This document shows positions 1 to 49,225 of a DNA stretch of 49,225 bases, one piece after another; within the stretch, counting starts at the first letter, position 1, and every line of letters starts with the position of its first letter. Source of the stretch: a virus; the IMG/VR virus record IMGVR_UViG_3300018405_000004. The stretch is one strand, 5' to 3'. The translations under genes were made by a program, and so were the position numbers. The notes beneath the pieces are model-generated. The model did no database searches and was not told where the DNA came from. It saw only the letters and a program-made list of their open reading frames with translations.

Positions 1-123
1 ACCGCCTGCCGGAAGCACTCCAGGGTTTATTTGTACGTCTTTACGTAATGGGATTGCCATTTATGCACTCTCCGGTGGGTATTTTAAATCTGCGGCCACT
101 ATGCCGACTGTAATGCTGTCCAT
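1..123. repeat. Terminal direct repeat; bases 1-123 are identical to 49103-49225 (circular-assembly overlap or terminal redundancy). Unique length 49,102 bp
   Basis: Read base by base at both ends. The sheath gene ATG (49160-49162) reappears at 58-60. Confidence 0.95.
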
Positions 124-612
124 GAAGTCCTGGCGCGTTGAGACTGTCGGGTTGTATTGCCCGATGAAGTCCAGCGTCCAGCGGCTTTCGTATTGTTGCT
201 CGCCGTTTATCATCGTTGTCTGATGAGGGTCTGAGCAGTAAAGAGGGGTAATGACGTTGCCGTTTTGTCTGAACCATTCACAGGCAAAGTCTGACCGGAT
301 GAGTGTGCCGATGATTGCAGCGTTATCTGCCGCGCTCTCGCCATAGCAGTCAATCTGACAAGGCCATTTAGTGCTGCGCTGGTTCTGCTGGATGCCGTCG
401 CCATAGACGCCGTTATCGACATAATTAACGCGGTTTGTTGATAGCCCGATCTGCTTCGTCGGCGTCATGATGACAAAATCACCGAGTGGCATTGCCGTCA
501 GGTTTTGCTGACCGTCAAGCACGTTATCGATGCTCAGACCGGTAATCTCCATCAGAAACGCCTGTAGAGGTATTAACAGGTCAAGCTCTTTGATATCGAT
601 AGTCGGCGTCAT
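61..612 (-). CDS. Virion protein, head-tail joining or tail-terminator candidate (183 aa)
   Basis: GAGG SD lies 5 nt before the ATG at 612; the longer track start at 645 has no SD. ATGA overlap with 609..977. The stop abuts the sheath ATG across the circular junction. Confidence 0.6.
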   Translation of the reverse strand: MTPTIDIKELDLLIPLQAFLMEITGLSIDNVLDGQQNLTAMPLGDFVIMTPTKQIGLSTNRVNYVDNGVYGDGIQQNQRSTKWPCQIDCYGESAADNAAIIGTLIRSDFACEWFRQNGNVITPLYCSDPHQTTMINGEQQYESRWTLDFIGQYNPTVSTRQDFMDSITVGIVAADLKYPPESA

Positions 613-977
613 GTTGACCTCTGGAGATTTATGATCACCCGGCACCAGTCACTCCAAAGCTCAGGGACTTTCACGACCAGCCATTTCTCAGAACCAATCA
701 CCAGAATGTCCCCACCCTTTTGCTCGGGTCGGTTCACACCGTTGAAATTGCCGTTCAGATAGGCGCTACGTAGAATTCCCTGAATGTTGACCGAATCGAC
801 CTGCTTCAGGTCAGTAGATGAAAGTTCCTGCAACTGCACTGTTACATCGACGCTGTTAAAGGAAGGAACCCTCTTACCGCCAGGTAGCGTGGTGAACCCG
901 GTATTGACCTGAAAAACTCCAGGCACATTTGGGTTGATATTACTTGTCAGGCTATTGGCTATGCTGCGCAGGTTCAT
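609..977 (-). CDS. Head-tail joining protein candidate (122 aa)
   Basis: ORF translationally coupled on both sides within the connector gene block. Function assigned by position only. Confidence 0.5.
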   Translation of the reverse strand: MNLRSIANSLTSNINPNVPGVFQVNTGFTTLPGGKRVPSFNSVDVTVQLQELSSTDLKQVDSVNIQGILRSAYLNGNFNGVNRPEQKGGDILVIGSEKWLVVKVPELWSDWCRVIINLQRST

Positions 978-1426
978 ACGCCATCCTTAATGTCGTAGTC
1001 GACGCTGTTTAGCATGTGTGATGTCTCAACAAGAGGCTTTGAGAATCCCTTTTTGGCGATAGTCACCGGGGATAGAGCGGGCTCCATCAGTTCTCGTATA
1101 GAGCCCTGCAACTGATCTTTGATGTGTTCCCCCATCATTCCAAGCATCGTATCGGCATCATATCCAGTGACCTCTGCAATCTTTGCCATATCTTTGGGCC
1201 ATGCTGGCGAGTTATCAGCGATCATGTTTCTGAAAAACGGGCGAGGCGGTCGGTTCATAGCAGGGTCACCGAATTCGTTAGCGGCGGCCACCATGGGAAC
1301 GGATGTTCCGTCTGGGTATGTTGCCCCCTCCAGAAACCCGACCCGTAGCGTTTTGCCATCGCCAATTTTCTCGGCAAGCTCAGCTAATTTCGCTTCTAGC
1401 GCAGATCCCCCACTGAAAGTAGTCAT
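974..1426 (-). CDS. HK97 gp10-like head-tail adaptor or tail-completion protein
   Basis: 150 aa. Motifs AANEFGDPAMNRPPRPFF and HMLNSV are typical of the gp10 family. Lies in the connector block. Confidence 0.65.
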   Translation of the reverse strand: MTTFSGGSALEAKLAELAEKIGDGKTLRVGFLEGATYPDGTSVPMVAAANEFGDPAMNRPPRPFFRNMIADNSPAWPKDMAKIAEVTGYDADTMLGMMGEHIKDQLQGSIRELMEPALSPVTIAKKGFSKPLVETSHMLNSVDYDIKDGV

Positions 1427-1428
1427 GG

Positions 1429-1872
1429 CTATCTCCGCCAGTTAGCGCGCCGGTAATAATGCCCTGGGTAATTGGATGGTGAAGCGCCGGGAACGTAGCG
1501 AGCGGTTCTGTATGCTGCCGTTGCCTGCCAGTAGGCAGCCCCATAAGGAGTTTGCAGGTACCACCACGAAGCGCCGCTTGATGGAACTTCGCCAAGTGAT
1601 ACAGATACAGAGCCTTCTGATGCGCTCGCTACGCGCCCAACTAACCCGGATGGTGCTTTCCCATTCACACCTGAATTCAGTGCTGCAAGGTGAGCAACCA
1701 GCATGTTGAGATAGACGGCCCTGATTGCAGGGTCCGCCACCGCGCTACAGTCTGTGTTATCAAGGTAAACCGTTGCCTCTACGAAATAAGCATTCAGCAA
1801 CGAGTCACTTACGGTGTCGAACTCCGGGTAACGTTCGCGGAATGCGGCAATATCAAAGACAACGATCGCCAT
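1429..1872 (-). CDS. DUF4054-like head-tail connector protein
   Basis: 147 aa. N-terminus [13 protein letters not shown]...YFVEATVYL is typical of DUF4054 / gp15-like connectors. Confidence 0.6.
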
Positions 1873-1874
1873 GA

Positions 1875-2201
1875 TTACTTCCCGTCAGATTTCTGGATTC
1901 CCGGCATCGGGTTATCTTGCGGAAGACCCTCAAGACCAGACTTGCGACCTGCGTTTTCGTTGGCCTTAGCCTCAGCGCTGTTCGGTTTAGCCTGGGCGAA
2001 GACGAGTTCGCTCTTCACATAGGCCTGGTCAGCATGAATATTCAGCCACTTGTCGAAGGCGTCTTTATCGACCCCCTCTGTCAGGCCGTAGCCGCCGATC
2101 ACATTTGAGGCGTTAGCGCCATTCAGAACGACGCTATAACCTTCCACTTCAAGCACAAGACCGTTCGGCAGCTTGCAGCCAACTACTACAACTTCAGCCA
2201 T
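1875..2201 (-). CDS. Hypothetical virion protein (108 aa)
   Basis: ORF immediately downstream of the capsid gene. No motif recognised. Confidence 0.5.
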
Positions 2202-2204
2202 GAG

Positions 2205-3239
2205 TTACACCCCTACCATTGTTGCGATTGCCAGAGGCTGGCGGATGATCGCGCCCCATGTGCCGCCGGATTTTTTCTGCTTCCAGGATGACTCTTCTGT
2301 CACCACGGCATGCGCACGCATCTTCTCGGTGAACGCAGCGTATGCTGTGTCCTGCTCGCCAAGGCGATCCGCGATCAGTTGAACCATCTCACCCGCAGTG
2401 GTCGAGTACTCGATCGCGGTTTCGATTTTCAGGTTCGGGAAGTTTTTCTTCAGCTGGTCAGAAACGTTCACGTTGTACATGTTCGTTTTAGCCAGATTTA
2501 CAGACATCGCCGGAGACATCGCCAGCGTCATGCTGTCTGCCATTTCCAGCAGACCTTTGGTCTGAGAAACCAGTTGACCGAACAGTTTGAGGATATCGTC
2601 GTAAACCGCCTGGCCGTCTTTGGTTGCCCAGGTCAGGCCGCCGCTTGTACCACTTGCGTTTGGCGCAATGGATGCAGGGAGACTCGGATCATTCAGCAGT
2701 CCATAGTTTTGCAGACCATCGATACCGTAGAAGTAGCTCTTATTCTGGAACTTGTTCAGCACCAGAGCGGAAGCTACGTTCAACTCAGACGCATAACCGA
2801 TACGCGCTGCACCGTACATATCCAACTCACGCTCACCCCAGCGGGTATGAGTCTGATAGTGGTAGGACTGGCGAGGAACCCAGTTAACGTTCGCAGCGGT
2901 CATGCCGTTGTTGTTGTAGTCGCCGTAGGAGCTAACTTCACCTGCGGATTCAACAACCGGGAATTGGGCGGTAAGAGTGGTCCAGTCACCCTTTTTAACT
3001 TCACCGATAATTTCGGCTGCCTTCATAGGCGTAACCAGAATGCGGATCAGTTCAGGGTCAACGAAGTTGGTGAAGAACGCTGGCACACCTGAGCTGCCAG
3101 TGGTAACCATCGTTGGCTGAGCATCCATCGCCAGCGCGAAGTTATCCGCAAATTCTGGCTTCAGGTATTCTTTAGCGCCCGGCAGAACAATGCCGTATTT
3201 GCCGCTCGCTGCGGCGTAGTGTTTCTGAAATTCGTTCAT
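2205..3239 (-). CDS. Major capsid protein (DUF2184-type)
   Basis: 344 aa. Size, position after the scaffold and decoration genes, and N-terminal pattern resemble DUF2184 capsid proteins that pair with DUF2213. Confidence 0.75.
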
Positions 3240-3721
3240 TACTTGCTCCAGGTGCTGATTTTAACGAGCTCGTTAGCGTCGCAAGCGCTACCCGCAAAGA
3301 ATGGCGTCTCAACAGCGCCGGAAATGGTCGCCCCTGCCGCACCGGTCTTCACGGTACCGTCTGCCAGCACCGCGAAGATTTTCTGACCGCGAGTAGCGGC
3401 GGTTGCGGTACGCGCCCAGAAGTCACCCGCAACCATCAGTGTGGTTTCGCGGCCCTTCTGAATAACGTTTGATGCAGCACCCAGCCAGTCGGTGATGACT
3501 GCCTGACCATCGCGATGGACGAAGCCAGAAGGTGCGCCGGTGCCGGTATTTGTTGCCACCCCATCGACTGCCCATGCAAAGCGCCCGATAGCCACACCGC
3601 CAGTACCTGCTACGAGAGCGGCCTCGCCAGCCAGGAATGTTGCGTGCGGGTTGGTGCTCGCAAAGCCACCTTCTACGCCGGGGGCTGGATATTGGTTAAT
3701 TACACTCTGAAAACCTGCCAT
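3239..3721 (-). CDS. Head decoration or cement-like protein (160 aa, Gly/Ala-rich)
   Basis: Lies between the scaffold and capsid genes and shares its stop/start base with the capsid gene. Function assigned by position. Confidence 0.45.
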
Positions 3722-3722
3722 G

Positions 3723-5510
3723 TTAGAAACCTCGTTTCAGTTTGCCAGCGGTAGGGAATGCCTTCTCGAAATCGCTGATGGATGCGGAATCCTGAGCCAG
3801 AGGGGCAGGACGTGAGTTTTCTTTCTGGCTGATTGCCATTTTCACCAGTGACGGGAACGCAGATGGGTGAACGCCTTTAATGTCTACGCCGGACTGCTCA
3901 AGTGCGGTGCGGTAGACATCAGCAGCTGAGTCCATTGCAACAACATCACCAATCAGTGGGCGCACAGCCTGTTCAGCTTCACGGACTTCCCGGAAGTTCT
4001 GAGCGGCCTTTTTGGTTGCGCTGTCAGCTGCTAAGCAGATCGCAGAGTCCATAGCCGTTTTGGAGACTTTGTCGTCTTTCTTGTCATCGTCTTCATCGTC
4101 TCCGTCATCGGCGGGCTTTTTCTTTTTGTCGCAGCAGTCGTCTTCGTCATCGGCGGGCTTGTCTTTCTTGTCTTCTTTTTCGGCTTCATCGAGAGCCAGA
4201 AGTGCTTTGCGTACTTCTGCTTCCAGATCCGCGTCTGCTGCCAGTAATGGCTTCAGCGTGGCGCGAATAGCCGCGGCTTTGCGTTTGCTCATGTGCTTTA
4301 ACTCCGGTGGTAAAGAATCTGCGACCAATACGTCGCTTCCTGCGCGGCCTGTTTCGACCAGCGCCACGTGGTTCCCGATAATGTCCCGCATGATGCCGTC
4401 ATAGACTTCACCAGTCGGGGTCGTGCCGGGGGTCATGTCAGCGACGTATTGGTACGACGAAGACAATTCTTCCTGTTCTTCCGTCTCGATACCGGCGATG
4501 GCTGAGTTATCCCACACGGAAAGACCGTTAGTGAGATACGTTCCATCAAATGCGGCGTTCGAGTGCGTTACACCAACACGGTTTTCGTGAGGCGGGTCGC
4601 CAGGGAAGTCAGGTGTATGGATTGAAAGGAGTGGAATGTTGTTGAATGTTGCTACGGCTTTCTTCAGCTCATCAGGGTGACGCCAGAGCCGGTATATCTT
4701 CTCCGGGTCGAGCCCTAACCTCTCAGCGCCGGGAATCTCTCGCCCGAAGTAAGGGCAGACGTTGGCCTTGCTGATATTACTGACCTTAACCTGAAGCCTG
4801 CCGTTGCCATCAAACGTGCGCACTGAGGCGCGGTCGAATGCTAGGCTTTCTGTAATCCCGTCCATTGCGGGTTTCTTTTCCTCGCTGACGTATCTGACCT
4901 TTATGGTCACTGGCTGCCCAGGAGATTTCGGTGGGTGTACACCGACAACCTCCATTTTTGCGTTTCGAGGAAGAAGGGTTTCATCTTCATGCTTGTTGCT
5001 GGAAAGTCCGGTGACATCGAGGCCTTTATCACCCGGCTTTGTTTCTATCTGAAGCATTACGCCGCCGATACCGAACATCCCGGCGATCTTTTTCTCTTTT
5101 GAAGTGGAAAGAAATGCAGGATCAGATACGACCATTCCTTTCTTGATATCTCCACCCGGAAATAACTTTTTGGCGTCTTCCCTGCTCATCCCTCGATAAA
5201 GAGTTTCGCCACCCAAACTTCCCTTGCTTATCGCTGAGTCAATTCTTGCTACATCTGGATCTGACTTCTCACCCACTCGCAATTGAGAGTTTATTTTTAA
5301 GAAGTTGTCGCCCGAGTAGCTTGATATTGCTGTTTTTTCGTTAGTAGATAACTTTGCTCCGGTTGATTTTTTTTCTTCTTTTTTGCTGGTTATCTTCCCT
5401 TCAGCGCCAGCTACAACATCTCCGCTTTCATCAACTTTGACATGTGAGCCTTTTATCGTGATCCACTTATCTTCGTCCTCGGCTAGCGAGTAGGATTCGA
5501 GTTCGTCCAT
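3723..5510 (-). CDS. ADP-ribosyltransferase domain fused to a DUF2213-type prohead scaffold/protease protein (595 aa)
   Basis: aa 57-208 carry [18 protein letters not shown] (R106), FLSTS (135-137) and HEDETLLPR (E175, E177), which together make the R-S-ExE signature. aa 216-420 ([22 protein letters not shown]) are DUF2213-like. An acidic D/E/K linker follows. The gene lies between the MuF and capsid genes. Confidence 0.75.
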
Positions 5511-5530
5511 AGACTTCCCCGCTTATGGCA

Positions 5531-5554
5531 ATAAAAAAGGCCGCCGTAGCGACC
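5531..5554 (-). terminator. Intrinsic terminator after the 63-aa membrane-protein gene
   Basis: On the minus strand: GGTCG-CTAC-GGCGGCC followed by TTTTTT. It shares the GTCGCTACGGCGGC core with the terminator at 24912-24934. Confidence 0.6.
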
Positions 5555-5574
5555 TGTTGTATATATTTTCTGGC

Positions 5575-5766
5575 TTACTCCATCTTGTGGGCTATATGCA
5601 GCCCCCATAAATAGATAACCAAGAACAACGCAGAGGATAATGACCACCAAATTGCATCTTCTGGCCACTTACGGATTGTTGTTGCAACAGATACTCCAAG
5701 GGCAGCACCCCAGTAACCGCCTTTGGTGTATGCCTTGGATAGAGTGTTGATAGCTTTCTTTTTCAT
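5575..5766 (-). CDS. Small membrane protein (63 aa, 2 predicted TM helices), moron-like
   Basis: Hydrophobic stretches GGYWGAALGVSVATTI and WWSLSSALFLVIYLWGL. AT-rich, with its own terminator. Confidence 0.6.
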   Translation of the reverse strand: MKKKAINTLSKAYTKGGYWGAALGVSVATTIRKWPEDAIWWSLSSALFLVIYLWGLHIAHKME

Positions 5767-5796
5767 ATTTAATCCGGGTTGATGAACATTTTTATG

Positions 5797-6639
5797 TTAT
5801 AACTTTTTATCCAGACCAGGGATAACAGGCGACCAAGTACAGCGGCAATTGATTTCCTCTCCTGGCATCACCCACTTGCCATCCAGATACATTCCCTTGT
5901 CGATATCGAACTTCTTGCCATCAGCTTTGACATGTGATGGTCGAGGTTCTTTACCAGCGTGAGAATGTCGCCAGATACCTTGCGTGATGCCAAGTGACTG
6001 CTGCCTTGTGGCTTGCATAACTGATGTCGCTTTGTTGTTCTGGTCACGAGCAATTAGAGCGGCACGTCGGCGGGTGATGCCGTAACGCTTCTGCAACTCA
6101 TCGGTGAGATATGACAGGTCACGACCTCGAGCCACAGAGCGCATCACAAGCCCTTCCACCTCGGTGAAATACTTCTCAGGGATGGAGCGTATCAATCCGA
6201 CGTTTTCGGCGATGGTAGCCTGAAGTGCGTTGTTCATCGGTGCGGTCATCTTGAACTCAACCGTGAAACCGGCAGTGTCGAGAGCGTTATGCAGTGACAC
6301 ATCAGAGTTCTTCATGGCATCTGAAGCGAACCGGTCAGAAAGCTTCTGCGCAATGCTGTCGAATGATTTCGTCCAGCGCTTAGCCAGTTTCTTCATTGCA
6401 TCACGCATAAACACGGCAGGAGATGCGTCCATTGCCACTGCTGCGCCGCTCGCTTTGTAGTTTGCGGTTAGCCAGTACACAACGGACTTTTGCATCTCTC
6501 TGACCTGTTTATCGAGTTGTTTTCGATACCAATCCTCAACACCTGCGTTAGGTCTTACCGGTGGTATCGTCTTCTGGCTCGTCGCTTTCGTCGATTTCTT
6601 CGTCGATTTCTTCATCGTCTTCTTCGAGGTCGATGTCAT
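5797..6639 (-). CDS. Head morphogenesis protein, MuF / SPP1 gp7 family
   Basis: 280 aa. C-terminal W..H....PRPSH..ADGK...PGEEINCRC motif; follows the portal gene. The start overlaps the portal 3' end by 92 nt. Confidence 0.8.
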
Positions 6640-8092
6640 CGCTTAGGTCCAGTGAGTGATAGGGTGATTCAGGGTCTTCGGCAATCTTTTCGCGAACTTC
6701 GTTGTTTGACAGCGCACCAGTCGCGACATACACCGCGTCAGTGTCTGCATCGATTTTCCGAATCTCCGCTTTATCCTTCGCGCTCATCTCGTAGAGAGGT
6801 TCGAATTCGAAATAGATTTCAGGGTCGATGTCGCCAAACTCGGATAGCTGAATGATGTCCAGAACGCGCTTCAGAGCAGTAGAGAAGATTGACTGCTGCA
6901 ACGAATGGATGTAGTCGTAGAAAACGCGAATCTCCCCGTCTGATGACGCATTCAGCCCGGCAGGAGCAATGCCCAGCAGCTTAACAAGTGGGATGCTTGA
7001 TACGGCTGCCATTTGCTCTTGCGCCTGAGCCTGAAGTACGTCGAGAGTGCCCAGTGGCGCGTTAACAAACTCAACCGTTTCCGGCTGCGTTGGGTCGTTG
7101 TCTGTAGCGAATGCGCCACGGTTATCACGACATTGGTTGAATAACTGCAGGCGGGTGATCAGCGACTCTGCACCACCACCTTGTAGGATGGTGCTCATGT
7201 TGGTACCGATGACCGGTACGCTAAAAGAGTGAATCATGTCGCTTACACTGTCACGGGTACGCAGCCAGTTATTCACGTATGGCTCGGCAATCTGAACCAG
7301 AGACAGACCACGGAAGTTATACGAGGCCTTCAGCAGGTCAGGAACCTGACGCGATACGAAATCAATCATGCGGCTGGCATGAACCGTCTTGCCCATCACA
7401 AACCACTGAGTCGGTTTGTAGAAGTCAGGGCTTAGAGGGTTCTGAGCGTTGTAGATGCCCGGATACGTCCATACCGGCTCGATAACCTGAAATCCCTTGA
7501 GGCTACCTTTGGCTATCTTCTTGTCGCTCAGGAATAACTTCGATTGCAGTTCGGTGTCATCAGTCCAGGCAGAGACGTTTTTGGGTGACGTGACATCGAT
7601 ATAAATCTGGCCGCCGCCGAAGTAGCCGTCATGCTCTGCTGCTTCACGGAACTTGTCACGAACGTGGAACCTGTCGAGTGCGTCGTTAAGCTTTTTAACG
7701 CGATCTGATTTATCCTCATCACCGACTGTCTTCAGCTTGATCCACTTGCGCGTCATCTCCTCGGCGATAGTGCCTACCATCTTCCGGTATTCAGGCTTTT
7801 GGGCCATCATTGCCAGATAGGGATAGCCGGGGAAGCTGTCGAGATTGCCGTAAGCATATCCAGCGCTGTATGCGTCGTTCAGCGCTCCGTAATCGCATGA
7901 GTCCATCGCGAGATAGGCGTTATGGAGATTTTCAGGGATAACCCCCTTTGGCGGCTCGTATCGCTTAAACTCTCTCGGCGGCTTAGCCTGAATCTCAGCG
8001 ACAGCCATCGGGTTAATTTTCATCTGAACCTTTTCAGGTTCTTTCACCGGCTCAGGCGCGGCGATTTCTTTCTTCCACCATTTCCACCGCAC
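6548..8092 (-). CDS. Portal protein (DUF1073-type)
   Basis: 514 aa, immediately downstream of TerL, with an acidic C-terminal tail. Confidence 0.8.
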
Positions 8093-9769
8093 TTAAATTC
8101 TCCTGAGTTGACTTGGGTCGATCACCATTGGCTGGCGACCGGAAATAAGGTTGTCATCGATGGCGTCCATCCAGGTATCGAGGATGTCGTCATTGTCGTG
8201 GCTGTCATCGGCAGAGAACGCCGCGCACTCGGTCATTGCAGTCAGCACCCAGGAGGTCGTCCCGGCGATGGTTCCGTCCTCGTAATAGGTGTGCATAATC
8301 GCCGCACCATCTTGCGTGTGCGTTGCGGGGACGTAGACCTTGCCGGTCTTAATCTGAGGGATGACGTTGAGGCAGCGAACCAGTTTGTTCTGGCCCGCAC
8401 CGCGTGGAATCTCTTTAACAGGGATAGCGATCTGACCAGGTGTTGCACTGCGTTTCTTCAGGGTGGTAATCAGCCCTTGCCCAGCCTGTTTCTCTTCGAT
8501 AGCCATATGGCGCATCGGCATGATTCGCATTGAACCCTGCATACGCCATTTCTCCCAGACTTCTTCTGCTTTCTTCAGAAGGTCCTCGGGGTCCCAGCGG
8601 CCACGAACCACATCGATGACGTAGAGGTTGCCATCCACACCCATGCCAACCAGAGTGAATACGGTGTAGTCAAGCCAGTCCTCAACCTTGCCACTGTTCG
8701 TATCAACGTATACGGCGCGGTGAGTCAGCTTAGGAAGCGTGGTGTAGGTCTGGAACCATCCGGTGTCGATAATGCCGCCGGTGAGCGCCATTGGGTTTTG
8801 CTGGTACTGAGACAGGAAGGTGTAACGGTCTTTCTCCCACAATTGCAGGAGGTCGTTCACGTCTTCCATCTGAGGCCAGTACGACCAGTAGCGTGTGCCA
8901 GACACTTCGACATAATCGGTGTCTTTAACCGTCTCCCGGCACAGCGAGCGCCACGGCTCTGCGAGAGACTCAATGTATTTCTCATCAATCATCGCCGGGA
9001 TAGCGACGTGATGGAATTTGACGCCCATGCCGCCACTCAGCATAAAGCCGGTTGCGTCGTCAGTGTGCAGGCGCTGCTGAATGCTTACGAATGGCGTTGG
9101 ATGCTCTTTGGACTTATCACCACGACGGGAGCGGATTGTGTTCACCAGGAGCGTGTTAGCGCTGTTCCTGCGTGACTCGCTCAGCATATCAACGGGCTTG
9201 TTGTAGTCATCCAGCATAACCATGCCGGAGAACTCAGGTCCGAAGTAACCACCACGGCCACCGGTAATCTGCCCGTTACTGGAGCGGGATACCGTCTGAC
9301 CGATTGAGCGACCGCGATCGTCTTTAATCTCCCACTCTTCAGCCTGGTTAACACCAAAGGAGCAAGGCCAGAACTCCTGATACTCACGACTGGCGATAAT
9401 GTCTCTGGTGCGGCGCGAGTTACGCTTAACCAGCGTGTCAGCAAATGAGATGTTCAGGTTACGGAAGCGCTTTAATCTCCCTTCCTGCACCAGTGAATTG
9501 ACGTATGCGGGGAAGTGGATGGAGAAGAACTCCGTCTTTGTGCCGCCAGGGGGGATGTTGATAATCAGGTTGCCTGGCTCTAACCTCCCGGCGATCAGGT
9601 CATCAATCTTCGACGCCATCAGGCGGTGATGCCAGTTAACCAGCAGCCGATCACCCTGAATCAGTTCGAACCACACTCGGGTAAAGTTGAGAAACGACTT
9701 GGTGGACTTTGAACGAATGATGACGCGCTCAGGGAATGACAAGTCATCCCATTCGATGATTTCGTTCAT
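8093..9769 (-). CDS. Terminase large subunit
   Basis: 558 aa. N-terminal ATPase (PPGGTKTE, MVMLDD) and C-terminal nuclease pattern (YVDTN..YTVFTLVG..LYVIDV.RGRW). Confidence 0.85.
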   Translation of the reverse strand: MNEIIEWDDLSFPERVIIRSKSTKSFLNFTRVWFELIQGDRLLVNWHHRLMASKIDDLIAGRLEPGNLIINIPPGGTKTEFFSIHFPAYVNSLVQEGRLKRFRNLNISFADTLVKRNSRRTRDIIASREYQEFWPCSFGVNQAEEWEIKDDRGRSIGQTVSRSSNGQITGGRGGYFGPEFSGMVMLDDYNKPVDMLSESRRNSANTLLVNTIRSRRGDKSKEHPTPFVSIQQRLHTDDATGFMLSGGMGVKFHHVAIPAMIDEKYIESLAEPWRSLCRETVKDTDYVEVSGTRYWSYWPQMEDVNDLLQLWEKDRYTFLSQYQQNPMALTGGIIDTGWFQTYTTLPKLTHRAVYVDTNSGKVEDWLDYTVFTLVGMGVDGNLYVIDVVRGRWDPEDLLKKAEEVWEKWRMQGSMRIMPMRHMAIEEKQAGQGLITTLKKRSATPGQIAIPVKEIPRGAGQNKLVRCLNVIPQIKTGKVYVPATHTQDGAAIMHTYYEDGTIAGTTSWVLTAMTECAAFSADDSHDNDDILDTWMDAIDDNLISGRQPMVIDPSQLRRI

Positions 9770-9770
9770 A

Positions 9771-10247
9771 TCAGTCCAGGCCTTTTAGTTTCTCCTCCAT
9801 TGCTGCCTGCGCTGCTGCATAGTCTGCCGGGGTATAGTTGACGACCTGAACCGGGCCGCCGTCTGCACCTTCGATAGCGTGGTCAATCTTGTCTCGCCAG
9901 TCTTTCTTCTGTCTGTTCTTAAGCCAGAAGATTGCAGCAGCAGTATCGGGAGGGTAATGCTTCTTGATTTGCGTTTTGACTATCTGGTTATCAATGACGC
10001 GAATGTCTGTATCAGGGGCGACGTATCCCATTGCTCTCTGGAAGAGGCTATCCACCACTTCAGCATCAACAAGGTCTTTCCCCTTTTTTACGGACTCCGA
10101 AAACTCAGAATGGTCGAGTTTCCATTTGCTGATGGTCGATACGGCAACTGAAAAGAAGTCTGCTAATTGTTCATCGGTGTAGCCAAGCATGCACAGCTTG
10201 CGAGCCTGCTCGGCGTACGCCTTCTGATACTTGGTTGGCCTAGCCAT
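9771..10247 (-). CDS. Terminase small subunit
   Basis: Start MARPTKYQ at 10247. HTH segment LGYTDEQLADFFSVAVSTISKWK. Lies directly upstream of TerL. Confidence 0.75.
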   Translation of the reverse strand: MARPTKYQKAYAEQARKLCMLGYTDEQLADFFSVAVSTISKWKLDHSEFSESVKKGKDLVDAEVVDSLFQRAMGYVAPDTDIRVIDNQIVKTQIKKHYPPDTAAAIFWLKNRQKKDWRDKIDHAIEGADGGPVQVVNYTPADYAAAQAAMEEKLKGLD

Positions 10248-10249
10248 AA

Positions 10250-10411
10250 TTATTTCTCTGCTTTGAACTTGAATCCCCATCGAGCGATAAAGCCTGACAG
10301 CGATTTGAAGTGTTTCTCTTTCACGATACGTGCATAGACGAAAGCTTTAAGCACGGATAGCAGCGGGCTTACCCACCAACGTTTTTGAGCAACCACCTTC
10401 AGGGTGATCAT
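10250..10411 (-). CDS. Hypothetical basic 53-aa protein
   Basis: ORF below the track size cutoff (MITLKVVAQKRWW...). Its ATG overlaps the stop of the upstream gene, and its stop lies 2 nt before the TerS ATG. Confidence 0.4.
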   Translation of the reverse strand: MITLKVVAQKRWWVSPLLSVLKAFVYARIVKEKHFKSLSGFIARWGFKFKAEK

Positions 10412-10632
10412 CACATCATCCCGGCTGCTTTAAGCTTGGCGAGCAATGCGTTGAAGTCCGTTACCAGACCGGCTACATCGGTCGCAGCTGTATCATCCTG
10501 ATTGGCCATTTTCTTCACCCCGCCGATTGCGGATGTTGTTGCTGCTGGAAGCGTATAAGCCTCTCCATCCACATCTTCTGGTGTAGCCACTTCTACCGGG
10601 TACCCGCCAACTGACATACATTTAGTAGGCAT
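10411..10632 (-). CDS. Hypothetical 73-aa protein
   Basis: ORF with a GAGGA SD. The C-terminal DFNALLAKLKAAGMM loosely resembles head-fibre-type virion proteins (weak recollection). Confidence 0.4.
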   Translation of the reverse strand: MPTKCMSVGGYPVEVATPEDVDGEAYTLPAATTSAIGGVKKMANQDDTAATDVAGLVTDFNALLAKLKAAGMM

Positions 10633-10906
10633 ATGGAATAATCCTCTACAAATTTAAATACATCACCGGGGGAACCCGAGACATGAGGGTTGTTATATCT
10701 ACATAAAACTCTGTCAATGGCACTTTACTGACACCATTTGCAGAACTTTATATTCGCAGCATTGCCACGCTTCACAGAGTTGCGCCACCACTTCTCGTCT
10801 GTTCCGAGCCGCCAAGATAGTGATCACCTCCTACGGGGTTACACAATCTGATCCTTGTCGGGAGGAAGTCATTATCAAGCCCACCTGAAGATGAGCTTTG
10901 TAATGC

Positions 10907-11182
10907 CTACCGGTTCACTCTCAACTCTTCAATCTTTCCGATGGCTCGTAACTTACCGTTGCACTCGTCCAGCGCATCCAGCAGCGTCAGGTTAAGCACC
11001 ACGCTGTCGCCGTAGGTCATCTGTTCTGGGATTTGTGGCACCGGGCATTCAGTTGGCAGGCTGGCTGGTATCGGCAGGTACGGTTGCTTTACCGTTTCGT
11101 ACACCGTCAGCGGCTTCGCGCATCCTGACAAGAGCGCCAGCAGGGATAAGCTCAACAGAGCACATGCTGTCTTTGAGGGCAC
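10907..11182 (-). CDS. Rz1: o-spanin (Rz1-type outer-membrane lipoprotein)
   Basis: GTG start with a GAGGTGA SD. Signal peptide plus lipobox LLSGC. Partly overlaps the 3' end of Rz in another frame. Confidence 0.8.
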   Translation of the reverse strand: MPSKTACALLSLSLLALLSGCAKPLTVYETVKQPYLPIPASLPTECPVPQIPEQMTYGDSVVLNLTLLDALDECNGKLRAIGKIEELRVNR

Positions 11183-11471
11183 TTTTCACCTCTTCCTGCA
11201 GGCGTTGGGATTTCATTTCAGCAGCTGCGCGACGCCGGGATTCTGTAGCCACGATGTCATTCATCGACTTAACCTCAGTGGTCAGGTCGTTGACGGATTT
11301 AATCAGGGCGTCATTCTTACTGGAGAGTTGGGCTGTTTGTTCGGAGAGTGTGGAATTCTCTTTCACCAGGTCCTGGTAGTTGCTGGTCATTCGCATGCCG
11401 ACAAATATCAGAAACGCTACACCACCGATGATGACGATGTCTTTCGCGGTTGGCGGCTTGATGTCAAACAT
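11049..11471 (-). CDS. Rz: i-spanin (Rz-type)
   Basis: Start MFDIKPP. One N-terminal TM helix followed by a coiled-coil periplasmic domain. Follows the endolysin gene. Confidence 0.8.
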
Positions 11472-11973
11472 TCTTCTGCCCCCACACACAAACCTCTCGC
11501 TCTATCTCGCGGCGGTTAATCAGACCTTTCCACTGCTTTCCGCCCGCATATGTCCATCTGCGTAGCTGGTCACAAGCACCGGCGCTGTCGCCTTTGTTGA
11601 TGAGTCGCAGGAGGGTTGAAGTTTTGAATGCTGATACGCCAACGTTGTACGCGAATGAGTACATCGCCCCGCGCATAGTGTCAGGGATATCAGCGTTAAT
11701 AACCGGATCAATCTGTCGGGCAACAGACTGAAGGTCTGCATTGAGCAGGTCCATGCATTGCTGTTCAGTGTATCGCTTACCCATCACCACATCTGGGCCG
11801 GTATGGCCCCAGCATACGGTTGGTACACCAACCACATCGCGATAAGGGATGTATTTCACACCTTCGAGCCCATCATTACCCGTTGGGCCCATTATCAGTG
11901 CACCCGCAACCGCTATAGCTCCTGCCGTTGATGCTGCAATGACCTTGTTACGAAACGCTGTAGACATCGCCAT
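11464..11973 (-). CDS. SAR-endolysin (T4-type lysozyme, GH24)
   Basis: AGGAG SD before the ATG at 11973. N-terminal weakly hydrophobic SAR segment [17 protein letters not shown]. Catalytic region [23 protein letters not shown]. Confidence 0.85.
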
Positions 11974-11974
11974 G

Positions 11975-12259
11975 TCATTGCTCCTGAGGCATAGCGCCTG
12001 CAATGTCAGTCATCTTTGGTAGGGGTTGAGTGCTGTCTGATTTTGAATAGGCGCGGTTGATAATTTCAGTGCGCTTTTTCTCTTCCTCAATCACTGCATT
12101 GTTGCGGCGATTGTTAGAGCGGTAGGTTAACCAGGTAAACAGGGCTGTAACCACGGCACCCAGGGCAAACAGCACATCCTGTAACGTTAGCATGGTGAAA
12201 AAACCCGTCATGGTTGTCCAAAAATAGGACCAGAAGCCATTGCTGTTATTCATGCGCAT
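11975..12259 (-). CDS. Holin with dual-start motif (Met-Arg-Met)
   Basis: GGAGGTGA SD, then ATG at 12259 and ATG at 12253 (MRMNN..). TM segments are present. First gene of the lysis cassette. Confidence 0.75.
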
Positions 12260-12333
12260 ATCTCTCACCTCCGTAGTTTTCGGAAGTGCTGTGTTAGCCG
12301 ATGAATCCCGATGCGGTTATCCGGATCCAGAAA

Positions 12334-12356
12334 TAAAAAACCCGCTCAAGGCGGGG
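12334..12356 (-). terminator. Intrinsic terminator between the tRNA cluster and the holin gene
   Basis: On the minus strand: CCCGC-CTTGA-GCGGG followed by TTTTTTA. Confidence 0.65.
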
Positions 12357-12388
12357 AGGGGAAAAGGTACAGCGGCTGGTATGGAATT

Positions 12389-12463
12389 TGGTGCCGGGCA
12401 AAGGAATCGAACCTCTGACGCATTGCTTACAAGGCAATCGTTCTGCCACTGAACTAGACCGGC
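12389..12463 (-). tRNA. tRNA-Thr (anticodon UGU)
   Basis: Cloverleaf read by eye. Anticodon arm ATTGC-CTTGTAA-GCAAT and T-arm AGAGG-TTCGATT-CCTTT; the 3' CCA is encoded. One U-C mismatch in the acceptor stem. Confidence 0.75.
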
Positions 12464-12467
12464 TTAT

Positions 12468-12544
12468 TGGTGGGCCATAAAGGATTCGAACCTTCTGCCA
12501 TTCCCTTATGAGGGGACCGCTCATACCAAATGAGCTTCTGGCCC
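12468..12544 (-). tRNA. tRNA with CAU anticodon (Met, or Ile2 if lysidine-modified)
   Basis: Anticodon arm TCCC-CTCATAA-GGGA, T-arm GAAGG-TTCGAAT-CCTTT, acceptor GGGCCA/TGGCCC; CCA is encoded. Confidence 0.7.
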
Positions 12545-12550
12545 GGAATT

Positions 12551-12625
12551 TGGAGCATCTGGCGGGGATCGAACCCGCATATTCTGGGTGGAAGCCAGAC
12601 GTAATTACCAAACTACGACAGATGC
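12551..12625 (-). tRNA. tRNA-Gly (anticodon UCC)
   Basis: Perfect acceptor GCATCTG/CAGATGC, anticodon arm TCTGG-CTTCCAC-CCAGA, T-arm GCGGG-TTCGATC-CCCGC; CCA is encoded. Confidence 0.85.
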
Positions 12626-12671
12626 AAATAAAAAAAGCCGCCGTGGCAACTTAAGAGTCACGAACGGCAGC
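12626..12671 (-). terminator. tR'-like terminator just downstream of the late promoter
   Basis: On the minus strand: GCTGCCGT...ACGGCGGC stem followed by TTTTTTTATTT, about 20 nt after the predicted late start site. Confidence 0.55.
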
Positions 12672-12681
12672 TTATGTGTTA

Positions 12682-12710
12682 ATGATTGCTCATTTGCTCA
12701 ATGATGTCAA
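12682..12710 (-). promoter_or_regulatory. pR'-type late promoter (target of Q)
   Basis: On the minus strand: TTGACA, 17 bp spacer, AATCAT. It lies immediately after the Q stop codon, as in lambdoid phages. Confidence 0.55.
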
Positions 12711-12716
12711 CACGTT

Positions 12717-13205
12717 CTAAGCAACATGCTTAACTTTATCGACACGTTTGCGGTTGTTAAACGCATTTACCATTGGTTGATACAGAAAGTACATTGTGGC
12801 TGACAGGATTTCATCCACTTCCCGGCGACAGGTAATGAGGGATGGCCGCCTAATTCTTTCACCGCCCCTCCCTACCATTTTGCGAGGACTTGCGGTCTTG
12901 TGGTAGTAGGATGATATTGAGTATTTAGATGAGCCGTGAGCGTAGTAGCTGAGCAGAATACCGAAGGCTTTCTTGTCAATCTGCATGACGGAATCGACGA
13001 CCTGAGAAATCAACATTCCATCATCATCATTGCACATTGGGCGAGTCGGGTTTTTACTTGGCTCTACGCTTTCCATCCACTGGTAAATCATGCTGCTCAT
13101 GCGCTTTTCCAGTCTCCCGGAGTAAACCCATGCGCCCCACAATTCCAGCCAGCTATTGAGCCACTCATGCTGCTCATTGGTGAGTTTCAGTTCATGTATG
13201 CTCAT
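12717..13205 (-). CDS. Q: Late antiterminator Q (QuuD / phage-82-type family)
   Basis: 162 aa. The pattern WLELWGAW...RPMCNDDDGMLISQ...LLSYYAHG matches the Phage_antitermQ pattern. Lies upstream of the late promoter. Confidence 0.8.
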   Translation of the reverse strand: MSIHELKLTNEQHEWLNSWLELWGAWVYSGRLEKRMSSMIYQWMESVEPSKNPTRPMCNDDDGMLISQVVDSVMQIDKKAFGILLSYYAHGSSKYSISSYYHKTASPRKMVGRGGERIRRPSLITCRREVDEILSATMYFLYQPMVNAFNNRKRVDKVKHVA

Positions 13206-13441
13206 TAGGCTGCATCTCCATCTGGCTTATTCAATCCCAACCGCTCGTTGACCTCGTTGAGCATGTGCTCTAACCGAGCGGTTGTTTTCTTTGAGTCCTC
13301 GACAGACAGCTCAAGTTGCTTTTTCATCTGCATATCGGCATTGCGCTGTTCATGAAAGAATGAAGAGCCAGCCGTTGCCCGTGGGAAGTTATTGGGAATG
13401 GCTGTCGGTGTTGGGTTGGTGATTGGTGTGATAGTGCTCAT
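13205..13441 (-). CDS. Hypothetical protein (78 aa)
   Basis: ATG at 13441 in an ATGA overlap with the upstream ORF. The stop overlaps the Q start. Confidence 0.5.
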   Translation of the reverse strand: MSTITPITNPTPTAIPNNFPRATAGSSFFHEQRNADMQMKKQLELSVEDSKKTTARLEHMLNEVNERLGLNKPDGDAA

Positions 13442-13617
13442 TTCTGCCACCTCATTGCCGCTTCAATCTCAGTTTGTGGAATTTCCCGTAGCGTCTTCAG
13501 CTCGTCGTCACGAAGATTCCTGACGCCCATGAATACAACGCCGGATGGTGTTCTCACTGCATGCACATGGCGCTCTAGATACATGTTGAGTAGCGCCAGC
13601 GTGTTTTGTGTTGTCAT
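13438..13617 (-). CDS. Hypothetical protein (59 aa)
   Basis: ORF below the track cutoff (MTTQNTLALLNMYLERH...). ATGA overlaps at both ends. Confidence 0.45.
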   Translation of the reverse strand: MTTQNTLALLNMYLERHVHAVRTPSGVVFMGVRNLRDDELKTLREIPQTEIEAAMRWQK

Positions 13618-14198
13618 GCTGCCTCACTCCTGCTTTTGATTAACTCGCGTAAAAGTGCTCTGTAACGCGCTCTAATCGCGTCCAGTTCCTCGCGGGTATA
13701 TCGATGGGGGGTATTGTTGTTTTCGAGCATCTCAACGCGTTCTGCGCCGATTTTGGCTATGAGTGCTGCACGGTACGGAATGGCGTTGCTGGATAGCTCG
13801 TCATTGCACCGATGACACTGTTTGTGGATGTTGTCTTCGTTGAACCTTAGGTGTGATGCCGCACCTCTTGACCTGTAATGCCCGGCCTCCCATTGAACCG
13901 TTGACCACGTTCCGCAGCTGATGCACGGCAAATCCCTGTCGCGCTCACGGATGAAATCGTTAACCACCCTCTGCGTCAGGTCTTCCCAATGCGCTAGCGG
14001 TTTTAGCTTCGCCTTCCGCTCTCTCCATTCACGACGAGACTCAGCCTCAGATTTCTTAATCTGCTTCTCTTTCTGTCGTTTTTGGTATTGGTAGGCGCAA
14101 GTCGGGGAGCAAACAAACTGGAGTGGACGTTCTGGGATAAATTTGGCTTTACAGCATTTACAGGTCTTAGGCTTCGGCTGTTTTCGAGCCTCTCGCAT
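13614..14198 (-). CDS. ninG: NinG/Rap recombination endonuclease
   Basis: 194 aa. Cys clusters CKCCKAKF..CSPTC and CISCG...GHY.SRG...HKQCHRCN are typical of lambda NinG. Confidence 0.85.
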   Translation of the reverse strand: MREARKQPKPKTCKCCKAKFIPERPLQFVCSPTCAYQYQKRQKEKQIKKSEAESRREWRERKAKLKPLAHWEDLTQRVVNDFIRERDRDLPCISCGTWSTVQWEAGHYRSRGAASHLRFNEDNIHKQCHRCNDELSSNAIPYRAALIAKIGAERVEMLENNNTPHRYTREELDAIRARYRALLRELIKSRSEAA

Positions 14199-14391
14199 AT
14201 TCCCTCCAGTGCTTATCCATTATTTCCTTCGGCACCCGAAGACTGATGCCATGACGCGAAGCGTGTACACGAACCGCCTCGATATTCCTCTTCATGAGTT
14301 GCGCCATTACGCAGGCTGGAACTTTGCCTGCATTGCGCAGAATGTATTCCGTTTCCTTTTGGGTGAAAAAGTGCCGGTGTTTACTAGCCAT
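14167..14391 (-). CDS. Hypothetical nin-region protein (74 aa)
   Basis: GAGG SD 9 nt before the ATG at 14391. The 3' end overlaps the ninG start. Confidence 0.5.
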   Translation of the reverse strand: MASKHRHFFTQKETEYILRNAGKVPACVMAQLMKRNIEAVRVHASRHGISLRVPKEIMDKHWREYARGSKTAEA

Positions 14392-14560
14392 CGTCTTCAT
14401 CCTCTCTCATCTCGCTATTGGGGTCGCCGCACAGGTTGATTGCACATGGCTCGCATATGTGGGTTTCAAATGGGTGCAGAGGTGTATTGCAGTGTGCGCA
14501 GTGACCGGCTCGGTGATTGCTCTCTGCCTGGTATTGTTGGATAGATTCAGGGGTCAACAT
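14384..14560 (-). CDS. ninF: NinF
   Basis: MLTPESIQQYQ...CAHCN..LHPFETHICEPC...DPNSEMREDEDDG parallels lambda NinF. GGAGGAAG SD. Confidence 0.75.
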   Translation of the reverse strand: MLTPESIQQYQAESNHRAGHCAHCNTPLHPFETHICEPCAINLCGDPNSEMREDEDDG

Positions 14561-14732
14561 GCTTCCTCCGCGCACGCTCACGCAGCCAGCGGGTATCCGC
14601 CAGGTGAGACGTGTAGTTGAAAGTTAATATTTGGGATGGCGGTATTTCTGGCTTGCGTTTCTTGCTGTGGGTGACGCGGAAAATCATGTGCTCACATATT
14701 CGCTCTATGGGACTTCGTCGGGTCATGCGCAC
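14547..14732 (-). CDS. ninE: NinE
   Basis: MRMTRRSPIERICEH...TFNYTSHLADTRWLRERARR parallels lambda NinE. Confidence 0.7.
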   Translation of the reverse strand: MRMTRRSPIERICEHMIFRVTHSKKRKPEIPPSQILTFNYTSHLADTRWLRERARRKHVDP

Positions 14733-14733
14733 C

Positions 14734-15186
14734 TCAGAAGAAGCTCTGTAGTTGATTGAGGATGTTCGGGTCTCTCGTGCGCCCGAACACGTGCTTTATG
14801 GCGGCGTTTATCAGCGCGGAATAACAACGCTCGAAACTCTCCTGGTCCATGTTTGCAAATGCGAGGCTTTGCGCCTCCGTCCTGATTTCACCGTTAAGCC
14901 GCATCGTCTGCTCGTAGAATCCAGCGAGGATGGTTAAGTCCTTGCGGAAGCGATCGAACTGGCTAACCTCGTCCATATGCTCTAGTCCGGCCCTTTCGGC
15001 TGACCAGTGAGCAAAGCAGAAGTTGAAGAAGGCGAAGACCTTTCGATGATGTGCGGGATTACGGGATAACTTGATTTCGGCGGTGTACATCTCGCCGTTT
15101 TTGAATCGCTGGAGTCTTTCGAGGTCTATGTCATGTGCTGGAGTAAATGTGCCGCCTGGGTGTTTCACCAGGTCGAATTGCATCAT
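14734..15186 (-). CDS. ninB: NinB/Orf recombination mediator
   Basis: 150 aa. Collinear with lambda NinB (FDL..HPGG.F.P....D...L...K.G..Y...I...RN...HR..FA). Confidence 0.85.
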   Translation of the reverse strand: MMQFDLVKHPGGTFTPAHDIDLERLQRFKNGEMYTAEIKLSRNPAHHRKVFAFFNFCFAHWSAERAGLEHMDEVSQFDRFRKDLTILAGFYEQTMRLNGEIRTEAQSLAFANMDQESFERCYSALINAAIKHVFGRTRDPNILNQLQSFF

Positions 15187-15434
15187 TATCTCCGACTATT
15201 AAATCTCTTTGCACATTCGTCACGGAATGATTTCATTACCTCTTCTACGGACATGTCGTCGGTGTCATCAGGAAGCAACTCTACGTTATCGGTATTGAAA
15301 TCGAAGTCAGCCGCGCATTTAGGGTTGGTGCAGCGGATGTGATGACAGAGATGATTATCTTCCGGGTCCAGCTCGTCTTCACCACACCACTTCACTTTTG
15401 AATCGCAAAACGGGCAATTTTTGAGTTCGCTCAT
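15186..15434 (-). CDS. Lar-family restriction-alleviation-like zinc-ribbon protein (82 aa)
   Basis: GGAGGGG SD. MSELKNCPFC...C.NPKC...RFNSRR resembles the Lar_restr_allev pattern. Confidence 0.55.
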   Translation of the reverse strand: MSELKNCPFCDSKVKWCGEDELDPEDNHLCHHIRCTNPKCAADFDFNTDNVELLPDDTDDMSVEEVMKSFRDECAKRFNSRR

Positions 15435-15435
15435 C

Positions 15436-15630
15436 TCACCCCTCCTTAACGCGAAGTCCAGCGGCGCGGATGGCGACAGGCCCGTATTCTTCGTCAACCT
15501 TTAACTCCAATGCCTTCACCTGCTCGTCAGTTAATTCGATGTCTACAGTGCGATAAGTGACGCTGCCACCGGCATGAATCACATGCCCCAGGTATTGCAC
15601 CAAGACCGTCATACTTTTTGCATTACTCAT
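15436..15630 (-). CDS. Hypothetical protein (64 aa)
   Basis: GGAGGGG SD before the ATG at 15630. Confidence 0.5.
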   Translation of the reverse strand: MSNAKSMTVLVQYLGHVIHAGGSVTYRTVDIELTDEQVKALELKVDEEYGPVAIRAAGLRVKEG

Positions 15631-15656
15631 ATTCCCCTCCACATGCCAGCAGGCTG

Positions 15657-15893
15657 CTAATCGAAATAGAAACTTTCTGGCTCGTGTCTTTTGCCATCAG
15701 AATCTTCAATGAATTTATAATCAAGCAGGTGACATGGTTGAAGTAACCCACAAACATCAATCCGCATGCATCCTGTCTGAACATCAACATCATGTATGGG
15801 CCATTGCCATTTTTCGTTGTGCTCAATAGCCATAAAAGGTTGCGGAAGGGAGTTAATTAACTCCATGTCCAATACATCATTCGCCTCTCTCAC
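15657..15893 (-). CDS. Hypothetical protein (78 aa or shorter)
   Basis: ORF in the early-right operon. The start codon is uncertain. Confidence 0.45.
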   Translation of the reverse strand: MREANDVLDMELINSLPQPFMAIEHNEKWQWPIHDVDVQTGCMRIDVCGLLQPCHLLDYKFIEDSDGKRHEPESFYFD

Positions 15894-16354
15894 TCTCCCA
15901 CCTCCATCAGCTCATGCGGGTACTCGCCAAACTCTGCCAAGAGAGTTGCCGATATTTCTTTGGCTACTTCATTAAAGCCGGTGGCGTCACGTGGTTTTTC
16001 CGTGAACCCTTTTTCAGTGAGCAATTCTATGGTTCGGGAGAATGCGCGCTGGTTTAAGTTATCAGGAAGCCAGAAGTGGAATGCGCTACCCTTTCGGTGT
16101 TGGTCAGCCCCCAGTACTCCACGCTCAATCAGCTTGTGAATACGGCGCATTGATTGGTTATTGCCGATGGGGAAGTTGATAAAATTGCTCCTGAATGCCG
16201 TGCACACATGGGTTGCGTACCGCATATAAAACTTATCGTTAGGGGTAAGCCCACGCTGATTACCAAAGTAATTATACGTCGACGTGTAAGGCAACCGGCT
16301 AACAACGCCTTTCCAGATTGCAGAAAGAAAATCTCGGTCTGATATTTTCATCAC
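15890..16354 (-). CDS. Hypothetical protein (154 aa)
   Basis: ORF with ATGA-type overlaps at both ends. Confidence 0.55.
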   Translation of the reverse strand: MMKISDRDFLSAIWKGVVSRLPYTSTYNYFGNQRGLTPNDKFYMRYATHVCTAFRSNFINFPIGNNQSMRRIHKLIERGVLGADQHRKGSAFHFWLPDNLNQRAFSRTIELLTEKGFTEKPRDATGFNEVAKEISATLLAEFGEYPHELMEVGE

Positions 16355-16737
16355 TTGCTCTCCATCAGCTCATCGGGAATGTCTACCTCATCGCCAAGCT
16401 TTGAGGCCACTACAGCGCGACAGATGGCGATTTTCGGCTCACTTGCGGTATACCCTCGGCGCTTGTCATATGGCACTTTCTCATTCACTGCTACCCAGTG
16501 ATAGACCTTGCTACTCTCAGGGTCGACGGACGCATAGCAACTGATTTTTAGCTTCTCAATCAGCGGCCCACAAATAGACCAGTCGTTAGTCGGTTGCCAC
16601 AAACTCATATCAATGGGGTTATGCGAAGTAATCTCTTTAACCAAACCACCGATGGTTATGCCAACGTTAGCGCCAATAGCGCGGCCCGTCGCCCAATCCA
16701 AAGCCTTTCCGCTCAGCTCTGCTGTTTTAACTTTCAC
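16351..16737 (-). CDS. DUF2591-family phage protein
   Basis: LSGKALDWATGRAIG...WQPTNDWSICGPLIEK matches the DUF2591 pattern. Confidence 0.65.
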   Translation of the reverse strand: MKVKTAELSGKALDWATGRAIGANVGITIGGLVKEITSHNPIDMSLWQPTNDWSICGPLIEKLKISCYASVDPESSKVYHWVAVNEKVPYDKRRGYTASEPKIAICRAVVASKLGDEVDIPDELMESK

Positions 16738-16979
16738 GATTGATTCCCTCCGCGCAGAGTTTTCATTTCATCGCTAAGTACGTCGCGGTCAACCCAAACG
16801 ATAAAGCCAACCTTTCCACCTCCTGTCGCCACGTCTGTTGCGTTAAGGGCATCGGTCTTGAAGGTGATTGTTGCGTGCTTCGTGGATGAGCGAATGCCTG
16901 TCATGCAGCTATCAAGCATCTGAAAGTTGATGCGGTCATCGCCAATCGCATTCATGAGTTGTGTAATTCCAATTGCCAT
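16734..16979 (-). CDS. Hypothetical protein (81 aa)
   Basis: ORF coupled to the downstream gene. Confidence 0.5.
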   Translation of the reverse strand: MAIGITQLMNAIGDDRINFQMLDSCMTGIRSSTKHATITFKTDALNATDVATGGGKVGFIVWVDRDVLSDEMKTLRGGNQS

Positions 16980-17000
16980 CGTCTTATCTCTCTCGGTAAT

Positions 17001-17291
17001 TTATTGAACAGGGCGGCCGCACCACGATTTATCGTCGTGAAGCTCTTTACAGCGAAGCCAGATACAGTCGTAAACGAATGGGATGAAAGCCCTGAAGAAC
17101 TCTTCCCATTGCGATGGCCGGAAGCCAGTTACTTCGTCTACCATCGCCTCAATCGGCGTTCTGCGAACCGGGGGGCGTGTTACACCATAAAGCCGCTCGA
17201 AGTTTTCGATAAGCTCCTGCTCTTCCAGGCAGGTATCGAGCACCGCTGCGAATCGTGGGTTGGTGAGAAGTAAAAGCACTTGCTTTTTCAT
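17001..17291 (-). CDS. Hypothetical protein (96 aa)
   Basis: ATG at 17291 forms an ATGA overlap with the DnaB stop. The longer track start at 17351 is rejected. Confidence 0.55.
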
Positions 17292-19681
17292 ACGTCTGCA
17301 CCTTTTGAATACCGCTTGCCCTTCGCTGGCTGATGACCTGTAGATGTGCAAATCCCCCTCGCCTCATCCTGATCGCAATCCATAAAGTGACCATTAACGA
17401 AGCGCTGATAAACGGTACCCAGCGAGCCGAAACGGTTTTTAGTCACGATGATTTCTGCGAATTTTGCCGCCAGGCTGTTCTCGTCATACACCGCCTCGCG
17501 GTAGAGCATGATGATTGAGTCGGCGTCCTGCTCGATGCTGCCAGAGTCGCGAAGGTCTCCGTTGGTGGGGCGTTTGTTGGGTCGTTTCTCAACTTCGCGT
17601 GATAGCTGGCTCAGTGAGATGACCGGGGTTTTTAGGTCTTTCGCCATTCCCTTTAGGCTGCCAGAGATATGCGCGATAGCCAGGTCATTGCGATCGGCTT
17701 TCGGTTTCTCAATCAGGCCCAGGTAATCGACCATGATTAGCGACAGTTGCGGATGCGACTGCTTGTGCCGTTCTGCCACCGCGCGGATCTGCTCGACAGT
17801 CAGCTTTGACGCATCAACCAGCCAGACATCCAGGTCCTGCAACCGGGCAATGCCATTCGATACCCTGGCCCAGCCTTCATCGTCCATGCGCGCCGGGTTA
17901 CGTAGTACGCTAACCGACATGTTCCCGGCCCCGGCAATGCTTCGCTCGGCAATCTGAAGTTTGCTCATCTCCATGCTGAAAATCAGCACACCGCGCCTCG
18001 TGTTACTGCCGGGTATCATCCGGCTCGCAACGCCCTCAGCAATTTTCAGCGCCAGTTCCGTATTGTGCGTAACGATGTAATCCGTTGTCACATAGAGATG
18101 GCTAGGATGACTCACCATAATGCAGAGACATTCTTCTGGCTCAACCGCTTCCACCGATTTGATTCCCACACCAAGGTCGCCAAGCCTGTTAATGCCAAGG
18201 TTTTTGCGTAAACGTGGTGAGTGAATTTGCTCTATTACAGATGAAGGCAACTTCATGCTGACCATATACGCATCAAGCCCTTTAAGCTTTTCTCCTTTGT
18301 ACGTGTAAACTATTCCCGTCCTGCTGGATTCTTTTGCGGTTCCACCCAGAGATCTAACAAGCTTTATTAATCCTTTAGCTAATTTCTGGCTGGATGAACT
18401 AAAGCGGATGCATCCAAACTTCTCTATCCAACCGTCGGTTTCAAGAAGGCCAGTTAAAACACCGGTACGTATTTCTTTATTAGCACTAAATATTTCTGCT
18501 GGGATTTCCTTCTCGGAAGCTCCTTTCCCAATTAACCCAAGACCACGCAGTTTGTCCAATAATGGGTTCTTTTGCCCTTTTTGATTGCTGATCAGATAAT
18601 CATTTTCTCCTACCTTAACCAGTCGTAGTGGTGCAATTGCATGGGTCATGCGGTTCAGGACGTATTCTTCTGAGTTGGTGAATTTGACGCCATTTATCAA
18701 CGAGCCATCACCAAGGAGAGCCCCTATAACCCAACCATCAAGGGGTATATTCCCACCAAAGTCTCCGGTAACTGCTGGAACTCTTATTCTTCCCTGATAG
18801 CGTGTTTTTTGTAGCATCCCAGCAAGAGCATCAGTATCAACAACACGTTTACCCGTAAATTTTGATGATGAAATTTCCCATAAGTGGTTGTCGGCACATT
18901 TCACGCTGCGTCCATCTTCAAAGGTAACTAAGTAGGTGAATTTCTTTCCTTGCGGGAACACTCCTATTACCTCAGAAGGAGCCCCATCTATTGACGCGAT
19001 GCGATCGCCAATTTTGATTTCACCGTGAGTTGTCCAAATGCCATCTGCAAGCAAAATCCCTTCATTCAGTGCCATTGCTTTACCCATACCAGGCCGGGCG
19101 GCGATAATCACCAGGTCTTCGGCGTTCATTCCTCCGGTGATGGCGTCCAGGTCGTCAATGCCGGTCTTCATCGTGTCGGATTCTTCGCCGTTGGTCAGGC
19201 GCTTCTCCAGGGTGTCGGTGTAGTCCGTCAGCAGGTCGCCAAGGCGTACTGGCTGAATCTCATGCTTAGGCTTCCTGATGACGCTCAGACGCTTTGTCAG
19301 CTCGTCCATTGCCTGCGATGACTGGTCCAGCGTTCCGTTGCTGATAGGCCCGCGCATTTCGTCCAACAGTTGCAATACCAGGCGACGCTCGTAGGAGTCC
19401 GTTACCATCCCGGCGTAGCCTTTCAGGTTAGCGGCGCTCGGGCAGGATTTAGCGGTCTCCATGATGTCCGCGAAATGCCCGTCACCGCATTCCTCGGCAA
19501 CCATCAGGCCATCAATCAGGTTTCGCACTGCGGCTTGTTTCTGGATGACGCGATAGGCTGTCTGGTATAGCGGGATGGAAAATGCTTCTGGCGGTACGGT
19601 TGCGAGAACTTCACTGGCTGCCGGTGTCAGGCCGCCAATCAGCAGGCCGCCGATAACGCTGGCTTCGATATCCTGTCTCAT
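17288..19681 (-). CDS. dnaB: Replicative DnaB-type helicase (P22 gp12 analogue) interrupted by an intein
   Basis: N-terminal DnaB domain. Walker A ARPGMGK is split from [10 protein letters not shown] by 339 aa. Downstream RecA-like motifs IMVDYLGL and SLSQLSR. Confidence 0.9.
18062..19078 (-). mobile_element. Intein (339 aa, Ala202-Asn540) with a LAGLIDADG homing-endonuclease domain; class-3-like
   Basis: Excising A202-N540 restores GMGK|T. Block [13 protein letters not shown] (H266, W268). LAGLIDADG motifs [12 protein letters not shown] and [11 protein letters not shown]. Block F CLCIMV (C520). Block G IVTHN|T. The region is AT-rich by eye. Confidence 0.8.
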
Positions 19682-20802
19682 TGAAGCCCCTTATCAGCAA
19701 ATTTAGCCTCACGAACACCAAGCAGTGTTTTATCGCGTAACAGGTAGTCGATGTCCGCCGCCCAGCCTGTGTCGTTTTGACCGAAGTAAAATGGTTTAGC
19801 CTGAGCGACAAACGCTTTCACGTATGCTCTCCAGCCTTCAACGTTTGGGGTCTTGAGTTGCGGTATGAGTTTCTTAAGGCGGCGCTTGCGGGTGTCATTC
19901 AGCGCAACGGCATGAGGTAATAACTCGCCGACCTCTTCGTTGTAAGCCTGAATGAATGCCTGGTAGTCAGTGCGATCTGCTTTTCGCTTTTCAGGTTTAG
20001 AAACCTGCGCATCTTCCCCCTCTGGGGGTAAGGGGGTATTTGTCTTTATTGTCTTTTGTATATTGTCTTTTGTGTGTACCTCACGCTGTAAATCGTGATT
20101 TACTGACGGTGTGACACTATCTGTCACATACGGTGTAAAACTTTCCATGACGGCGTTAATCTTATTTACCGCCTGAGTTACGGTAGTCCCGAACATCTCT
20201 CCATGAATCATCTGCCCTTTCATCGCTTCGTGGACTAATGGTTCGATAGCGCCTGCTTGCAGATGGAATGGCGAAATATAAAAGACTTGAGGATTATTAC
20301 CTTCGAAGTAGTACTTAACTTCTTTCAGTCTTTCTTCCGCATCCCGCGTGGTGAAACCGACTTTAACTGGTCCGAACTCATCTTCCGCAAAAACGTAAAT
20401 GTAACCAGCCTTATGCTTGGTAGAGCCATACTCCCTGCGACGCTCTGGACGCTCTACGCACCAATCAGAAAACACCTTGTTAATGCCAACCTTTCTACCC
20501 TCAGTGATCAACACATTCATGTTCAACAACTCTGTTTTAGTAGAGCTGCACCTGGTTCTTGGCATCCCGGTCATTTCTGACAATTGCTCGCCACTTATCC
20601 AGTCAAACTTCTTGTTGAATCCGTATGTTTTGCGGATTACAGCTAGCAGGAGTTTCATCTGCCGAACAGTGAAGTTGTTAGACATAATGGCATCGAGCAA
20701 ATCATTGGCGATGCGCGTATAGCCATCTTCAATGTCTGCCACCTGTCGCTCCATTGCCTCTTGTTGAGGCTTACGATAATCAGCTAACTTAACGACGCCC
20801 AT
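19678..20802 (-). CDS. Replication initiator (lambda O / P22 gp18-like) with an inserted T5orf172/GIY-YIG-like domain
   Basis: AGGAGG SD before the ATG at 20802. N-terminus [12 protein letters not shown]...[15 protein letters not shown] is Phage_rep_O-like. The middle segment GYIYVF..VKVGFT..R...H is T5orf172-like. C-terminus [11 protein letters not shown]. Confidence 0.8.
20016..20140. repeat. Candidate origin (ori) repeat cluster inside the initiator gene
   Basis: CCCCCTCTGGGGG palindrome followed by GGGGG; three copies of TTGTCTTT(T) at a 10-14 bp period; GTAAATC-GT-GATTTAC palindrome; ACGGTGT x2 flanking GTGACA-N5-TGTCAC. Confidence 0.45.
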
Positions 20803-20953
20803 GCCTACCTCCTGATGCGACAATTGCCAGCCGGATAACACCAATCAGACGTTCTGCGAACGCCCGGTTTTTAGAGGCTGCAACGACTAATCCATCAGGT
20901 GAATCAGGGTGCTCCCGCTCTTCTGCGGGAGTTTGTTTCTTGCGATTTTTCAT
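20789..20953 (-). CDS. Hypothetical basic 54-aa protein
   Basis: GGGGG SD before the ATG at 20953. The 3' end overlaps the initiator start by 14 nt. Confidence 0.4.
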   Translation of the reverse strand: MKNRKKQTPAEEREHPDSPDGLVVAASKNRAFAERLIGVIRLAIVASGGRHGRR

Positions 20954-20963
20954 GGCTAGCCCC

Positions 20964-21500
20964 CTACAAACGCATTGGCATGATGATGACTTGCCCGTTA
21001 CCGAACGCGCCGTTGAACTCGACGACGGCAGCATTTTCTGAGCCGCCAGGCTTAATTTTTACGCCGCAGAAACGGGGGTTATAGAGCTTCGCAGCCTTTT
21101 CGATATCAGCGAGGTAGCTGGCATTGAATCCAATCTCATCTACCGGTTTTGATTCATGCGAGGAGCGCAGTCTTTCAACATCAGGGAATCGCCCATCAAC
21201 CACCTTGCAAACGCCAGCAGATGTGCGCTCACCGTGTTCATCCAGGTAGGAAACGATTCCGGTATCAGTGTCGATTGAGGCAGTTTCAAACTTCGTAACC
21301 TTCGGTCCGCTGACAGCAACGATGACCTGTTCAACCAGGTCTTCGGTTGTGTGCTCACCGATAAAGGCGCGATGACCGTCAGTGGAGTAAAGTTTCTTAT
21401 CGGGAGAGAAACAGACGCCATTCAGGTAATAACGAACGTCGCCTTTAGCCTGGAATATCATTGCGCTCAGCAGCGCATTTTTGCTTACTGTCAAAATCAT
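20964..21500 (-). CDS. Truncated DNA polymerase III beta-clamp (DnaN) homologue, 178 aa
   Basis: GDVRYYLNGVCF..LYSTDGHRAF, VVDGRFPDVERL, IGFNASYLADI and the C-terminal IIMPMRL mirror E. coli DnaN domain II plus the last ~60 aa of domain III. Confidence 0.75.
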   Translation of the reverse strand: MILTVSKNALLSAMIFQAKGDVRYYLNGVCFSPDKKLYSTDGHRAFIGEHTTEDLVEQVIVAVSGPKVTKFETASIDTDTGIVSYLDEHGERTSAGVCKVVDGRFPDVERLRSSHESKPVDEIGFNASYLADIEKAAKLYNPRFCGVKIKPGGSENAAVVEFNGAFGNGQVIIMPMRL

Positions 21501-21519
21501 GGTATTCTCCAGTTGTGGT

Positions 21520-21810
21520 TTAGAAATCCATCGTCACTTGTGAATCCTCGGTTGCAGCCGGGGATTTTTTATTTGTGAGAATCGCTGCCACCTGAGACGC
21601 CAGCCGGGCCATCTCATCGTCAACAATCCCCCATTCAAGCACTGCCAGTAACATCGAAATCTTCGGGATAAAGTCCCGCTTCCATCGCGTTATCTGCGAG
21701 CGATCAACGCCGATTGCGTCAGCTATTGCCTTGCTTCCATGCAACGTGATTTTGTTGAGCAAGGTACTTTCAATCTGCCGCGCAGATGTGCGTGTGCGTG
21801 TACGTTCCAT
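21520..21810 (-). CDS. cII: CII lysogeny-establishment activator
   Basis: 96 aa. Near-collinear with lambda CII (IES.LLNKI..G......GVD.SQI.RWKRD.IPK.SMLLAVLEWG.VDD.MARLA.QVAAILTNKK.PAATE). Confidence 0.9.
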   Translation of the reverse strand: MERTRTRTSARQIESTLLNKITLHGSKAIADAIGVDRSQITRWKRDFIPKISMLLAVLEWGIVDDEMARLASQVAAILTNKKSPAATEDSQVTMDF

Positions 21811-21869
21811 TTGTCATACTTTCCTTGGTGAAATAGATAGTTATGCGCATTCGTTGATGCGCTTTAAGA

Positions 21870-21908
21870 AGGGACGAAACATCCCTGAGCCAGTAGTTTT
21901 AAAGAGCG
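21870..21908 (-). promoter_or_regulatory. nutR (boxA CGCTCTTTAAAA plus boxB hairpin)
   Basis: On the minus strand between cro and cII: boxA at 21897-21908 and boxB AGGGAUGUUUCGUCCCU at 21870-21886. A GCGCAT-N6-ATGCGC hairpin follows. Confidence 0.65.
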
Positions 21909-21916
21909 GGTGGTGC

Positions 21917-22111
21917 TTAAGCTGCTTTTTCTTTGCTTGGGAAAGGTTTGAATTCCTCACCTTTCACCGTGCCATCTTCCTGAACCGTCACAAAAATCTG
22001 TCGACCGGTTCGAATGGCTTTACTGATAGCGCACTGGATTACTCCAAAATCCTTCGCGGCCTTTGCCTGGCCGTGAATTTTTGCGTAATCCTCAAGTGTC
22101 ATTCTGGTCAT
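21917..22111 (-). CDS. cro: Cro repressor
   Basis: 64 aa. Collinear with lambda Cro (TL.DYA...GQ.K.AKD.GV.Q.AI.KAI..GR.IF.T...DG.V..EE.KPFPS). AAGGAG SD. Confidence 0.9.
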
Positions 22112-22139
22112 AGGCCTACTCCTTGAAGGTCACACCAAA

Positions 22140-22209
22140 AGAATACTACGGGTATTTGTTTTTGTAAATATCTTAGGTATTTTGGTTTAATTACCTGCGG
22201 TAATAGAAT
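22140..22209. promoter_or_regulatory. OR region: three 15-bp operators, with pR (minus strand) and pRM (plus strand)
   Basis: Operators AATACTACGGGTATT (22142-56), AATATCTTAGGTATT (22167-81) and ATTACCTGCGGTAAT (22190-204). pR is TTTACA-17-TATTCT (22163-68 / 22140-45). The candidate pRM -10 TAGAAT (22204-09) would place the start at the cI ATG, giving a leaderless transcript. Confidence 0.7.
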
Positions 22210-22215
22210 GAAGTG

Positions 22216-22926
22216 ATGGAAAATAAAAAGACCCTGACGGCAGAACAGCTTAGAGACGCAGAGCGACTTAAGGCTTTGTATGAGTCAAAAAAGAAAGATT
22301 TAAAAATCACTCAATACACAATCGCCGACGCGCTTGGCATATCGCAGGGCGCTGTGGGTCATTACATGAATGGTCGCATTGCTCTGAATGTTCCGGCGTT
22401 AACCTCTCTGGCGAAAATACTTAACGTCAGCCCAGCGGAGATAAGCCCGTCACTGGCTAAAGAAATTGGTGAGTACGCAAGGTCTATCGATGCGAACGTC
22501 TCAGGCTTTACGCCTTATACAAAAGGTGTTAGCTATCCGGTGCTGAGCAAGGTTCAGGCAGGTGCGTGGGCGGAAGCCGTTGAAGCGTACACCTTGAAGG
22601 ATATAGACCTCTGGCTTGAGTCTGATGCTCACATCCAAGGGGATGCGTTCTGGCTTGAAGTGGAAGGCGATTCGATGACCGCGCCGATGGGGTTGAGCAT
22701 ACCAGAAGGCACGTTTGTGCTTTTCGATACCGGTCGTGATGCATGCAATGGCAACCTGGTCGTAGCCAAGCTGCAAGATGACAACGAAGCGACGTTCAAG
22801 AAACTGATAATCGATGGCAGTCAGCGCTATCTGAAGGGGCTGAACCCGCAGTGGCCGCTGGTTTCAATCAATGGCAACTGCACGATTATTGGCGTGGCTG
22901 TAGAGACGAAGCTGCGGCTGCTGTAG
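22216..22926 (+). CDS. cI: CI repressor (HTH plus S24/LexA-type autocleavage domain)
   Basis: Lambda CI-like length and layout. HTH ITQYTIADALGISQGAVGHYMNG. C-terminal S24 domain (GDSM...LVVAKL..ATFKKL). A GTG at 22213 is an alternative start. Confidence 0.9.
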   Translation: MENKKTLTAEQLRDAERLKALYESKKKDLKITQYTIADALGISQGAVGHYMNGRIALNVPALTSLAKILNVSPAEISPSLAKEIGEYARSIDANVSGFTPYTKGVSYPVLSKVQAGAWAEAVEAYTLKDIDLWLESDAHIQGDAFWLEVEGDSMTAPMGLSIPEGTFVLFDTGRDACNGNLVVAKLQDDNEATFKKLIIDGSQRYLKGLNPQWPLVSINGNCTIIGVAVETKLRLL

Positions 22927-22978
22927 TGGCCGGAAGAGACGTTCGGGTGATGCCTGCGAATTCAAAGAAGGATTGGTA

Positions 22979-23404
22979 ATGGAAAAGATTTCATTTTTGT
23001 ATGTTTCTCAAATCTTTCCTGGAAAGATAGCCAGATCATTAAATTATCCGCAACCATGGATCAAACCAGATGAAGAAACAGGGAAAATAAGCATTGACGT
23101 TTCTTTTGGGTTGATAATAAAAACAAAGATTAATTATCGAGTAGATGTCGATTTATTCTTTGGCGATCATCGCATTGAATTCGGCAGTGATCAGTCATTG
23201 CAAACAGACCCTATTGTCGCAGGTACTACATCAGGAAACGAATCAGTTAGCATTGAAAACATGTCCCTCATGAATATCCATATCAAAGATGAAGGTATAT
23301 ACAAGGTCACTCTTTCTCTGCACGCCATTGATGAATCAGAGGTAAGTCGTATAATTCATAGCTCTGAGTGTTTCTTCTATCTATCAAAAGAATGGAAAAT
23401 TTGA
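22979..23404 (+). CDS. Hypothetical soluble protein (141 aa), first gene of the cI-linked cassette
   Basis: AAGAAGGA SD. AT-rich. No TM segment or motif recognised. On the same strand as cI and 52 nt downstream of it. Confidence 0.65.
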   Translation: MEKISFLYVSQIFPGKIARSLNYPQPWIKPDEETGKISIDVSFGLIIKTKINYRVDVDLFFGDHRIEFGSDQSLQTDPIVAGTTSGNESVSIENMSLMNIHIKDEGIYKVTLSLHAIDESEVSRIIHSSECFFYLSKEWKI

Positions 23405-23405
23405 T

Positions 23406-23873
23406 ATGTCACGCTCAGCTTTTGTCAGAAGGGATACGCCGGTTGCTAACGAAGAGTACAACGTGTATAATTTGAACAATGGTTATGACGGTGGAAGCGG
23501 CGGAGGTGGCAATATGACTGAACGCTTAGAGCGACTTGAAAAGAAAGTTGATTCTATGGAGTCAACACTGTCTCGCCTAAACGAAACCATCATTCGCATA
23601 GATGGAAAAATTGAGTTACAAGGAATTAAACTCGCTAGCGCACTTGAACAGCAATCCGTTAAGCTATCTTCAGCGATGGAATTGCAAGGCCAGAGGCTTT
23701 CTTCTGCACTCGAACTTCAATCACAAAAGATGACTTCCACCTTAGAGAATCAGTCCATTTCTTTTGATGGCAAGCTCAAGGATCAAAAACTGGCTATCAT
23801 CTTATGGATACTGGGATTGCCAAGCTTAGTCTTCGGTCTTTATAAGCTCTTTGAGGTTTTCTCGCCTCGATAG
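23406..23873 (+). CDS. Coiled-coil protein with a C-terminal TM anchor (155 aa; 119 aa if it starts at Met37, nt 23514)
   Basis: Five 11-residue repeats (nt 23616-23780). TM helix LAIILWILGLPSLVFGLYKLF. A strong GGAGGTGG SD precedes the internal ATG at 23514. Confidence 0.65.
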   Translation: MSRSAFVRRDTPVANEEYNVYNLNNGYDGGSGGGGNMTERLERLEKKVDSMESTLSRLNETIIRIDGKIELQGIKLASALEQQSVKLSSAMELQGQRLSSALELQSQKMTSTLENQSISFDGKLKDQKLAIILWILGLPSLVFGLYKLFEVFSPR

Positions 23874-23891
23874 GTTTAACGCATTAATAGA

Positions 23892-23916
23892 ACCCGGCCA
23901 CCGAGCCGGGTTTTTT
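23892..23916 (+). terminator. Intrinsic terminator closing the cI operon
   Basis: CCCGGC-CACCGA-GCCGGG followed by TTTTTTA. Confidence 0.8.
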
Positions 23917-24073
23917 ATGCCTGTTTCTGGTGATCCCAAGTAGGTGCAATTACCGCCATAAATCCCAGACAAACCCGCATGTAGACTGCCTTTACCGGTG
24001 ATCCAATTTTTGGTTAACGCTAGCACTACTGGTTAATCATTTACCACGGGTGACATCGTTAACCACCTGCGCC

Positions 24074-24274
24074 CTACTCTTCCGGCAAAGAAAGAACATC
24101 CAGCGCCAACTCTACCGCCAAGTCCACCTGATCTTCCTGCCATAGCACCTGAATCATTTCTATCAGCGCCTCTCTCGACGGCTCGCGCTTCTCAACCAGC
24201 AGTTGCATAACAGCTGTTCCAAGCACTTCAACTATCTGCGGATGAAGCTCAGCAAAGAATTTGTCTCGTTCCAT
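24074..24274 (-). CDS. Small acidic helical protein (66 aa), possibly YmgB/AriR-like
   Basis: AGGAGG SD before the ATG at 24274. LGTAVMQLLVEK....ALIEMIQVL......LAVELALDVL loosely resembles the AriR family (weak recollection). Transcribed divergently from the OL region. Confidence 0.5.
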   Translation of the reverse strand: MERDKFFAELHPQIVEVLGTAVMQLLVEKREPSREALIEMIQVLWQEDQVDLAVELALDVLSLPEE

Positions 24275-24339
24275 AGCCACCTCCTGATGTTTTTTTGAGC
24301 ATATCACGGCAAAAACAAAATTAAATAACCTTGTAAATC

Positions 24340-24410
24340 AATATCTAGAGTATTCATCATTAAAAATAAATACTCCGGGTATTTACTAAAATAAATACTA
24401 TGAGTATTCT
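24340..24410 (+). promoter_or_regulatory. OL region: three operators plus pL
   Basis: Operators AATATCTAGAGTATT (24340-54), AATACTCCGGGTATT (24369-83) and AATACTATGAGTATT (24394-408). pL is TTTACT-17-TATTCT (24382-87 / 24405-10), the same architecture as pR. Confidence 0.7.
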
Positions 24411-24456
24411 TAGTCCATCAGCAGGACGCTGAGACGCAACAAGGACTGAGTTGCAG

Positions 24457-24493
24457 GCTCTTTAACAAGATGACATGGGGATGATTCGTCCCC
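24457..24493 (+). promoter_or_regulatory. nutL (boxA GCTCTTTAACAA plus boxB hairpin)
   Basis: boxA at 24457-68 matches the rrn-type boxA. After an 8-nt spacer comes boxB GGGGAUGAUUCGUCCCC (24477-93), which matches the nutR boxB core GGGAUG(A/U)UUCGUCCC. Confidence 0.65.
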
Positions 24494-24650
24494 GCCAAAG
24501 GATGTTGCTTTGGGGTGTGGTGAGTCAGAAATGACTACTGCGGTATATGGGTGACGGCGGGCTCGTAAGGCTGACCGTGTGACACGTTCGATTCGTGTAG
24601 TCGCAGGAATGCGCACGCCACACCACCAAAGCAACCACTGGAGGTATCCA

Positions 24651-24911
24651 ATGAAAGCCAGAGAGATTCGCAAGCTCGAACGTGCTCGCCAGCACAATGA
24701 GATGAAAGCCTACTGCAAGAAGATTGACCGTGCATTTTCACGGTTATCTGAAGGTTGTTCAAACCGGGTAATAAACGCCATCACAACAGCCACTACGCTG
24801 GGAATGATGGGTAAGGAAGTGAGTGAGGGTTCTGCATGCATGCCGGAAATTGCAATATTCGCAGCCGGTCACCGCAAAGTCAGGAAGGACGCAACACACA
24901 TCATCAAATAA
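24651..24911 (+). CDS. N-like transcription antiterminator candidate (86 aa)
   Basis: First gene after pL and nutL. GGAGG SD. N-terminal Arg-rich motif MKAREIRKLERARQH. No sequence similarity to lambda N noticed. Confidence 0.55.
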   Translation: MKAREIRKLERARQHNEMKAYCKKIDRAFSRLSEGCSNRVINAITTATTLGMMGKEVSEGSACMPEIAIFAAGHRKVRKDATHIIK

Positions 24912-24934
24912 GTCGCTACGGCGGCTTTTCTTTT
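24912..24934 (+). terminator. Intrinsic terminator after the N-like gene
   Basis: GTCGC-TACG-GCGGC followed by TTTTCTTTT. Confidence 0.6.
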
Positions 24935-24956
24935 GCCTAAATTTGAGGGTTTAACA

Positions 24957-25478
24957 ATGAATGCCACTGAGTTATCCAAGATTCTCGAAGAGCATAAGGT
25001 CTACGTAACGTCATTCGGTGAGAACGGATCGAAAGCCAACCTGTACGGTGCCAACCTGCGCGGTGCCGACCTGCGCGGTGCCAACCTGCGCGGTGCCAAC
25101 CTGCGCGGTGCCGACCTGCGCGGTGCCAACCTGCGCGGTGCCAACCTGCGCGGTGCCAACCTGCGCGGTGCCGACCTGCGCGGTGCCAACCTGTACGGTG
25201 CCGACCTGTACGGTGCCGACCTGCCTGATCTCACTTTCGTAATCGTGGGTGAGAAGTACTTCATCAGCATCACTAACGGTGAATATGTCCGGGCCGGATG
25301 CCAGAATCACACCGCCGATGAATGGCGCAAATATAGCAAACACGACATCGCAGAAATGGATGGGCGTACCGCACTGAAATTCTATCCACGTTTGCTGGAT
25401 ATTATCGATTTCTATCTCAGCAAAGGCGAGAGGCCTGAATGGCTGACCAGCAAAGAATATGTTGAAGAGGTCGCATAA
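24957..25478 (+). CDS. Pentapeptide-repeat protein (173 aa) with a non-repeat C-terminal domain
   Basis: 13 consecutive A(N/D)L(R/Y)G pentapeptides. ATG at 24957 after GAGGG. Confidence 0.85.
25035..25229 (+). repeat. Near-perfect 15-bp tandem repeat (12 full units plus 1 degenerate) encoding the pentapeptide coils
   Basis: Units GCC(A/G)ACCTG(CG/TA)CGGT read directly. A 45-bp superunit ([15 protein letters not shown]) is also visible. Confidence 0.95.
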
Positions 25479-25494
25479 CGCGGCCTTTTCTTTT
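25469..25494 (+). terminator. Intrinsic terminator overlapping the pentapeptide gene stop
   Basis: GGTCGC-ATAAC-GCGGCC followed by TTTTCTTTT. Confidence 0.6.
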
Positions 25495-25530
25495 GGTTAC
25501 GGCACGTTAATTAACTTATGAGGTGAGGAA

Positions 25531-25755
25531 ATGTTTCGAGAGCGGACAAGCTTGCGTTCACCAGAATGGCCTACTTTTGAATTTGATGACAGAGATGGGG
25601 ATACATGCAGCATACAGTTTTACGAAAATAGCAAAGGCGATGCGGGATTGGTTGAGCTACAGATTTACAGTGAGACGGGGTGCATGGTGCTCACTGATGA
25701 GCAGGCTTTATCCTTTGCTAAAAAGATAATCGAACATATCAAACCGGCTGCCTAA
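25531..25755 (+). CDS. Hypothetical acidic protein (74 aa)
   Basis: GGTGAGGAA SD. Confidence 0.55.
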   Translation: MFRERTSLRSPEWPTFEFDDRDGDTCSIQFYENSKGDAGLVELQIYSETGCMVLTDEQALSFAKKIIEHIKPAA

Positions 25756-25770
25756 TGGCGGCCTTTTTAT
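25745..25770 (+). terminator. Intrinsic terminator
   Basis: GGCTGCC-TAAT-GGCGGCC followed by TTTTTATT. Confidence 0.65.
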
Positions 25771-25797
25771 TGCCGCTATTTATAACAGGAGGGGAAT

Positions 25798-26160
25798 ATG
25801 AGCACGGGAATTGGTCGTCATGAATTCAGCACTAACCATCGAAACATATATAGGCCTGACCTGGCTATCTGTCCGTATTGCGGTTATGACAGTTGCGAGG
25901 CCGACCACTGCGATGTTGGTATAGGAATGGTTCAGTGCGGGCCTTATTACTGCCCGCAGTGCAATGCATCTGAAATTAGCAGTCTGGATAAGAGGGAGTT
26001 AACCGAGAGAGAAAAAGAAACCGGATGGTTTAAGCCTGGAAGTCCAGTCAGCGATGTTGCCAACACTGTAAACGGGCAACTCGTTAATCACAAAGAGGCC
26101 AAGCAGGCGTATGGCATTGGCTTGCTTGACGTAAAGAAATCTAGCTTTCCCACTGAGTAA
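25798..26160 (+). CDS. Zinc-ribbon protein (120 aa)
   Basis: AGGAGGGG SD. CPYC...C..DHC...CPQC cysteine pairs. Confidence 0.6.
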   Translation: MSTGIGRHEFSTNHRNIYRPDLAICPYCGYDSCEADHCDVGIGMVQCGPYYCPQCNASEISSLDKRELTEREKETGWFKPGSPVSDVANTVNGQLVNHKEAKQAYGIGLLDVKKSSFPTE

Positions 26161-26208
26161 CTCCTGATAGCTAATTCCCTGAGTTAGCTATCCGAAAGCC
26201 CTCAATTT

Positions 26209-26233
26209 GCCCTCTACGGAGGGCTTCTTTTTT
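26209..26233 (+). terminator. Intrinsic terminator
   Basis: GCCCTC-TACG-GAGGGC followed by TTCTTTTTT. A 9-bp-stem hairpin GATAGCTAA/TTAGCTATC precedes it at 26166-26192. Confidence 0.7.
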
Positions 26234-26244
26234 GCCTGGAGGAA

Positions 26245-26409
26245 ATGATGGAAGATAAGCAGCAAAGTTTCGAAGAAGTCACGCGACCACTGATTAAGTG
26301 GCTAGCTGAAAATGTTCACCCGCACCATTCGGTAATAGTAACCAGCACTCACGCTGAATTACTGGAAGGTCAGCAGGTTATTTCCACTGAAGAATACCTG
26401 AAAGACTAA
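26245..26409 (+). CDS. Hypothetical protein (54 aa)
   Basis: ORF below the track cutoff (MMEDKQQSFEEVTRPLIKWLAENVHPHH...). GGAGGAA SD. Terminators on both sides. Confidence 0.5.
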   Translation: MMEDKQQSFEEVTRPLIKWLAENVHPHHSVIVTSTHAELLEGQQVISTEEYLKD

Positions 26410-26417
26410 ATAATCAA

Positions 26418-26436
26418 GCCGCCTCGTGCGGCTTTG
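26418..26436 (+). terminator. Weak intrinsic terminator or hairpin
   Basis: GCCGC-CTCGT-GCGGC followed by TTTG. Confidence 0.4.
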
Positions 26437-26494
26437 CATCTGAGTAATGGTTGTTAGCCATTAGCCAAATGCAAACACACATAAGGAGTAAGCA

Positions 26495-27496
26495 ATGAGT
26501 GAGGTGAATTTAACGTTGGTTGAGACTAATCCCGAGCAAGCTCCGGCGCTATATGCGCCACAAGGACTTGATGCTTTTCTTGAGCAGATCCGAGAGATGG
26601 CAAAGGAAGTCCCTGATGTAAACACGCAAAAAGGACGAGACCGAATTGGATCTCTGGCTCGCGCTGTAGGCTCAAGTAAAAAAGCTATTGAAGAGCCGGG
26701 GCGAGCCTATCTTAAAAGACTGAAGGAAGCTGTAAAACCTGCCGAAGCGGAAATTAAACGCTTCGTTGACTCTTGTGATGAAATTCGTGACGCAATCCTT
26801 AAGCCCCGGCAGGAATGGGAGTTGGAGCAGGAACGCATTAAGGCAGAAGAGTCAATGAATGCGATGCACTCTGAAGCGCTGGTAATGAACGAAAACATAG
26901 ATCTTCAACGTGCCATTCAGCTTGAAAATGACCACGAAATAGCCCTGATGATGGATAGATATTTCGATCAGGAAAAGGCAGAGAAAGCAGCCGAAGCTGA
27001 ACGCCAGCGCATTGCTCACGAAGAAGAGTTAAAGCGCCAGGCGGCAGAGAAAGCCAAACGTGAAGCAGCAGAGGCAGCGCAGCGTGAAATCGACGCAGCG
27101 GCAGCCCGGGAGCGTGAAGCGCTGTTAGCGAAGGAGCGTGCAGAGCGTGAAGCCAAGGACGCGGCTGACAAAGCCGAGCGCGAGAAGAAAGAAGCCGCTG
27201 AACGGGCTGAGCGTGAAAAGCAGGAAGCTATCGCAGCAGAACAGCGCAAAGCTCAGGAAGAAGCCGATCGCATTCGCCGGGAAGCAGAAGACAAAGAGAA
27301 ATCTCGCCTGGCAGAAGAACAACGCATTGCCGATGAAGCTGCCGCCCGTGCTGCTAACGAGAAGCACCGCAAAGCAATCGGTGCGGCAGTGGTTAAGGCA
27401 CTGACTGAGACTACCAGCCTGAGCCGCGAACAAGCTATTGAAGTCCTCTCTGCACTGAAAGACAACAAAATCCCGCATACCAGCATCACCTACTAA
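26495..27496 (+). CDS. Coiled-coil protein with a TolA-like E/A/K/R-rich central region (333 aa)
   Basis: AAGGAG SD. Low-complexity AEREAKDAADKAEREKKEAAERAEREKQEA segment. Function unknown. Confidence 0.6.
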   Translation: MSEVNLTLVETNPEQAPALYAPQGLDAFLEQIREMAKEVPDVNTQKGRDRIGSLARAVGSSKKAIEEPGRAYLKRLKEAVKPAEAEIKRFVDSCDEIRDAILKPRQEWELEQERIKAEESMNAMHSEALVMNENIDLQRAIQLENDHEIALMMDRYFDQEKAEKAAEAERQRIAHEEELKRQAAEKAKREAAEAAQREIDAAAAREREALLAKERAEREAKDAADKAEREKKEAAERAEREKQEAIAAEQRKAQEEADRIRREAEDKEKSRLAEEQRIADEAAARAANEKHRKAIGAAVVKALTETTSLSREQAIEVLSALKDNKIPHTSITY

Positions 27497-27523
27497 TCAA
27501 TTCAAATTAACAGGAATCCCACG

Positions 27524-27697
27524 ATGACATTAGCTATCGCGGGCGGTGCCGTCGTGGCTCGCCCTTTCGACCCCATTTTATCTATTCAGCACTCACGCAG
27601 AAATATCCTTACCGGTGCTGATTTCAAACAACCTCGCATCAAGAGCTTACTAGAGCGCCTGGTGGAGTTTCTTAATCAGAAGGCGATGCAGCCATGA
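27524..27697 (+). CDS. Hypothetical protein (57 aa)
   Basis: ORF below the track cutoff. ATGA overlap with the next ORF. Confidence 0.4.
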   Translation: MTLAIAGGAVVARPFDPILSIQHSRRNILTGADFKQPRIKSLLERLVEFLNQKAMQP

Positions 27698-27792
27698 GTT
27701 GCCGCGATATGACCGATGAGCAATTCGCTCGCCTGATGAAAGACCTCGGCGTACCGGTGAAATTACCTGAGCCTCAGAAGGAGGAATCATGA
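27694..27792 (+). CDS. Hypothetical peptide (32 aa)
   Basis: Bridges two genes through ATGA overlaps at both ends. Confidence 0.35.
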   Translation: MSCRDMTDEQFARLMKDLGVPVKLPEPQKEES

Positions 27793-27971
27793 TACCCGTC
27801 GAATTAGCCAGAACGACAGAAGAAAGCCGACTGAAGCGCGTCTGTTACCTCGCTGAAGCTCGTTACTGGCGAAAGGTAGGTAATCGTAGCCAGAAGCAAA
27901 CCTCTCTCCGCCTGGCGCGTTATGAGCGCCTATCCAGTCGTGATTTTCTCGGCGATGAATTGCCGTTCTGA
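27789..27971 (+). CDS. Hypothetical basic protein (60 aa)
   Basis: GGAGGAA SD. Lies directly upstream of erf. Confidence 0.5.
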   Translation: MIPVELARTTEESRLKRVCYLAEARYWRKVGNRSQKQTSLRLARYERLSSRDFLGDELPF

Positions 27972-27979
27972 GGTGAAAT

Positions 27980-28606
27980 ATGGAATCGAAAAAGGTTTAT
28001 GCCGCGATAAGCGGTGTTGCGTCTGCACTGGCTGAGCAGGGTATTCGCAAGGAGCGAAAACAAGGAAGTCAGGTCAACTATGCGTTTCGTGGCATTGATG
28101 ACATTTACAATGCACTGGCCCCTGAGTTGGTCAAGCATAAGCTCCTCATCCTCCCCCGCTACACCGAGCGTGCCAGCGTAGAGCGTACCAGTAAGAATGG
28201 CGGTGCGCTTTTCTACATCACCGTGCGCGGAGACTTCGACTTTGTGAGCACCGAAGACGGCAGCATCCATACGGTAACGACATACGGTGAAGCAATGGAC
28301 AGCGGCGACAAGGCCACAAACAAGGCTATGTCCATCGCCTACAAGTACGCTGCGTTCCAGGCGTTCTGCATCCCGACAGAGGAGACCGCAGTCGATGCTG
28401 ATGCAGAGGTTCACTCTGTAACTCCGCGCGCGCCGGATGAAATCCTGAAAGACTTCTCATCTCAGGCAGCTGATTGTCAGTCGGTAGCGGAGCTAAGAGG
28501 GATTTACAAGCCAGCATGGAATGCTCTGGCCTCATCACCGGTACACCAACAGAAATGCGTCGAGGTATTCCAGACGCGCGGCAAAGAACTACAGAAGGCG
28601 GCATAA
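27980..28606 (+). CDS. erf: Erf-family single-strand annealing recombinase
   Basis: 208 aa. YAFRGIDDIYNALAPELVKHKL...GEAMDSGDKATNKAMSIAYKYA matches the ERF superfamily pattern. Confidence 0.85.
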   Translation: MESKKVYAAISGVASALAEQGIRKERKQGSQVNYAFRGIDDIYNALAPELVKHKLLILPRYTERASVERTSKNGGALFYITVRGDFDFVSTEDGSIHTVTTYGEAMDSGDKATNKAMSIAYKYAAFQAFCIPTEETAVDADAEVHSVTPRAPDEILKDFSSQAADCQSVAELRGIYKPAWNALASSPVHQQKCVEVFQTRGKELQKAA

Positions 28607-29089
28607 ATGTCCAGAGGCGTAAACAAAGTAATCATCATCGGACGATTGGGGCAAGACCCGGAGGTGCGTTACGCGCCTTCTGGTGCTGCTTTCGCAAATA
28701 TGGCCGTAGCCACATCGGAATCGTGGCGCGACAAGGCTACTGGAGAGCAGAAGGAGCAAACCGAATGGCATCGCGTAGTGCTGAGCGGAAAACTGGCTGA
28801 GATTGCTGGCGAGTATCTACGTAAGGGTGCTGAGGTTTACCTAGAAGGTAAGCTGCGCACAAGGAAATGGACTGACCAGAGCGGTGTAGAAAAGTACACA
28901 ACAGAGGTTCTGGTTGGAGTTGGCGGAACAATGCAGATGCTTGGTGGCAAGAAAGAGTCTGACCCGGCAACACAGAAACCCAAAGCAGCGCAGCAGCAGC
29001 AGGCAGAGCCGCCGATGAATTTCGACGAAGATATACCCTTTGCGCCGATTGGCCTGCAACACAGCAACGCTTACCTGCACTGCATCTGA
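28607..29089 (+). CDS. ssb: Single-stranded DNA-binding protein with a 15-aa extension past the DEDIPF tip
   Basis: OB-fold N-terminus [18 protein letters not shown]...TEWHRVV. Acidic tip NFDEDIPF followed by [15 protein letters not shown]. Confidence 0.9.
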
Positions 29090-29155
29090 TTTAACCACTC
29101 TGTAATCACCTTATTTCACCTCACGGAGGCGGGTTAACCACACCCGCAATTCGCT

Positions 29156-29476
29156 ATGTACGAAATATCAAGACGTAAGCACTATTCGAAAGAAACGCTT
29201 ATTCGGATGCTCAGCAGAGATGAGAGAAACCGTGTATGCGAATACTGGGCCGGAATGGTTGCAGGGAAAGAAGGTAGCCATACCGGCGGGATTAACCTGG
29301 TGACATACGAACCGCTATGCGCAGGGTGGGCACCGCTGCTGGAGGAGAAGTCGATATTCATCAGCGCACCTGAGCTTGAGTCCGTAAAGGATGCCTGCGA
29401 CGCAGCTCCATGGGGTGGCCCAACGATGGGTGGAATTGAGTATCGACTTAAACCTGAATTCAGGAGTCCATCATGA
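29156..29476 (+). CDS. Hypothetical protein (106 aa)
   Basis: ORF with no clear SD. ATGA overlap with the next gene. Confidence 0.45.
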   Translation: MYEISRRKHYSKETLIRMLSRDERNRVCEYWAGMVAGKEGSHTGGINLVTYEPLCAGWAPLLEEKSIFISAPELESVKDACDAAPWGGPTMGGIEYRLKPEFRSPS

Positions 29477-29766
29477 GTGAATACAAATGCTGCCTGTGCG
29501 GAAAAATCTGCGATGGATATTCCTGTTATGAATATCGCGGATTCACTTCCTGCGAAGAACATTTCGACCAGGTAATTGAGAAAGTAGATATACGCAGGGC
29601 TGAAATAATCGCCAGAAGCAACGCCGTTACAAAAACTCTTGCTGGACTTGACATTGACCCACGCAGCGTAATTGGACGCGCAAATCGCGAGTTGTTAGCT
29701 CCAGCCATTGAGGTGGCAGGCAAAGAAACTTTGGCAGAACAACAGTATTGCCGGGGAGAGCTTTGA
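29473..29766 (+). CDS. Cys-rich (zinc-finger-like) protein (97 aa)
   Basis: CCLCGKICDGYSCYEYRGFTSCEEH. Confidence 0.5.
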   Translation: MSEYKCCLCGKICDGYSCYEYRGFTSCEEHFDQVIEKVDIRRAEIIARSNAVTKTLAGLDIDPRSVIGRANRELLAPAIEVAGKETLAEQQYCRGEL

Positions 29767-29767
29767 A

Positions 29768-29923
29768 ATGAGAAACGGCACGTACGACCCAGGAATAATG
29801 CCGCATGAGTTAGTCGCACGTCAGTGTATCAAACCCTACCCTCCCCGCTCTGAACTCTTTCAACGCAATAGCTTCGATAACGAGCATCGTCTCGCTAATA
29901 ACAAATACCTCACTGCAGATTAA
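29768..29923 (+). CDS. Hypothetical protein (51 aa)
   Basis: ATG 2 nt after the upstream stop. The longer track ORF starting at 29708 overlaps the previous gene and is rejected. Confidence 0.4.
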   Translation: MRNGTYDPGIMPHELVARQCIKPYPPRSELFQRNSFDNEHRLANNKYLTAD

Positions 29924-29936
29924 AGGAGATGCAGAG

Positions 29937-30758
29937 ATGAAAAATGAATCGGACGTCCAGAAAATAATTCAGGAAATAAACGCAACAAAGAGGAACCGGA
30001 AATACTGCATCTCCCTCCATCAGACACTATCAAGTGATGGCTATGTCAGAAGCATTGTTAATTGGACTCGCGTAACAAAACCAGAGCGAATTGACGCCCT
30101 TGTTGAGCATATTGAGAAATGTGATGCCGAAGTGAAATCACTACGCGAGCAGGTGCGCCAGCTGACTGAGCAGCGCGACGCAGTGGTGAACATGTTTGGC
30201 GAGATTAAAGAGATTACAGGGTTTAAACATCGCTACTTCATAACTTCGAAGGGATATATGTTTTCCCTTGCGTCGGGGAAATTAAAGCAATTAACCCCAT
30301 CAGCCAGAGGAAAGGACAGAAATAAATATCTCTTTGTCAGGTTTGAGCGGGACGGGAAGATTGAAAATGTCACGGTGCACCGAATGGTTGCAGATCACTT
30401 CCTTGGCGGCAAACCTTCCCCTGAACTTGTTATTAACCACAAAGATGGGAATAAGCAGAATAACAATGCTGAAAACCTTGAATGGGTAACCCTGTCTCAA
30501 AATATCCAGCACGCATACGACAATGGATTAGCTGGAGGCATAAGGCATGGGGCATTTAAAGGACCAATCTGCGCAGAGCGAGATGATGGATTCGGTTACG
30601 TGATGTTTGGCACTCGACAAATTAAAGCGTCAGGCTTTGATCCCGGCAGTGTCAGTAACGCCATCAGGAGAGGGCGTGGAAATATCCGCGGATTCAGATT
30701 CTCAAGATTAACAACCACCCGCCAGCTTCGCGAGAGCAAAGGAGCTAACCATGAGTAA
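29937..30758 (+). CDS. Free-standing HNH homing endonuclease (NUMOD4 plus HNH_3)
   Basis: IKEITGFKHRYFITSKGYMFS (NUMOD4-like). VHRMVADHFLG...INHKDGNKQNNNAENLEWVT..QN (HNH). AT-rich. Confidence 0.85.
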   Translation: MKNESDVQKIIQEINATKRNRKYCISLHQTLSSDGYVRSIVNWTRVTKPERIDALVEHIEKCDAEVKSLREQVRQLTEQRDAVVNMFGEIKEITGFKHRYFITSKGYMFSLASGKLKQLTPSARGKDRNKYLFVRFERDGKIENVTVHRMVADHFLGGKPSPELVINHKDGNKQNNNAENLEWVTLSQNIQHAYDNGLAGGIRHGAFKGPICAERDDGFGYVMFGTRQIKASGFDPGSVSNAIRRGRGNIRGFRFSRLTTTRQLRESKGANHE

Positions 30759-31431
30759 TCCAATCACGGTTGGCCTTTCCGGGCTGACGAATCGTATTTT
30801 TGCTGGTCGCTCAAAAGCGAGCAAACTGGCACCCGGTGTACGGAAATTTGTGGGTGAAAAGTTCGATGTTACTGATGAGGCGTTGTTCGCTGTAGCACAC
30901 CTGCTTATTGCTCGTGACGATGTCCTGGTGTTCCCGGCTGCGAATGGGAAAGAAATTCACCTTCGTGCTGACCTGAAAGACAAGCCTGCCGTAGTCGAGA
31001 GCAAAGGAGGTTGCATGACAGCACAATTACCGAGCAAAGAGCTACTTAAGGCCACCATTGCTGACTGGGAGGCCGCTCGCGAAGAAATACCGTTTGGTCT
31101 GGGTGAGGAAGGTGACAACACGCTGGCAGCCTTAAAATTCGCGCTGGCGGCGCATGAGCAAGAGCCGGTGTATCAGGTGTTCGAGCCAAGCGACGGTCGG
31201 TGGGTGGATCTTGATGATGAAGAGGAAATGATTCGCCTGAGAAGCATCGGTGGAGAAGTTCGCACGCTTTACGCCCACCCCGCGCCATCAATCCCGGCAG
31301 CGGTGCCGGAGGAAAGAACGTGGCTATTCTATTGCGAGAAGTACCCAGAAATGCCTATGGGAGACGCGATTATCAGGGCGGTGGAATGGAACGCCTGCCG
31401 CGCCGCCATGCTCAGCGGGGGTAAATCATGA
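30751..31431 (+). CDS. Ead/Ea22-like protein (226 aa)
   Basis: C-terminal EWNACRAAMLSG is typical of Ead/Ea22-like early proteins. Confidence 0.55.
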   Translation: MSNPITVGLSGLTNRIFAGRSKASKLAPGVRKFVGEKFDVTDEALFAVAHLLIARDDVLVFPAANGKEIHLRADLKDKPAVVESKGGCMTAQLPSKELLKATIADWEAAREEIPFGLGEEGDNTLAALKFALAAHEQEPVYQVFEPSDGRWVDLDDEEEMIRLRSIGGEVRTLYAHPAPSIPAAVPEERTWLFYCEKYPEMPMGDAIIRAVEWNACRAAMLSGGKS

Positions 31432-31829
31432 AAAATATCGAGCCAATCCCGGCATTGGCGCTGGATGATTTGTTGAGTATGGCCGCATCAGCGATAGAAG
31501 ACCTGCTGGACCACTGCGACCCTAATACTGATTACTATTCTGGAGTTTGGGCCGATGTGCCTGGTAGGTTGCGAGCCGCCATGCGCCACCATTCCGGTGA
31601 CGTCACCGATAAGGCTGAACCCGGCTGGATTCCCGTAAGCGAGCGATTGCCGGAATCAAACACTTTCGTTTTGGTAAGCAATGGCGTATGGGTTGGACAG
31701 GGAGCATACAACGACTCCGAACACCTAGATGCTGATGAGCACTGGCAGGATGAACATCATGAGTTCATCAATTTGCTACACCACCCGGTAACACACTGGC
31801 AACCTCTGCCAGCAGCGCCGAAGGTTTAG
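31428..31829 (+). CDS. DUF551-domain protein
   Basis: WIPVSERLPE...VTHWQPLPAAP. Confidence 0.7.
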   Translation: MKNIEPIPALALDDLLSMAASAIEDLLDHCDPNTDYYSGVWADVPGRLRAAMRHHSGDVTDKAEPGWIPVSERLPESNTFVLVSNGVWVGQGAYNDSEHLDADEHWQDEHHEFINLLHHPVTHWQPLPAAPKV

Positions 31830-31831
31830 CC

Positions 31832-31906
31832 ATGCCCTCTCCCTTCGTAGCGGTGATATTCGTGCTGCTCACCGTGGCAGCACTCAGTGAACTTAAACTC
31901 TGGTAA
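31832..31906 (+). CDS. Candidate 24-aa hydrophobic peptide
   Basis: MPSPFVAVIFVLLTVAALSELKLW. The ATG lies 2 nt after the DUF551 gene stop. No SD. Confidence 0.3.
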   Translation: MPSPFVAVIFVLLTVAALSELKLW

Positions 31907-31941
31907 CTCGCTGCGTCGGGTTTTGTTTTATGGAGGATGTG

Positions 31942-32181
31942 ATGGGAAAAGTAACGCTTGTCGTTGATTTCGAGGATGGTAGCGAGCCATCGGTGCACGG
32001 CAACATGCCGGTGCTTGGTGGAAGGTTAAGCGCGGTTTTATGGAGCGATTACCGTGATGATTTCTTCGATCCTGAGCATATTGATATTGTTCGAGAGGCT
32101 CTTGATGAAGCCATAGTTGATGATGTTGATGAAAGGATTCATGAAGAAATCATCAACCGAATGGAGTTGCTGAGCAAGTAA
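31942..32181 (+). CDS. Hypothetical acidic protein (79 aa)
   Basis: GGAGGA SD before the ATG at 31942. Confidence 0.55.
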   Translation: MGKVTLVVDFEDGSEPSVHGNMPVLGGRLSAVLWSDYRDDFFDPEHIDIVREALDEAIVDDVDERIHEEIINRMELLSK

Positions 32182-32200
32182 CCCACCACGCCACCACTAA

Positions 32201-32222
32201 CCGCCCACTGAGGCGGTTTTTT
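32201..32222 (+). terminator. Intrinsic terminator upstream of xis
   Basis: CCGCC-CACTGA-GGCGG followed by TTTTTTATTT. Confidence 0.7.
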
Positions 32223-32239
32223 ATTTCCGGAGATAACCA

Positions 32240-32575
32240 ATGGTTTCAGAAAAGCCCCTCACCGCGCAGCAGGCGGCGGAACTCCTGATCGTCTCGCCAA
32301 GAACCATCTACCGGCTTATCGACTCCGGAGAGCTTGCAGGTAAAAAGGTTGGCAACAAATATCGGACCACCGACGAAGCCTGTATTGCGTATTTGAATAA
32401 CCCGCGTGATCCTGTTGCTGCGAGCGCGGGTGAGCATAAAGGAGATAACCTATGTCCATCACCCTCAGAGGCGGCGTATGGCACTGTCATTTCGTTACAC
32501 CGTCAGGGAAAAGAGTTAGACAGTCTCTTGGTACGGGGGACAAGAAGCAGGCTCAGGAGCTGCACGACAAGCTGA
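32240..32575 (+). CDS. xis: Excisionase (MerR-type HTH excisionase family)
   Basis: [36 protein letters not shown]. The frame runs 124 nt into int. Confidence 0.65.
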
Positions 32576-33615
32576 AGTCTGATGCATGGAGAGTGGATAA
32601 GATCGGGGAGCTTCCAGCGCGCACATTCGAAGAGTGCTGCATACGCTGGATAAAGGAAAAGGAGCACAAGCGATCACTGGATGATGACAGGGCGAAGATT
32701 GAATATTTCCTTCGTCATTTCTCCGGTCGTGACATTTCCACTATAACGGCTGAACAGGTTCACGAGGCAGTATCCAGGATGGTTAACCGCAAGCATATTC
32801 AGGTGTGGGAGTCTCGCAGGGATGCGGCGATCAGGAGAGGGAAAGAACCACCGCCGTATGCAGATAAACCGGTAAGCCTGGCAACGAAGAGCCAGCACCT
32901 GTCATTCATGCGGTCACTGCTGAAGGCGGCAACCAACGACTGGGGATGGATAAAGTCTCACCCCGCCATCAAGGTAAGGAAGCCGGTAAGCAAGAGGATT
33001 CGATGGTTAACCAGGGATGAGGCTGAACGCCTGATTGATTGTATGCCCGAGAGCATAAAGCAGGTGGTGATTTTCGCACTGGCAACCGGCCTGCGCCGCT
33101 CCAACATTATTGGTCTGGAGTGGCAGCAGGTCGATATGCAGAGAAAGGTTGCATGGGTAAACCCAGAGAACGCGAAGGCGGGCAAAGCTATCGGCGTGGC
33201 TCTGAATGATACCGCATGCAGGGTTTTGCGTGGGCAGATCGGGAAACACTCGCGATTCGTTTTTGTTCACACCAAAGCAAAGCATCGCCCTGATGGAACA
33301 CTGACCCCGGAAGTCAGGAAAATGCGGGTTGACGACAATAACGCCTGGTACGCCGGGTTAAAGAAAGCCGGCATTGATGATTTCCGGTTTCACGACCTGA
33401 GACATACCTGGGCAAGTTGGCTAATCCAGTCAGGTGTTCCACTTTCTGTTTTGCAGGAAATGGGCGGCTGGGAGTCGATAGAAATGGTGCGTCGTTATGC
33501 TCACCTGGCACCAAACCATTTGACCGAGCACGCACGGAAAATTGACGCCATTTTTGGCAGTCATGACACAAATACGACACAAGGAGAAAATCAGGCAGGA
33601 TTAAAACTAGCGTAA
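32452..33615 (+). CDS. int: Tyrosine integrase
   Basis: 387 aa. AGGAG SD. Catalytic-region motifs [30 protein letters not shown]. Confidence 0.9.
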
Positions 33616-33630
33616 CATACTGATTCGAAA

Positions 33631-33675
33631 TGGTACGCCCTGTAGGATTCGAACCTACGACCTACGGCTTAGAAG
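33631..33675 (-). other. attP core: 3' 45 nt of a tRNA-Arg(UCU)-like gene (anticodon loop to CCA)
   Basis: On the minus strand: CTTCTAAG-CCGTAGGTC-GTAGG-TTCGAAT-CCTAC-AGGGCGTACCA. No D-arm or 5' half upstream. Lies 16 nt after the int stop. Confidence 0.7.
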
Positions 33676-33967
33676 AACGTAGAGCATCATCTAACTTATT
33701 GTAATCGCATGAATTTAATCCGCGTTCGCTCCGTGGTTGTGTCATTGCGTGTCGTTGCAATACATATCGAATCTTCCTGGCGCATCATTGCATGCCACAA
33801 TTACGACACATAGAACGCAAAGCCATGCACAACTGCAACGCTTTGCGCATCTATCTCAATTGATCGCCACAACCGATCGATGCGCATAATTCGATCGTTA
33901 TTACCCATGAGCAAATTACGGACAATAAGCGGATGATGTTTGTCCATTCATTTTGCGCGGGTAAGTT

Positions 33968-34060
33968 ATGTGGTGGGTTATCGGCATCCTTGCCGTCATC
34001 GTCCTTCTGGTCGTGCTTATCGTCAGGTCGCATCTGCAGGACATTGATGATGACTATTAG
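33968..34060 (+). CDS. Candidate 30-aa single-TM peptide
   Basis: MWWVIGILAVIVLLVVLIVRSHLQDIDDDY. Its stop overlaps the tailspike stop convergently. Adjacent to attP. Confidence 0.35.
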   Translation: MWWVIGILAVIVLLVVLIVRSHLQDIDDDY

Positions 34061-36099
34061 CCGTAAGTAGTCTCAACGCTTTGTGTGATGTAGTAAGCCA
34101 CCCAGTTGCCCGACTCATTAAATCTGTAAGCGCCATTCAGGCGAATCGCACCGATGTTGTTAAATGTGCTGACTGTTGTTCCACCAATACCATTTTTAAC
34201 CAGTAATGTTGGGTTAGCAGATGAAGACCCGGCTATCTTTATGTAAACAATATCACCAGCAACGGCGGCCACTTTGTCCAGTTCAATTGAATAGGTGAAG
34301 GCGGCTGAGCCAGCACCCATGATGATGTAGTACCTGGATGGGTCAAGCCTGGGTTTTACTGTAAGAGTTCCGGCTGCTGATACAGTGTTGTCGAGGAAGG
34401 TCCTCACCTGGAGACTGGTATCTTGTGGAAATCTCGCTCTTACCCGATTGAACGTGGTATCCATAACTGCGTAAAGGGGGCGAATACTGTTTCTGTAGGA
34501 CCTGACCAGAACATCACTGCCGTGAAAGTCGTTGCTTGCTGAGCCGGAAAGTGAGTGAATAGCCTCTACCAGATTGATCGTACCAGTCCCAACGTAACAG
34601 TCAGGGCTATCAACAACGTAATCCACAAACTGGGTATTTTGCGCGAAATACGAATTCAAACGGAAAGTGCTGTTTGTTGCATTCACAACTGACAGCGCAT
34701 TTGTGGTTGCGTTGCCGACGATTGCGTGAATCGAGTTAATCGTGACCGACGGACAATCTACCAGCAACACCGCATCATAGGGTACGTCTGTTGCAAATCC
34801 GTCACCTTTGTACACCTCGATGTTGCCTATTTGCAGCGATGGGCGGTTCCTGGCTCGCACGCCATTCTGTTTAACGTTGACGTGAACGTTATCGATGAAT
34901 CCACCCGTTTCGCTGGCTGAGTTGGTTAGGTCAATCCCGACAAACCCTCCCAAGCCTTCGCTGTCCTTGATAACAAAGCCTTCGACACCGTCACTTGGTT
35001 CTACGAACTTCCACCAGTTGTTAACGTTGAATCTGACGTCTACGCCTACGTTACCTCGAACAGACTTCATCTTAACGGCCACACACTGGAATTGCGTACC
35101 TTCAACCTGCTGCACGTTATAGTTTCCGTATCCCGTTACATGCACAGAACCGCCAAAGGCGTCGCCAATCAATATGCCGTTCACCCACGCATACTGCAGC
35201 ACTGTCAGGTCATCACGCCCCTGTTGCGGACCGAAATGCGCGTCTAATTTGAACTTGGCCCGGTGTGCAGTGAACATCTCCTCCCTGAGTGGCGTAAGAA
35301 TCCCGTATCGACCATTTCCATTTTCCAGGCGAATCATGAATTTTTCTATGTCGGTTTCGCCCTGGGAATAACTGGAAGACGGGTAGCTAACGGCCAGACC
35401 TACGGTCGACGCTGAGTCGGCATCCTTTACGCATAATTGGGTTTCCGTCCCGGCTGTATAAATTTTCACGCCGTAGGGAACGGTAACGCACGCTGTCAGT
35501 GCGGTGTCCCCCGTCTGGTAGCTAGCCATATCCAGCGAAACGCCATTAGCGGGAGTTACCAGATATTTACCTGGCGGCCAGTATAGAGATTTAGCACCGC
35601 AATTAGCCCAGCGGTTTATGGCGATGGTGTCATCTTCAATGCCATCTCCCTTTGCTCCGAAGTGGTAAGGGGTAAGGAGATAGGTGTTGTGCTGATGCTG
35701 GGTGATAAGAACCGATCCAGGGTATGGCTCCTTTACTGCTATCAGGTAGTCACCCTCTCCCTCATTTGCACTGGATAGCCTTTTATATACCCCATCAATT
35801 CCAACCTCAACAGCAGCATTGGCCGCGCTTGCTGCATTGGCCGCGCTTTCCTCTGCCTCAGATGCTTTCTCTGATGCAGTTATTGAGAATGACTGCGCAC
35901 TGGCAGAGGCGTTTTCAGCTGATGATACATATTCTGATGCTGTATTTGCCGAAGATGCCGCAGCGACTGCTGCCTCTTTTGCGTCATTGGCATATTCAGG
36001 AGCCTTGCGAGCCTCCTCGGTATATAACTCGGCCTGAGCAGCAGCGACTTCAGCAATTGATGCATAGCGCTTTGCGGAAGAAGTGTCTGAAATAGACAT
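34057..36099 (-). CDS. Tailspike / depolymerase (right-handed beta-helix, pectate-lyase-3-like)
   Basis: 680 aa. Ala/Ser-rich helical N-terminus, then YHFGAKGDGIEDDTIAINRWAN, typical of beta-helix tailspikes. Confidence 0.7.
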   Translation of the reverse strand: MSISDTSSAKRYASIAEVAAAQAELYTEEARKAPEYANDAKEAAVAAASSANTASEYVSSAENASASAQSFSITASEKASEAEESAANAASAANAAVEVGIDGVYKRLSSANEGEGDYLIAVKEPYPGSVLITQHQHNTYLLTPYHFGAKGDGIEDDTIAINRWANCGAKSLYWPPGKYLVTPANGVSLDMASYQTGDTALTACVTVPYGVKIYTAGTETQLCVKDADSASTVGLAVSYPSSSYSQGETDIEKFMIRLENGNGRYGILTPLREEMFTAHRAKFKLDAHFGPQQGRDDLTVLQYAWVNGILIGDAFGGSVHVTGYGNYNVQQVEGTQFQCVAVKMKSVRGNVGVDVRFNVNNWWKFVEPSDGVEGFVIKDSEGLGGFVGIDLTNSASETGGFIDNVHVNVKQNGVRARNRPSLQIGNIEVYKGDGFATDVPYDAVLLVDCPSVTINSIHAIVGNATTNALSVVNATNSTFRLNSYFAQNTQFVDYVVDSPDCYVGTGTINLVEAIHSLSGSASNDFHGSDVLVRSYRNSIRPLYAVMDTTFNRVRARFPQDTSLQVRTFLDNTVSAAGTLTVKPRLDPSRYYIIMGAGSAAFTYSIELDKVAAVAGDIVYIKIAGSSSANPTLLVKNGIGGTTVSTFNNIGAIRLNGAYRFNESGNWVAYYITQSVETTYG

Positions 36100-36201
36100 A
36101 TTTATGTCGCCTTTATCAAATGATGAAAAAAGCCCACGACAAAATCACGAAATTAATCGTGTTCATGGGGAGTTAAAATTTGATGTGTATTTAATTAGAT
36201 A

Positions 36202-37542
36202 TCAGGAATATTCCCAGACAATAACAACACCAGGAGCGCCATTGCCTCCATTTCTCGTTGTTGTGTTTGTTATTGTTGTTAAAGCACCACCACCACCTGA
36301 GCCATATCCACGCCCGTCACTACCGGCACCATTTGTGTTACCCCACCCACCATTACCAAGTAATGTATTTGCTCCATTGCCACCATTACCACTCTGCCCA
36401 TTATTCATGTAGCCAGGGGCACCAAATCCCCCACCAACGGATAATATGTATCCAACTGAAATAGTTGGTTGGTCACCACCAAAACCACCACCAGCAGCGT
36501 TACCAGCATTGGATGCTATACCAGTAAACCCTCCAGCGCCGCCAGGGCAGGAAATTATCTGCCCAAATGAGGTTAAACCTCCGGTCCCACCTTGACCTGT
36601 AATGCCTCCAGCGCCACCGGACCCAATCGTCACTGCATACGATGACAATGGGTTTTCAATTAGCACCTTTGCATACGAACCCGCGCCGCCGCCGCCAGCA
36701 ACGGAGTTTGATGTTGATGAGCCAGCAGGAGCACCACCACCACCACCACCTGCCCCAATAACCTCAACAACAATTTTTCGTGCGCCAGGTGAACGGTTAT
36801 AATTCCCGTTTGAATTAAATGTTTGCACTGACAAGAGTCTGCCTGGATATCCCAGCAATGCTGAATCCTGGGTAATGTTTATCCCGTCGCCAAAAATATT
36901 TACCGTCAGCCCTGATGGCAAAGTCACACCAGTTCCGCTGGCTGTCTTTATGGTTGCCGAATAATTACCAGTGCATGCGTTCACCACGGTCCATGATTTT
37001 ATCCATGCCGGGAGAATTACGTTTATATTTGCGGTTAGAGCCCCTGAAAGGACTATTCTGTCCTTGGCTGCCTGTAGAGTTGTTAGCGTGACGCTAGTTG
37101 CTGACAAACCGGGAATGCTTGTAATTCCATAATCGCCTGACGGCACCCACCCTGTCAGGGTTGATGACCCCACTTCCGGCGTGGATGTATTTCCGTCTGT
37201 TGTGTTGAGCCAAAAACCAGTCAGAGCTGAATTTGGTACTCTGGCACCTTTGGGATAACCGCTGATTGCAGTGGAGAAATCAGCATTGAACGGGTATGCC
37301 ATTCCTGAGTCTTGCCATTGCTGTTTCAGGCTGACGGAATAGAGGATGCCGTTAAAATCTCTTCCTCCTGGCGGGATGCCACCTGCGCTCAAGGCAATCA
37401 TGGTAATCGGCGGAAAACCGGAATCCATTGTTGCCTGACCGTTATTCAACGTTGTCGTGCTTGAGTCGACGGGGATAGTGTTTTTGTTGCCGTTAACGCC
37501 AAACGCTTTCGTTGTGCGCCCAGGAATATCGCTTGAGTTCAT
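36202..37542 (-). CDS. Tail fibre with a glycine-rich C-terminal domain
   Basis: N-terminus GFPPITMIALSAGGIPPGGRDFNGILY..GYPKGA is typical of P2/Mu-type fibres. The C-terminal ~190 aa consist of GGxGG repeats. Confidence 0.7.
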   Translation of the reverse strand: MNSSDIPGRTTKAFGVNGNKNTIPVDSSTTTLNNGQATMDSGFPPITMIALSAGGIPPGGRDFNGILYSVSLKQQWQDSGMAYPFNADFSTAISGYPKGARVPNSALTGFWLNTTDGNTSTPEVGSSTLTGWVPSGDYGITSIPGLSATSVTLTTLQAAKDRIVLSGALTANINVILPAWIKSWTVVNACTGNYSATIKTASGTGVTLPSGLTVNIFGDGINITQDSALLGYPGRLLSVQTFNSNGNYNRSPGARKIVVEVIGAGGGGGGAPAGSSTSNSVAGGGGAGSYAKVLIENPLSSYAVTIGSGGAGGITGQGGTGGLTSFGQIISCPGGAGGFTGIASNAGNAAGGGFGGDQPTISVGYILSVGGGFGAPGYMNNGQSGNGGNGANTLLGNGGWGNTNGAGSDGRGYGSGGGGALTTITNTTTRNGGNGAPGVVIVWEYS

Positions 37543-37545
37543 ATT

Positions 37546-38133
37546 TTAGCTCTGCTGTACGATGTTAACAGTCACGCCGACCGGGGCCGGCAGCGCACCA
37601 GAGCTTTGAACGATCGCCAGCTCTGCTGTTGAAAGGGGGAATTCGAAAACGTAACTCATCACCATGCCACCATCATTCCTGACATAGCATTTACCGCTGT
37701 CGCCGAACATAAACATCAGGAGTTTATTCAGGTTTGGGATGGTGCAGTCTGATATGTTTGCCGCTGCCTTCATCATTATCAGCTTGCGGTATATGTCGTT
37801 TGAAAGCGTTACAGTGGAGGTTGAAGATTCGCCATTATAAAAAGGTGCCTGGTCAAATGGCTGTGGATCGTCAACCACCGGTGGCGTTGACAGAGCTTCT
37901 TCAAATCCCAGATAAACTTTATTTTCAGTAACAGTAAGCAGCCTGCTGACAACGACTATCTTTCCCCACACATTTAGGCCGTATGTTCCTGCAGTCTGGA
38001 TGTTCCAGATTAGGTCGTAGAAGTCATCAAGAAATTCTTCCACGCCTACAGCTTCGTTGAATGAATAAATCAGGGATTTTAATTTAGAGCTGTCTGCATA
38101 CTGCATAAGGATGGTATCCGCAGCATTTATCAT
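37546..38133 (-). CDS. Baseplate/tail protein (P2 gpI / DUF2612-like)
   Basis: 195 aa, downstream of the baseplate J-like gene with an overlapping stop/start. Confidence 0.5.
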   Translation of the reverse strand: MINAADTILMQYADSSKLKSLIYSFNEAVGVEEFLDDFYDLIWNIQTAGTYGLNVWGKIVVVSRLLTVTENKVYLGFEEALSTPPVVDDPQPFDQAPFYNGESSTSTVTLSNDIYRKLIMMKAAANISDCTIPNLNKLLMFMFGDSGKCYVRNDGGMVMSYVFEFPLSTAELAIVQSSGALPAPVGVTVNIVQQS

Positions 38134-39362
38134 GTCAGGCTCACCGAAATGTTGGATGCGTCGAGGGTAGGTATTTCATCAATTCCGAAGGAAGTTGATG
38201 TCTGGTGTGTCGTACCATCCCGGCTCAGTGTTATGCTGAAAATATCAACGTTTTCTGAATCGATGTCCTGCACCCCTGAGTAATAACGCCCGGCGAAAAT
38301 CTTCGATCCTATCCGCGCACGAGTTCCGCCATCCTCGCCATTAAACGAGCTGATAATGGCTGACTGTGTCAGGGATACTATATTGCTCGGCAGTGAGTTA
38401 TTGGCTGCTAATTCTACCTTCACGTAAACGCTGACAGGAGTAGGGGTTTGCCACTTTATTTCGTACTCTGGATATGGCTGAACATAGTTTACGTCATCTA
38501 CCACCGTGTAAGTGGTGTTGCCCATCATCGGCGGACCAGGTGGTAACTTCTGGAATATCGCGTTTGCGATATCCTCTGCTGAGCCACCATAGACAGCTAC
38601 GTAAAGCGCATGTGCATCAATGGTGAAATCGGTGAATCCCTTATCTACAGCAGCTCCGGTATTGTTCTGCGTCACATAGGCGTCGGTCACACCCTCGACA
38701 GCCAGCACGTTAGCGTATATTGAACCAAGCTGATTATTTGCGTTACCAGCGACCGACTGTTTGCGGCGGTATTCAAAATTTGCGCGGCTCTCAACATCAT
38801 TTCCTAGCACACCCGCAGCCGCATTGCTGATGCCAGACCAGCCAGATATAGCACGGTATATTGTGTTTAAAGCGCCGATTGGGCATGCAATAGGTCCGGT
38901 GTCCTGATTCTGAAATACCACATCGACTGAACCTGAGGACGGGATTACAGCATCAGCCAGTGAGTAATAGAGATATCCGCTGGAGTCCTGAGCAATGCTG
39001 TTGGCCGGAATAGCGGTGCCCACTAAGCCGGTACAAGTGGCCGTTACTGTCGTGCCAATTGCGGCAATCCTGTCGATGAAGTAAATCTGCCCGATTGCGT
39101 CCTGCATGCGCCCGGAGGAGAAGTCAGGGTTAATCTGATTAACGAGCCACGCCAGGCTATCGTTTTTATCTCCAATAATCGCCGTATCACTCATGGCGAT
39201 CTGCCCTTGTGGCGTAGTGAGACTTTTACTCATCCCCCCGCCCATTGCTGTATCAAGGTCGGTAAGACGACCGTTCAGAATGTCGATTTCATCAGGGATG
39301 GCAACGCCTGTATCGGAAAAGGTTACTGAGGGCACCGCAGTGCTTACTGTTACTTCTGACAT
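38130..39362 (-). CDS. Baseplate J-like protein
   Basis: 410 aa. Size and position typical of P2 gpJ / Mu gp47. Confidence 0.6.
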   Translation of the reverse strand: MSEVTVSTAVPSVTFSDTGVAIPDEIDILNGRLTDLDTAMGGGMSKSLTTPQGQIAMSDTAIIGDKNDSLAWLVNQINPDFSSGRMQDAIGQIYFIDRIAAIGTTVTATCTGLVGTAIPANSIAQDSSGYLYYSLADAVIPSSGSVDVVFQNQDTGPIACPIGALNTIYRAISGWSGISNAAAGVLGNDVESRANFEYRRKQSVAGNANNQLGSIYANVLAVEGVTDAYVTQNNTGAAVDKGFTDFTIDAHALYVAVYGGSAEDIANAIFQKLPPGPPMMGNTTYTVVDDVNYVQPYPEYEIKWQTPTPVSVYVKVELAANNSLPSNIVSLTQSAIISSFNGEDGGTRARIGSKIFAGRYYSGVQDIDSENVDIFSITLSRDGTTHQTSTSFGIDEIPTLDASNISVSLT

Positions 39363-39369
39363 GATTACC

Positions 39370-39729
39370 TCAGAACTGGATGGTTGTTGTGTCGTTGTTG
39401 GTGTCCGTCAATGTCATCACGCCAGCAGCTGACCTTGTTCCTCTCGGAATGGTAACGGTACAGTAGGCTGACTGGACGTAAGGAAGCTTCATGGCTTCTG
39501 ATGCCATTTTGGTATTGATTAGCTGAGTGCCAGGCCAATGACCCAGGATGCGCTCGTAATACGGAATGCCCAACGTGGTGTCGTACCATGTCTCGCCCAG
39601 GAAAGTTGAGCAGGCGCTGGCGGCATCCTGAGCTACGGCGTAAGGGTTTGCCGTGATGGCAATACTCCCGGTGTCATCAAGGGAGATGTCCCATTTATCC
39701 GTATCGAGAAGAAAGCTTTTGGTGAGCAT
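39370..39729 (-). CDS. Baseplate wedge protein (gp25/W-like)
   Basis: GGAGAAAAG SD before the ATG at 39729. 119 aa. AQDAASACSTFLGE..YD...G pattern. Confidence 0.5.
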   Translation of the reverse strand: MLTKSFLLDTDKWDISLDDTGSIAITANPYAVAQDAASACSTFLGETWYDTTLGIPYYERILGHWPGTQLINTKMASEAMKLPYVQSAYCTVTIPRGTRSAAGVMTLTDTNNDTTTIQF

Positions 39730-39743
39730 CTTTTCTCCAGGCA

Positions 39744-39766
39744 ATAAAAAACCCGCCGAAGCGGGT
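39744..39766 (-). terminator. Intrinsic terminator after ant
   Basis: On the minus strand: CCCGC-TTCG-GCGGG followed by TTTTTTATT. A 7-bp-arm palindrome TTTCTTC-A-GAAGAAA lies at 39784-39798. Confidence 0.8.
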
Positions 39767-39826
39767 TGGTTATATGATTGAATTTTCTTCAGAAGAAATT
39801 TTTGTCCTCTGGTGATTAAGTGTCTT

Positions 39827-40702
39827 TTACCTGAGGCTCATCTGAGCGCGGTCTATCTTGTGGCGAATCATCTCCAGGTGATGTTGCAGCGATTGAAGCT
39901 GAAACAATGCAGCGTCAACCTCGTAACCCATTTGGCGCATCTCATTGAGCATCCGTCCCAGCGGGTTAGGGTTATCGCCGTTCGGTGTAAGCATGTTGGC
40001 CGGATAACGCCACGGTGCGCTAAGGGAGTGGTCATCAATGCCGCGCATCCAGCGGTACTGGTCGAAATAAGCCATTGAGTAGGAGATTGGCAGCGCCATT
40101 TGCTTATTGGCTTTGCCCAGGAATTCTCCCTCAATGGCATTGAGGTATTCCACCGCCTCGAAAATCTGCTCCGGGCGCAACTGGTGAATATGCTCAATCT
40201 CAAACTTCTGATGTACGAGCTTCCATATGTCAGGGTAAATCTTTCCTAAGCCGGTAGTGATGAGGCGTTCGGCAGTCTGACGAAGTGGGGTAAGTTGGGT
40301 GGCTGATGACAGGCGCGTTTTACGTGGATTAACGACCTCGCCTTTCGTCCAGTATTGATAAAGTACGTCATCGCATTCATCCTGGTAGCGGGCCACTTTC
40401 TCCCTAAGCTCCAGGCGAACCTTTCCAACATTGATTGTGTGCAGCCATCCGGCCAACTTCCTAAGCGGAAGACAAACCACTTCGCGACGCTGACTGTCAC
40501 CCGGAAGCTGCGTTGTGATAATCGCAACGGAGGTATTAAACCGGTTTTTAATCTTGGTAAATTGCGATGCCCAATCTAAACCCATCCCCTCTACTATTGG
40601 GCGCATTGGTGCTTGTGGCTACCCGTTGTGGCTAACTAAAAACAGGGTTGCACCGTGAAACGGTACATTGATAGTGCGATCTGCGATTGCTATACTGTTC
40701 AT
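39827..40702 (-). pseudogene. ant: Antirepressor Ant (P22_AR_N plus C-terminal domain) interrupted by an in-frame amber codon at codon 28
   Basis: Reading from the ATG at 40702 gives MNSIAIADRTINVPFHGATLFLVSHNG-TAG(40619-40621)-PQAPMRPIVEGMGLDW.... The MNSIAI start and PIVEGMGLDW match P22 Ant. The track ORF begins only at Met 40606. Confidence 0.75.
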
Positions 40703-40772
40703 GTTGGTTATTCCTTCTACGGGTCACTAACACGAAGCCCTGACTGCTGATACAGACGGGGCTTCAACTTTT
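40703..40772 (+). ncRNA. sar-like antisense RNA candidate covering the ant ribosome-binding site
   Basis: Plus-strand promoter TTGATA (40668-73), 17 bp spacer, TATACT (40691-96). Terminator hairpin GAAGCCC(40734-40)...GGGCTTC(40759-65) followed by AACTTTTAT. Predicted length about 70 nt. Confidence 0.5.
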
Positions 40773-40917
40773 ATGAACACTTCACGCCTTCCCTTGCTGC
40801 TGACTCCTTTAACCTGCGAATCACCTCATTGCTGAATGAGCGGTCATCTTTTTTTGCGCACTCTTCGAGATGTTTTTCCAGCCACTCTGGCATTCGCAAT
40901 GTTTTTACCTTGCTCAT
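40771..40917 (-). CDS. arc: Arc-like ribbon-helix-helix repressor (48 aa)
   Basis: ORF below the track cutoff: MSKVKTLRMPEWLEKHLEECAKKDDRSFSNEVIRRLKES. Lies upstream of ant and divergent from mnt. Confidence 0.7.
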   Translation of the reverse strand: MSKVKTLRMPEWLEKHLEECAKKDDRSFSNEVIRRLKESAAREGVKCS

Positions 40918-40941
40918 GCTACTCCCCCTCTTTTTGTATGT

Positions 40942-40981
40942 GGTACGCATACATAGTATTTAGGTACGCATTGATAGTCAA
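40942..40981. promoter_or_regulatory. Pant promoter plus operator repeats in the mnt-arc intergenic region
   Basis: On the minus strand: TTGACT (40976-81), 17 bp spacer, TACTAT (40953-58). GGTACGCAT direct repeats at 40942-50 and 40963-71 (21-bp period). GTATG-N7-CATAC inverted repeat. Confidence 0.55.
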
Positions 40982-41022
40982 TAGTTACCCACTTACTCTA
41001 TGTAAATAAAAAAGGAGTGAGT

Positions 41023-41271
41023 ATGGCTGAGCGTGCTTACAGACATCCACAGGTCAATCTGCGGCTGCCCGATGAGTTAAAGGAAAAGATAACCGAACTG
41101 GCTGATGCTAACGGACGTTCTGCTAATGCGGAAATGGTTGCCGCCATTGACGCATGGGTCAAAAAAAATGCACATATTAGAGCGTTAGATCTCGTTACGG
41201 TTGCTGAGCGCCTGATAAAGCTGGAAGAAGAGATGGCTGCTCTCAAAATCCTGTATGGCAAGGACAAATAA
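41023..41271 (+). CDS. mnt: Mnt-like ribbon-helix-helix repressor (82 aa)
   Basis: AAGGAG SD. VNLRLPDELKEKITELADANGRSANAEMV parallels P22 Mnt/Arc. C-terminal coiled coil. Confidence 0.7.
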   Translation: MAERAYRHPQVNLRLPDELKEKITELADANGRSANAEMVAAIDAWVKKNAHIRALDLVTVAERLIKLEEEMAALKILYGKDK

Positions 41272-41726
41272 TGTTTAGCCTTAGCAAGCAAGAGTGCGAG
41301 ATCATTAAAAGCATATTTAATACCGCAAAAGAAAACGATCTTCTGATTATAAAAAGAGCTATCAATGAAGTAAAAAACTGCAATGGCCTGTATCAACTCG
41401 TCATAAAAGCAGGTTCCGACCTGAATAAATCCAAGCTCTGTATCATTGAAAAAACCGGGCTTGGGGATAAGCTTTCTGGGCAACTCTCAATGATACTGTG
41501 GTTCCTCGTTAAGCCTAAGATTGAAAGACAGAAAAGGTTAAAATTTGGAATCACTGAGGCCATTTGGGTGTATGAAGATTTTCTATGTAAGCACCCAGGC
41601 CACTTTTTCCTAAACGGCAAGAAGTATCAGATCAAAAAAGGTATAAAAACAGGATTATTCAAACGCATACATCCGGGTCAACTAGTTGGGTGCGGGTGCA
41701 TGTCAAGAGTGGCGACTCCTTTTTAG
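41271..41726 (+). CDS. 151-aa protein whose C-terminus is a paralogue of the MuF head-morphogenesis domain
   Basis: The ATG overlaps the mnt stop (TAATG). GITEAIWVYED..NGKKYQIKKG..HPGQLVGCGC aligns with [30 protein letters not shown] of the MuF protein at 5797..6639. AT-rich. Confidence 0.65.
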   Translation: MFSLSKQECEIIKSIFNTAKENDLLIIKRAINEVKNCNGLYQLVIKAGSDLNKSKLCIIEKTGLGDKLSGQLSMILWFLVKPKIERQKRLKFGITEAIWVYEDFLCKHPGHFFLNGKKYQIKKGIKTGLFKRIHPGQLVGCGCMSRVATPF

Positions 41727-41730
41727 ACGA

Positions 41731-41754
41731 AAAACCCACCTGATGGTGGGTTGA
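41731..41754. terminator. Bidirectional hairpin terminator
   Basis: AAAA-CCCACC-TGAT-GGTGGG-TTGACTT. On the minus strand it is followed by TTTTCG. Confidence 0.7.
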
Positions 41755-41755
41755 C

Positions 41756-42154
41756 TTACATCCCCAATGAGTAGCTAATTTCCATTAGCGAAGCGTATCC
41801 ACCGCTTCCGCATACAGAGAAACTTATCCAGTATTTTTGCCCCTCATGGATCATTCCACGAATATCTTCATATTGCGGCTTCGATAGTTGGTCAAAATTT
41901 GTTGGCATTGCAAACACCTGACCATCACCTCTCGAGAACTGAATTAGCTTTATGGTATTGCCACTATCTGAGTATTGAAATGTTTTCGCCTTGAAGAGGC
42001 CTGAATGACCTTCACAACCCTCCAACACCTCATCAAGGTTCTTTATTCCCGCAGTCATTGTCACCTGGTCTTTATAAACCACTGGCTCTGGGGATGAAAG
42101 CGCAAGAAAAGGAACAAGCACAACTGTCGCAGCAAGAAATTTAACCTTCATCAC
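41756..42154 (-). CDS. Secreted (signal-peptide) protein of 132 aa, moron at the end of the spike operon segment
   Basis: MMKVKFLAATVVLVPFLALSS signal peptide with no lipobox Cys. AT-rich. ATGA overlap with the spike gene. Confidence 0.6.
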   Translation of the reverse strand: MMKVKFLAATVVLVPFLALSSPEPVVYKDQVTMTAGIKNLDEVLEGCEGHSGLFKAKTFQYSDSGNTIKLIQFSRGDGQVFAMPTNFDQLSKPQYEDIRGMIHEGQKYWISFSVCGSGGYASLMEISYSLGM

Positions 42155-42849
42155 TGTGGTCCGTCTGTAGTCGAGTTTCCTGATTCTACCCCACCATGGA
42201 CATGTGTCGACAACTGAATGCCGTTTCCGGTTATCTCTCCGGTTGCGGTAAGTGTACCGCCGAATGTCGCGTTACCAGCATAGCTACCAGAGCCCTGTGT
42301 CAGTTGTCCATTAGCCTCAATAACTGGCGCGTTAAGTGATATTTTGTCGTCAGCATTAACGATGACCGTGTTTCCATTAACCTGGACAACCAGCGGAGAG
42401 ACGATATCAATGCCGTCATTCGCAAACTTCACATACTGACTTGGCTCCGCATTGAGCAAGCCGCCGAGATAGATAGCGTCTGAGTAGTTATGCGTCCTAT
42501 TTGAGTTTGGTAGCGCTTCTTTTTTGGTTTTTTTCACCGAAGTTATATCGCGATCACATATGGCCAGCATGCCAATATCTCCAGCGACAGGGGGCATAAT
42601 CACCGCACTTGCTCCGCGCTGTAGTCGCCATACCGGAACGCCATAGATAACTGAGTTTGGAATCAGATCGCCGTTACCGGCGAACCCCTCAACCATTGGC
42701 TTTACCGCGACAACCTCGCCAGAATCATCAACTGACATAACCAGACCAATAGTGATGAAGTAGTTACCCATCATGAATTTTCGCATCAGGTACTGCATAG
42801 AGTTTGCATCTGTCGATACATCCTCTGGAGTTGTGGTGTAAAGGTTCAT
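42151..42849 (-). CDS. Baseplate spike/hub protein (Mu gp45 / P2 gpV-like)
   Basis: Start [10 protein letters not shown] at 42849, sharing one base with the upstream stop. 232 aa. Confidence 0.55.
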   Translation of the reverse strand: MNLYTTTPEDVSTDANSMQYLMRKFMMGNYFITIGLVMSVDDSGEVVAVKPMVEGFAGNGDLIPNSVIYGVPVWRLQRGASAVIMPPVAGDIGMLAICDRDITSVKKTKKEALPNSNRTHNYSDAIYLGGLLNAEPSQYVKFANDGIDIVSPLVVQVNGNTVIVNADDKISLNAPVIEANGQLTQGSGSYAGNATFGGTLTATGEITGNGIQLSTHVHGGVESGNSTTDGPQ

Positions 42850-43703
42850 CACTGTTTCTCTGTTAATTGTCCGATAGACGCCCATATGACGGTTGTCCAC
42901 GGACCTCCCTCTGTCCAGGAAGAAAGGTGATGGCTCGCAGACTGAACGGTATAAACGCCACTACCGTTAGGGAGTGACGTCTCCAATTGAATCTTCCTTC
43001 CCCTGACTATCAGGTCGCTATAGGTGCACTGAAACGTTATTCCAATCTGGGTAAATGTCGGGTAACCAATAAGACCAGTTTCAGGGCTAATAAGGGGTAT
43101 TTTTTCGTCAATCACCCCATTTATGGGCCAGATGTAAATTGTCTTTATTCTGTAATCTATATTGATTCCGGCTACTTTTGCGCACTCGTTAATCTGCTCT
43201 ATCGGGTCGCCAGTAAAATAAGGATTTTCAATCTGGGATGATACGCCATTATTCACAACGGCATAGTCGATGGACTTTGCGATAGAGATTATTATGTCCG
43301 CAACATTTGCCACGCCTTCAATGGAGAATGGTGGAGTTGCCAGTGAGTGCTCATAGCCAGTAGCAAAAGAGCTTATGATAAGTGGCGCATCTGGCATCTG
43401 GTTGTGGTCAATAAAACATGAGGTAATGGAACCGTAAAAAATAGGCTGGTTGTCAGCCCACACTTTCATGGTGTTCTGTTTTGCTCCGTTTAGCTGAATC
43501 CCTTTGTAGCTGAGCAGCCCCATATTTGCCAGACTTAATCCGTAAATCCTAGCTTCAAGGCTGGTTCCTGATATGCCTCCATACGCCCCCAATTCGATCT
43601 CTGATTTAATGTTATCTATTGTTAAAACATTATTGTCAGGCTCTTCAAAAACCCCCTCCTTAAGGGAGAATTGGAATTTAAGGCTTCGTTTTTTATATGT
43701 CAT
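42849..43703 (-). CDS. Baseplate hub protein candidate (284 aa)
   Basis: Position between the tape-measure-proximal genes and the spike. Confidence 0.45.
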
Positions 43704-44005
43704 GACGCCATCTCTTTCGCTGTCGCGTAGAACAACTTAAAGCGCGACCCAAGCTCGTCATACACTGGGTCAAGGCTTCCAATCACATCTGCAAAAAACA
43801 AATCTCCTTGAAACTTAAGGTAAGTGTATCGAACTATTTTTGTGCAGTTTAGGCAGAGAATACCCTGAGCAATCCATAAATTATCGATGCCGATATCCAT
43901 AAACAGGCCGGTACTTCTCTGAACAATGCGCAGAGTCACTGCCTGCCCTGCCAGGGTGACATTCACTTCCTGAGATTTAACAGGCTTGAGGGATATGTTT
44001 TGCAT
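43700..44005 (-). CDS. Tail/baseplate protein (101 aa)
   Basis: Coupled ORF (ATGA overlap). Confidence 0.45.
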
Positions 44006-44808
44006 CAGGACAGCCCTTTAACAAGTTCCGTAACCGCTGAAGAAAGACTATCTATGGCTGATTTCGCGGCCCCATTGATGGCATTGGTAACACCTGATGT
44101 AGCATTGCTTACCGCTGTTGACACCGATGTTGCCACTGCTTCACTGGCGCTTGATACAGAATTTTTCAAACCAGTTAGGGCACCTTTAACATCCTCAAGG
44201 GTGGTGTTTGTCGCCGTAGAATTAGCCTGCTGAGTAACAGCATTTGGTGCCTTGCTAGTGGCGTTTGAAGTAGTATCGCTATTTGCCGTGGTGCTGGTAA
44301 GAGTGACTTCCGCTTCCTGCAATACAGCCTGGAAAATCGCTTCCACCGTCAGCAACGTCACATCTCTGTCCGATGTCCGGTAGTTGTATCGAATGAGATC
44401 GTAATCCTCATAGGTCGTATCCGGAGTTTCGATGTCGTAAAGTTCTGTACCAGAAACCATGTCATCAAGGTCGGAAAGCATATCTGACCGGCTGGTTAGC
44501 GTGAAGTTAGTCAGGTTTGGAATGCTGCCGCTATAACCTGTCCATCCCTCAAGAACGAAAAGCACCCTGATTACCGGGGGGCGCTTTACCTTGTTGAATG
44601 AGCTATATGAGCCACCCTCAATAGGCGCTGACACCACGGAAGCATCAGCGCCATATTCGATTCCGAGAAACGACGATGGCGACAGAGCTGCCACGCCGGA
44701 TTTGAGGTAGATTCCATACCCAGGGGACAGCGTGCTATTGATGATCGAGAATATGTTGCCACTACTGATAGCACTCAGCAGGGTTGTTTCGTTTAATGAA
44801 AAAGCCAT
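44005..44808 (-). CDS. Tail protein (267 aa) with a Ser/Thr/Ala-rich C-terminus
   Basis: Immediately downstream of the tape measure gene. Confidence 0.45.
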
Positions 44809-44809
44809 A

Positions 44810-46618
44810 TCAACCCTGCCCTGACATTGCCGGCGTTACCAGGCGATTTCTCTGAACGTTTCTGTTGAGTTCATTTCCTAGCGCATTAGCCGTTGTTGCT
44901 GATGTCTGCATATTGACCTCATTAATGTGAATATCAGTCCTGCTTCCACCACCATTCCCATATGCCGGATTTCTGCTGGCCGAAACTCCTGCTCCCAACT
45001 GAACGCCTGCTAATACTTTTGGTATGTAGTTCAATGTCTCATCAGGAGCATTTTCAATCCCTTTGCGTTTAAGGTTGCCAATACCCCAGTTATAAGCGCC
45101 GAGGGCCATGGAGAGATTTCCTCCTGTGGCCGTCAATAGTTGCTTGAGATATCTGGCAGCGGCTTCTGCCGATTTTGATGGGTCAAAAACATCTGAACCA
45201 GACAGGCCAAGGTCTTTTGCAGTCCCATCCATGAACTGGAACATCCCCTTCGCGCCGGCAGAGGAAATAGCGTACTGATTTCCTCCAGACTCAGTAGTTG
45301 CCACTGACTTAAGCAACCCACTAGGAAGTCCGTATTTCGCCTCAAGCTGTGCAAACTGAGTGGACATAAACCCCAGTAATGCTGCTCCTGCTTTAGTGGC
45401 CTTTGGAGGTGCTACCGGCTGATTACCCGGGATATCCAGAGCAACATCCGGCGTCCCCATTACAGTATTCCCATCCCTTCCGTAATCGGTGTCTATGCCC
45501 ATCTTCCTGAGAGCGTCGCCTACATTTCTTTTTGCATAACTAAGCGACGAGCTTGCACTTGCAGAGATGTTCTCACTATCGTTTGCTGCATAACCAGCAT
45601 AAGCCATAAGGAACATAAGCCATGGTGGGCCTGGTATTTTGGCAATTTTTGCAAATGCAGCGGCTATGCTTGTTAGCCATGAACCAGCAATAAAAATTGC
45701 AACAGCTCCCAGTGCGTTTTGCCACCCACCAACCATGTCAACCAGCTTGTTGACTTCAACTACTGCGTCGGAGAAGAACTTATTAATTTCCGGTCCATGG
45801 CCGGATATCCAGTTCCCTAATTTTTCAAAAAGTGGGATTAGTTTTTCGACGTAGGGGATCAAAGACTCATACAGAACCTGAGATGATGCGGCAAAGTTCT
45901 GTTTGAGGTCTTCTACGCGGCGGTTAAATTCCTGCGCCTTTCTGGTGGCCTCTTCCGTAGCCCTGGACATTTCACGGTAGCGGTCAGCATCACGTAAGAT
46001 GTTTCCGTTGCTCAACCCCTGCTGCGTGGCATTATCAAATCCAAGAAGGCTACCAAACCTGCGCTTGGCATCCTCACTCAGTTTGTTCCAGTTCTGCGCA
46101 ATTTTGCGCATGATGGCTTCTGAGTTGTCTTTGTCAAAATCGAAATTGGCACCGGTAGCAGCACCGAAATTAGCCAGAGCACCAAACAGCGGATCATTCT
46201 CTGCACCACCGGTACGGATGTTGGTCAGGGTGTTCTGGAAAGCCGAAAGTGTGCCAGTAATTTTCTCTGCACTGGAACCAGCAGCGGCAGCTGCGTGTTG
46301 CCAGCCATCCAGTGACTTGGCTGACATGTCCAGCGAGCGTGAACTGATCGCCAGTTGTTGCAGGTTATTCGTCATGTTGGTAACGAACGATTTAAACCCC
46401 TGCACAGAAAGAGTCACGCCTACCAGCGCCAGCAACTCAGTGCGAATTGAGCCAAAGAAAGAGGCCGCTCTTTTACCTGCGGCCTCCATGTCTTTTGCCA
46501 TTTTCTCAGCGTCTTTGCGCTGCTTTTTCATCTCCTCGGAAATTTCTTTACTGTTTTTTTTGAAATTCGAGGAGTCAAGGCCCAGTGTAATAACAAGGGC
46601 ATCTATTACTGTTGACAT
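44810..46618 (-). CDS. Tape measure protein with a C-terminal lytic transglycosylase (SLT) domain
   Basis: 602 aa. TM/coiled regions. ESGGNQYAISSAGAKGMFQF...LGAYNWGIGN. Confidence 0.8.
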   Translation of the reverse strand: MSTVIDALVITLGLDSSNFKKNSKEISEEMKKQRKDAEKMAKDMEAAGKRAASFFGSIRTELLALVGVTLSVQGFKSFVTNMTNNLQQLAISSRSLDMSAKSLDGWQHAAAAAGSSAEKITGTLSAFQNTLTNIRTGGAENDPLFGALANFGAATGANFDFDKDNSEAIMRKIAQNWNKLSEDAKRRFGSLLGFDNATQQGLSNGNILRDADRYREMSRATEEATRKAQEFNRRVEDLKQNFAASSQVLYESLIPYVEKLIPLFEKLGNWISGHGPEINKFFSDAVVEVNKLVDMVGGWQNALGAVAIFIAGSWLTSIAAAFAKIAKIPGPPWLMFLMAYAGYAANDSENISASASSSLSYAKRNVGDALRKMGIDTDYGRDGNTVMGTPDVALDIPGNQPVAPPKATKAGAALLGFMSTQFAQLEAKYGLPSGLLKSVATTESGGNQYAISSAGAKGMFQFMDGTAKDLGLSGSDVFDPSKSAEAAARYLKQLLTATGGNLSMALGAYNWGIGNLKRKGIENAPDETLNYIPKVLAGVQLGAGVSASRNPAYGNGGGSRTDIHINEVNMQTSATTANALGNELNRNVQRNRLVTPAMSGQG

Positions 46619-46854
46619 CAGACACCCTCCTGGGCCTTATTGATAACCATGTTGTTGTAGCTGTCCACGGTAATAACCTCGAGCCACCACCATAAATCCT
46701 CCAGCCCCAAAGACGTGCTTAGCTCTGTCAGAGAGCACTTCCCAGATGACATAACCGTAGCGATTGTTTTTGGGACATTTACGTAATCAGCCAGTCCATG
46801 AACCTGCTGGCCCATTAGTGGAGGAATGTCTAACTGGCGGCGGCGGTTAAAAAA
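46618..46854 (-). CDS. -1 frameshift extension of the tail assembly chaperone (long form about 205 aa)
   Basis: Heptamer T TTT TTA (46848-46854, minus strand) in the zero frame. The -1 frame is open from 46917 to 46618 and runs through the 65-aa track ORF. Confidence 0.65.
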   Translation of the reverse strand, partial: FFNRRRQLDIPPLMGQQVHGLADYVNVPKTIATVMSSGKCSLTELSTSLGLEDLWWWLEVITVDSYNNMVINKAQEGV

Positions 46855-47234
46855 TCTACGTGGAGTTTGAAAACTTCGCTTCTCAGCTTGAGCCGGGTGA
46901 CAACTTCCTCGGTGTCGTCATCAATGAGCGCTCGCTTAATGCTCTGGTTAGCCGGGTCAGGCACTGCCTGCACACACTTCATCAACTCGTCCAGGAGAGG
47001 CCGTGCATCCTCTGGAGGTATCTTAGCCACCATTTCGAAGCCGACCTTTGCCATTCCTGCCATGCCCATATCTGAAAAGTTATCCGGAAGATTAACGCCG
47101 TTCTTAGCCATCGCCAGCCCGGCACGGATTGCCCACCATTCAGCCTGAGAAGCAGCCATTTCCCGAATGAAAAACACTTTTCCCTGGTCACGGCCTTTGT
47201 CCTCGACGGTGTAGTAAATTTCTTTACGAGCCAT
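46830..47234 (-). CDS. Tail assembly chaperone (short form, 134 aa)
   Basis: Lies between the tube and tape measure genes. A slippery site sits near its 3' end. Confidence 0.7.
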   Translation of the reverse strand: MARKEIYYTVEDKGRDQGKVFFIREMAASQAEWWAIRAGLAMAKNGVNLPDNFSDMGMAGMAKVGFEMVAKIPPEDARPLLDELMKCVQAVPDPANQSIKRALIDDDTEEVVTRLKLRSEVFKLHVDFLTAAAS

Positions 47235-47242
47235 GTGATTCC

Positions 47243-47683
47243 TTATGCCTGATAGGCTTCGCCGGTTACGCTTTCCCAGTTAATCTGGAAGGTCATCGCC
47301 TGCAGTACGCGCTGCGCATCTGGAATAGCCTTGACGCGCTGCAGGATGCCGTTAGTCAGCGTGAATTTGCGGCTTATAGCCGGGAGGATAATTGTTGCGT
47401 TGCAGCGGAATACCGCCTTTGAAGTCAGCGAAGTCAGTTGCCATGTTTCGAACAACTCACGAGATGGGCTGTCTGGCATGATGGTGATCGTCTGCAGATA
47501 TTCGCCGAAAACGAAGCCACCTGACAGCTTACCGTCCGCGCCACGGACGGAGACAGCCATTTCAGTATCGCCCAATGCAAACATAGCGTCTGCTGCGTAG
47601 CCTTCCAGCGTCTGAGCGCTTGGGAAAAGGTTGGTGACAGTGAGGGCAAAGATTGAATCAGCGCTTGTAATAGTGTTGGACAT
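47243..47683 (-). CDS. Tail tube protein
   Basis: 146 aa, directly after the sheath gene. Confidence 0.6.
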   Translation of the reverse strand: MSNTITSADSIFALTVTNLFPSAQTLEGYAADAMFALGDTEMAVSVRGADGKLSGGFVFGEYLQTITIMPDSPSRELFETWQLTSLTSKAVFRCNATIILPAISRKFTLTNGILQRVKAIPDAQRVLQAMTFQINWESVTGEAYQA

Positions 47684-49162
47684 TTATTGCACCTCAATGC
47701 TTGCAAGAGTGATTTTCTGGACGCAACCACCATCGCAGTACCACAACGTCATGCTTGGACTGGTGCGCTCCTGACGCTGCGTAGGGGTGGCATCAGCGAT
47801 GTACAGGTAGTAACCCTTGGCAATCAGTGACGGGGAGATGTCAGCGCCTACAGCGTTCTGAATCTCTGAAATCTGAGAGCTGGACAGCGTTACGCCAGTG
47901 CGGATGCCGCCAAAGGTAATACCCTGATTGAGAGTATCGGAGAATGACGCCTCAATGATCGCTTTGCCGCGAGCGTTGTACGGAATGCTGCGGTTGGACT
48001 GGAATAACTCAATGGCATCCTGCATCAGATTGGCATTAAGCCAAATCTGGAAGCAGAAGCTATCCAGCCACTTAAAGTCGCCGGTAATGGTGCCATCGGC
48101 CCAGTAGCGGGTGTCATAGTTGTTTGCTGAATACGCGCCGTAGAAGTTAAAGCCATTTGCAATCAGCGCGTCGTAATCCGCTGAAGTGGTTACCGGGGCA
48201 AGAAGACCTGAGAGCGATCTGAATTTAAACGGCACTCGCCCTTCCTGCCGGTCAAAGTCAAGGGATGCTGCATAACCCAGCACCGCTGCTGCATGACTCT
48301 GCATGCCATAGACAGGGATGGAATTCTGATAGTCGTAAACACTGATAATCTGGTAGGCAATGTTAGTCGTGGAACCAGCCACAACATCATCGGCTGACAT
48401 TGAGAACGGAACATAGCCAAAACGATAGCTCTGCGCGTTAACCCACTGAGAGAACGCCAGCGCTTCAGCATCGGAGGCTTCAAACGATGTCGTGAACAGC
48501 GCCCAGTTCTGGGATGCATTGAGCACGGCCGTCATAGAGTCAGTAACTACAGCGGCATCAGCACCCTGAGAAATCACTGCGCCTGTTGCTGCGGTCAGTT
48601 TCAGGCCTGCAGAAAGCGTCCCGGTCGCATAGGTAATGGTGCTGCCAGCGCCTTCAGTTGCCGAGGTTATGATGAAGGATTTCTTGACCGTATCAAACTC
48701 CACAACCACGCTTGAACCGATACCTGTTTCAATCAGGTCGGCCGCCATAGCAAAACTGGTTGCCGTTGCCAGATTAATACTGGCTGAGGTTACGGCAGTG
48801 CCGTCGACAGTGAGTGTCAGAACGCCAGTCAGCAACTTAAGCTGGTCAAGCGTCACCGACGCCATTGATCCAGACTGGAGCCATGCAGCAGCGTCTTCCG
48901 GATTAAACCGTGACAGCAAAAGTGCGCCCGGCGTCTTTGTTGAGTTGTCGTAGCCCTGAAAATAGATTTCAGCCATGCTGTATTCGACAGAGGCGCTCCC
49001 GAAATAGGCTGCGACATCTTCTTTGGTCGTAAAGGTGAGAACACTACCCACCGGCGCGTAGGCGCTGTCTGTCAGGATGAGTCCATTCAGGTCAAGCGCT
49101 GGACCGCCTGCCGGAAGCACTCCAGGGTTTATTTGTACGTCTTTACGTAATGGGATTGCCAT
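47684..49162 (-). CDS. Contractile tail sheath protein (DUF3383-type)
   Basis: 492 aa. N-terminus [27 protein letters not shown]...YFGS.S.EY..A..YF.G is typical of DUF3383 sheaths. Confidence 0.65.
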
Positions 49163-49225
49163 TTATGCACTCTCCGGTGGGTATTTTAAATCTGCGGCCA
49201 CTATGCCGACTGTAATGCTGTCCAT

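Follow-up and report, generated by a model that had tools for sequence, protein, structure and literature searches.

An ADP-ribosyltransferase domain fused to the N terminus of a DUF2213 scaffold-type head protein, a probable capsid-borne effector of a temperate enterobacterial phage

The ADP-ribosyltransferase (ART) Alt of phage T4 is a separate protein with a short N-terminal capsid-targeting sequence, which brings it to the scaffolding core and is removed by the gp21 protease. MuF polymorphic toxins consist of an N-terminal MuF domain and a C-terminal toxin, with a small immunity ORF directly downstream (PMC5576092). PMC9503650 describes ARTs of the Alt/VIP2 type that are packaged in heads by fusion to MuF or to the portal, and VIP2-MuF proteins occur in Microbacterium phages (PMC7302621); the EFV toxin has been listed with these fusion systems. 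Nudix domains on a capsid-processing peptidase are also described in PMC9503650; the available text of the Nudix-peptidase papers, this one included, does not name DUF2213 and does not describe an ART on a DUF2213 carrier. In phage P1, the inner surface of the capsid holds 55 DarA-Hdf pairs, which DNA-emptied heads lack (PMC12810830). LC-MS of mature virions detected gp24 of Pseudomonas phage Pa193, whose residues 286-326 are arranged as pentamers beneath the five-fold vertices (PMC11456595).

We analysed a 49,225-nt stretch of viral DNA (IMG/VR record IMGVR_UViG_3300018405_000004), hereafter called the window; its whole head module as described below lies on the minus strand. The ORF at 3723..5510 encodes a 595-aa protein with an ATG start, and the exact sequence was present on four contigs of public collections. 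The original prediction had described a bipartite protein, an ART in front of a scaffold/prohead-protease protein. The analysis confirmed that an ART is joined to DUF2213 at Met216, but the protein has five parts rather than two: an N-terminal leader (aa 1-50, 5361..5510) with an acidic start and a conserved 25-aa motif, predicted to be disordered; the R-S-ExE-type ART domain (aa 51-212, 4875..5360); the DUF2213/Pa193_gp24 N-terminal domain (aa 216-410, 4281..4865); a segment with two predicted helices and an acidic K/D/E low-complexity linker (aa 411-482, 4065..4280); and a C-terminal helical scaffold-like region with the stop codon (aa 483-595, 3723..4064).

Upstream of the fusion gene lie a portal gene (Phage_portal_3, 6548..8092; Pfam E = 1e-93), a separate gene for an SPP1 gp7-type MuF minor head protein (5797..6639; PF04233, E = 7e-15) and, as a separate insert, a 63-aa ORF with two hydrophobic stretches by eye (5575..5766). 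The MuF protein probably starts at Met49 (nt 6495); its homologues are 229 and 232 aa long, and a 232-aa protein was called on the twin contig. The gene directly downstream encodes a 160-aa capsid cement/minor capsid protein of the E217 gp24/XM1 gp53 type (3239..3721; PF23982, PF22758) and is followed by the major capsid gene (2205..3239; PHROG 264, E = 3e-88). The order MuF, DUF2213, cement, capsid was shared by the window and the related loci L001, L002, L007-L010 and L056. An integrase (32452-33615) and an S24/HTH (CI-like) repressor (22213-22926) indicated a temperate phage, and the source is a temperate enterobacterial phage.

Sequence, predicted fold and predicted catalytic residues all identify the N-terminal module as an R-S-E ART. 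Pfam ADPrib_exo_Tox (PF03496) matched aa 45-193 with E = 2.5e-16 (60.1 bits against a cut-off of 23.4), Pfam ART matched aa 102-191 (E = 9e-6), values well outside chance expectation, and the PDB sequence matches of the domain were ExoT, ExoS, Vis and Vip2. An AF2 model reached pLDDT 75-91 over residues 51-210. Foldseek aligned it with the Listeria ART toxin, Plx2a, Certhrax, C2-I, ExoS, C3bot and Vis at E values from 4e-11 to 1e-9; 116 PDB structures matched at E<=0.001, and all 50 of the listed ones were ART toxins. The landmarks were a 14-aa motif at aa 65-78, LYRG at 104-107, FLSTS at 133-137 and HEDETLLPR at 174-182. Arg106 (codon 5193..5195), the predicted catalytic arginine within LYRG, aligned with the arginine of the ExoS FRG motif; Ser135-Thr136-Ser137 (5100..5108) aligned with the STS motif of ExoT, ExoS and Vis, and Glu175-Asp176-Glu177 of the ARTT loop (4980..4988) with the E-x-E of ExoT. 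They follow one another in the family order. Two Ala positions lie opposite ExE in the deposited ExoS chain, presumably a mutated ExE. The catalytic residues were invariant in 13 fusion homologues, STS was invariant in alignment A4, and E-x-E was conserved in the homologues P0004-P0006 and P0008. All residue positions of the original prediction (R106, S135-T-S137, E175/E177 and Met216) were exact, and its ART landmarks and ART fold found agreement in Pfam, AF2 and Foldseek. The ExE form of the ARTT motif goes with an arginine acceptor, and arginine is probably the ADP-ribosylation target of this domain.

The window ART resembles T4 Alt in its Pfam ADPrib_exo_Tox clade, in its R-S-ExE site and in being coded among late/structural genes. 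PHROG 802 ("Alt-like") matched aa 40-151 only (E = 1.4e-7), and a PDB sequence search with the ART matched no Alt chain. Unlike Alt, it is covalently part of a scaffold protein and has a different, longer leader (50 aa); unlike T4, the phage is temperate, with lambdoid regulation and an E217/Pa193-type head.

The carrier part was assigned to DUF2213 by Pfam (PF09979, a family now named after Pa193 gp24; aa 231-399, E = 6e-45; 153.6 bits, cut-off 22). Searching PDB by sequence with the single protein gave no match; only a profile built from eight diverse members found Pa193 gp24 (PDB 9b40_G, E = 6.6e-15). The DUF2213 domain is homologous to residues 4-173 of gp24 (PDB 9B40, 478 aa). The two proteins share their gene position and their layout, with a globular domain at the N terminus and helices in the C-terminal half. 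Unlike the window protein, gp24 has no ART, and its helix-turn-helix at 286-326 had no detectable sequence match in the window protein; a PDB search with aa 398-458 gave no sequence match to this capsid-binding element. An AF2 model of aa 216-595 from a 13-sequence alignment was too poor to interpret (pLDDT 48, pTM 0.28). Low-confidence AF2 helices were placed at aa 408-425 and 430-447, and helices with pLDDT 60-75 in the C-terminal region. Within the linker, whose length varies between homologues, aa 440-482 contain 17 Asp, 5 Glu and 11 Lys; the C-terminal region of aa 483-595 is kept in both ART-bearing and ART-less alleles.

His298, Ser350 and His381 were invariant across eight DUF2213 domains, down to 17% identity, and were conserved in Pa193 gp24; the invariant columns read H/G/S/G/H/A. 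A conserved catalytic His and Ser also characterize the assemblin/HK97-type prohead serine proteases. DUF2213 itself may therefore clip off the ART. Pfam searches at E<=10 with four diverse DUF2213 domains returned only DUF2213 and no protease family, and when hhalign compared the DUF2213 profile with Mu gpI and HK97 gp4, each a single-sequence template, the probability was 0.2%. The label "head maturation protease" comes only from PHROGs and depositor annotation, and the sole experimental label of the family is "putative scaffolding protein". For DUF2213, the predicted protease role is unproven, and these searches detected no protease homology.

The Met216 codon (4863..4865) marks the fusion junction, the ancestral start of the stand-alone DUF2213 gene and a possible internal start. 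A survey of DUF2213 homologues found both classes, with and without the extension, and placed the junction at Met216. Stand-alone homologues were found in E. coli 1506 (395 aa, 87% identical) and in Klebsiella phage RCIP0114 (389 aa, 80%), and a third ART-less allele, from Lelliottia (P0010), was 95% identical over the DUF2213 part. In the alignment, the start codons of these alleles lie at most one residue from Met216 (MKTTERLAFDR in the stand-alone homologues), the position where such homologues had been predicted to begin. Judged by these alignments, the carrier is otherwise an ordinary DUF2213 head protein, and the ART was attached to it precisely at the start codon of the ancestral gene. 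We also considered an internal start at Met216 as a route to ART-free scaffold; GAGGAA lies 12-14 nt 5' of the codon, a poor spacing for a Shine-Dalgarno site, and neither supports nor excludes it. A 24-kDa domain on every scaffold copy is possibly a large internal load, which speaks against packaging; initiation at Met216 could reduce this load.

GC content was 0.42-0.46 over 4950-5850 and 0.52-0.56 in the flanks. The ART-coding part had a GC of 0.457 and a GC3 of 0.449, against 0.540 and 0.574 in the rest of the gene, and three sister loci showed the same contrast. The ART part is thus AT-richer than the neighbouring head genes, as had been noted by eye, and the module is compositionally foreign. 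The late acquisition that had been read from this contrast was not supported. The fusion occurred in 13 of the best 120 DUF2213 clusters (Yersinia, Hafnia and Klebsiella) and in 31 of 41 IMG/VR loci, among them a clade with an identity of only 70-72%. Strains with the fusion include Klebsiella michiganensis (P0125, on at least 23 contigs), Yersinia enterocolitica (P0028) and Hafnia alvei (P0068). In all six pairs compared, the ART had a dN/dS of 0.02-0.08, while synonymous divergence ran up to saturation (dS 1.4-2.9), and recent horizontal acquisition was rejected on these values. Because diverged phages share the fusion, dS is saturating and dN/dS is low, sequence comparison indicates that the ART cassette is old and selectively maintained. 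No deposited cultured phage genome carried an ART-DUF2213 fusion, and the ART-coding DNA had no match in 5,426 complete E. coli genomes.

A HMMER search gave 1539 hits to ART relatives, the closest of which were 45-59% identical. These closest relatives included ARTs fused at portal C-termini (P0131, P0133, P0139, P0144, P0147, P0150, P0151 and the Pseudomonas phages Orisa and Orimi), ART-MuF proteins (P0136, P0269), ART-DUF2213 proteins (P0132, P0143), ART-NUDIX-DUF2213 proteins (P0141, P0135, P0146), a DUF2213-ART protein (P0205) and stand-alone ART genes. Since the closest relatives are found at portal C-termini, next to MuF, before or after DUF2213, together with NUDIX and alone, the ART appears to be a mobile head-cargo module. 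The ART-NUDIX-DUF2213 relatives would fit the Nudix-peptidase description in PMC9503650 if DUF2213 is the peptidase meant there; as in that description, the effector of the window protein is N-terminal and the peptidase/scaffold part C-terminal. Polyvalent proteins carry several effectors with different functions on a single polypeptide that is packaged in the virion (Iyer 2017). The window protein differs in having one effector and a structural part, and some relatives, with ART plus NUDIX or with up to nine ART stretches, would qualify.

The cassette has a recognizable 5' boundary. A terminator scan of 5511..5560 found a terminator-like hairpin (5538-5555) with a T-run, followed by the RBS GGGGAAG. 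This stretch was nearly invariant in four of four ART-bearing loci and was missing from the ART-less E. coli allele, where the MuF-DUF2213 gap is 12 nt. The leader that follows had pLDDT values below 50 at residues 1-4 and 11-50 in the AF2 model and a dN/dS of 0.08-0.16. The window leader is of type A (D/E-x-[RK]-W-[IV]-T-[IV]...G-x-H-[VI]-x-[IVL]...G-x-G-G-K-F-x-G). Type B (D-x-[ED]-[FW]-x-E-[SGA]-D-H-P-R-x3-G-[KQE]-F-G-S-G-G-G) lies about 20 residues N-terminal of the ART and was also found between the modules of multi-domain head proteins, with two copies each in P0141 and P0150. The two types are interchangeable and precede almost all close ART relatives; the 25-aa motif of the window leader also precedes the ART in P0130, P0142 (twice), P0176, P0236, P0265, P0269 and P0252, and stand-alone ARTs keep a conserved leader peptide. 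The [FW]-x-E-[SGA] of type B resembles the hydrophobic-x-Glu sites at which T4-type prohead proteases cleave. A protein search with the leader profile returned only fragments of 37-84 aa without domain context; two leader contexts, L056 and L058, belong to a head module of this same kind, and their adjacent ORFs had no Pfam identification. The leader could be a cargo-release site for the putative His/Ser/His enzyme of DUF2213 or a peptide that docks cargo to the scaffold. We suggest, tentatively and at rather long odds, that the ART travels as a self-contained head-cargo cassette whose leader serves E217/Pa193-type capsids in general as an address or processing tag. If so, attaching the tag would allow any enzyme to be loaded into such capsids, and injected effectors could be sought in phage genomes by searching for it.

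Taken together, we propose that a 5' cargo cassette, consisting of the terminator-like hairpin, the RBS, the 50-aa leader and the R-S-ExE mono-ADP-ribosyltransferase, sits on a DUF2213/Pa193_gp24 scaffold. The fusion would be produced late in infection, and its C-terminal scaffold part would co-assemble with the capsid protein, bringing the ART inside the procapsid. There, the ART would be tethered under the capsid shell or clipped off, possibly by DUF2213 His/Ser/His. In the next infection, it would leave the head with the DNA and ADP-ribosylate host proteins, probably on arginine, and the injected enzyme would favour takeover or blunt host defence before phage gene expression, as T4 Alt does. 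Packaging and ejection are suggested because portal, MuF and DUF2213 proteins carry the closest relatives of this ART, because Pa193 gp24 is found in virions and because L010, a sister Klebsiella prophage, bears an Acb1 domain on its portal within the module that also holds its ART-DUF2213 gene. By this comparison with related loci and known systems, building the ART into the capsid and injecting it with the DNA is probably the purpose of the fusion, and we put the probability that the scaffold-fused ART is so packaged and ejected into the next host at roughly 0.55.

This proposal shares with T4 Alt the predicted travel in the head and action at the start of the next infection, and with the MuF-ART and portal-ART fusions the bringing of an effector into the capsid via an internal head protein. 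As in P1, whose anti-restriction Dar cargo is present in full heads, is absent from heads that have ejected their DNA and has an anti-defence role (PMC12810830), the cargo would lie inside the shell; unlike here, P1 Dar has no ART, its proteins are unrelated and its attachment is non-covalent. The carrier and the N-terminal placement had been predicted to differ from those of MuF toxins, and both do: the ART is at the front of DUF2213/Pa193_gp24 and not C-terminal, and MuF is a separate upstream gene (232-280 aa). A scaffold would also be expected in tens of copies or more, whereas MuF is present in a few.

The ART might instead act only in the producing cell, with the scaffold fusion serving strong late expression and the ART never reaching the next host. 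It would modify host proteins or block abortive-infection systems or superinfecting elements during assembly, and would then be cut off or expelled, for which the invariant His/Ser/His of DUF2213 could serve. Scaffolds of most phages exit the procapsid before or during DNA packaging, and cargo may go with a scaffold that is expelled or degraded, which speaks against packaging. T4 ModA and ModB are ARTs active without packaging (PMC5512222), and PMC9503650 raises the idea of head-module ARTs against immunity aimed at the packaging apparatus. Nevertheless, the ART subfamily repeatedly occurs on portal C-termini and on MuF, which are stable low-copy virion parts and fit poorly with a mere need for expression; in addition, Pa193 gp24 stays in mature virions, and stand-alone ARTs keep the leader, as expected of a targeting or processing signal. 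We consider action restricted to the producing cell unlikely, yet worth keeping in view.

The original prediction also spoke of a toxin. Virions from a lysogen could deliver a lethal ART to non-lysogens, with an immunity protein shielding lysogens, as proposed for MuF toxins, 14% of which are ARTs (PMC5576092). The phage is temperate, and the best structural match in Foldseek (8za7_B) is the Listeria ART toxin, which has an ARH immunity partner. However, MuF here has a gene of its own while the ART sits at the N terminus of a different protein, the downstream gene encodes a cement protein rather than an immunity ORF, and none of the loci showed a macro, ARH or NADAR domain beside the fusion gene. 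The only small neighbour, the 63-aa ORF, had no Pfam or PHROG match and no match in 50,697 phage records, and related-locus searches of genome contigs and viral contigs confirmed none; it belongs to a 10-member cluster at 90% identity that includes Yersinia enterocolitica and Citrobacter youngae. This ORF was absent between MuF and ART in L004 and L007-L010, and the Yersinia-, Hafnia- and Klebsiella-type fusions are without it. We considered whether it might act with the ART as an immunity protein or chaperone and rejected this, since four sister fusion types lack it, and its predicted joint acquisition with the ART fails on the same absence. Unlike the MuF toxins, the window thus has no candidate immunity gene. 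A lethal injected enzyme would, moreover, block the phage's own lysogeny or replication. The killing of non-lysogens is therefore improbable, and the toxin label doubtful.

It is more improbable still that the ART modifies phage parts, such as arginines of the capsid or scaffold or else the DNA in the head, for head assembly or genome protection. Some R-S-E ARTs, such as pierisin and Scabin, do modify DNA, and an ART tethered to the scaffold would lie beside the capsid inner surface; no DNA-modifying ART clade was among the top structural matches. The scaffold-capsid contacts of Pa193 include Arg and Lys salt bridges (PMC11456595). Against a role in assembly, ART-less alleles that are 95% identical build the same head module, which implies that the enzyme is dispensable for it, and unrelated head types have the domain too, attached to portals or MuF or as a stand-alone gene. 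In a metagenomic contig, the fusion might be suspected of being a product of misassembly or frameshift, or a pseudogene in decay, without function, and several database ART entries are truncated fragments (P0002, P0003, P0007). This suspicion is refuted by the identical frame and junction, which recur in dozens of isolate genomes and viral contigs of independent origin, by the dN/dS of 0.02-0.08 and by the invariance of all catalytic residues.

Capsid delivery of the ART, the reading that we prefer, is not new as a strategy, since head-packaged Alt/VIP2 ARTs on MuF or portal are already described in PMC9503650; what is new is the carrier, the DUF2213 scaffold. Its homologue Pa193 gp24 has a known place under the capsid vertices. 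One ART subfamily has moved among portal, MuF and both ends of a scaffold protein. These moves support the view of the capsid interior as a general modular delivery compartment and suggest a route to engineered cargo loading. Injected phage proteins precede phage gene expression and are thus prime candidates for counter-defence and host takeover, and they have been little studied outside T4, P1, N4 and P22. The natural ART-less alleles, with carriers 87-95% identical, offer a near-isogenic comparison for the effect of a head-delivered ART and for its host target system. The fusion family occurs in prophages of clinically relevant Enterobacterales, namely Klebsiella, Yersinia and Hafnia.

The 595-aa product of the fusion gene (3723-5510, minus strand, ATG start) carries an ADP-ribosyltransferase (ART) on a DUF2213 head protein, a real observation far beyond chance. 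Pfam searches located ADPrib_exo_Tox at aa 45-193 (E=2.5e-16; 60 bits against a cut-off of 23.4), a weaker second match, ART, at aa 102-191, and DUF2213 at aa 231-399 (E=6e-45). In PHROGs, the C-terminal two-thirds matched 'head maturation protease', and the N-terminus resembled the ART part of the MuF-ART family phrog_595 and partially matched the 'Alt-like' ARTs of phrog_802. The original prediction had called the protein bipartite; both named parts were recovered, but there are more than two. A leader (aa 1-50), predicted to be disordered yet under constraint, precedes the ART domain (aa 51-212) and the DUF2213 domain (aa 216-410), which are followed by two predicted helices with an acidic K/D/E linker (aa 411-482) and a helical C-terminal region (aa 483-595). 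The predicted motif positions were each exact: the [14 protein letters not shown] motif at aa 65-78, LYRG at aa 104-107 (R106), FLSTS at aa 133-137 (S135-T-S137), HEDETLLPR at aa 174-182 (E175 and E177) and Met216. The linker at aa 440-482 (4065-4190, minus strand) is a low-complexity region of variable length. The sister alleles are longer here by 10-24 residues (whole protein, 605-619 aa versus 595 aa in the window) and have acidic or Ser residues at the position of an unusual Cys-Cys pair ([12 protein letters not shown]) of the window protein.

PDB sequence matches to the ART were ExoT, ExoS, Vis, Vip2, HopU1, Tre1-like PAAR toxins and SpvB. STS135-137 and E175-x-E177 lined up with their corresponding residues, and R106 lay opposite the FRG arginine of ExoS. 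The proposed fold was borne out by AlphaFold (pLDDT 75-91 across residues 51-210) and by Foldseek, which gave 116 PDB matches at E≤0.001; all 50 of the 50 listed were ART toxins, headed by the Listeria ART effector 8za7_B (4e-11), with Plx2a, Certhrax, C2-I, ExoS, C3bot, iota/CDTa, Vip2 and Vis among the other leading matches. Judged by sequence and predicted fold, the ART is an intact enzyme domain, and it is very probably active. From family knowledge, we presume that the ExE form of its ARTT motif indicates arginine acceptors.

The head module runs on the minus strand in the order large terminase (8093-9769), portal (6548-8092), MuF (5797-6639), a 63-aa ORF (5575-5766), the fusion gene, cement protein (3239-3721) and major capsid protein (2205-3239). 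The longest MuF ORF (280 aa), which shares 92 nt with the portal gene, has a K/S/T-rich start missing from homologues; relatives and the gene call of a twin contig (232 aa) start at Met49 (nt 6495), probably the true start. The window is a metagenomic contig of 49,225 bp encoding an integrase, a CI-like repressor, lambda-type O, DnaB and NinG, and the phage is temperate; it also encodes a DUF3383 protein (Pfam E217_gp31_N), which we interpret as the tail sheath. Between the N- and C-terminal domains of the DnaB-type replicative helicase (17288-19681, minus strand, 797 aa), a LAGLIDADG homing-endonuclease match too weak for the Pfam cut-off (E=2.4e-4) suggests an intein. The lambda O-type replication initiator (19678-20844, minus strand) has an additional T5orf172 domain at aa 147-229, and three adjoining tRNA genes, Thr(TGT), Met(CAT) and Gly(TCC), lie near the lysis/late-regulation region (12389-12625, minus strand).

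Megablast identified related modules, about 920 bp shorter, in E. coli prophages and Klebsiella phages. A stand-alone DUF2213 gene directly follows MuF in E. coli 1506 (395 aa, 87% identical) and in Klebsiella phage RCIP0114 (389 aa, 80% identical). As had been anticipated for stand-alone homologues, both start codons lie within one residue of Met216; therefore, the graft took the place of the short spacer between MuF and DUF2213, and the old start survives as an internal Met.

The MuF-to-ART-start spacing is 62-63 nt in the sister loci. An alignment of the ART-bearing loci (the window, the Yersinia-type L007, L009 and the Klebsiella-type L010) indicated that the ~50 nt directly before the ART start (5511-5560) are nearly invariant. 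Amid the late head operon, this stretch contains a terminator-like hairpin with a 7-bp stem (5538-5555, minus strand), a T-run and the RBS GGGGAAG. In the ART-less E. coli allele, the spacer is just 12 nt long and has no hairpin, so the hairpin stretch belongs to the cassette, which thus consists of hairpin, RBS, leader and ART. The hairpin could be left over from a moron terminator, could stabilize the RNA, or could act as an attenuator that is bypassed under Q antitermination. No 63-aa ORF was found between MuF and ART in the sister loci, so this ORF looks like an independent, moron-like insert specific to the window, between MuF and the hairpin. It gave no match in Pfam, PHROGs or the 50,697 phage records, and falls into a 10-member cluster (90% identity) with Yersinia enterocolitica and Citrobacter youngae proteins. 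By eye it has two hydrophobic stretches; a small membrane protein is possible.

The ART is nearly always preceded by one of two conserved leader peptides. Type A, found in the window (...[14 protein letters not shown]-x-x-G-x-V-x-x-G-x-x-G-K), also precedes the ART in the related proteins P0130, P0142 (twice), P0176, P0236, P0265, P0269 and P0252. The very sharp type B (D-x-[ED]-[FW]-x-E-[SGA]-D-H-P-R-x3-G-[KQE]-F-G-S-G-G-G) occurs 33 times, mostly upstream of the ART at a median of ~20 residues (proteins P0004-P0006, P0131-P0146, P0150, P0155 and others; loci L003 at 8079 and L059 at 3848); P0141 and P0150 have it twice, in P0150 on either side of the ART. Type A (WITV...G.HV.I...GGKF.G) also starts small ORFs in other Pa193_gp24-type head modules, L056 (5001-5246) and L058 (5001-5213). 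In L056, a 492-aa ORF (5200-6678) overlaps the type A ORF in a different frame, possibly because of a frameshift or miscall, and a ddrB-ParB polyvalent-protein domain is encoded two genes further on. Neither motif was found described in the 2017 polyvalent-protein paper (PMC5512222). The leader may be a capsid-targeting or protease-processing tag.

A survey of DUF2213 homologues in a 5.8-billion-protein set found the same ART on 13 of the 120 best clusters, including Yersinia enterocolitica, Hafnia alvei and Klebsiella pneumoniae/michiganensis sequences. All 13 match the window protein with 88-95% identity over the full length, share its junction and are annotated solely as 'DUF2213 domain-containing protein'. 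An IMG/VR scan gave 41 loci with a related ART: 31 ART-DUF2213 fusions, among them a clade of just 70-72% identity, 5 portal-ART fusions, 4 stand-alone ARTs and L055, a 31%-identical match within a truncated ORF of ~1,200 aa. An artefactual fusion is scarcely credible. The ART is scattered with little regard to how similar the carriers are (one from Lelliottia, 95% identical, lacks it; Klebsiella carriers 83-88% identical have it), which points to cassette exchange by recombination.

The AT-richness noted originally was confirmed, with GC of 0.42-0.46 over 4950-5850 versus 0.52-0.56 in both flanks and GC3 of 0.45 in the ART-coding third versus 0.57 in the rest of the gene. The late acquisition read from it did not hold: the ART is neither a recent nor a decaying insert. 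Nei-Gojobori comparisons of the window and three sister loci (L007, with a protein named for Yersinia enterocolitica; a Hafnia locus; and a Klebsiella locus) gave an ART dN/dS of 0.02-0.08 at synonymous divergence up to 1.4-2.9; therefore, the ART is a long-maintained functional part. The leader gave 0.08-0.16 and DUF2213 0.03-0.08, and all four lineages retain the low GC of the ART.

An exhaustive HMMER search of 1.84 billion representatives returned 1539 matches (170 at E≤1e-10). Among the best 150 of the 1539, typed by Pfam and local phmmer, the closest ART relatives (45-59% identity) were almost all head-module proteins: portal-ART (P0131, P0133, P0139, P0144, P0147, P0150, P0151), ART-MuF (P0136, P0269), ART-DUF2213 (P0132, P0143), ART-NUDIX-DUF2213 (P0141, P0135, P0146), ART-NUDIX (P0134), DUF2213-ART (P0205), an ART flanked by a DUF2213-like domain and a scaffold-like tail (P0137), and stand-alone ARTs of ~215 aa (P0004-P0006, P0130). 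More distant matches were giant proteins with up to nine ART stretches each. ART DNA was not found in any of 5,426 complete E. coli genomes.

DUF2213 (PF09979) is renamed 'Pa193_gp24' in newer Pfam releases, and a profile of eight DUF2213 domains (identity down to 17%) matched residues 4-173 of Pa193 gp24 (PDB 9B40; E=6.6e-15). LC-MS detected gp24 in mature virions, and cryo-EM showed its residues 286-326 as a pentameric helix-turn-helix plugged beneath each five-fold vertex; for the remainder, the authors were unable to distinguish cleavage from simple disorder (PMC11456595). By analogy, these data would be the best available evidence that carrier-fused cargo ends up in the virion. DUF2213 may also be the maturation protease, with evidence on both sides. 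Points in favour are H298, S350 and H381, invariant across the family and in Pa193 gp24, the name 'head maturation protease' used by PHROGs and many depositors, the lack of another protease candidate in the portal-to-capsid interval, and an N-terminal globular and C-terminal scaffold layout recalling Mu gpI/Z. However, hhalign against Mu gpI and HK97 gp4 gave no signal, and Pfam matched DUF2213 to no protease family; its AlphaFold model was unusable.

We propose that the fusion protein is produced late in infection and that its scaffold half would co-assemble with the capsid protein, placing the ART inside the procapsid, where it would remain tethered or be freed by proteolysis. At the next infection, it would exit with the DNA and ADP-ribosylate host proteins, like T4 Alt. 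We give this whole mechanism a probability of about 0.55; incorporation into procapsids is likely, and the odds of ejection and action in the new host are about even. Action of the ART in the producing cell only is unlikely in our view, but of the rivals it is the most difficult to dismiss, since a scaffold does not usually stay in the head. A killing toxin of the MuF type is less likely still, as the phage is temperate and no immunity gene was found in five locus types. Modification of the phage's own parts is very improbable given near-identical ART-less alleles.

For the proposed delivery with the head, the principle is already published: besides T4 Alt, ARTs make up 14% of MuF toxins (PMC5576092), VIP2-MuF fusions occur in actinophages (PMC7302621), and a 2022 survey (PMC9503650) covers head-packaged Alt/VIP2 ARTs carried by MuF or portal proteins, along with Nudix domains on the capsid-processing peptidase. 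The 2017 paper places assemblin-like peptidases at the C-termini of polyvalent proteins and states that Alt/VIP2-type ARTs are absent from genuine ones (PMC5512222). The available text, figures aside, of PMC9503650 and PMC5512222 neither names DUF2213 nor describes an ART on such a carrier. The window fusion shares strategy and enzyme clade with the published cases; the scaffold carrier and N-terminal orientation set it apart, and the stoichiometry probably differs. Public databases already hold the gene family, where it has drawn no comment.

Among 50,697 deposited phage genomes, all of which lack the ART-DUF2213 scaffold fusion, only four Pseudomonas syringae phages (Orisa/Orimi) have a close ART relative, a portal-ART fusion annotated 'hypothetical protein'. 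In Orisa03 (PP179327.1; L059, 2270-4381), the 703-aa protein has the ART at its C-terminus (54% identity), and only a 56-aa ORF separates its gene from the preceding large terminase gene, which fits the portal-ART fusions typed elsewhere. These cultured phages could serve as an experimental system for a portal-delivered ART. The sister Klebsiella prophage contig L010 (Logan ERR7472287) encodes a 648-aa portal (1194-3140) with an Acb1 domain (PF23474), known as the anti-CBASS phosphodiesterase. Portal-Acb1 and ART-DUF2213 in one head module make two enzymes on two internal head proteins; judging from such gene architectures, enzymes evidently have a slot in the interior of this capsid type.

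What the first reader, a model, noticed from the sequence alone, without database searches (positions are those of the whole stretch)
20964..21500. Half-size beta sliding-clamp homologue at the head of the replication operon
Seen in the sequence: a 178-aa protein shares strong local matches with E. coli DnaN.
- Domain II matches: GDVRYYLNGVCF...STDGHRAF versus QDVRYYLNGMLFE...ATDGHRLA, and VVDGRFPD versus LVDGRFPD.
- The protein then jumps about 75 residues ahead to the end of domain III: IGFNASYLADI versus IGFNVSYVLDV, and the terminal IIMPMRL versus VVMPMRL.
- Domain I and the first half of domain III are missing.

Inference: the retained pieces contribute the hydrophobic cleft that binds clamp-binding motifs. 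The protein could be a decoy that titrates clamp partners (Hda, Pol IV, the delta subunit, MutS). It could poison or heterodimerise with host beta. Alternatively it could form a novel oligomeric ring that favours phage replication.
Basis: partly seen in the sequence, partly recalled or inferred. Interest (0 to 1): 0.7.

Follow-up and report, generated by a model that had tools for sequence, protein, structure and literature searches.

The report
Ring-less phage mini beta-clamp
A temperate phage encodes a half-size copy of the bacterial DNA sliding clamp that keeps the pocket where polymerases and repair proteins dock but has lost the parts needed to close a ring around DNA; it belongs to a widespread phage protein family that was catalogued years ago but has no functional study that I could find.

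Summary
ORF 20964-21500 (minus strand, 178 aa) is a DnaN homologue: phmmer 5.5e-11, hhalign prob 99.2%, AF2 pLDDT 93.9, and Foldseek matches at E<=0.001 listed are all DnaN chains. Residues 7-119 match DnaN 136-255 (domain II). Residues 120-178 match DnaN 314-366 (the last half of domain III). Domain I and DnaN ~256-313 are missing, and these hold every published ring-interface residue.

14 of 17 mapped residues of the clamp-binding-motif pocket are identical to E. coli. Across 143 diverse relatives (median 31% identity) the pocket residues are the conserved core (11/17 vs 24/178 columns, p=2e-7).

It is not a broken gene. The family has at least 150 clusters at 50% identity, 267 phage genomes and 411 viral contigs, all about 165-220 aa. 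Short phage polIII-beta homologues were noted in passing in 2011 and in GenBank notes, and PHROGs mislabels them 'RusA-like resolvase'. I found no functional study.

Best reading: a ring-incapable, single-pocket module that binds clamp-binding peptides of host proteins, most likely as a competitor or sponge. Heterodimerising with host beta through the ring interface is not. The decoy and new-ring ideas remain untested.

Side lead: the adjacent cII ends in QVTMDF, a clamp-binding-like hexapeptide.

The parts
20964..21500 (-). Mini beta-clamp CDS: 178 aa, ATG at 21498-21500, stop codon at 20964-20966.
   Evidence: ORF listing. Full-length match to phrog_3007, E=6e-51. DnaN homology. AF2 pLDDT 93.9, pTM 0.89. 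DnaN-only fold matches.
21144..21500 (-). Residues 1-119: a domain-II-like part, with residues 7-119 aligned to DnaN 136-255. It carries R23, L26, T40, G42, H43, R44, P106, R110 and L111, which correspond to pocket subsite I. The second helix of domain II is shortened.
   Evidence: hhalign, BLASTP, secondary structure, pocket mapping.
20967..21143 (-). Residues 120-178: a single strand-helix-three-strand motif equal to the last half of domain III (DnaN 314-366). It carries N126, Y129, I172, M174, P175, M176 and R177, which correspond to pocket subsite II plus the gate Met.
   Evidence: hhalign, BLASTP HSP2 at 37% identity, pocket mapping.
21505..21510 (-). Shine-Dalgarno sequence (GGAGAA on the minus strand) for the mini-clamp gene. 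It lies in the 19-nt gap after the cII stop codon.
   Evidence: Read directly from the sequence.
21520..21810 (-). cII gene immediately upstream in the same operon. Its product ends in the hexapeptide QVTMDF (nt 21523-21540), which fits the hexameric clamp-binding consensus.
   Evidence: Pfam Phage_CII, 1.6e-38. Motif scan. Consensus from PMC11139829.
20789..20953 (-). A 54-aa ORF between the mini-clamp and the O-like gene. It was called as a gene on identical metagenomic contigs. Its function is unknown and its reality is unproven.
   Evidence: Gene calls on L009-L011; sequence.
19678..20844 (-). Lambda-O-like replication initiator with an inserted T5orf172 domain. The likely true start is an internal ATG near 20802. 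It is a downstream operon neighbour.
   Evidence: Pfam Phage_rep_O 1.1e-35 and T5orf172 2.4e-7. A 374-aa gene call.
17288..19681 (-). Phage DnaB-type helicase, 797 aa, interrupted by an intein-like insert with a LAGLIDADG domain. It is a downstream operon neighbour.
   Evidence: Pfam DnaB and DnaB_C (two stretches) plus LAGLIDADG_3.
21917..22111 (-). cro, the first gene of the early-right operon that also contains the mini-clamp gene.
   Evidence: Pfam Cro, 1.6e-25. One promoter-like site at 22168-22140 on the minus strand.

Best explanation
The gene encodes a ring-incapable, single-pocket derivative of the bacterial beta sliding clamp.

Shown:
- It folds as domain II plus the domain-II-proximal half of domain III.
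- It retains an almost unchanged clamp-binding-motif (CBM) pocket.
- It lacks domain I and the distal half of domain III, so both surfaces that close the beta2 ring are gone.
- This phage encodes no DNA polymerase or clamp loader among the ORFs scanned.
- The gene is placed for transcription and translation with cII and the replication genes of the early-right operon.

Inferred:
- The protein binds QLxLF / QxxLxF-type peptides of host clamp clients, away from the DNA-loaded host clamp. It therefore acts as a competitor or sponge.
- It has one pocket and is not topologically linked to DNA. It should therefore capture monovalent, freely exchanging clients best. These include Hda, Pol II/IV/V (strongly induced by the SOS response that also induces the prophage), MutS/MutL and free delta.
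- It should compete poorly for Pol III core, which holds the ring through two pockets. That would let a phage dependent on host Pol III clear competitors from clamps on its own DNA, or block Hda-mediated DnaA inactivation, without stopping its own replication.
For: Fold and homology.

Pocket: 14/17 residues are identical in this protein. Across 143 relatives at median 31% identity, 11/17 pocket columns are at least 70% identical, against 24/178 columns overall (p=1.9e-7). 15/17 are class-conserved. Pocket definition: PMC11139829.

Ring interface: all interface residues lie in DnaN 74-106 or 272-304, and both stretches are absent.

Real, selected gene family:
- 124 close homologues of 174-192 aa.
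- The best 150 clusters at 50% identity are almost all 165-220 aa and match over their full length.
- 267 phage genomes and 411 viral contigs.
- Predicted structures of relatives superpose at TM 0.83-0.88.

No dedicated partner gene: neighbour clustering over 86 loci finds only the lambdoid cI repressor recurring. In Bcep43, Dhillonvirus, Skatevirus and Gorganvirus the gene sits inside head or tail modules on the opposite strand to the flanking structural genes, either alone or in a short cluster. That points to host clients.

No polymerase or clamp loader among 26 ORFs scanned in this phage.

Precedents:
- Monomeric beta (I272A/L273A) cannot tether Pol III processively, yet it binds delta about 50-fold tighter than the ring.
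- Occupying the clamp pocket from the other side (Mu MuC overexpression) gives over-initiation, which its authors hypothesised reflects raised ATP-DnaA (abstract).
Against: - No binding was measured or modelled, and the clients are unknown.
- A pocket this similar to the host's could also bind Pol III alpha, epsilon and delta, which this phage needs. The avidity argument for selectivity is my inference.
- The five conserved basic positions outside the pocket (11, 19, 135, 138, 143) all lie on or next to the two retained channel helices. More than half of the wider family has pI >8. That fits DNA contact better than a purely soluble sponge, although this protein and its clade are acidic (pI 5.8; clade median about 6.0).
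- Carriers include phages with their own Pol I. One universal benefit is therefore not obvious.
Confidence: 0.45

Rival explanations
1. Loader-independent DNA tether, like herpesvirus UL42. The protein binds DNA directly through the basic residues of its two retained channel helices. It uses the pocket to recruit a CBM-bearing enzyme (host Pol III, Pol I, ligase, or a phage enzyme) to phage DNA without forming a ring.
For: All five non-pocket positions that are at least 60% basic in the family lie on or beside helices 7-16 and 127-140. Family median pI is 8.3, against 5.25 for E. coli DnaN. Kazlauskas & Venclovas linked elevated pI, in clamp homologues without a clamp loader, to direct DNA binding. 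Monomeric beta still binds DNA. In lambdoid phages and in Kosakonia Kc237 the gene sits in or beside the replication module.
Against: This protein and its lambdoid clade are acidic: pI 5.8 and net charge -3 for the protein, clade median about 6.0, none above 8. Two of the four channel helices expected for two domains are lost. Monomeric beta cannot confer processivity. This phage has no polymerase of its own to tether. Competing with the host ring for Pol III alpha would lower processivity.
Confidence: 0.2
2. Novel homo-oligomeric clamp. Each clamp domain is a pseudo-dimer of two strand-helix-three-strand motifs. Two orphan half-domains could therefore pair across a true two-fold axis, and four 1.5-domain chains could in principle close a six-domain ring.
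For: The architecture is exactly 1.5 domains. The deletion leaves surfaces that are buried in DnaN. Smaller clamp forms are known: E. coli beta*, comprising domains II-III, was reported to act as a clamp (from memory, Skaliter/Livneh 1996; not found in the library).
Against: The monomer model is already very confident and compact (pLDDT 93.9, pTM 0.89). Such a ring would have only 8 of the 12 channel helices. Such a ring would probably still need loading, and whether the host loader could load it is unknown.
Confidence: 0.08
3. Receptor for the CII tail. The pocket binds the C-terminal QVTMDF of the CII protein encoded immediately upstream. This would buffer CII's replication toxicity and/or shield its C-terminal FtsH degron, and so tune the lysis-lysogeny decision.
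For: The window CII ends in QVTMDF, and lambda CII ends in QIQMEF. Both fit the consensus Q-phi-x-[L/M]-x-[F/L]. In lambda, removing the last 5-10 residues relieves toxicity and plasmid loss, and Gln(-6)Arg plus Met(-3)Val reduce plasmid loss (PMC5869508). The two genes are 19 nt apart.
Against: The same mini-clamp also follows CII variants that end in ...TFEA or ...FFEA. Lambda has the tail but no mini-clamp. Virulent carriers have no cII. The near-versus-far motif enrichment is weak (p=0.044) and is driven by one syntenic group. The lambda authors attribute the phenotype to RNA polymerase.
Confidence: 0.07
4. Subunit poison. The protein co-assembles with host beta at the ring interface and blocks ring closure or loading.
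For: It is a homologue of host beta and is made early in infection.
Against: Both halves of the head-to-tail interface are absent.
Confidence: 0.03
5. Either a decaying gene fragment captured from a host, or a RusA-type resolvase as many records annotate it.
For: GenBank note 'DNA Pol III b subunit fragment'. The PHROG label 'RusA-like Holliday junction resolvase'. Kazlauskas & Venclovas treated horizontally acquired clamp homologues as probably dispensable for replication.
Against: Length and deletion boundaries are conserved across hundreds of lineages down to about 25% identity, with residue-specific conservation. There is no Pfam RusA hit. The fold matches listed at E<=0.001 are all DnaN.
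Confidence: 0.02

Closest known systems
Bacterial beta sliding clamp (DnaN, E. coli P0A988; PDB 2POL, 1MMI)
   Same: Same fold and homologous sequence for domain II and the last half of domain III. The CBM pocket is nearly identical, with 14/17 residues the same, including the H175/M362 bridge and the C-terminal MPMRL.
   Different: Half the size. It lacks domain I and DnaN 256-313, and therefore every ring-interface residue. Two of the four expected channel helices are lost. It fails the curated DnaN thresholds.
Short phage polIII-beta homologues (Kazlauskas & Venclovas 2011, NAR, PMC3201878); phrog_3007; Bcep43 gp15 'DNA Pol III b subunit fragment'
   Same: This protein is a full-length member: phrog_3007 E=6e-51, and 31% identity to Bcep43 gp15 over 89% of its length. 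It has the same length class.
   Different: Those sources describe the short forms only as 'covering the second and third domains' and set horizontally acquired clamp homologues aside as probably dispensable for replication. They do not note the half-deleted domain III, the lost ring interface or the selective conservation of the pocket. The PHROG functional label is wrong.
Monomeric beta variant I272A/L273A
   Same: A clamp fold with an intact pocket that cannot close a ring. It still binds delta (about 50-fold tighter than the ring) and DNA.
   Different: It is an engineered three-domain protein. The phage protein is a natural 1.5-domain form and lacks the domain-III loop that also contacts delta.
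Herpesvirus UL42/UL44 non-ring processivity factors
   Same: Clamp-fold proteins that work without a ring or a loader.
   Different: They have a strongly basic DNA face and a cognate viral polymerase. This protein is acidic, and the phage encodes no polymerase.
Phage proteins that bind the host clamp pocket (Mu MuC, PMC12867686; Staphylococcus phage Twort gp168 and G1 ORF240, the latter two from memory)
   Same: Phage interference with the clamp-client network (abstracts).
   Different: Those proteins present a CBM-like ligand to the host clamp. This one is the reverse: a copy of the receptor.
E. coli beta* (UV-induced internal-start product of dnaN, domains II-III; from memory, not verified here)
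   Same: An N-terminally shortened clamp that starts at almost the same place. Residue 7 of the mini-clamp aligns to DnaN K136.
   Different: beta* keeps the whole of domain III and was reported to function as a clamp. This protein lacks the distal half of domain III.

Membership tests
Beta sliding clamp DnaN (TIGR00663; Pfam DNA_pol3_beta/_2/_3) | Scores above the curated family thresholds | tested here: not met
   TIGR00663 scores 16.9 bits against a cutoff of 137.65. PF02767 scores 19 bits against 27. There is no hit to the domain I or domain III models.
Beta sliding clamp DnaN (TIGR00663; Pfam DNA_pol3_beta/_2/_3) | Three homologous domains in a chain of about 366 aa | tested here: not met
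   178 aa. The alignment covers DnaN 136-255 and 314-366 only.
Beta sliding clamp DnaN (TIGR00663; Pfam DNA_pol3_beta/_2/_3) | Head-to-tail dimer interface (I78, F106, K74, R96, R103, R105 with I272, L273, E298-E304) | tested here: not met
   All of these residues fall in segments with no counterpart in the protein.
Beta sliding clamp DnaN (TIGR00663; Pfam DNA_pol3_beta/_2/_3) | Clamp-domain fold | tested here: met
   AF2 pLDDT 93.9. All 50 Foldseek PDB matches listed, of 56 at E<=0.001, are DnaN chains, with prob 1.00 and TMq up to 0.65.
Beta sliding clamp DnaN (TIGR00663; Pfam DNA_pol3_beta/_2/_3) | CBM-binding pocket residues (subsites I and II) | tested here: met
   14/17 mapped residues are identical, and 15/17 are class-conserved across the family. 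V344 could not be aligned.
Beta sliding clamp DnaN (TIGR00663; Pfam DNA_pol3_beta/_2/_3) | Closed ring that encircles DNA and confers processivity | not testable with these tools
Short phage polIII-beta homologues (phrog_3007) | Full-length match to the family profile | tested here: met
   phrog_3007 E=6.2e-51, residues 1-178 against profile positions 1-186 of 190.
Short phage polIII-beta homologues (phrog_3007) | Length of about 165-220 aa with the same domain-III deletion | tested here: met
   Homologues are 174-192 aa. The best 150 clusters are almost all 165-220 aa and match end to end. BFVD models superpose at TM 0.83-0.88.
RusA Holliday junction resolvase (the label carried by phrog_3007 and by many RefSeq records) | RusA domain or fold | tested here: not met
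   No Pfam RusA hit at E<=0.01. Every fold match listed at E<=0.001 is DnaN, none RusA.
Non-ring viral processivity factors (UL42/UL44 type) | Elevated pI or a basic DNA-binding face | tested here: inconclusive
   This protein has pI 5.81, and its clade has a median of about 6.0 with none above 8. The wider family has a median of 8.3. Basic positions are conserved on the retained helices.
Non-ring viral processivity factors (UL42/UL44 type) | Cognate virus-encoded DNA polymerase | tested here: not met
   No polymerase among the 26 ORFs scanned in this roughly 49-kb phage.
Known anti-phage defence proteins (PADLOC) | Match to a defence-system model | tested here: not met
   0 families at E<=1.

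The most novel reading that the evidence does not exclude
Lambda-type CII proteins carry a genuine clamp-binding motif at their extreme C-terminus: QIQMEF in lambda and QVTMDF here. Through it they occupy the host beta-clamp pocket. That would explain the long-unexplained replication inhibition and toxicity of CII, which depend on its last 5-10 residues and on Gln(-6) and Met(-3). The mini-clamp encoded 19 nt downstream of cII would be a phage-made receptor for that tail. It would buffer the replication block and/or shield the overlapping FtsH degron, wiring the lysis-lysogeny switch to the replisome.
Probability: 0.07. Interest if true: 0.85.

Novelty: new variant of a known kind. Interest (0 to 1): 0.55.

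Why it matters
The beta clamp is the hub through which replication, translesion synthesis, mismatch repair and control of initiation are coordinated, and it is an antibiotic target. Known phage interference with this hub works by presenting a ligand to the host clamp.

This family does the reverse: it copies only the receptor pocket and discards the ring. If it binds clamp-binding motifs, it would be a natural, compact, monomeric 'pocket domain'. That would be:
- a new way for phages to re-route host polymerases or to disable Hda, TLS or MMR;
- a ready-made reagent for probing the clamp-client network;
- a minimal scaffold for screening pocket inhibitors.

The family is common: hundreds of sequenced phages of Salmonella, Escherichia, Klebsiella, Vibrio and Burkholderia, including phages proposed for therapy. 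It is widely misannotated, so correcting the label has practical value. The side observation that CII tails look like clamp-binding motifs offers a testable explanation for an old lambda phenotype.

Tried and rejected
- Linker-fused tandem dimer for AF2, to test self-association or ring formation. Model coordinates are not exposed, so surface and interface analysis was impossible.
- Search for a conserved partner gene. I ran ORF calling and all-against-all clustering of neighbours within 3 kb in 86 loci. Only the lambdoid cI repressor recurs across lineages, which reflects synteny and not partnership. My ORF caller is crude, so the neighbour strand calls are unreliable. I relied on annotated genomes for the opposite-strand pattern.
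- Defence or anti-defence link: no PADLOC hit.
- Plasmid leading-region link: only 15 plasmid records. Ten hold most of the protein and are annotated hypothetical, some beside Rha or ORF6N genes. The others are partial matches to full-length dnaN or to records with no annotation there.
- E. coli chromosomes: no megablast match in 5,426 complete genomes.
- pI criterion for direct DNA binding: it depends on lineage and is inconclusive for this protein.
- CBM-motif enrichment in neighbouring ORFs: borderline (Fisher p=0.044), and driven by cII in one syntenic group. Tail types do not co-vary with the mini-clamp.
- Nine literature searches found no functional study of the short form. Only the 2011 survey mentions it. 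One search call failed on syntax.
- The BLAST gap misplaced V360. I corrected this using the profile register.
- Rfam found nothing near the gene.
Full report
**1. What is there**

The window carries a lambdoid immunity and replication region on the minus strand. A cI repressor lies at 22213-22926 on the plus strand. Reading leftwards on the minus strand come cro (21917-22111), cII (21520-21810), the ORF in question (20964-21500), an O-like initiator with a T5orf172 insert (19678-20844), and a DnaB helicase interrupted by an intein-like LAGLIDADG insert (17288-19681).

The ORF starts with ATG 19 nt after the cII stop and has a GGAG Shine-Dalgarno 6 nt upstream. The scan found no terminator-like site on the coding strand between cII and the ORF. 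It is therefore positioned to be made with cII and the replication proteins from the early-right operon.

The window equals a roughly 49-kb metagenomic phage contig. It also encodes an integrase, Erf, SSB, NinG and myovirus-type tail genes. No DNA polymerase or clamp loader appears among the 26 ORFs scanned.

**2.

- phmmer against PDB sequences finds only beta clamps, the best at 5.5e-11.
- BLASTP against E. coli DnaN gives two HSPs: residues 7-149 to DnaN 136-283 (1e-10), and residues 122-178 to DnaN 316-366 (3e-6, 37% identity).
- Residues 120-149 can align to either half of domain III, because the two halves are internal repeats. A family profile resolves the ambiguity. hhalign gives one colinear alignment (prob 99.2%, E=6.9e-20): residues 7-119 to DnaN 136-255, then residues 120-178 to DnaN 314-366. 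That is a single deletion of about 58 residues.
- AlphaFold2 with a 50-sequence alignment gives pLDDT 93.9 and pTM 0.89. The secondary structure reads as three strand-helix-strand motifs, the middle one without its helix.
- Foldseek against the PDB lists only DnaN chains among its matches at E<=0.001 (E about 6e-7, TMq up to 0.65). Alignments of 200-266 columns are consistent with the deletion.
- The curated DnaN models are not passed. The protein is a derived homologue, not a DnaN.

**3. It is a family, not debris**

- Close relatives of 174-192 aa occur in prophages of Atlantibacter, Escherichia, Enterobacter, Yersinia, Serratia, Arsenophonus and Dickeya.
- A profile search of 1.84 billion cluster representatives gives 74 hits at E<=1e-30. 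The best 150 are almost all 165-220 aa and match end to end.
- tblastn finds the gene in 267 of 50,697 phage records, among them Salmonella, Escherichia, Vibrio, Klebsiella, Proteus and Burkholderia phages.
- 411 IMG/VR stretches encode a relative.
- BFVD models of relatives superpose at TM 0.83-0.88.
- Annotations are inconsistent. Some records say 'DNA polymerase III beta subunit'. Others say 'RusA-like Holliday junction resolvase', the phrog_3007 label. The second label is unsupported: there is no RusA hit and the fold is DnaN.
- The Bcep43 record already says 'DNA Pol III b subunit fragment'.
[quoted passage not shown] They set horizontally acquired clamp homologues aside as probably dispensable for replication.
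- Nine literature searches found no functional work on the short form.

**4. What was kept and what was lost**

The pocket and interface definitions come from the 2024 beta-clamp review.

- Kept: 14 of the 17 pocket residues that can be mapped are identical to E. coli. These are R152, L155, T172, G174, H175, R176, P242, R246, N320, Y323, M362, P363, M364 and R365.
- Changed: three pocket residues differ. V247L and V360I are conservative and L177A is not.
- Conserved in the family: 143 relatives have a median 31% identity to this protein. Only 24 of 178 columns are at least 70% identical, and 11 of them are pocket residues (hypergeometric p=1.9e-7). 15 of 17 pocket residues are class-conserved (p=1.1e-7).
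- Lost: every ring-interface residue lies in a missing segment. These are I78, F106, K74, R96, R103 and R105 in domain I, and I272, L273, E298, E300, E301, E303 and E304 in domain III.
- Also lost: the helix of the second domain-II motif is not predicted and the first helix of domain III lies in the deleted segment. Only two of the four expected channel helices remain.

Selection has therefore preserved the client-docking pocket and discarded the ring.

**5. Context across the family**

- Hafnia phage yong1 has the same cII-to-mini-clamp layout but a different replication module (Phage_rep_org_N plus a DnaC-like protein).
- In four unrelated virulent lineages the gene lies inside the head or tail module, on the opposite strand to the flanking structural genes. 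These are Naesvirus Bcep43, Dhillonvirus TheodorHerzl, Skatevirus Skate and Gorganvirus 2207-N35. In Bcep43 and TheodorHerzl it is a lone gene. In Skate it ends a short same-strand cluster with a ParB-like gene. In 2207-N35 one small same-strand ORF precedes it.
- In Kosakonia Kc237 it sits beside helicase and primase genes.
- Dhillonviruses encode their own Pol I, whereas this phage encodes no polymerase.
- Clustering of neighbours in 86 loci found no recurrent partner apart from the lambdoid repressor.
- The protein matches no defence model and is rare on plasmids.

This pattern fits a stand-alone protein that acts on conserved host components.

**6. Mechanism**

Shown: a clamp-fold protein with an intact CBM pocket, without the canonical ring interfaces, co-located with early genes.

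Inferred:
- It binds clamp-binding peptides.
- A ring-less beta cannot confer processivity, because monomeric beta I272A/L273A fails to. This phage also has no polymerase of its own. So I favour competition or sequestration over tethering.
- The protein has one pocket, and Pol III core grips the ring through two pockets. Monovalent clients should therefore be captured preferentially. Candidates are Hda, the SOS-induced Pol II/IV/V, MutS/MutL and free delta, which binds monomeric beta about 50-fold tighter than the ring.
- For an SOS-induced prophage that needs host Pol III, removing translesion polymerases or Hda from the clamp economy is a plausible benefit.
- The Mu MuC work shows that perturbing pocket occupancy produces over-initiation (abstract). 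That gives a concrete phenotype to look for.

Confidence, by my judgement: about 0.85 that this is a ring-incapable pocket module; about 0.65 that it binds CBM peptides; about 0.35-0.45 that sequestration is the biological role.

**7. Rivals**

- *DNA-bound tether of the UL42 type.* In favour: conserved basic positions on or next to the two retained helices (11, 19, 135, 138, 143), and a basic family median pI of 8.3. Against: this protein and its clade are acidic.
- *New homo-oligomeric ring.* Four chains of 1.5 domains would make six domains. This could not be tested.
- *Poisoning host beta through the ring interface.* Disfavoured, because the interface is absent.
- *Pseudogene or RusA resolvase.* Rejected.

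**8. Side lead**

- The CII encoded immediately upstream ends in QVTMDF, and lambda CII ends in QIQMEF. Both fit the hexameric CBM consensus Q-phi-x-[L/M]-x-[F/L].
- In lambda, CII toxicity is ascribed to inhibition of host DNA replication.
- Deleting the last 5 residues relieves that toxicity 24-fold, and deleting the last 10 abolishes plasmid loss.
- Gln(-6)Arg plus Met(-3)Val reduce plasmid loss. Those are CBM positions 1 and 4 (PMC5869508).
- That paper does not consider the beta clamp.
- A pocket module encoded next to such a tail is suggestive. However, the same gene also follows CII variants ending in ...TFEA or ...FFEA, lambda has the tail without a mini-clamp, and virulent carriers lack cII.
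- I therefore rate a CII-specific role at about 7%. I flag the 'CII tail = clamp-binding motif' idea as independently testable.

**9. Verdict**

The cleft-retention argument is supported by new quantitative evidence. The functional ideas are only partly supported.

The gene is a member of a catalogued but uncharacterised and often misannotated phage family. Relative to characterised systems it is a new variant of the sliding clamp: pocket only, with no ring.

Interest is moderate to high (0.55). The family is widespread and mechanistically suggestive, and simple binding assays could test it directly. Its existence is not new, and its function remains inferred.

Noticed in passing
window 21523-21540 (-), the last six codons of cII; also L092 (lambda cII): CII ends in QVTMDF, and lambda CII ends in QIQMEF. 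Both fit the hexameric clamp-binding consensus at the extreme C-terminus. Published lambda genetics tie the last 5-10 residues, and Gln(-6) and Met(-3), to CII toxicity and replication inhibition (PMC5869508). CII might bind the host beta clamp.
   Followed up: partly
window 17288-19681 (-): The phage DnaB helicase is 797 aa. Its DnaB_C domain is split in two by an intein-like insert of roughly 330 aa that carries a LAGLIDADG homing-endonuclease domain.
   Followed up: no
window 19678-20844 (-): The lambda-O-like replication initiator carries an inserted T5orf172 domain between its N-terminal O domain and its C-terminal part.
   Followed up: no
window 20789-20953 (-): A 54-aa ORF (MKNRKKQTPAEE...) fills the gap between the mini-clamp and the O-like gene and overlaps the O start. 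Gene callers called it on identical contigs. It has no family hit on record.
   Followed up: no
window 21542-21567 (+), inside the 3' end of cII: An antisense hairpin followed by a T-run resembles the lambda oop terminator. The matching promoter would have to lie within the first codons of the mini-clamp gene. If so, insertion of this gene has displaced or overlapped the pO/oop unit.
   Followed up: no
window 3723-5510 (-): A 595-aa protein fuses an ADP-ribosyltransferase exoenzyme domain (PF03496, 2.5e-16) to a DUF2213 domain, next to the portal and Mu-F-like head genes. It may be a virion-delivered ART toxin or effector.
   Followed up: no
window 24933-25478 (+): A pentapeptide-repeat protein ([15 protein letters not shown]...) lies in the early-left region. 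Proteins of this class are often DNA mimics.
   Followed up: no
window 12392-12625 (-): Three tandem tRNA genes lie in the late-regulatory region.
   Followed up: no
phrog_3007 and RefSeq phage records (e.g. NC_054639 gp41, NC_005342 gp15): The functional label 'RusA-like Holliday junction resolvase' attached to this family appears to be a propagated misannotation. The fold and sequence are DnaN-like, and no RusA signal is present.
   Followed up: yes
L002, L035-L064 (Skate-like clade); L079-L091: In the Skate-like clade the mini-clamp start overlaps by 4 nt a conserved 57-66-aa ORF (...FEECLKVAKQHMIKVK). In another prophage clade it overlaps by 4 nt a gene whose N-terminus I judged, by eye, to look like a BRO-N or ORF6N antirepressor. 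Unrelated upstream proteins in that clade share the C-terminal motif W.HP..G.F. The overlaps suggest translational coupling, so lineage-specific partners are possible.
   Followed up: partly

Follow-up and report, generated by a model that had tools for sequence, protein, structure and literature searches.

In temperate phages, genes with a role in the lysogen are kept in the region adjacent to the repressor. In lambda this place is held by rexA and rexB, which are co-transcribed with cI in lysogens, and the mechanism of RexAB is, to our knowledge, still not understood after decades. The window analysed here, a stretch of 49,225 nt from a lambda-like phage, carries two genes, orfA and orfB, directly 3' of cI on the same strand, which raises the question of what this pair does in the lysogen. 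We propose, with a probability of roughly 0.4, that the two products constitute a lysogen-expressed, membrane-tethered anti-phage module, which would be Rex-like in logic and built from unrelated proteins. The RexAB-like context, together with the known repressor-adjacent pairs of a soluble and a membrane protein, provides a precedent for this defence reading.

Position of the cassette in the immunity region

Inspection of the region revealed two operator clusters, OR and OL, which have AATACTnnGGGTATT operators in common (direct and inverted repeat families D1 and I1). The OR cluster (22136..22207), composed of AATACTACGGGTATT-type sites, carries pRM and pR and lies between cro (21917-22111, minus strand) on its left and the cI-type repressor gene (22213..22926, plus strand). 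The OL cluster (24335..24408) contains three AATA(C/T)..GGTATT-type sites with the repeat families D1 and D4 and the inverted repeat I1; it stands before the N antiterminator gene (24579-24911, plus strand; Pfam N_peptide match, 1e-11) and is the right-hand edge of the immunity region. The slot is thus flanked by Cro, CII (both by Pfam matches) and O on the left and by N on the right. The repressor of 236-237 aa, called as 236 aa on sister contigs, shows the HTH_3 and Peptidase_S24 domains (Pfam, 3.6e-9 and 3e-24, respectively; phrog_4, 3.5e-50), and cI is presumed to be the first gene of the pRM transcript.

Downstream of cI, a spacer of 52 nt (22927..22978, plus strand) contains an AAGGA ribosome-binding site and no terminator, its RNA fold being no better than that of shuffled sequences (z = -0.83), with no significant structure. 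The spacer between the repressor gene and the orfA-type gene measures 10-72 nt in other loci. The gene orfA (22979..23404, plus strand, 141 aa) starts with the ATG at 22979, with AAGGA 8 nt upstream, and ends with TGA; after a single base (T 23405) follows the ATG of orfB (23406..23873, plus strand, 155 aa). Independent gene callers on sister metagenome contigs gave the same products of 141 and 155 aa. An intrinsic terminator (23889..23916, plus strand) closes the cI-orfA-orfB unit, with a hairpin at 23889-23914 of 10 pairs (6 G-C plus A-U and G-U) and the loop CACCGA, followed by a T tract (dG of -21 kcal/mol, z = -3.2). The G+C content is 0.357 in orfA and 0.434 in orfB, compared to 0.510 in cI and 0.500 in the window, with a minimum of 0.36 in the sliding profile. 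These data bear out the preliminary description of two AT-rich ORFs lying directly after cI on the same strand, 1 nt apart and before a strong terminator. It had also placed them in the slot of rexAB, and the position of the cassette, between OR and OL and in the orientation of cI, is indeed equivalent to that slot in lambda.

A convergent ORF of 66 aa (24074..24274, minus strand) lies between the terminator and OL and matches phrog_3946 (1.5e-37), a PHROG without assigned function. Gene callers also predict it on sister contigs, and it has a homologue at the equivalent place in L008; in other loci the place is taken by an unrelated small ORF or a DUF2767 ORF. The ORF is therefore a frequent companion of the cassette, and its membership in the cassette is uncertain. 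An Rfam scan of 21500-25000 yielded nothing credible.

From the gene layout only, we infer that the cassette is expressed in the lysogen, where the pRM transcript would read through cI into orfA and orfB and end at the terminator. As the cassette is oriented with the repressor, it should be on while the lysis genes are off. The lysis block of the phage, with the Q antiterminator, endolysin and Rz-like spanin, is complete and lies at 11049-13205 on the opposite strand. A holin or lysis gene was considered for the cassette and rejected, given this block and a best holin PHROG match of E = 0.19.

An acidic Ig-like protein and a tail-anchored helical partner

The AF2 model of the orfA product (pLDDT 85, pTM 0.79) is all-beta with nine strands, and it is confidently modelled as an Ig-like beta-sandwich, an assignment that holds for the fold class only and names no specific family. 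Its Foldseek neighbours in PDB and BFVD, among them Ig domains, RhoGDI, NPC2 and ZP-C, are of the generic Ig type only (TM-scores of 0.4-0.56, E values no better than 1.5e-3), and a PDB profile search with the orfA family gave weak matches to the Ig domains of titin and LRIG. Counting charged residues in the sequence gives an acidic protein (net charge about -6); it has no signal peptide, consistent with a cytoplasmic soluble protein. It matches phrog_5881 (5.5e-35), a PHROG without assigned function, and no Pfam, NCBIfam or PADLOC family at E ≤ 1, in agreement with the earlier account of a soluble 141-aa protein without a recognised motif. The family consists of proteins of 140-153 aa, with 63 representatives among 1.8 billion proteins.

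The orfB product begins with an N-tail of 28 residues (23406..23489, plus strand; MSRSAFVRRDTPVANEEYNVYNLNNGYD), which is disordered; the pLDDT of the model is below 50 over aa 1-33. The motif of this tail is kept wherever a clade-1 A gene stands upstream. The tail is followed by the Gly run GGSGGGGN (aa 29-36, 23490..23513, plus strand), and every B-type protein has a run of this kind, rich in Gly or in Asp/Gly, with D/N-M after it. Next comes a helical segment (aa 37-64, 23514..23597, plus strand; MTERLERLEKKVDSMESTLSRLNETIIR) with a pLDDT of about 89, which is the best-kept part of the B family, with Glu45 invariant and Met37, Arg40 and Leu44 nearly invariant.

Residues 69-125 (23610..23780, plus strand) are built from 11-residue units with the consensus LELQSQKLSSA. 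The self-identity of this region is 0.45 at lag 11 and 0.43 at lag 22, while all other lags stay at or below 0.14; the lag-11 value was not attained in any of 20000 shuffles. The repeat is seen in the protein only, as TRF over orfB detected none at the DNA level, and the B homologues vary in length by whole 11-residue units. In the model, aa 37-152 form one continuous helix that includes the hendecad region. The five hendecads of the preliminary description are thus real as a periodicity, with four good copies and a fifth, degenerate unit. The hendecad coil is present here as had been described; however, heptad coils or very short helices replace it in homologous cassettes, and therefore it is an exchangeable rod or oligomerisation module and not a defining feature of the family.

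The single hydrophobic helix of orfB lies at its extreme C-terminus (aa 129-149, 23790..23852, plus strand; LAIILWILGLPSLVFGLYKLF), where the Kyte-Doolittle score over 19 residues peaks at 1.94 (aa 131-149), and the remainder is one long soluble helix after the N-tail. Leu136 and Pro139 are invariant and Ile131 nearly so, and a K-rich flank stands just before the helix. As only 6 residues follow, orfB is tail-anchored, with its N-terminus presumably in the cytoplasm. The anatomy given in the preliminary description, with a Gly-rich N-tail, 11-residue repeats and one C-terminal membrane helix, was therefore recovered, the repeats by the lag-11 identity and the membrane helix by the Kyte-Doolittle profile.

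No Pfam or NCBIfam family matched orfB, and the PHROG matches of both proteins are without assigned function. The only match in PADLOC-DB 2.0 was LmuB (E = 0.0074) over a coiled-coil stretch, which does not amount to a family match, and a PDB profile search returned generic coiled coils, mostly trimeric. The PADLOC and Foldseek comparisons thus led to no known defence family and to generic Ig-type neighbours only. A homologue of RexAB was rejected as well, since neither protein matches a Pfam, NCBIfam or PADLOC family; the suggestion that the pair is unrelated in sequence to RexAB is in line with this result, with the single membrane helix of B and with the acidic nature of A.

In layout, B resembles XhlA (PF10779) of the B. 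subtilis prophage PBSX and the small bacterial DUF1640 proteins, which are short and consist of a coiled-coil helix in the cytoplasm and a membrane helix at the C-terminus. In several B variants an 'NYATKADV...' motif precedes the membrane helix, and two B homologues (P0052 and P0062) are labelled DUF1640 in UniRef. A scan for the DUF1640/CCDC90-like family, which we take to be Pfam PF07798, gave no match at E ≤ 1 for the B protein of the window or four further B-type proteins. The resemblance to XhlA might point to a role outside defence, such as the timing of lysis or the triggering of the holin after induction, a part in controlling induction itself, adaptation of the membrane or to stress, or a different kind of lysogenic conversion. 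Many repressor-adjacent genes have unknown, non-defence roles, and the strong purifying selection on A would suit a conserved target in the host or in the phage itself. However, the XhlA match is weak (E = 0.01; 16.5 bits over aa 37-70, and 17.5 bits for a Klebsiella variant) and far under the Pfam cut-off of 34.7 bits, and XhlA belongs to a lysis operon and has no N-tail, Gly hinge or A partner, whereas the B gene sits with the repressor, apart from the late and lysis operon. The mosaic exchange of B and the insertion of the pair at different sites also resemble accessory or defence cargo, and we regard a non-defence role as rather unlikely.

The dN/dS ratio is about 0.04 for orfA, with saturated synonymous sites, and about 0.15 for orfB. 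Judged by these substitution patterns, both genes are under purifying selection and are real genes. The AT-rich composition and the want of an annotated family match might suit chance ORFs or decayed remnants without function, but this explanation, which keeps practically no probability, is already refuted by saturated synonymous sites against 8-13% amino-acid divergence, the confident model of A, the homologues of the same architecture in many genera and the agreement of the gene callers. Within its own main clade orfA is very strongly conserved, which is not the pattern expected of an arms-race sensor and speaks against a defence reading.

Obligate pairing, module exchange and distribution

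Seen from the A side, all complete loci examined have a B-type gene that starts -13 to +2 nt from the stop codon of A, and the pairing is obligate across more than 40 loci, with the order always A then B. The search from the B side covered 13 further loci: in 8 of them the upstream gene belongs to the A family, and in 3 it may be a remote relative of A. Some B genes have 'GKIAFMFPAKFN' partners of 141 aa, which aligned with A at an hhalign E value of 1.4e-3 and a probability of 17%, and may be such remote relatives. The identity of A tracks that of the B N-tail (Mantel r = 0.88, 0/5000 permutations), compared to r = 0.15 for A against the coil and membrane-helix module; the co-variation ends at the Gly run. 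At least seven coil and membrane-helix modules have been swapped behind a constant A. The Gly run is a flexible hinge and apparently also the joint at which the A/N-tail unit recombines with the coil/membrane-helix unit, and the N-tail is proposed, from the co-variation, to be a docking peptide for orfA. As adjacent DNA segments co-vary anyway, the correlation is compatible with binding of A to the tail and is not proof of it. The partnership of A and B and its link to lysogeny are well supported, and the idea that the two proteins act together gains from the constant pairing and from the co-variation.

The same pairing might also suit reversed roles, as in Butters gp30/gp31 or in a toxin-antitoxin module, with B anchoring and silencing A, or with A capping a holin-like B, in an addiction or defence module. 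The 1-nt gap and fixed gene order indicate translational coupling, the tether peptide co-evolves with A, and in Butters the membrane partner can be the sequestering part (PMC12894663). However, A is an Ig-like sandwich without a toxin-like domain, no toxin-antitoxin family was matched, and the free exchange of B membrane modules is more readily expected of an effector than of a passive anchor, making reversed roles improbable.

The cassette is common in prophages of Klebsiella, Salmonella, Serratia, Pectobacterium, Yersinia, Citrobacter and Morganella, nearly always directly downstream of a lysogeny repressor. These repressors are of several unrelated types, comprising S24-type cI alleles, non-S24 repressors, RacR-like HTH proteins and Arc/Mnt-like RHH proteins. 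A tblastn search with a distant A member gave a weak match to Anoxybacillus phage A403, in which A-like and B-like genes were then found between the immunity repressor and the integrase gene; the cassette therefore probably occurs also in a Firmicute phage. Searches in other collections were negative: megablast found no match to the cassette in complete E. coli genomes and, in phage records, matched nothing but the start of cI, a scan of GTDB genome contigs with the A alignment confirmed no locus, and a full-text literature search retrieved no paper on either protein family. The HepS paper, considered as a candidate, is unrelated. As tblastn against about 50,000 sequenced phage records found no close homologue of orfA or orfB, there is no phenotype from phage isolates to draw on.

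In Morganella prophages the pair is an insert in the tail module, with the tape-measure gene on one side, the baseplate genes on the other and a terminator after it. This site, which is presumably of the kind where the exclusion moron gp15 of HK97 lies, brings in superinfection exclusion without abortion, with an A-B complex at the cytoplasmic face blocking genome entry, ejected proteins or the tape measure while the cell survives. Such a role would suit the presumed lysogen expression equally, the Morganella copy adjoins the tape-measure gene, and sub-threshold matches to tape-measure N-termini were obtained for the Klebsiella variant (PF24164, 3.8e-4) and for the window protein (phrog_20644, 0.025). 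However, such matches are ordinary coiled-coil noise, almost nothing of B lies outside the cytoplasm (6 residues after the helix), and A has no signal peptide, whereas the entry blockers described so far mostly work from the periplasm or target transporters in the membrane. We consider exclusion of this kind unlikely.

The low G+C content (0.36-0.43 against 0.50), the terminators in both contexts, the variable cargo of the slot and the different genomic sites indicate that orfA-orfB is a mobile two-protein accessory cassette, or moron, riding with lysogeny repressors. HK630 carries HkaS in the equivalent slot, and other phages carry different cargo there.

Proposed mechanism and comparison with known systems

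For the anti-phage module, we propose the following sequence of events. B would enter the inner membrane by its C-terminal helix, and its helix of roughly 90 residues would project into the cytoplasm and oligomerise as a coiled coil. The disordered N-tail, on its Gly hinge, would keep the acidic Ig-like A at the membrane, where A would serve in recognition. Contact between A or the N-tail and a product of a superinfecting phage might make the B bundle rearrange and compromise the membrane, so that the infection is aborted or excluded. More broadly, and somewhat doubtfully, the cassette could represent a widespread prophage immune system of an Ig-like sensor, a co-evolving peptide adaptor, a Gly hinge and interchangeable tail-anchored coiled-coil membrane effectors, adjacent to repressors in Enterobacterales and in at least one Bacillota phage. 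On this analysis the cassette is a good candidate for a new host-protecting system. Neither protein shows homology to a known defence protein or an enzymatic or pore-forming signature, and this speaks against a defence reading.

Should the defence reading hold, the cassette would be a modular 'plug-and-play' counterpart of Rex made from entirely different proteins, and a new family that is easily dissected into sensor domain, tether peptide, hinge and swappable membrane modules. It would help to explain how soluble sensors switch on membrane effectors, and it would bear on predicting how prophages limit therapeutic phages in clinical Enterobacterales. At about 0.9 kb the cassette is easy to clone, and the defence-finding tools now in use miss it. 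Even if its role is another one, the gene pair is very widespread and linked to lysogeny.

RexA is DNA-binding, and RexB spans the membrane with four helices. Like the cassette, RexA/RexB and the Rex-type pairs of P. putida prophage P1, Sbash and CarolAnn are encoded by two immunity-region genes that lie downstream of the repressor in its orientation and end before OL/pL, and in RexAB as in the cassette a soluble product is combined with a membrane protein. However, the two are related neither in sequence nor in fold: cassette A is an acidic Ig-like protein of 141 aa and not of the DNA-binding RexA fold, cassette B combines one anchor, at the C-terminus, with a long coiled coil in place of a polytopic channel, and its tether peptide and exchangeable modules have not been described for Rex. 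Pairs of this general kind have been proven as defences in lambda RexAB, P. putida RexABpp, Sbash gp30/31, CarolAnn and Butters, and in Rex the soluble partner triggers the membrane effector (PMC12894663). Butters gp30/gp31 likewise pairs a cytoplasmic with a membrane protein and is expressed from the prophage, the soluble protein being bound and held by its membrane partner (PMC12894663); no homology was detected between gp30/gp31 and the cassette.

Pfam, PHROG and PADLOC searches detected no homology of the cassette to HK97 gp15, P22 SieA/SieB or BstA. All of these are lysogen-expressed accessory genes, located beside the repressor or in tail modules, that act on other phages. BstA is the repressor-adjacent defence of the Salmonella prophage BTP1 (PMC8585504). 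In contrast to these single-gene morons, the cassette is an obligate two-gene unit, proposed to act at the cytoplasmic face of the membrane.

Position and genes of the cassette

By its gene content the window is a temperate phage of lambda-like type. Cro (21917-22111), CII (21520-21810), the replication O protein and the DnaB helicase lie to the left of cI on the minus strand, and the N antiterminator (24579-24911) and, further right, the integrase follow the cassette on the plus strand. Operators of the form AATACTnnGGGTATT occupy OR at 22136-22207 and are present in three copies at 24335-24408 (OL), the two clusters forming 53-nt inverted arms. The layout of rexA and rexB in lambda is well established. 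The two genes lie there in the slot between cI and the OL side, as restated in PMC12894663. The order found in the window, OR, cI, orfA, orfB, terminator, small convergent ORF, OL and N, therefore puts orfA and orfB in the exact place of rexA and rexB, confirming the slot assigned by the preliminary description. The lysis block (Q-like antiterminator, endolysin and Rz-like spanin; 11049-13205) is on the opposite strand, far from the cassette.

The cI repressor (22213-22926, plus strand) carries HTH and S24 peptidase domains (Pfam Peptidase_S24 3e-24, HTH_3 3.6e-9, phrog_4 3.5e-50). It is followed on the same strand by a 52-nt spacer with an AAGGA ribosome-binding site, in which comparison of the fold with shuffles revealed no significant RNA structure (z = -0.83). 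In the six-frame ORF listing orfA (141 aa, plus strand) runs from an ATG at 22979 to a stop at 23404, and orfB (155 aa, 23406-23873, plus strand) begins one base downstream. Independent gene calls from 12 or more sister metagenome contigs gave the same 141- and 155-aa products. The G+C contents of orfA (0.357) and orfB (0.434) are below those of cI (0.510) and of the window (0.500), and the sliding profile falls to 0.36 at the cassette. Behind orfB, a plus-strand hairpin of 10 pairs (23889-23914) followed by a T tract forms a strong terminator (ΔG -21 kcal/mol, z = -3.2). The two AT-rich genes directly after cI, the 1-nt gap between them and the terminator had thus been described correctly in all particulars.

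Selection was assessed by comparing orfA with six homologues of clade 1, the main clade of orfA-like (A) proteins. Synonymous sites are saturated (pS 0.72-0.80), non-synonymous divergence is 0.08-0.135 and dN/dS, where computable, is about 0.04. The comparison of orfB with its Serratia counterpart yields a dN/dS of 0.15. These substitution patterns indicate that orfA and orfB are real genes under purifying selection; a reading as chance ORFs is excluded.

The orfA and orfB proteins

No match to orfA was found in Pfam, NCBIfam or PADLOC, and its PHROG matches are all of unknown function (phrog_5881, 5.5e-35). The AlphaFold2 model, built with 23 homologues, is a confident all-beta fold of nine strands (pLDDT 85.4, pTM 0.79). 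The structural neighbours returned by Foldseek are all generic sandwiches of the immunoglobulin type (Ig receptor domains, RhoGDI, NPC2, ZP-C), with nothing below E = 1e-3 in the PDB. In BFVD the two best matches, at 6.7e-5 and 9.8e-5, are both about 140 aa long and uncharacterised; the latter comes from Anoxybacillus phage A403. The A-family profile also matches Ig domains of titin and LRIG weakly. The protein is acidic and lacks a signal peptide. The soluble protein without a recognised motif noted earlier is thus borne out, and is predicted from the model to be a cytoplasmic Ig-like sandwich.

The 11-residue repeat of orfB has a lag-11 self-identity of 0.45, reached by none of 20000 shuffles, and is undetectable at the DNA level. 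The sole hydrophobic segment of the cassette proteins lies at the orfB C-terminus (Kyte-Doolittle maximum 1.94 at aa 131-149), so that both the repeats and the single C-terminal membrane helix first reported are recovered. In the AlphaFold2 model, aa 1-33 at the N-terminus are disordered (pLDDT below 50) and aa 37-152 form a single unbroken helix with the hydrophobic segment at its end. Because lysines stand ahead of this segment and only six residues follow it, the simplest prediction is that orfB is tail-anchored in the inner membrane and lies mostly in the cytoplasm.

The layout of orfB is that of XhlA and 'DUF1640' proteins, whereas its scores fall below the threshold of either model (XhlA 16.5 bits against a cut-off of 34.7). 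Its profile matches in the PDB are generic trimeric coiled coils, and all its database matches are sub-threshold coiled-coil noise. None of the families in PADLOC, Pfam or NCBIfam applies to orfA-like (A) or orfB-like (B) proteins, and our literature search found no paper on either family. The cassette resembles RexAB in position and in the split into a soluble and a membrane protein, but neither component is homologous to its Rex counterpart, in agreement with the preliminary description.

Pairing, module exchange and proposed working

Salmonella, Klebsiella, Serratia, Pectobacterium, Yersinia, Citrobacter and Atlantibacter all have close orfA homologues, 67-90% identical. Common in Klebsiella is a second A clade, at about 40% identity; one protein there, P0077, is listed in 166 collection blocks. 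An exhaustive A-profile search of 1.8 billion representatives gave 63 matches at E <= 0.001. Most of these proteins stand alone and are 140-153 aa long, and about nine matches fall in Ig-repeat stretches of giant proteins. The search with orfB returned a best match of 68% identity and not the exact product, whereas orfA was returned at 100%. The 155-aa gene is nevertheless on record on sister contigs, so the missing self-match is probably an indexing quirk, and counts of B homologues are therefore lower bounds.

In all complete A loci examined, a gene of the orfB plan starts -13 to +2 nt from the A stop; the A-B pairing is obligate. Proteins of this plan begin with a short N-tail (aa 1-28 in orfB), which leads into a run of Gly or Asp/Gly that closes with D/N-M. 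A conserved helix (x-x-R-L/V-x-x-L-E-x-x-V) comes next, then a helical part that is variable, and finally the hydrophobic helix at the C-terminus. Approached from the B side, 13 further loci have an A-family gene upstream in eight cases by HMM (E 2e-47 to 2e-5) and a 141-aa 'GKIAFMFPAKFN' protein in three, which aligns with the A profile co-linearly but weakly (hhalign E = 1.4e-3, probability 17%). One of the remaining loci has a Cys-rich upstream protein and one is cut by the contig end. In a Xenorhabdus locus the partner of B is also Cys-rich. Some B-type genes, as at L034 (3650-4510) and L062 (2125-2938), are thus preceded by a Cys-rich 112-125-aa protein with CxxC motifs, possibly a zinc ribbon, which is not of the A family. 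This suggests that the same membrane module may take alternative soluble partners.

For 17 non-redundant A-B pairs split at the Gly run, pairwise identities were compared by Mantel tests. A identity correlates with that of the N-tail (r 0.88, 0/5000 permutations) and of the conserved helix (r 0.35, 0/5000), against r 0.15 (p = 0.06) for the C-module of coil and membrane helix. Within the main A clade, mean identity falls from 0.81 in A to 0.61 in the tail, 0.51 in the helix and 0.35 in the C-module. On this co-variation, A and the N-tail behave as one evolutionary unit, with the Gly run and conserved helix as the joint. The correlation fits an N-tail that serves as the docking peptide for A, but would also arise from physical adjacency alone. 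Two loci, L020 and L041, have nearly identical C-modules behind A proteins of mutually distant clades (84% and 19% identity to orfA). Similarly, the anchor 'GKLKDxxLxIILWILGLPS' is common to the window and Morganella cassettes, whose A proteins and tails show no more than a distant relationship. Since at least seven such modules are exchanged behind A, among them coils of hendecad or of heptad RFDxxDK repeats and, in 99-aa proteins, very short 'NYATKADV' types, the hendecad coil is one interchangeable rod among several. The repeat noted earlier is real, but is not defining and is not conserved in length.

In enterobacterial loci with upstream sequence, tail-module copies set aside, the gene ahead of the pair is nearly always a lysogeny repressor, including several S24-type cI alleles, non-S24 repressors, RacR-like HTH proteins and one Arc/Mnt-like RHH protein. 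In HK630/HK620-type phages, whose cI start is 83% identical, a single unrelated gene, hkaS, occupies the slot, so its content is variable. In Morganella prophages the pair lies in a Mu-like tail module, flanked by the genes for tape measure and DNA circulation, and is closed by its own strong terminator. In phage A403, a Firmicute temperate phage, the stop of a gene for an A-like 134-aa beta protein overlaps the start of one for a 184-aa coiled-coil protein whose membrane helix is C-terminal (L038 3432-4390 = MG969427 35864-36822), between immunity repressor/ImmA genes and the integrase. The 134-aa protein matches A weakly in sequence (E = 0.04) and ranks second among the structural neighbours of the A model, making the pair a possible Firmicute example. 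The cassette is a conserved, mobile, modular two-gene unit of many Enterobacterales prophages, wider in scope than is visible from the window alone, and its range probably extends beyond this order.

The cassette belongs to a known kind, the repressor-linked prophage accessory cassette with soluble and membrane partners. We propose, with a probability of about 0.8, that A and B work as a complex and form an accessory cassette expressed in the lysogen, which would occur by read-through from pRM. B would oligomerise, its N-tail would tether A to the inner membrane on the cytoplasmic side, and the complex would act on superinfecting phages. A Rex-like abortive logic, with a soluble recogniser turning on a membrane effector, is favoured because both proteins are predicted to face the cytoplasm, because the membrane-helix modules, which are small and exchangeable and carry conserved Gly, Pro and Ser residues, resemble effector modules, and because every experimentally studied soluble and membrane pair at a comparable position is a defence (PMC12894663). 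This specific mechanism is put forward tentatively, at somewhat less than an even chance. The same two partners could instead exclude phages without abortion, which appears improbable, or the roles of A and B could be reversed or like those of a toxin-antitoxin pair, as in Butters gp30/31, which is slightly more improbable still. A role outside defence, in the life cycle of the prophage itself or the physiology of the host, is rather unlikely. If a defence function were confirmed, the cassette would define a new family. On its genomic context it is a promising candidate, inexpensive and open to testing, for a new system encoded by prophages.

Neighbouring genes

On two IMG/VR contigs the pair is linked to Arc/Mnt-type ribbon-helix-helix genes and not to cI. 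The RHH gene overlaps the A start in L064 (1740-2953); in L063 (1963-3395) it is on the opposite strand and the pair follows a tape-measure-like gene. The A403 record places the attachment site within the 184-aa gene.

In the window, a non-coding gap of 157 nt (23917-24073) separates the terminator from the small convergent ORF. It contains an imperfect 27-nt inverted repeat (24011-24065), whose arms are 74% complementary and separated by 1 nt, and a 13-nt sequence repeated in direct orientation at 23924 and 23992; an Rfam search of the gap gave no match. The convergent ORF (66 aa, 24074-24274, minus strand) matches phrog_3946 (1.5e-37), a PHROG of unknown function. Many loci have a homologue or another small minus-strand ORF behind the pair, which is Pfam DUF2767 in some and unrelated in others, and the 66-aa ORF may accompany the cassette as a more loosely linked third gene.

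Directly after N lies a pentapeptide-repeat protein (24933-25478, plus strand; Pfam Pentapeptide 1.9e-30) of near-perfect tandem ANLRG(A/D)(N/D)LRG units, called as 138 aa on the sister contig L073 against a 181-aa ORF in the window. It could be expressed early from pL and have a DNA-mimic or anti-restriction role. The DnaB-type helicase (797 aa, 17288-19681, minus strand) has its N- and C-terminal domains separated by a LAGLIDADG-like stretch that looks like an intein, and the O protein (19678-20844, minus strand) has an inserted T5orf172 domain. Between cII and O, a 178-aa gene (20964-21500, minus strand) matches phrog_3007, annotated as a RusA-like resolvase (1.8e-50), and weakly a processivity-factor PHROG, an unusual occupant of this position.

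Follow-up and report, generated by a model that had tools for sequence, protein, structure and literature searches.

A 151-aa protein (ORF151, 41271..41726, + strand), encoded in a viral DNA stretch of 49,225 nucleotides (IMG/VR record IMGVR_UViG_3300018405_000004, hereafter the window), is classified by sequence profile and predicted fold as a stand-alone MuF-domain protein. We refer to ORF151 and its relatives as mini-MuF. Its gene is coupled to the repressor gene mnt of a P22-type immunity region, and we tentatively read the product as a mimic of the MuF ejection protein of related phages.

The window phage also encodes a canonical MuF head protein (5797..6639, - strand; Pfam Phage_Mu_F, E 7e-15; phrog_324, E 7e-101) directly downstream of the portal gene (6548..8092; Phage_portal_3, E 1e-93). 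In the same phage, an ADP-ribosyltransferase domain is fused to a DUF2213 head protein (3723..5510). Pairwise BLASTP aligned residues 86-143 of ORF151 with residues 212-267 of the resident MuF (36 % identity over 59 aa, E 5e-7), which bears out the similarity noticed in a preliminary description of this DNA; the peptides quoted there are present in the translation. That description had confined the similarity to the C-terminal ~60 aa; this part is indeed similar, but the confinement does not hold, since comparison of a 22-member family profile with the resident MuF by hhalign (probability 98.2 %, E 4e-14, 117 columns) matched residues 38-151 of ORF151 to residues 162-279 of the resident protein. 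The PF04233 region of the latter comprises residues 160-268. Considering the span of the hhalign alignment, about three quarters of ORF151 correspond to the full PF04233 region. The family of the resident MuF, phrog_324, was matched by all 22 mini-MuF members (best E 1.5e-8) and was in each case their closest family. In the Pfam search, none of the 22 members matched PF04233 at E <= 1, placing them below the gathering score of this model, and a weak match to DCP2 box A (E 0.003, below cutoff) was taken as chance. ORF151 has approximately half the length of canonical MuF proteins and lacks the N-terminal ~160 residues of the resident one, the MuF alignment reaches its last residues, and Pfam revealed no extra domains. 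It consists of the MuF core domain only. The term paralogue, used earlier, is appropriate in the loose sense of homology to MuF and inappropriate for a recent duplicate of the resident gene, as the mini-MuF copy is ancient and divergent.

Structure prediction, which the preliminary description had proposed together with profile comparison as a check of the MuF fold, gave a concordant result. With the family alignment as input, the AF2 model of ORF151 reached a pLDDT of 94.8 and a pTM of 0.88, and its predicted architecture comprises five helices followed by a small beta / C-x4-H...C-x-C knuckle. A Foldseek search of this model against BFVD returned nearly exclusively MuF, MuF-like, minor capsid, and head-morphogenesis models (best E 8e-5; probability 0.9-1.0 among the best 25; TMq 0.45-0.55). 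One of them is a minor capsid protein of Pseudomonas phage NP3 (TM 0.55), which with 160 aa also consists of MuF only. The corresponding search against the PDB yielded no match (best E 1.5), hence no solved structure resembling the ORF151 domain was found. SPOP/MATH proteins, the sole matches to ORF151 in the PDB sequence search (E 0.03), were regarded as chance.

A word-indexed homologue search with ORF151 as single query retrieved no relatives. Exhaustive HMMER searching of 1.84 billion representatives resulted in 43 matches, starting with full-length relatives of 138-155 aa and continuing with many MuF proteins of 250-350 aa matched via their C-terminal halves. The family profile search extended the family to ~22 clusters at 34-60 % identity, all labelled "hypothetical" and devoid of Pfam domains. 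Their hosts are Salmonella, E. coli, Enterobacter, Klebsiella, Yersinia, and Rouxiella, i.e., the genes reside in prophages of Enterobacterales. Within the family alignment, only G39, L72, C106, H111, G124, C141, and C143 are invariant, leaving the C/H/C/C set (C106/H111/C141/C143) as the sole invariant polar residues. Judged by its C-x4-H...C-x-C spacing, this set is probably a structural Zn site, and the same four candidate ligands are invariant in a second, more distant group of stand-alone MuF proteins. A more distant stand-alone MuF, L025, has by eye no head or portal gene among 7 kb of ORFs. All mini-MuF members are basic (pI 8.8-9.9; ORF151, 9.7), and dN/dS values of 0.10-0.39 were obtained for pairs with informative divergence. 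ORF151 itself is, from these sequence comparisons, a real gene under selection. It is preceded by a Shine-Dalgarno sequence (AAGGA, 6 nt 5' of the ATG), and its GC content of 38-39 % compared with 48-52 % in the flanks agrees with the AT-richness recorded before. It contains no hydrophobic segment (19-residue hydropathy maximum 0.9) and is predicted to be soluble, in contrast to the membrane protein SieA.

The family is sparsely distributed. Only one locus in the GTDB species-representative scan and two in the JGI metagenome scan were detected, indicating its rarity, and among 5426 complete E. coli genomes about 5 possess the gene. Among IMG/VR stretches, at least 595 with the canonical MuF type compare with 6-7 harboring mini-MuF, which is carried by only about 1 % of the phage lineage. 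Within one widespread lineage of temperate Enterobacterales phages, mini-MuF is a movable accessory gene of rare occurrence.

The ATG of ORF151 overlaps the stop codon of the upstream gene by one base (TAATG), as had been noted previously. This upstream gene (41023..41271, + strand) encodes a ribbon-helix-helix (RHH) repressor of 82-84 aa; its ATG at 41023 is preceded by AAGGAG, and the mechanically called ORF begins at GTG 41017. Matches to Pfam Arc (E 6e-11) and to phrog_795 (E 1e-21), whose label is identical with the annotation label of P22 Mnt, confirmed the proposed Mnt-like identity, and with arc, sar, and ant in the vicinity the gene is a bona fide Mnt. A divergent control region (40935..41016) separates it from an arc-like repressor gene (40771..40917, - strand; Pfam Arc, E 4e-5). 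The start of the latter is probably MSKVKTL at 40917, with the mechanical ORF reaching 40950, and its product is 80 % identical to the 48-aa Arc proteins of related loci. Based on the promoter scan and on analogy with the P22 annotation, a putative Pant-like promoter (TTGACT-17-TACTAT, 40981->40953, - strand) is located in the control region, together with a palindrome (40935-40953) and a tandem repeat of 21 bp (40942-40983), both possible operators for Arc/Mnt. The consensus scan did not reveal a Pmnt-like promoter there. A sar-like antisense RNA (40703..40769, + strand) was matched over its full length by Rfam RF00262 with E 1.4e-6 and 42.5 bits, 0.5 bit under the Rfam gathering score of 43. 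It spans the ant ribosome-binding site and the arc-ant spacer, and is accompanied by a promoter identified in the scan (40668-40696, + strand) and a terminator composed of a hairpin and a T-run (40734-40773). The ant antirepressor gene follows on the - strand (39827..40702; P22_AR_N, E 6e-34). Frame reading and comparison with relatives showed that ant is interrupted behind codon 27 by an in-frame amber codon (40619..40621) and that the ORF resumes at 40606. Read from the sequence, the window holds a complete P22-type immI, with divergent mnt and arc-ant plus sar in the layout of the P22 annotation.

This region forms part of an insertion of about 2.4 kb (39745..42150), flanked by a gpW-like gene (39370..39744) and by a baseplate spike gene with xxxxx_N and Apex domains (42151..42900). 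Pantoea phage PA-1 lacks mini-MuF, and 36 bp separate its spike and gpW genes. Downstream of ORF151, and convergent to it, lies ORF132 (41756..42151, - strand), encoding a signal-peptide protein, with an ATG overlapping the spike stop codon (TGATG). A GC-rich hairpin (41733..41752, - strand) between the two convergent ORFs is followed by a T-run on the - strand only. Homologues of ORF132 are invariably located behind the spike gene, irrespective of the presence of mini-MuF, so that ORF132 was rejected as a dedicated mini-MuF partner in the window. Its AF2 model was poor (pLDDT 57). In other loci, small exported proteins neighboring mini-MuF are mutually unrelated.

The genomic context was compared across 12 independent lineages, to which all context counts refer (individual loci are given L numbers). 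In 11 of them, mini-MuF is located within tail modules of the E217/Pam3-type gene set; the flanking structural genes of the Rouxiella locus L017 look different by eye. Three slots are occupied: the tape-measure/hub region, the spike/gpW junction (window, L010, and L022), and a position near the tail fibre or integrase (L002-4 and L021). Acyltransferase, YafO, and DUF4065-like genes share these hot-spot slots. In all lineages but L011, which has it co-oriented, mini-MuF runs antisense to the tail genes. An Mnt-like gene stands directly 5' of it in six lineages (window; L002-4/L021; L006/L012/L018-19; L020; L023; L017), and no Mnt-like or other RHH gene is found upstream in the remaining six (L001, L005, L008, L010, L011, L022). 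L022 shows the slot and the convergent layout of the window without immI, and L028 carries immI in this slot without mini-MuF. As a consequence, mini-MuF can be considered autonomous, with the coupling to mnt being one arrangement of several. In nine of the 12 lineages, the mini-MuF unit diverges from an antirepressor-type gene, namely Ant/P22_AR_N (window, L006, L018-20, L023), pRha (L001, L008), KilA-N (L010), or antirepressor-like ORFs recognized by eye (L017). At the pRha and KilA-N loci, mini-MuF occupies the place where mnt stands elsewhere. No antirepressor is found near mini-MuF in L005, L011, and L022. A canonical MuF gene beside the portal gene is co-resident in all three elements that could be checked, i.e., the window, the E. 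coli prophage L012, and IMG/VR contig 3300036796_000098 (corresponding to L021 and L033).

Based on this context and on analogy, exclusion or decoy activity appears the most attractive of the functions considered in the preliminary description. Our leading, tentative reading is that ORF151 would be a MuF mimic expressed in the lysogen and interfering with the portal-associated ejection protein of superinfecting relatives. A narrower version, in which the truncated mimic made in the lysogen would poison the first post-injection step (or head completion) of relatives sharing the MuF/portal type, is possible yet doubtful. Two well-studied MuF proteins frame this proposal. SPP1 gp7 binds the portal, which targets it to the procapsid; assembly proceeds without gp7, which supports the initiation of infection (PMC6316719). 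[quoted passage not shown] Its incorporation depends on the portal crown (PMC12889711). In addition, polymorphic toxins of phages use the MuF domain as their module for delivery (PMC5576092, PMC5512222). Portal recruitment, ejection, DNA binding, and a requirement after injection, combined with activity in trans and inactive truncations, suggest that a half-length MuF could block the MuF of an incoming relative.

Considering the translational coupling of ORF151 to a genuine mnt within a complete immI, expression in the lysogen would naturally be expected; as the consensus scan found no Pmnt-like promoter, this expectation rests on the analogy with P22. In the proposed mechanism, ORF151 would be produced in the lysogen from Pmnt and would act by mimicry as a superinfection-exclusion or inter-phage interference factor. 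The resident half-MuF, made in the cytoplasm and sharing the subfamily of the resident head protein, would take the partner of the incoming MuF without performing its job, candidate partners being the DNA ends, the MuF dimer interface, or (later) the portal crown. Heteroimmune relatives would in turn establish less or infect less. Action at the entry stage would spare the prophage's own induction, and convergent antiterminated late transcription through ORF151 may lower its expression during lytic growth. Homology, selection, the accessory and mobile pattern, the lysogenic context, co-residence of the canonical MuF, and the gp7/gp44 literature were counted in favor of the mimic. On the opposite side, mini-MuF is co-oriented with tail genes in L011, an assembly-stage decoy would also hurt the prophage's own progeny, the DNA binding of gp44 maps to a basic tail overlapping PF04233 only partially, no PADLOC model matches mini-MuF (or its neighbors), and the frequent antirepressor and small exported-protein neighbors are left unexplained.

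Several other functions were weighed on the same data. A host-directed role of ORF151, as a lysogenic-conversion or anti-defence moron reusing the MuF fold as a nucleic-acid- or protein-binding scaffold, seems rather unlikely to us. It would be in line with the low GC content, the presence/absence polymorphism, the cargo genes sharing the hot-spot slots, and the isolated position of the distant stand-alone MuF L025. Yet mini-MuF is restricted to phage structural-gene regions, nearly all of one tail-module type, with a canonical MuF in each of the three checkable elements and with the cognate phrog_324 invariably as closest family. The same co-residence weighs against a self-serving accessory virion or ejection protein, which would be recruited by the portal, packaged, and injected, e.g., for protecting DNA ends or countering a host nuclease, as do the carriage by only about 1 % of the lineage, the antisense orientation to the late operon in 11 of 12 lineages, and the coupling to the lysogen-expressed mnt. 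Moreover, ORF151 belongs to the baseplate cluster, about 33 kb away from the portal gene and on the other strand, and hence falls outside the portal/terminase adjacency used as a criterion in the literature, where 85-87 % of muf genes are located beside portal or terminase (PMC5576092). Despite the co-oriented gene in L011, the basic character which the family shares with gp7 and gp44, the established delivery role of MuF, and the existence of MuF-only minor capsid proteins of about 150-160 aa such as that of Pseudomonas phage NP3, we consider this explanation distinctly improbable.

The recurrent divergence from antirepressor-type genes would fit a DNA- or protein-binding regulator of immI, e.g., a co-repressor of the antirepressor promoter or an anti-antirepressor, and so would the replacement of mnt at the pRha and KilA-N loci, as well as the basic family character and the DNA binding of MuF proteins (PMC7290940). 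Known MuF DNA binding is, however, without sequence specificity, such a regulator would be redundant where Mnt and Arc occur, the three loci L005, L011, and L022 have no antirepressor to be regulated nearby, and L028 manages the same immI without mini-MuF; taken together, this makes a regulatory role very improbable. The suggestion that ORF151 is the toxin of a type II toxin-antitoxin pair with Mnt as RHH antitoxin has to be given up almost entirely. An overlapping stop and start codon downstream of an RHH gene is the classical layout of such pairs and recurs in L002-4, L006, L017, L021, and L023, but the Mnt-like neighbor is present in only half of the lineages, which is evidence against a pair, and in the window it is the Mnt of a full immI with arc, sar, and ant. 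Neither Pfam nor PADLOC gave a match to a toxin or defence family, the invariant polar residues are confined to the C/H/C/C set with no conserved catalytic set, and the predicted fold is that of a virion protein domain.

Comparison with known systems delimits the family further. The core domain of ORF151 is homologous, by profile and predicted fold, to that of MuF, SPP1 gp7, and 80alpha gp44. MuF proteins share with it the motifs GIT..W, H, NGK, and PG....C.C as well as basicity, and the head module of the window phage uses the same family. Differences concern length, the missing N-terminal region, the score below the Pfam threshold, an invariant fourth Cys completing the C/H/C/C set, and the status as an accessory gene occurring beside the canonical MuF. 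Whereas canonical MuF is encoded after the portal, ORF151 is found on the other strand within the tail/immI region, where it is coupled to a repressor of lysogeny. In respect to P22, the preliminary description had equated its position with that of sieA. Both are accessory genes 3' of mnt and on its strand, between the immI control region and virion genes, and both would be expected to be expressed in the lysogen. The equation holds only roughly, as sieA is transcribed from a promoter of its own and is preceded by orf59a and the mnt terminator, in contrast to ORF151 with its overlap with the mnt stop. Unlike ORF151 (hydropathy maximum 0.9), SieA is a membrane protein (2.6), and BLASTP gave no alignment between both proteins at E <= 100; with neither similarity nor a membrane segment, a SieA-type identity of ORF151 was ruled out.

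MuF polymorphic toxins, described by Jamet et al. 2017 (PMC5576092), likewise combine a MuF domain with temperate phages. ORF151 differs from them by its location outside the packaging module and by having no immunity-like gene in the usual position. It also lacks the C-terminal toxin extension, which excludes this identity. The closest conceptual parallels to the mimic reading are structural-protein mimics in inter-element interference, such as the capsid homologue Ccm of cos-type PICIs and the TerS mimics of SaPIs. In these cases, a resident element produces a divergent version of a virion-assembly protein that disturbs a competitor, as is proposed here for ORF151. They are satellite genes redirecting a helper phage, whereas ORF151 is a prophage gene copying the ejection-protein domain of its own phage.

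The mini-MuF family is without Pfam, PADLOC, or source annotation, and our literature search turned up no paper on MuF domains that stand alone or are expressed in lysogeny. What is new is the architecture, the location, and the regulatory setting in which the MuF domain occurs; a phenotype would be needed to make it a new kind of system. MuF proteins occur in roughly a third of tailed phages (PMC5576092), and despite this wide occurrence their function is still poorly defined. Mini-MuF provides a minimal, confidently modelled, and naturally stand-alone MuF core that is apparently expressed outside the late programme. It therefore lends itself as a compact construct to structural and binding work on the MuF domain and its proposed Zn site, and would allow testing directly whether MuF exerts its action during DNA entry. 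In case of no exclusion phenotype, mini-MuF would be an ordinary moron of undefined function. If the mimic reading is true, it would represent exclusion in which a dominant-negative mimic imitates an internal virion protein, a mechanism that differs from abortive infection, repressors, membrane blocks, and receptor masking, and thereby possibly a new class of superinfection exclusion acting via ejection-protein mimicry.

The slot occupied by mini-MuF, the stand-alone MuF-domain protein of 151 aa encoded by ORF151 (window 41271..41726, plus strand), also hosts other accessory genes in related loci. A YafO-family toxin gene shares it in L017 (2860-3294, minus strand; E 5e-20) and a DUF4065-like pair, judged by eye, in L020 (7857-8730, minus strand), which marks the site as a hot spot for accessory genes. 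In 10 of the 12 independent lineages, mini-MuF is moreover adjoined by a small gene of 131-194 aa carrying a signal peptide or a lipobox, e.g., in L001 (6541-7005), L005 (6572-6973), L006 (7121-7579), L010 (5944-6417), L011 (5448-5864), L022 (7482-7943), and L023 (7483-8013). These exported neighbors vary in orientation and fall into at least six sequence families without mutual relation. They could represent periplasmic exclusion factors using the same hot spot.

Within the window, the 131-aa signal-peptide protein ORF132 (41756..42151, minus strand) is conserved in 10 clusters, sharing 61-74% identity and two invariant cysteines. Its gene invariably comes immediately after the spike gene, the stop and start codons overlapping, in prophages whose tail modules are of the same type. 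One of these loci originates from Serratia fonticola, and Klebsiella pneumoniae has an annotated homologue. ORF132 matched no known family, and its AF2 model was poor (pLDDT 57).

On the other side of mini-MuF, reading the frame of the antirepressor gene ant (39827..40702, minus strand) in comparison with its relatives revealed an in-frame amber codon (TAG, 40619..40621) following codon 27, at a position where the relatives encode Glu (GEPYTPM). The listed 259-aa ant ORF is the remainder downstream of this codon; Ant of the window phage may be inactive or N-terminally truncated. Antisense to the start of ant lies a sar-like RNA (RF00262; 40703..40769, plus strand), which gave a full-length Rfam match of 42.5 bits (gathering score 43; E 1.4e-6) and is accompanied by a promoter-like site (40668-40696) as well as a hairpin with T-run (40734-40773).

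In the head module, domain matches defined a 595-aa fusion protein (3723..5510, minus strand), in which an N-terminal ADP-ribosyltransferase domain (ADPrib_exo_Tox, E 2.5e-16; ART, E 9e-6) is joined by an acidic KD-rich linker to DUF2213 (E 6e-45), whereas the DUF2213 protein of the E. coli relative L012 comprises just 408 aa. The fusion looks like an Alt-like injected effector, carried on the DUF2213 head-module protein instead of MuF.

Full-length ORF151 was absent from a collection of 5.8 billion proteins, the only version therein being a truncated copy of 80 aa (97%, P0001); its neighbor ORF132 on the same 49225-bp contig is present (P0062). The gene caller of the source seems to have missed the ORF151 gene. 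Comparison of the mini-MuF alleles of L018 and L020 (both 7001-7465) showed identity throughout the first ~48 and the last ~30 residues but only 40-55% identity in the center (residues ~50-125), suggesting that the middle helices and the first hairpin have undergone recombination or diversifying change. A more distant stand-alone MuF domain of 198 aa was found in L025 (562-1158) with the same C/H/C/C ligands as mini-MuF. Judged by eye, the 7-kb stretch containing it shows neither head nor portal genes, and its neighbors look like an antirepressor and a DUF4065-like protein. The occurrence of lone MuF domains away from head modules may be a more general phenomenon.
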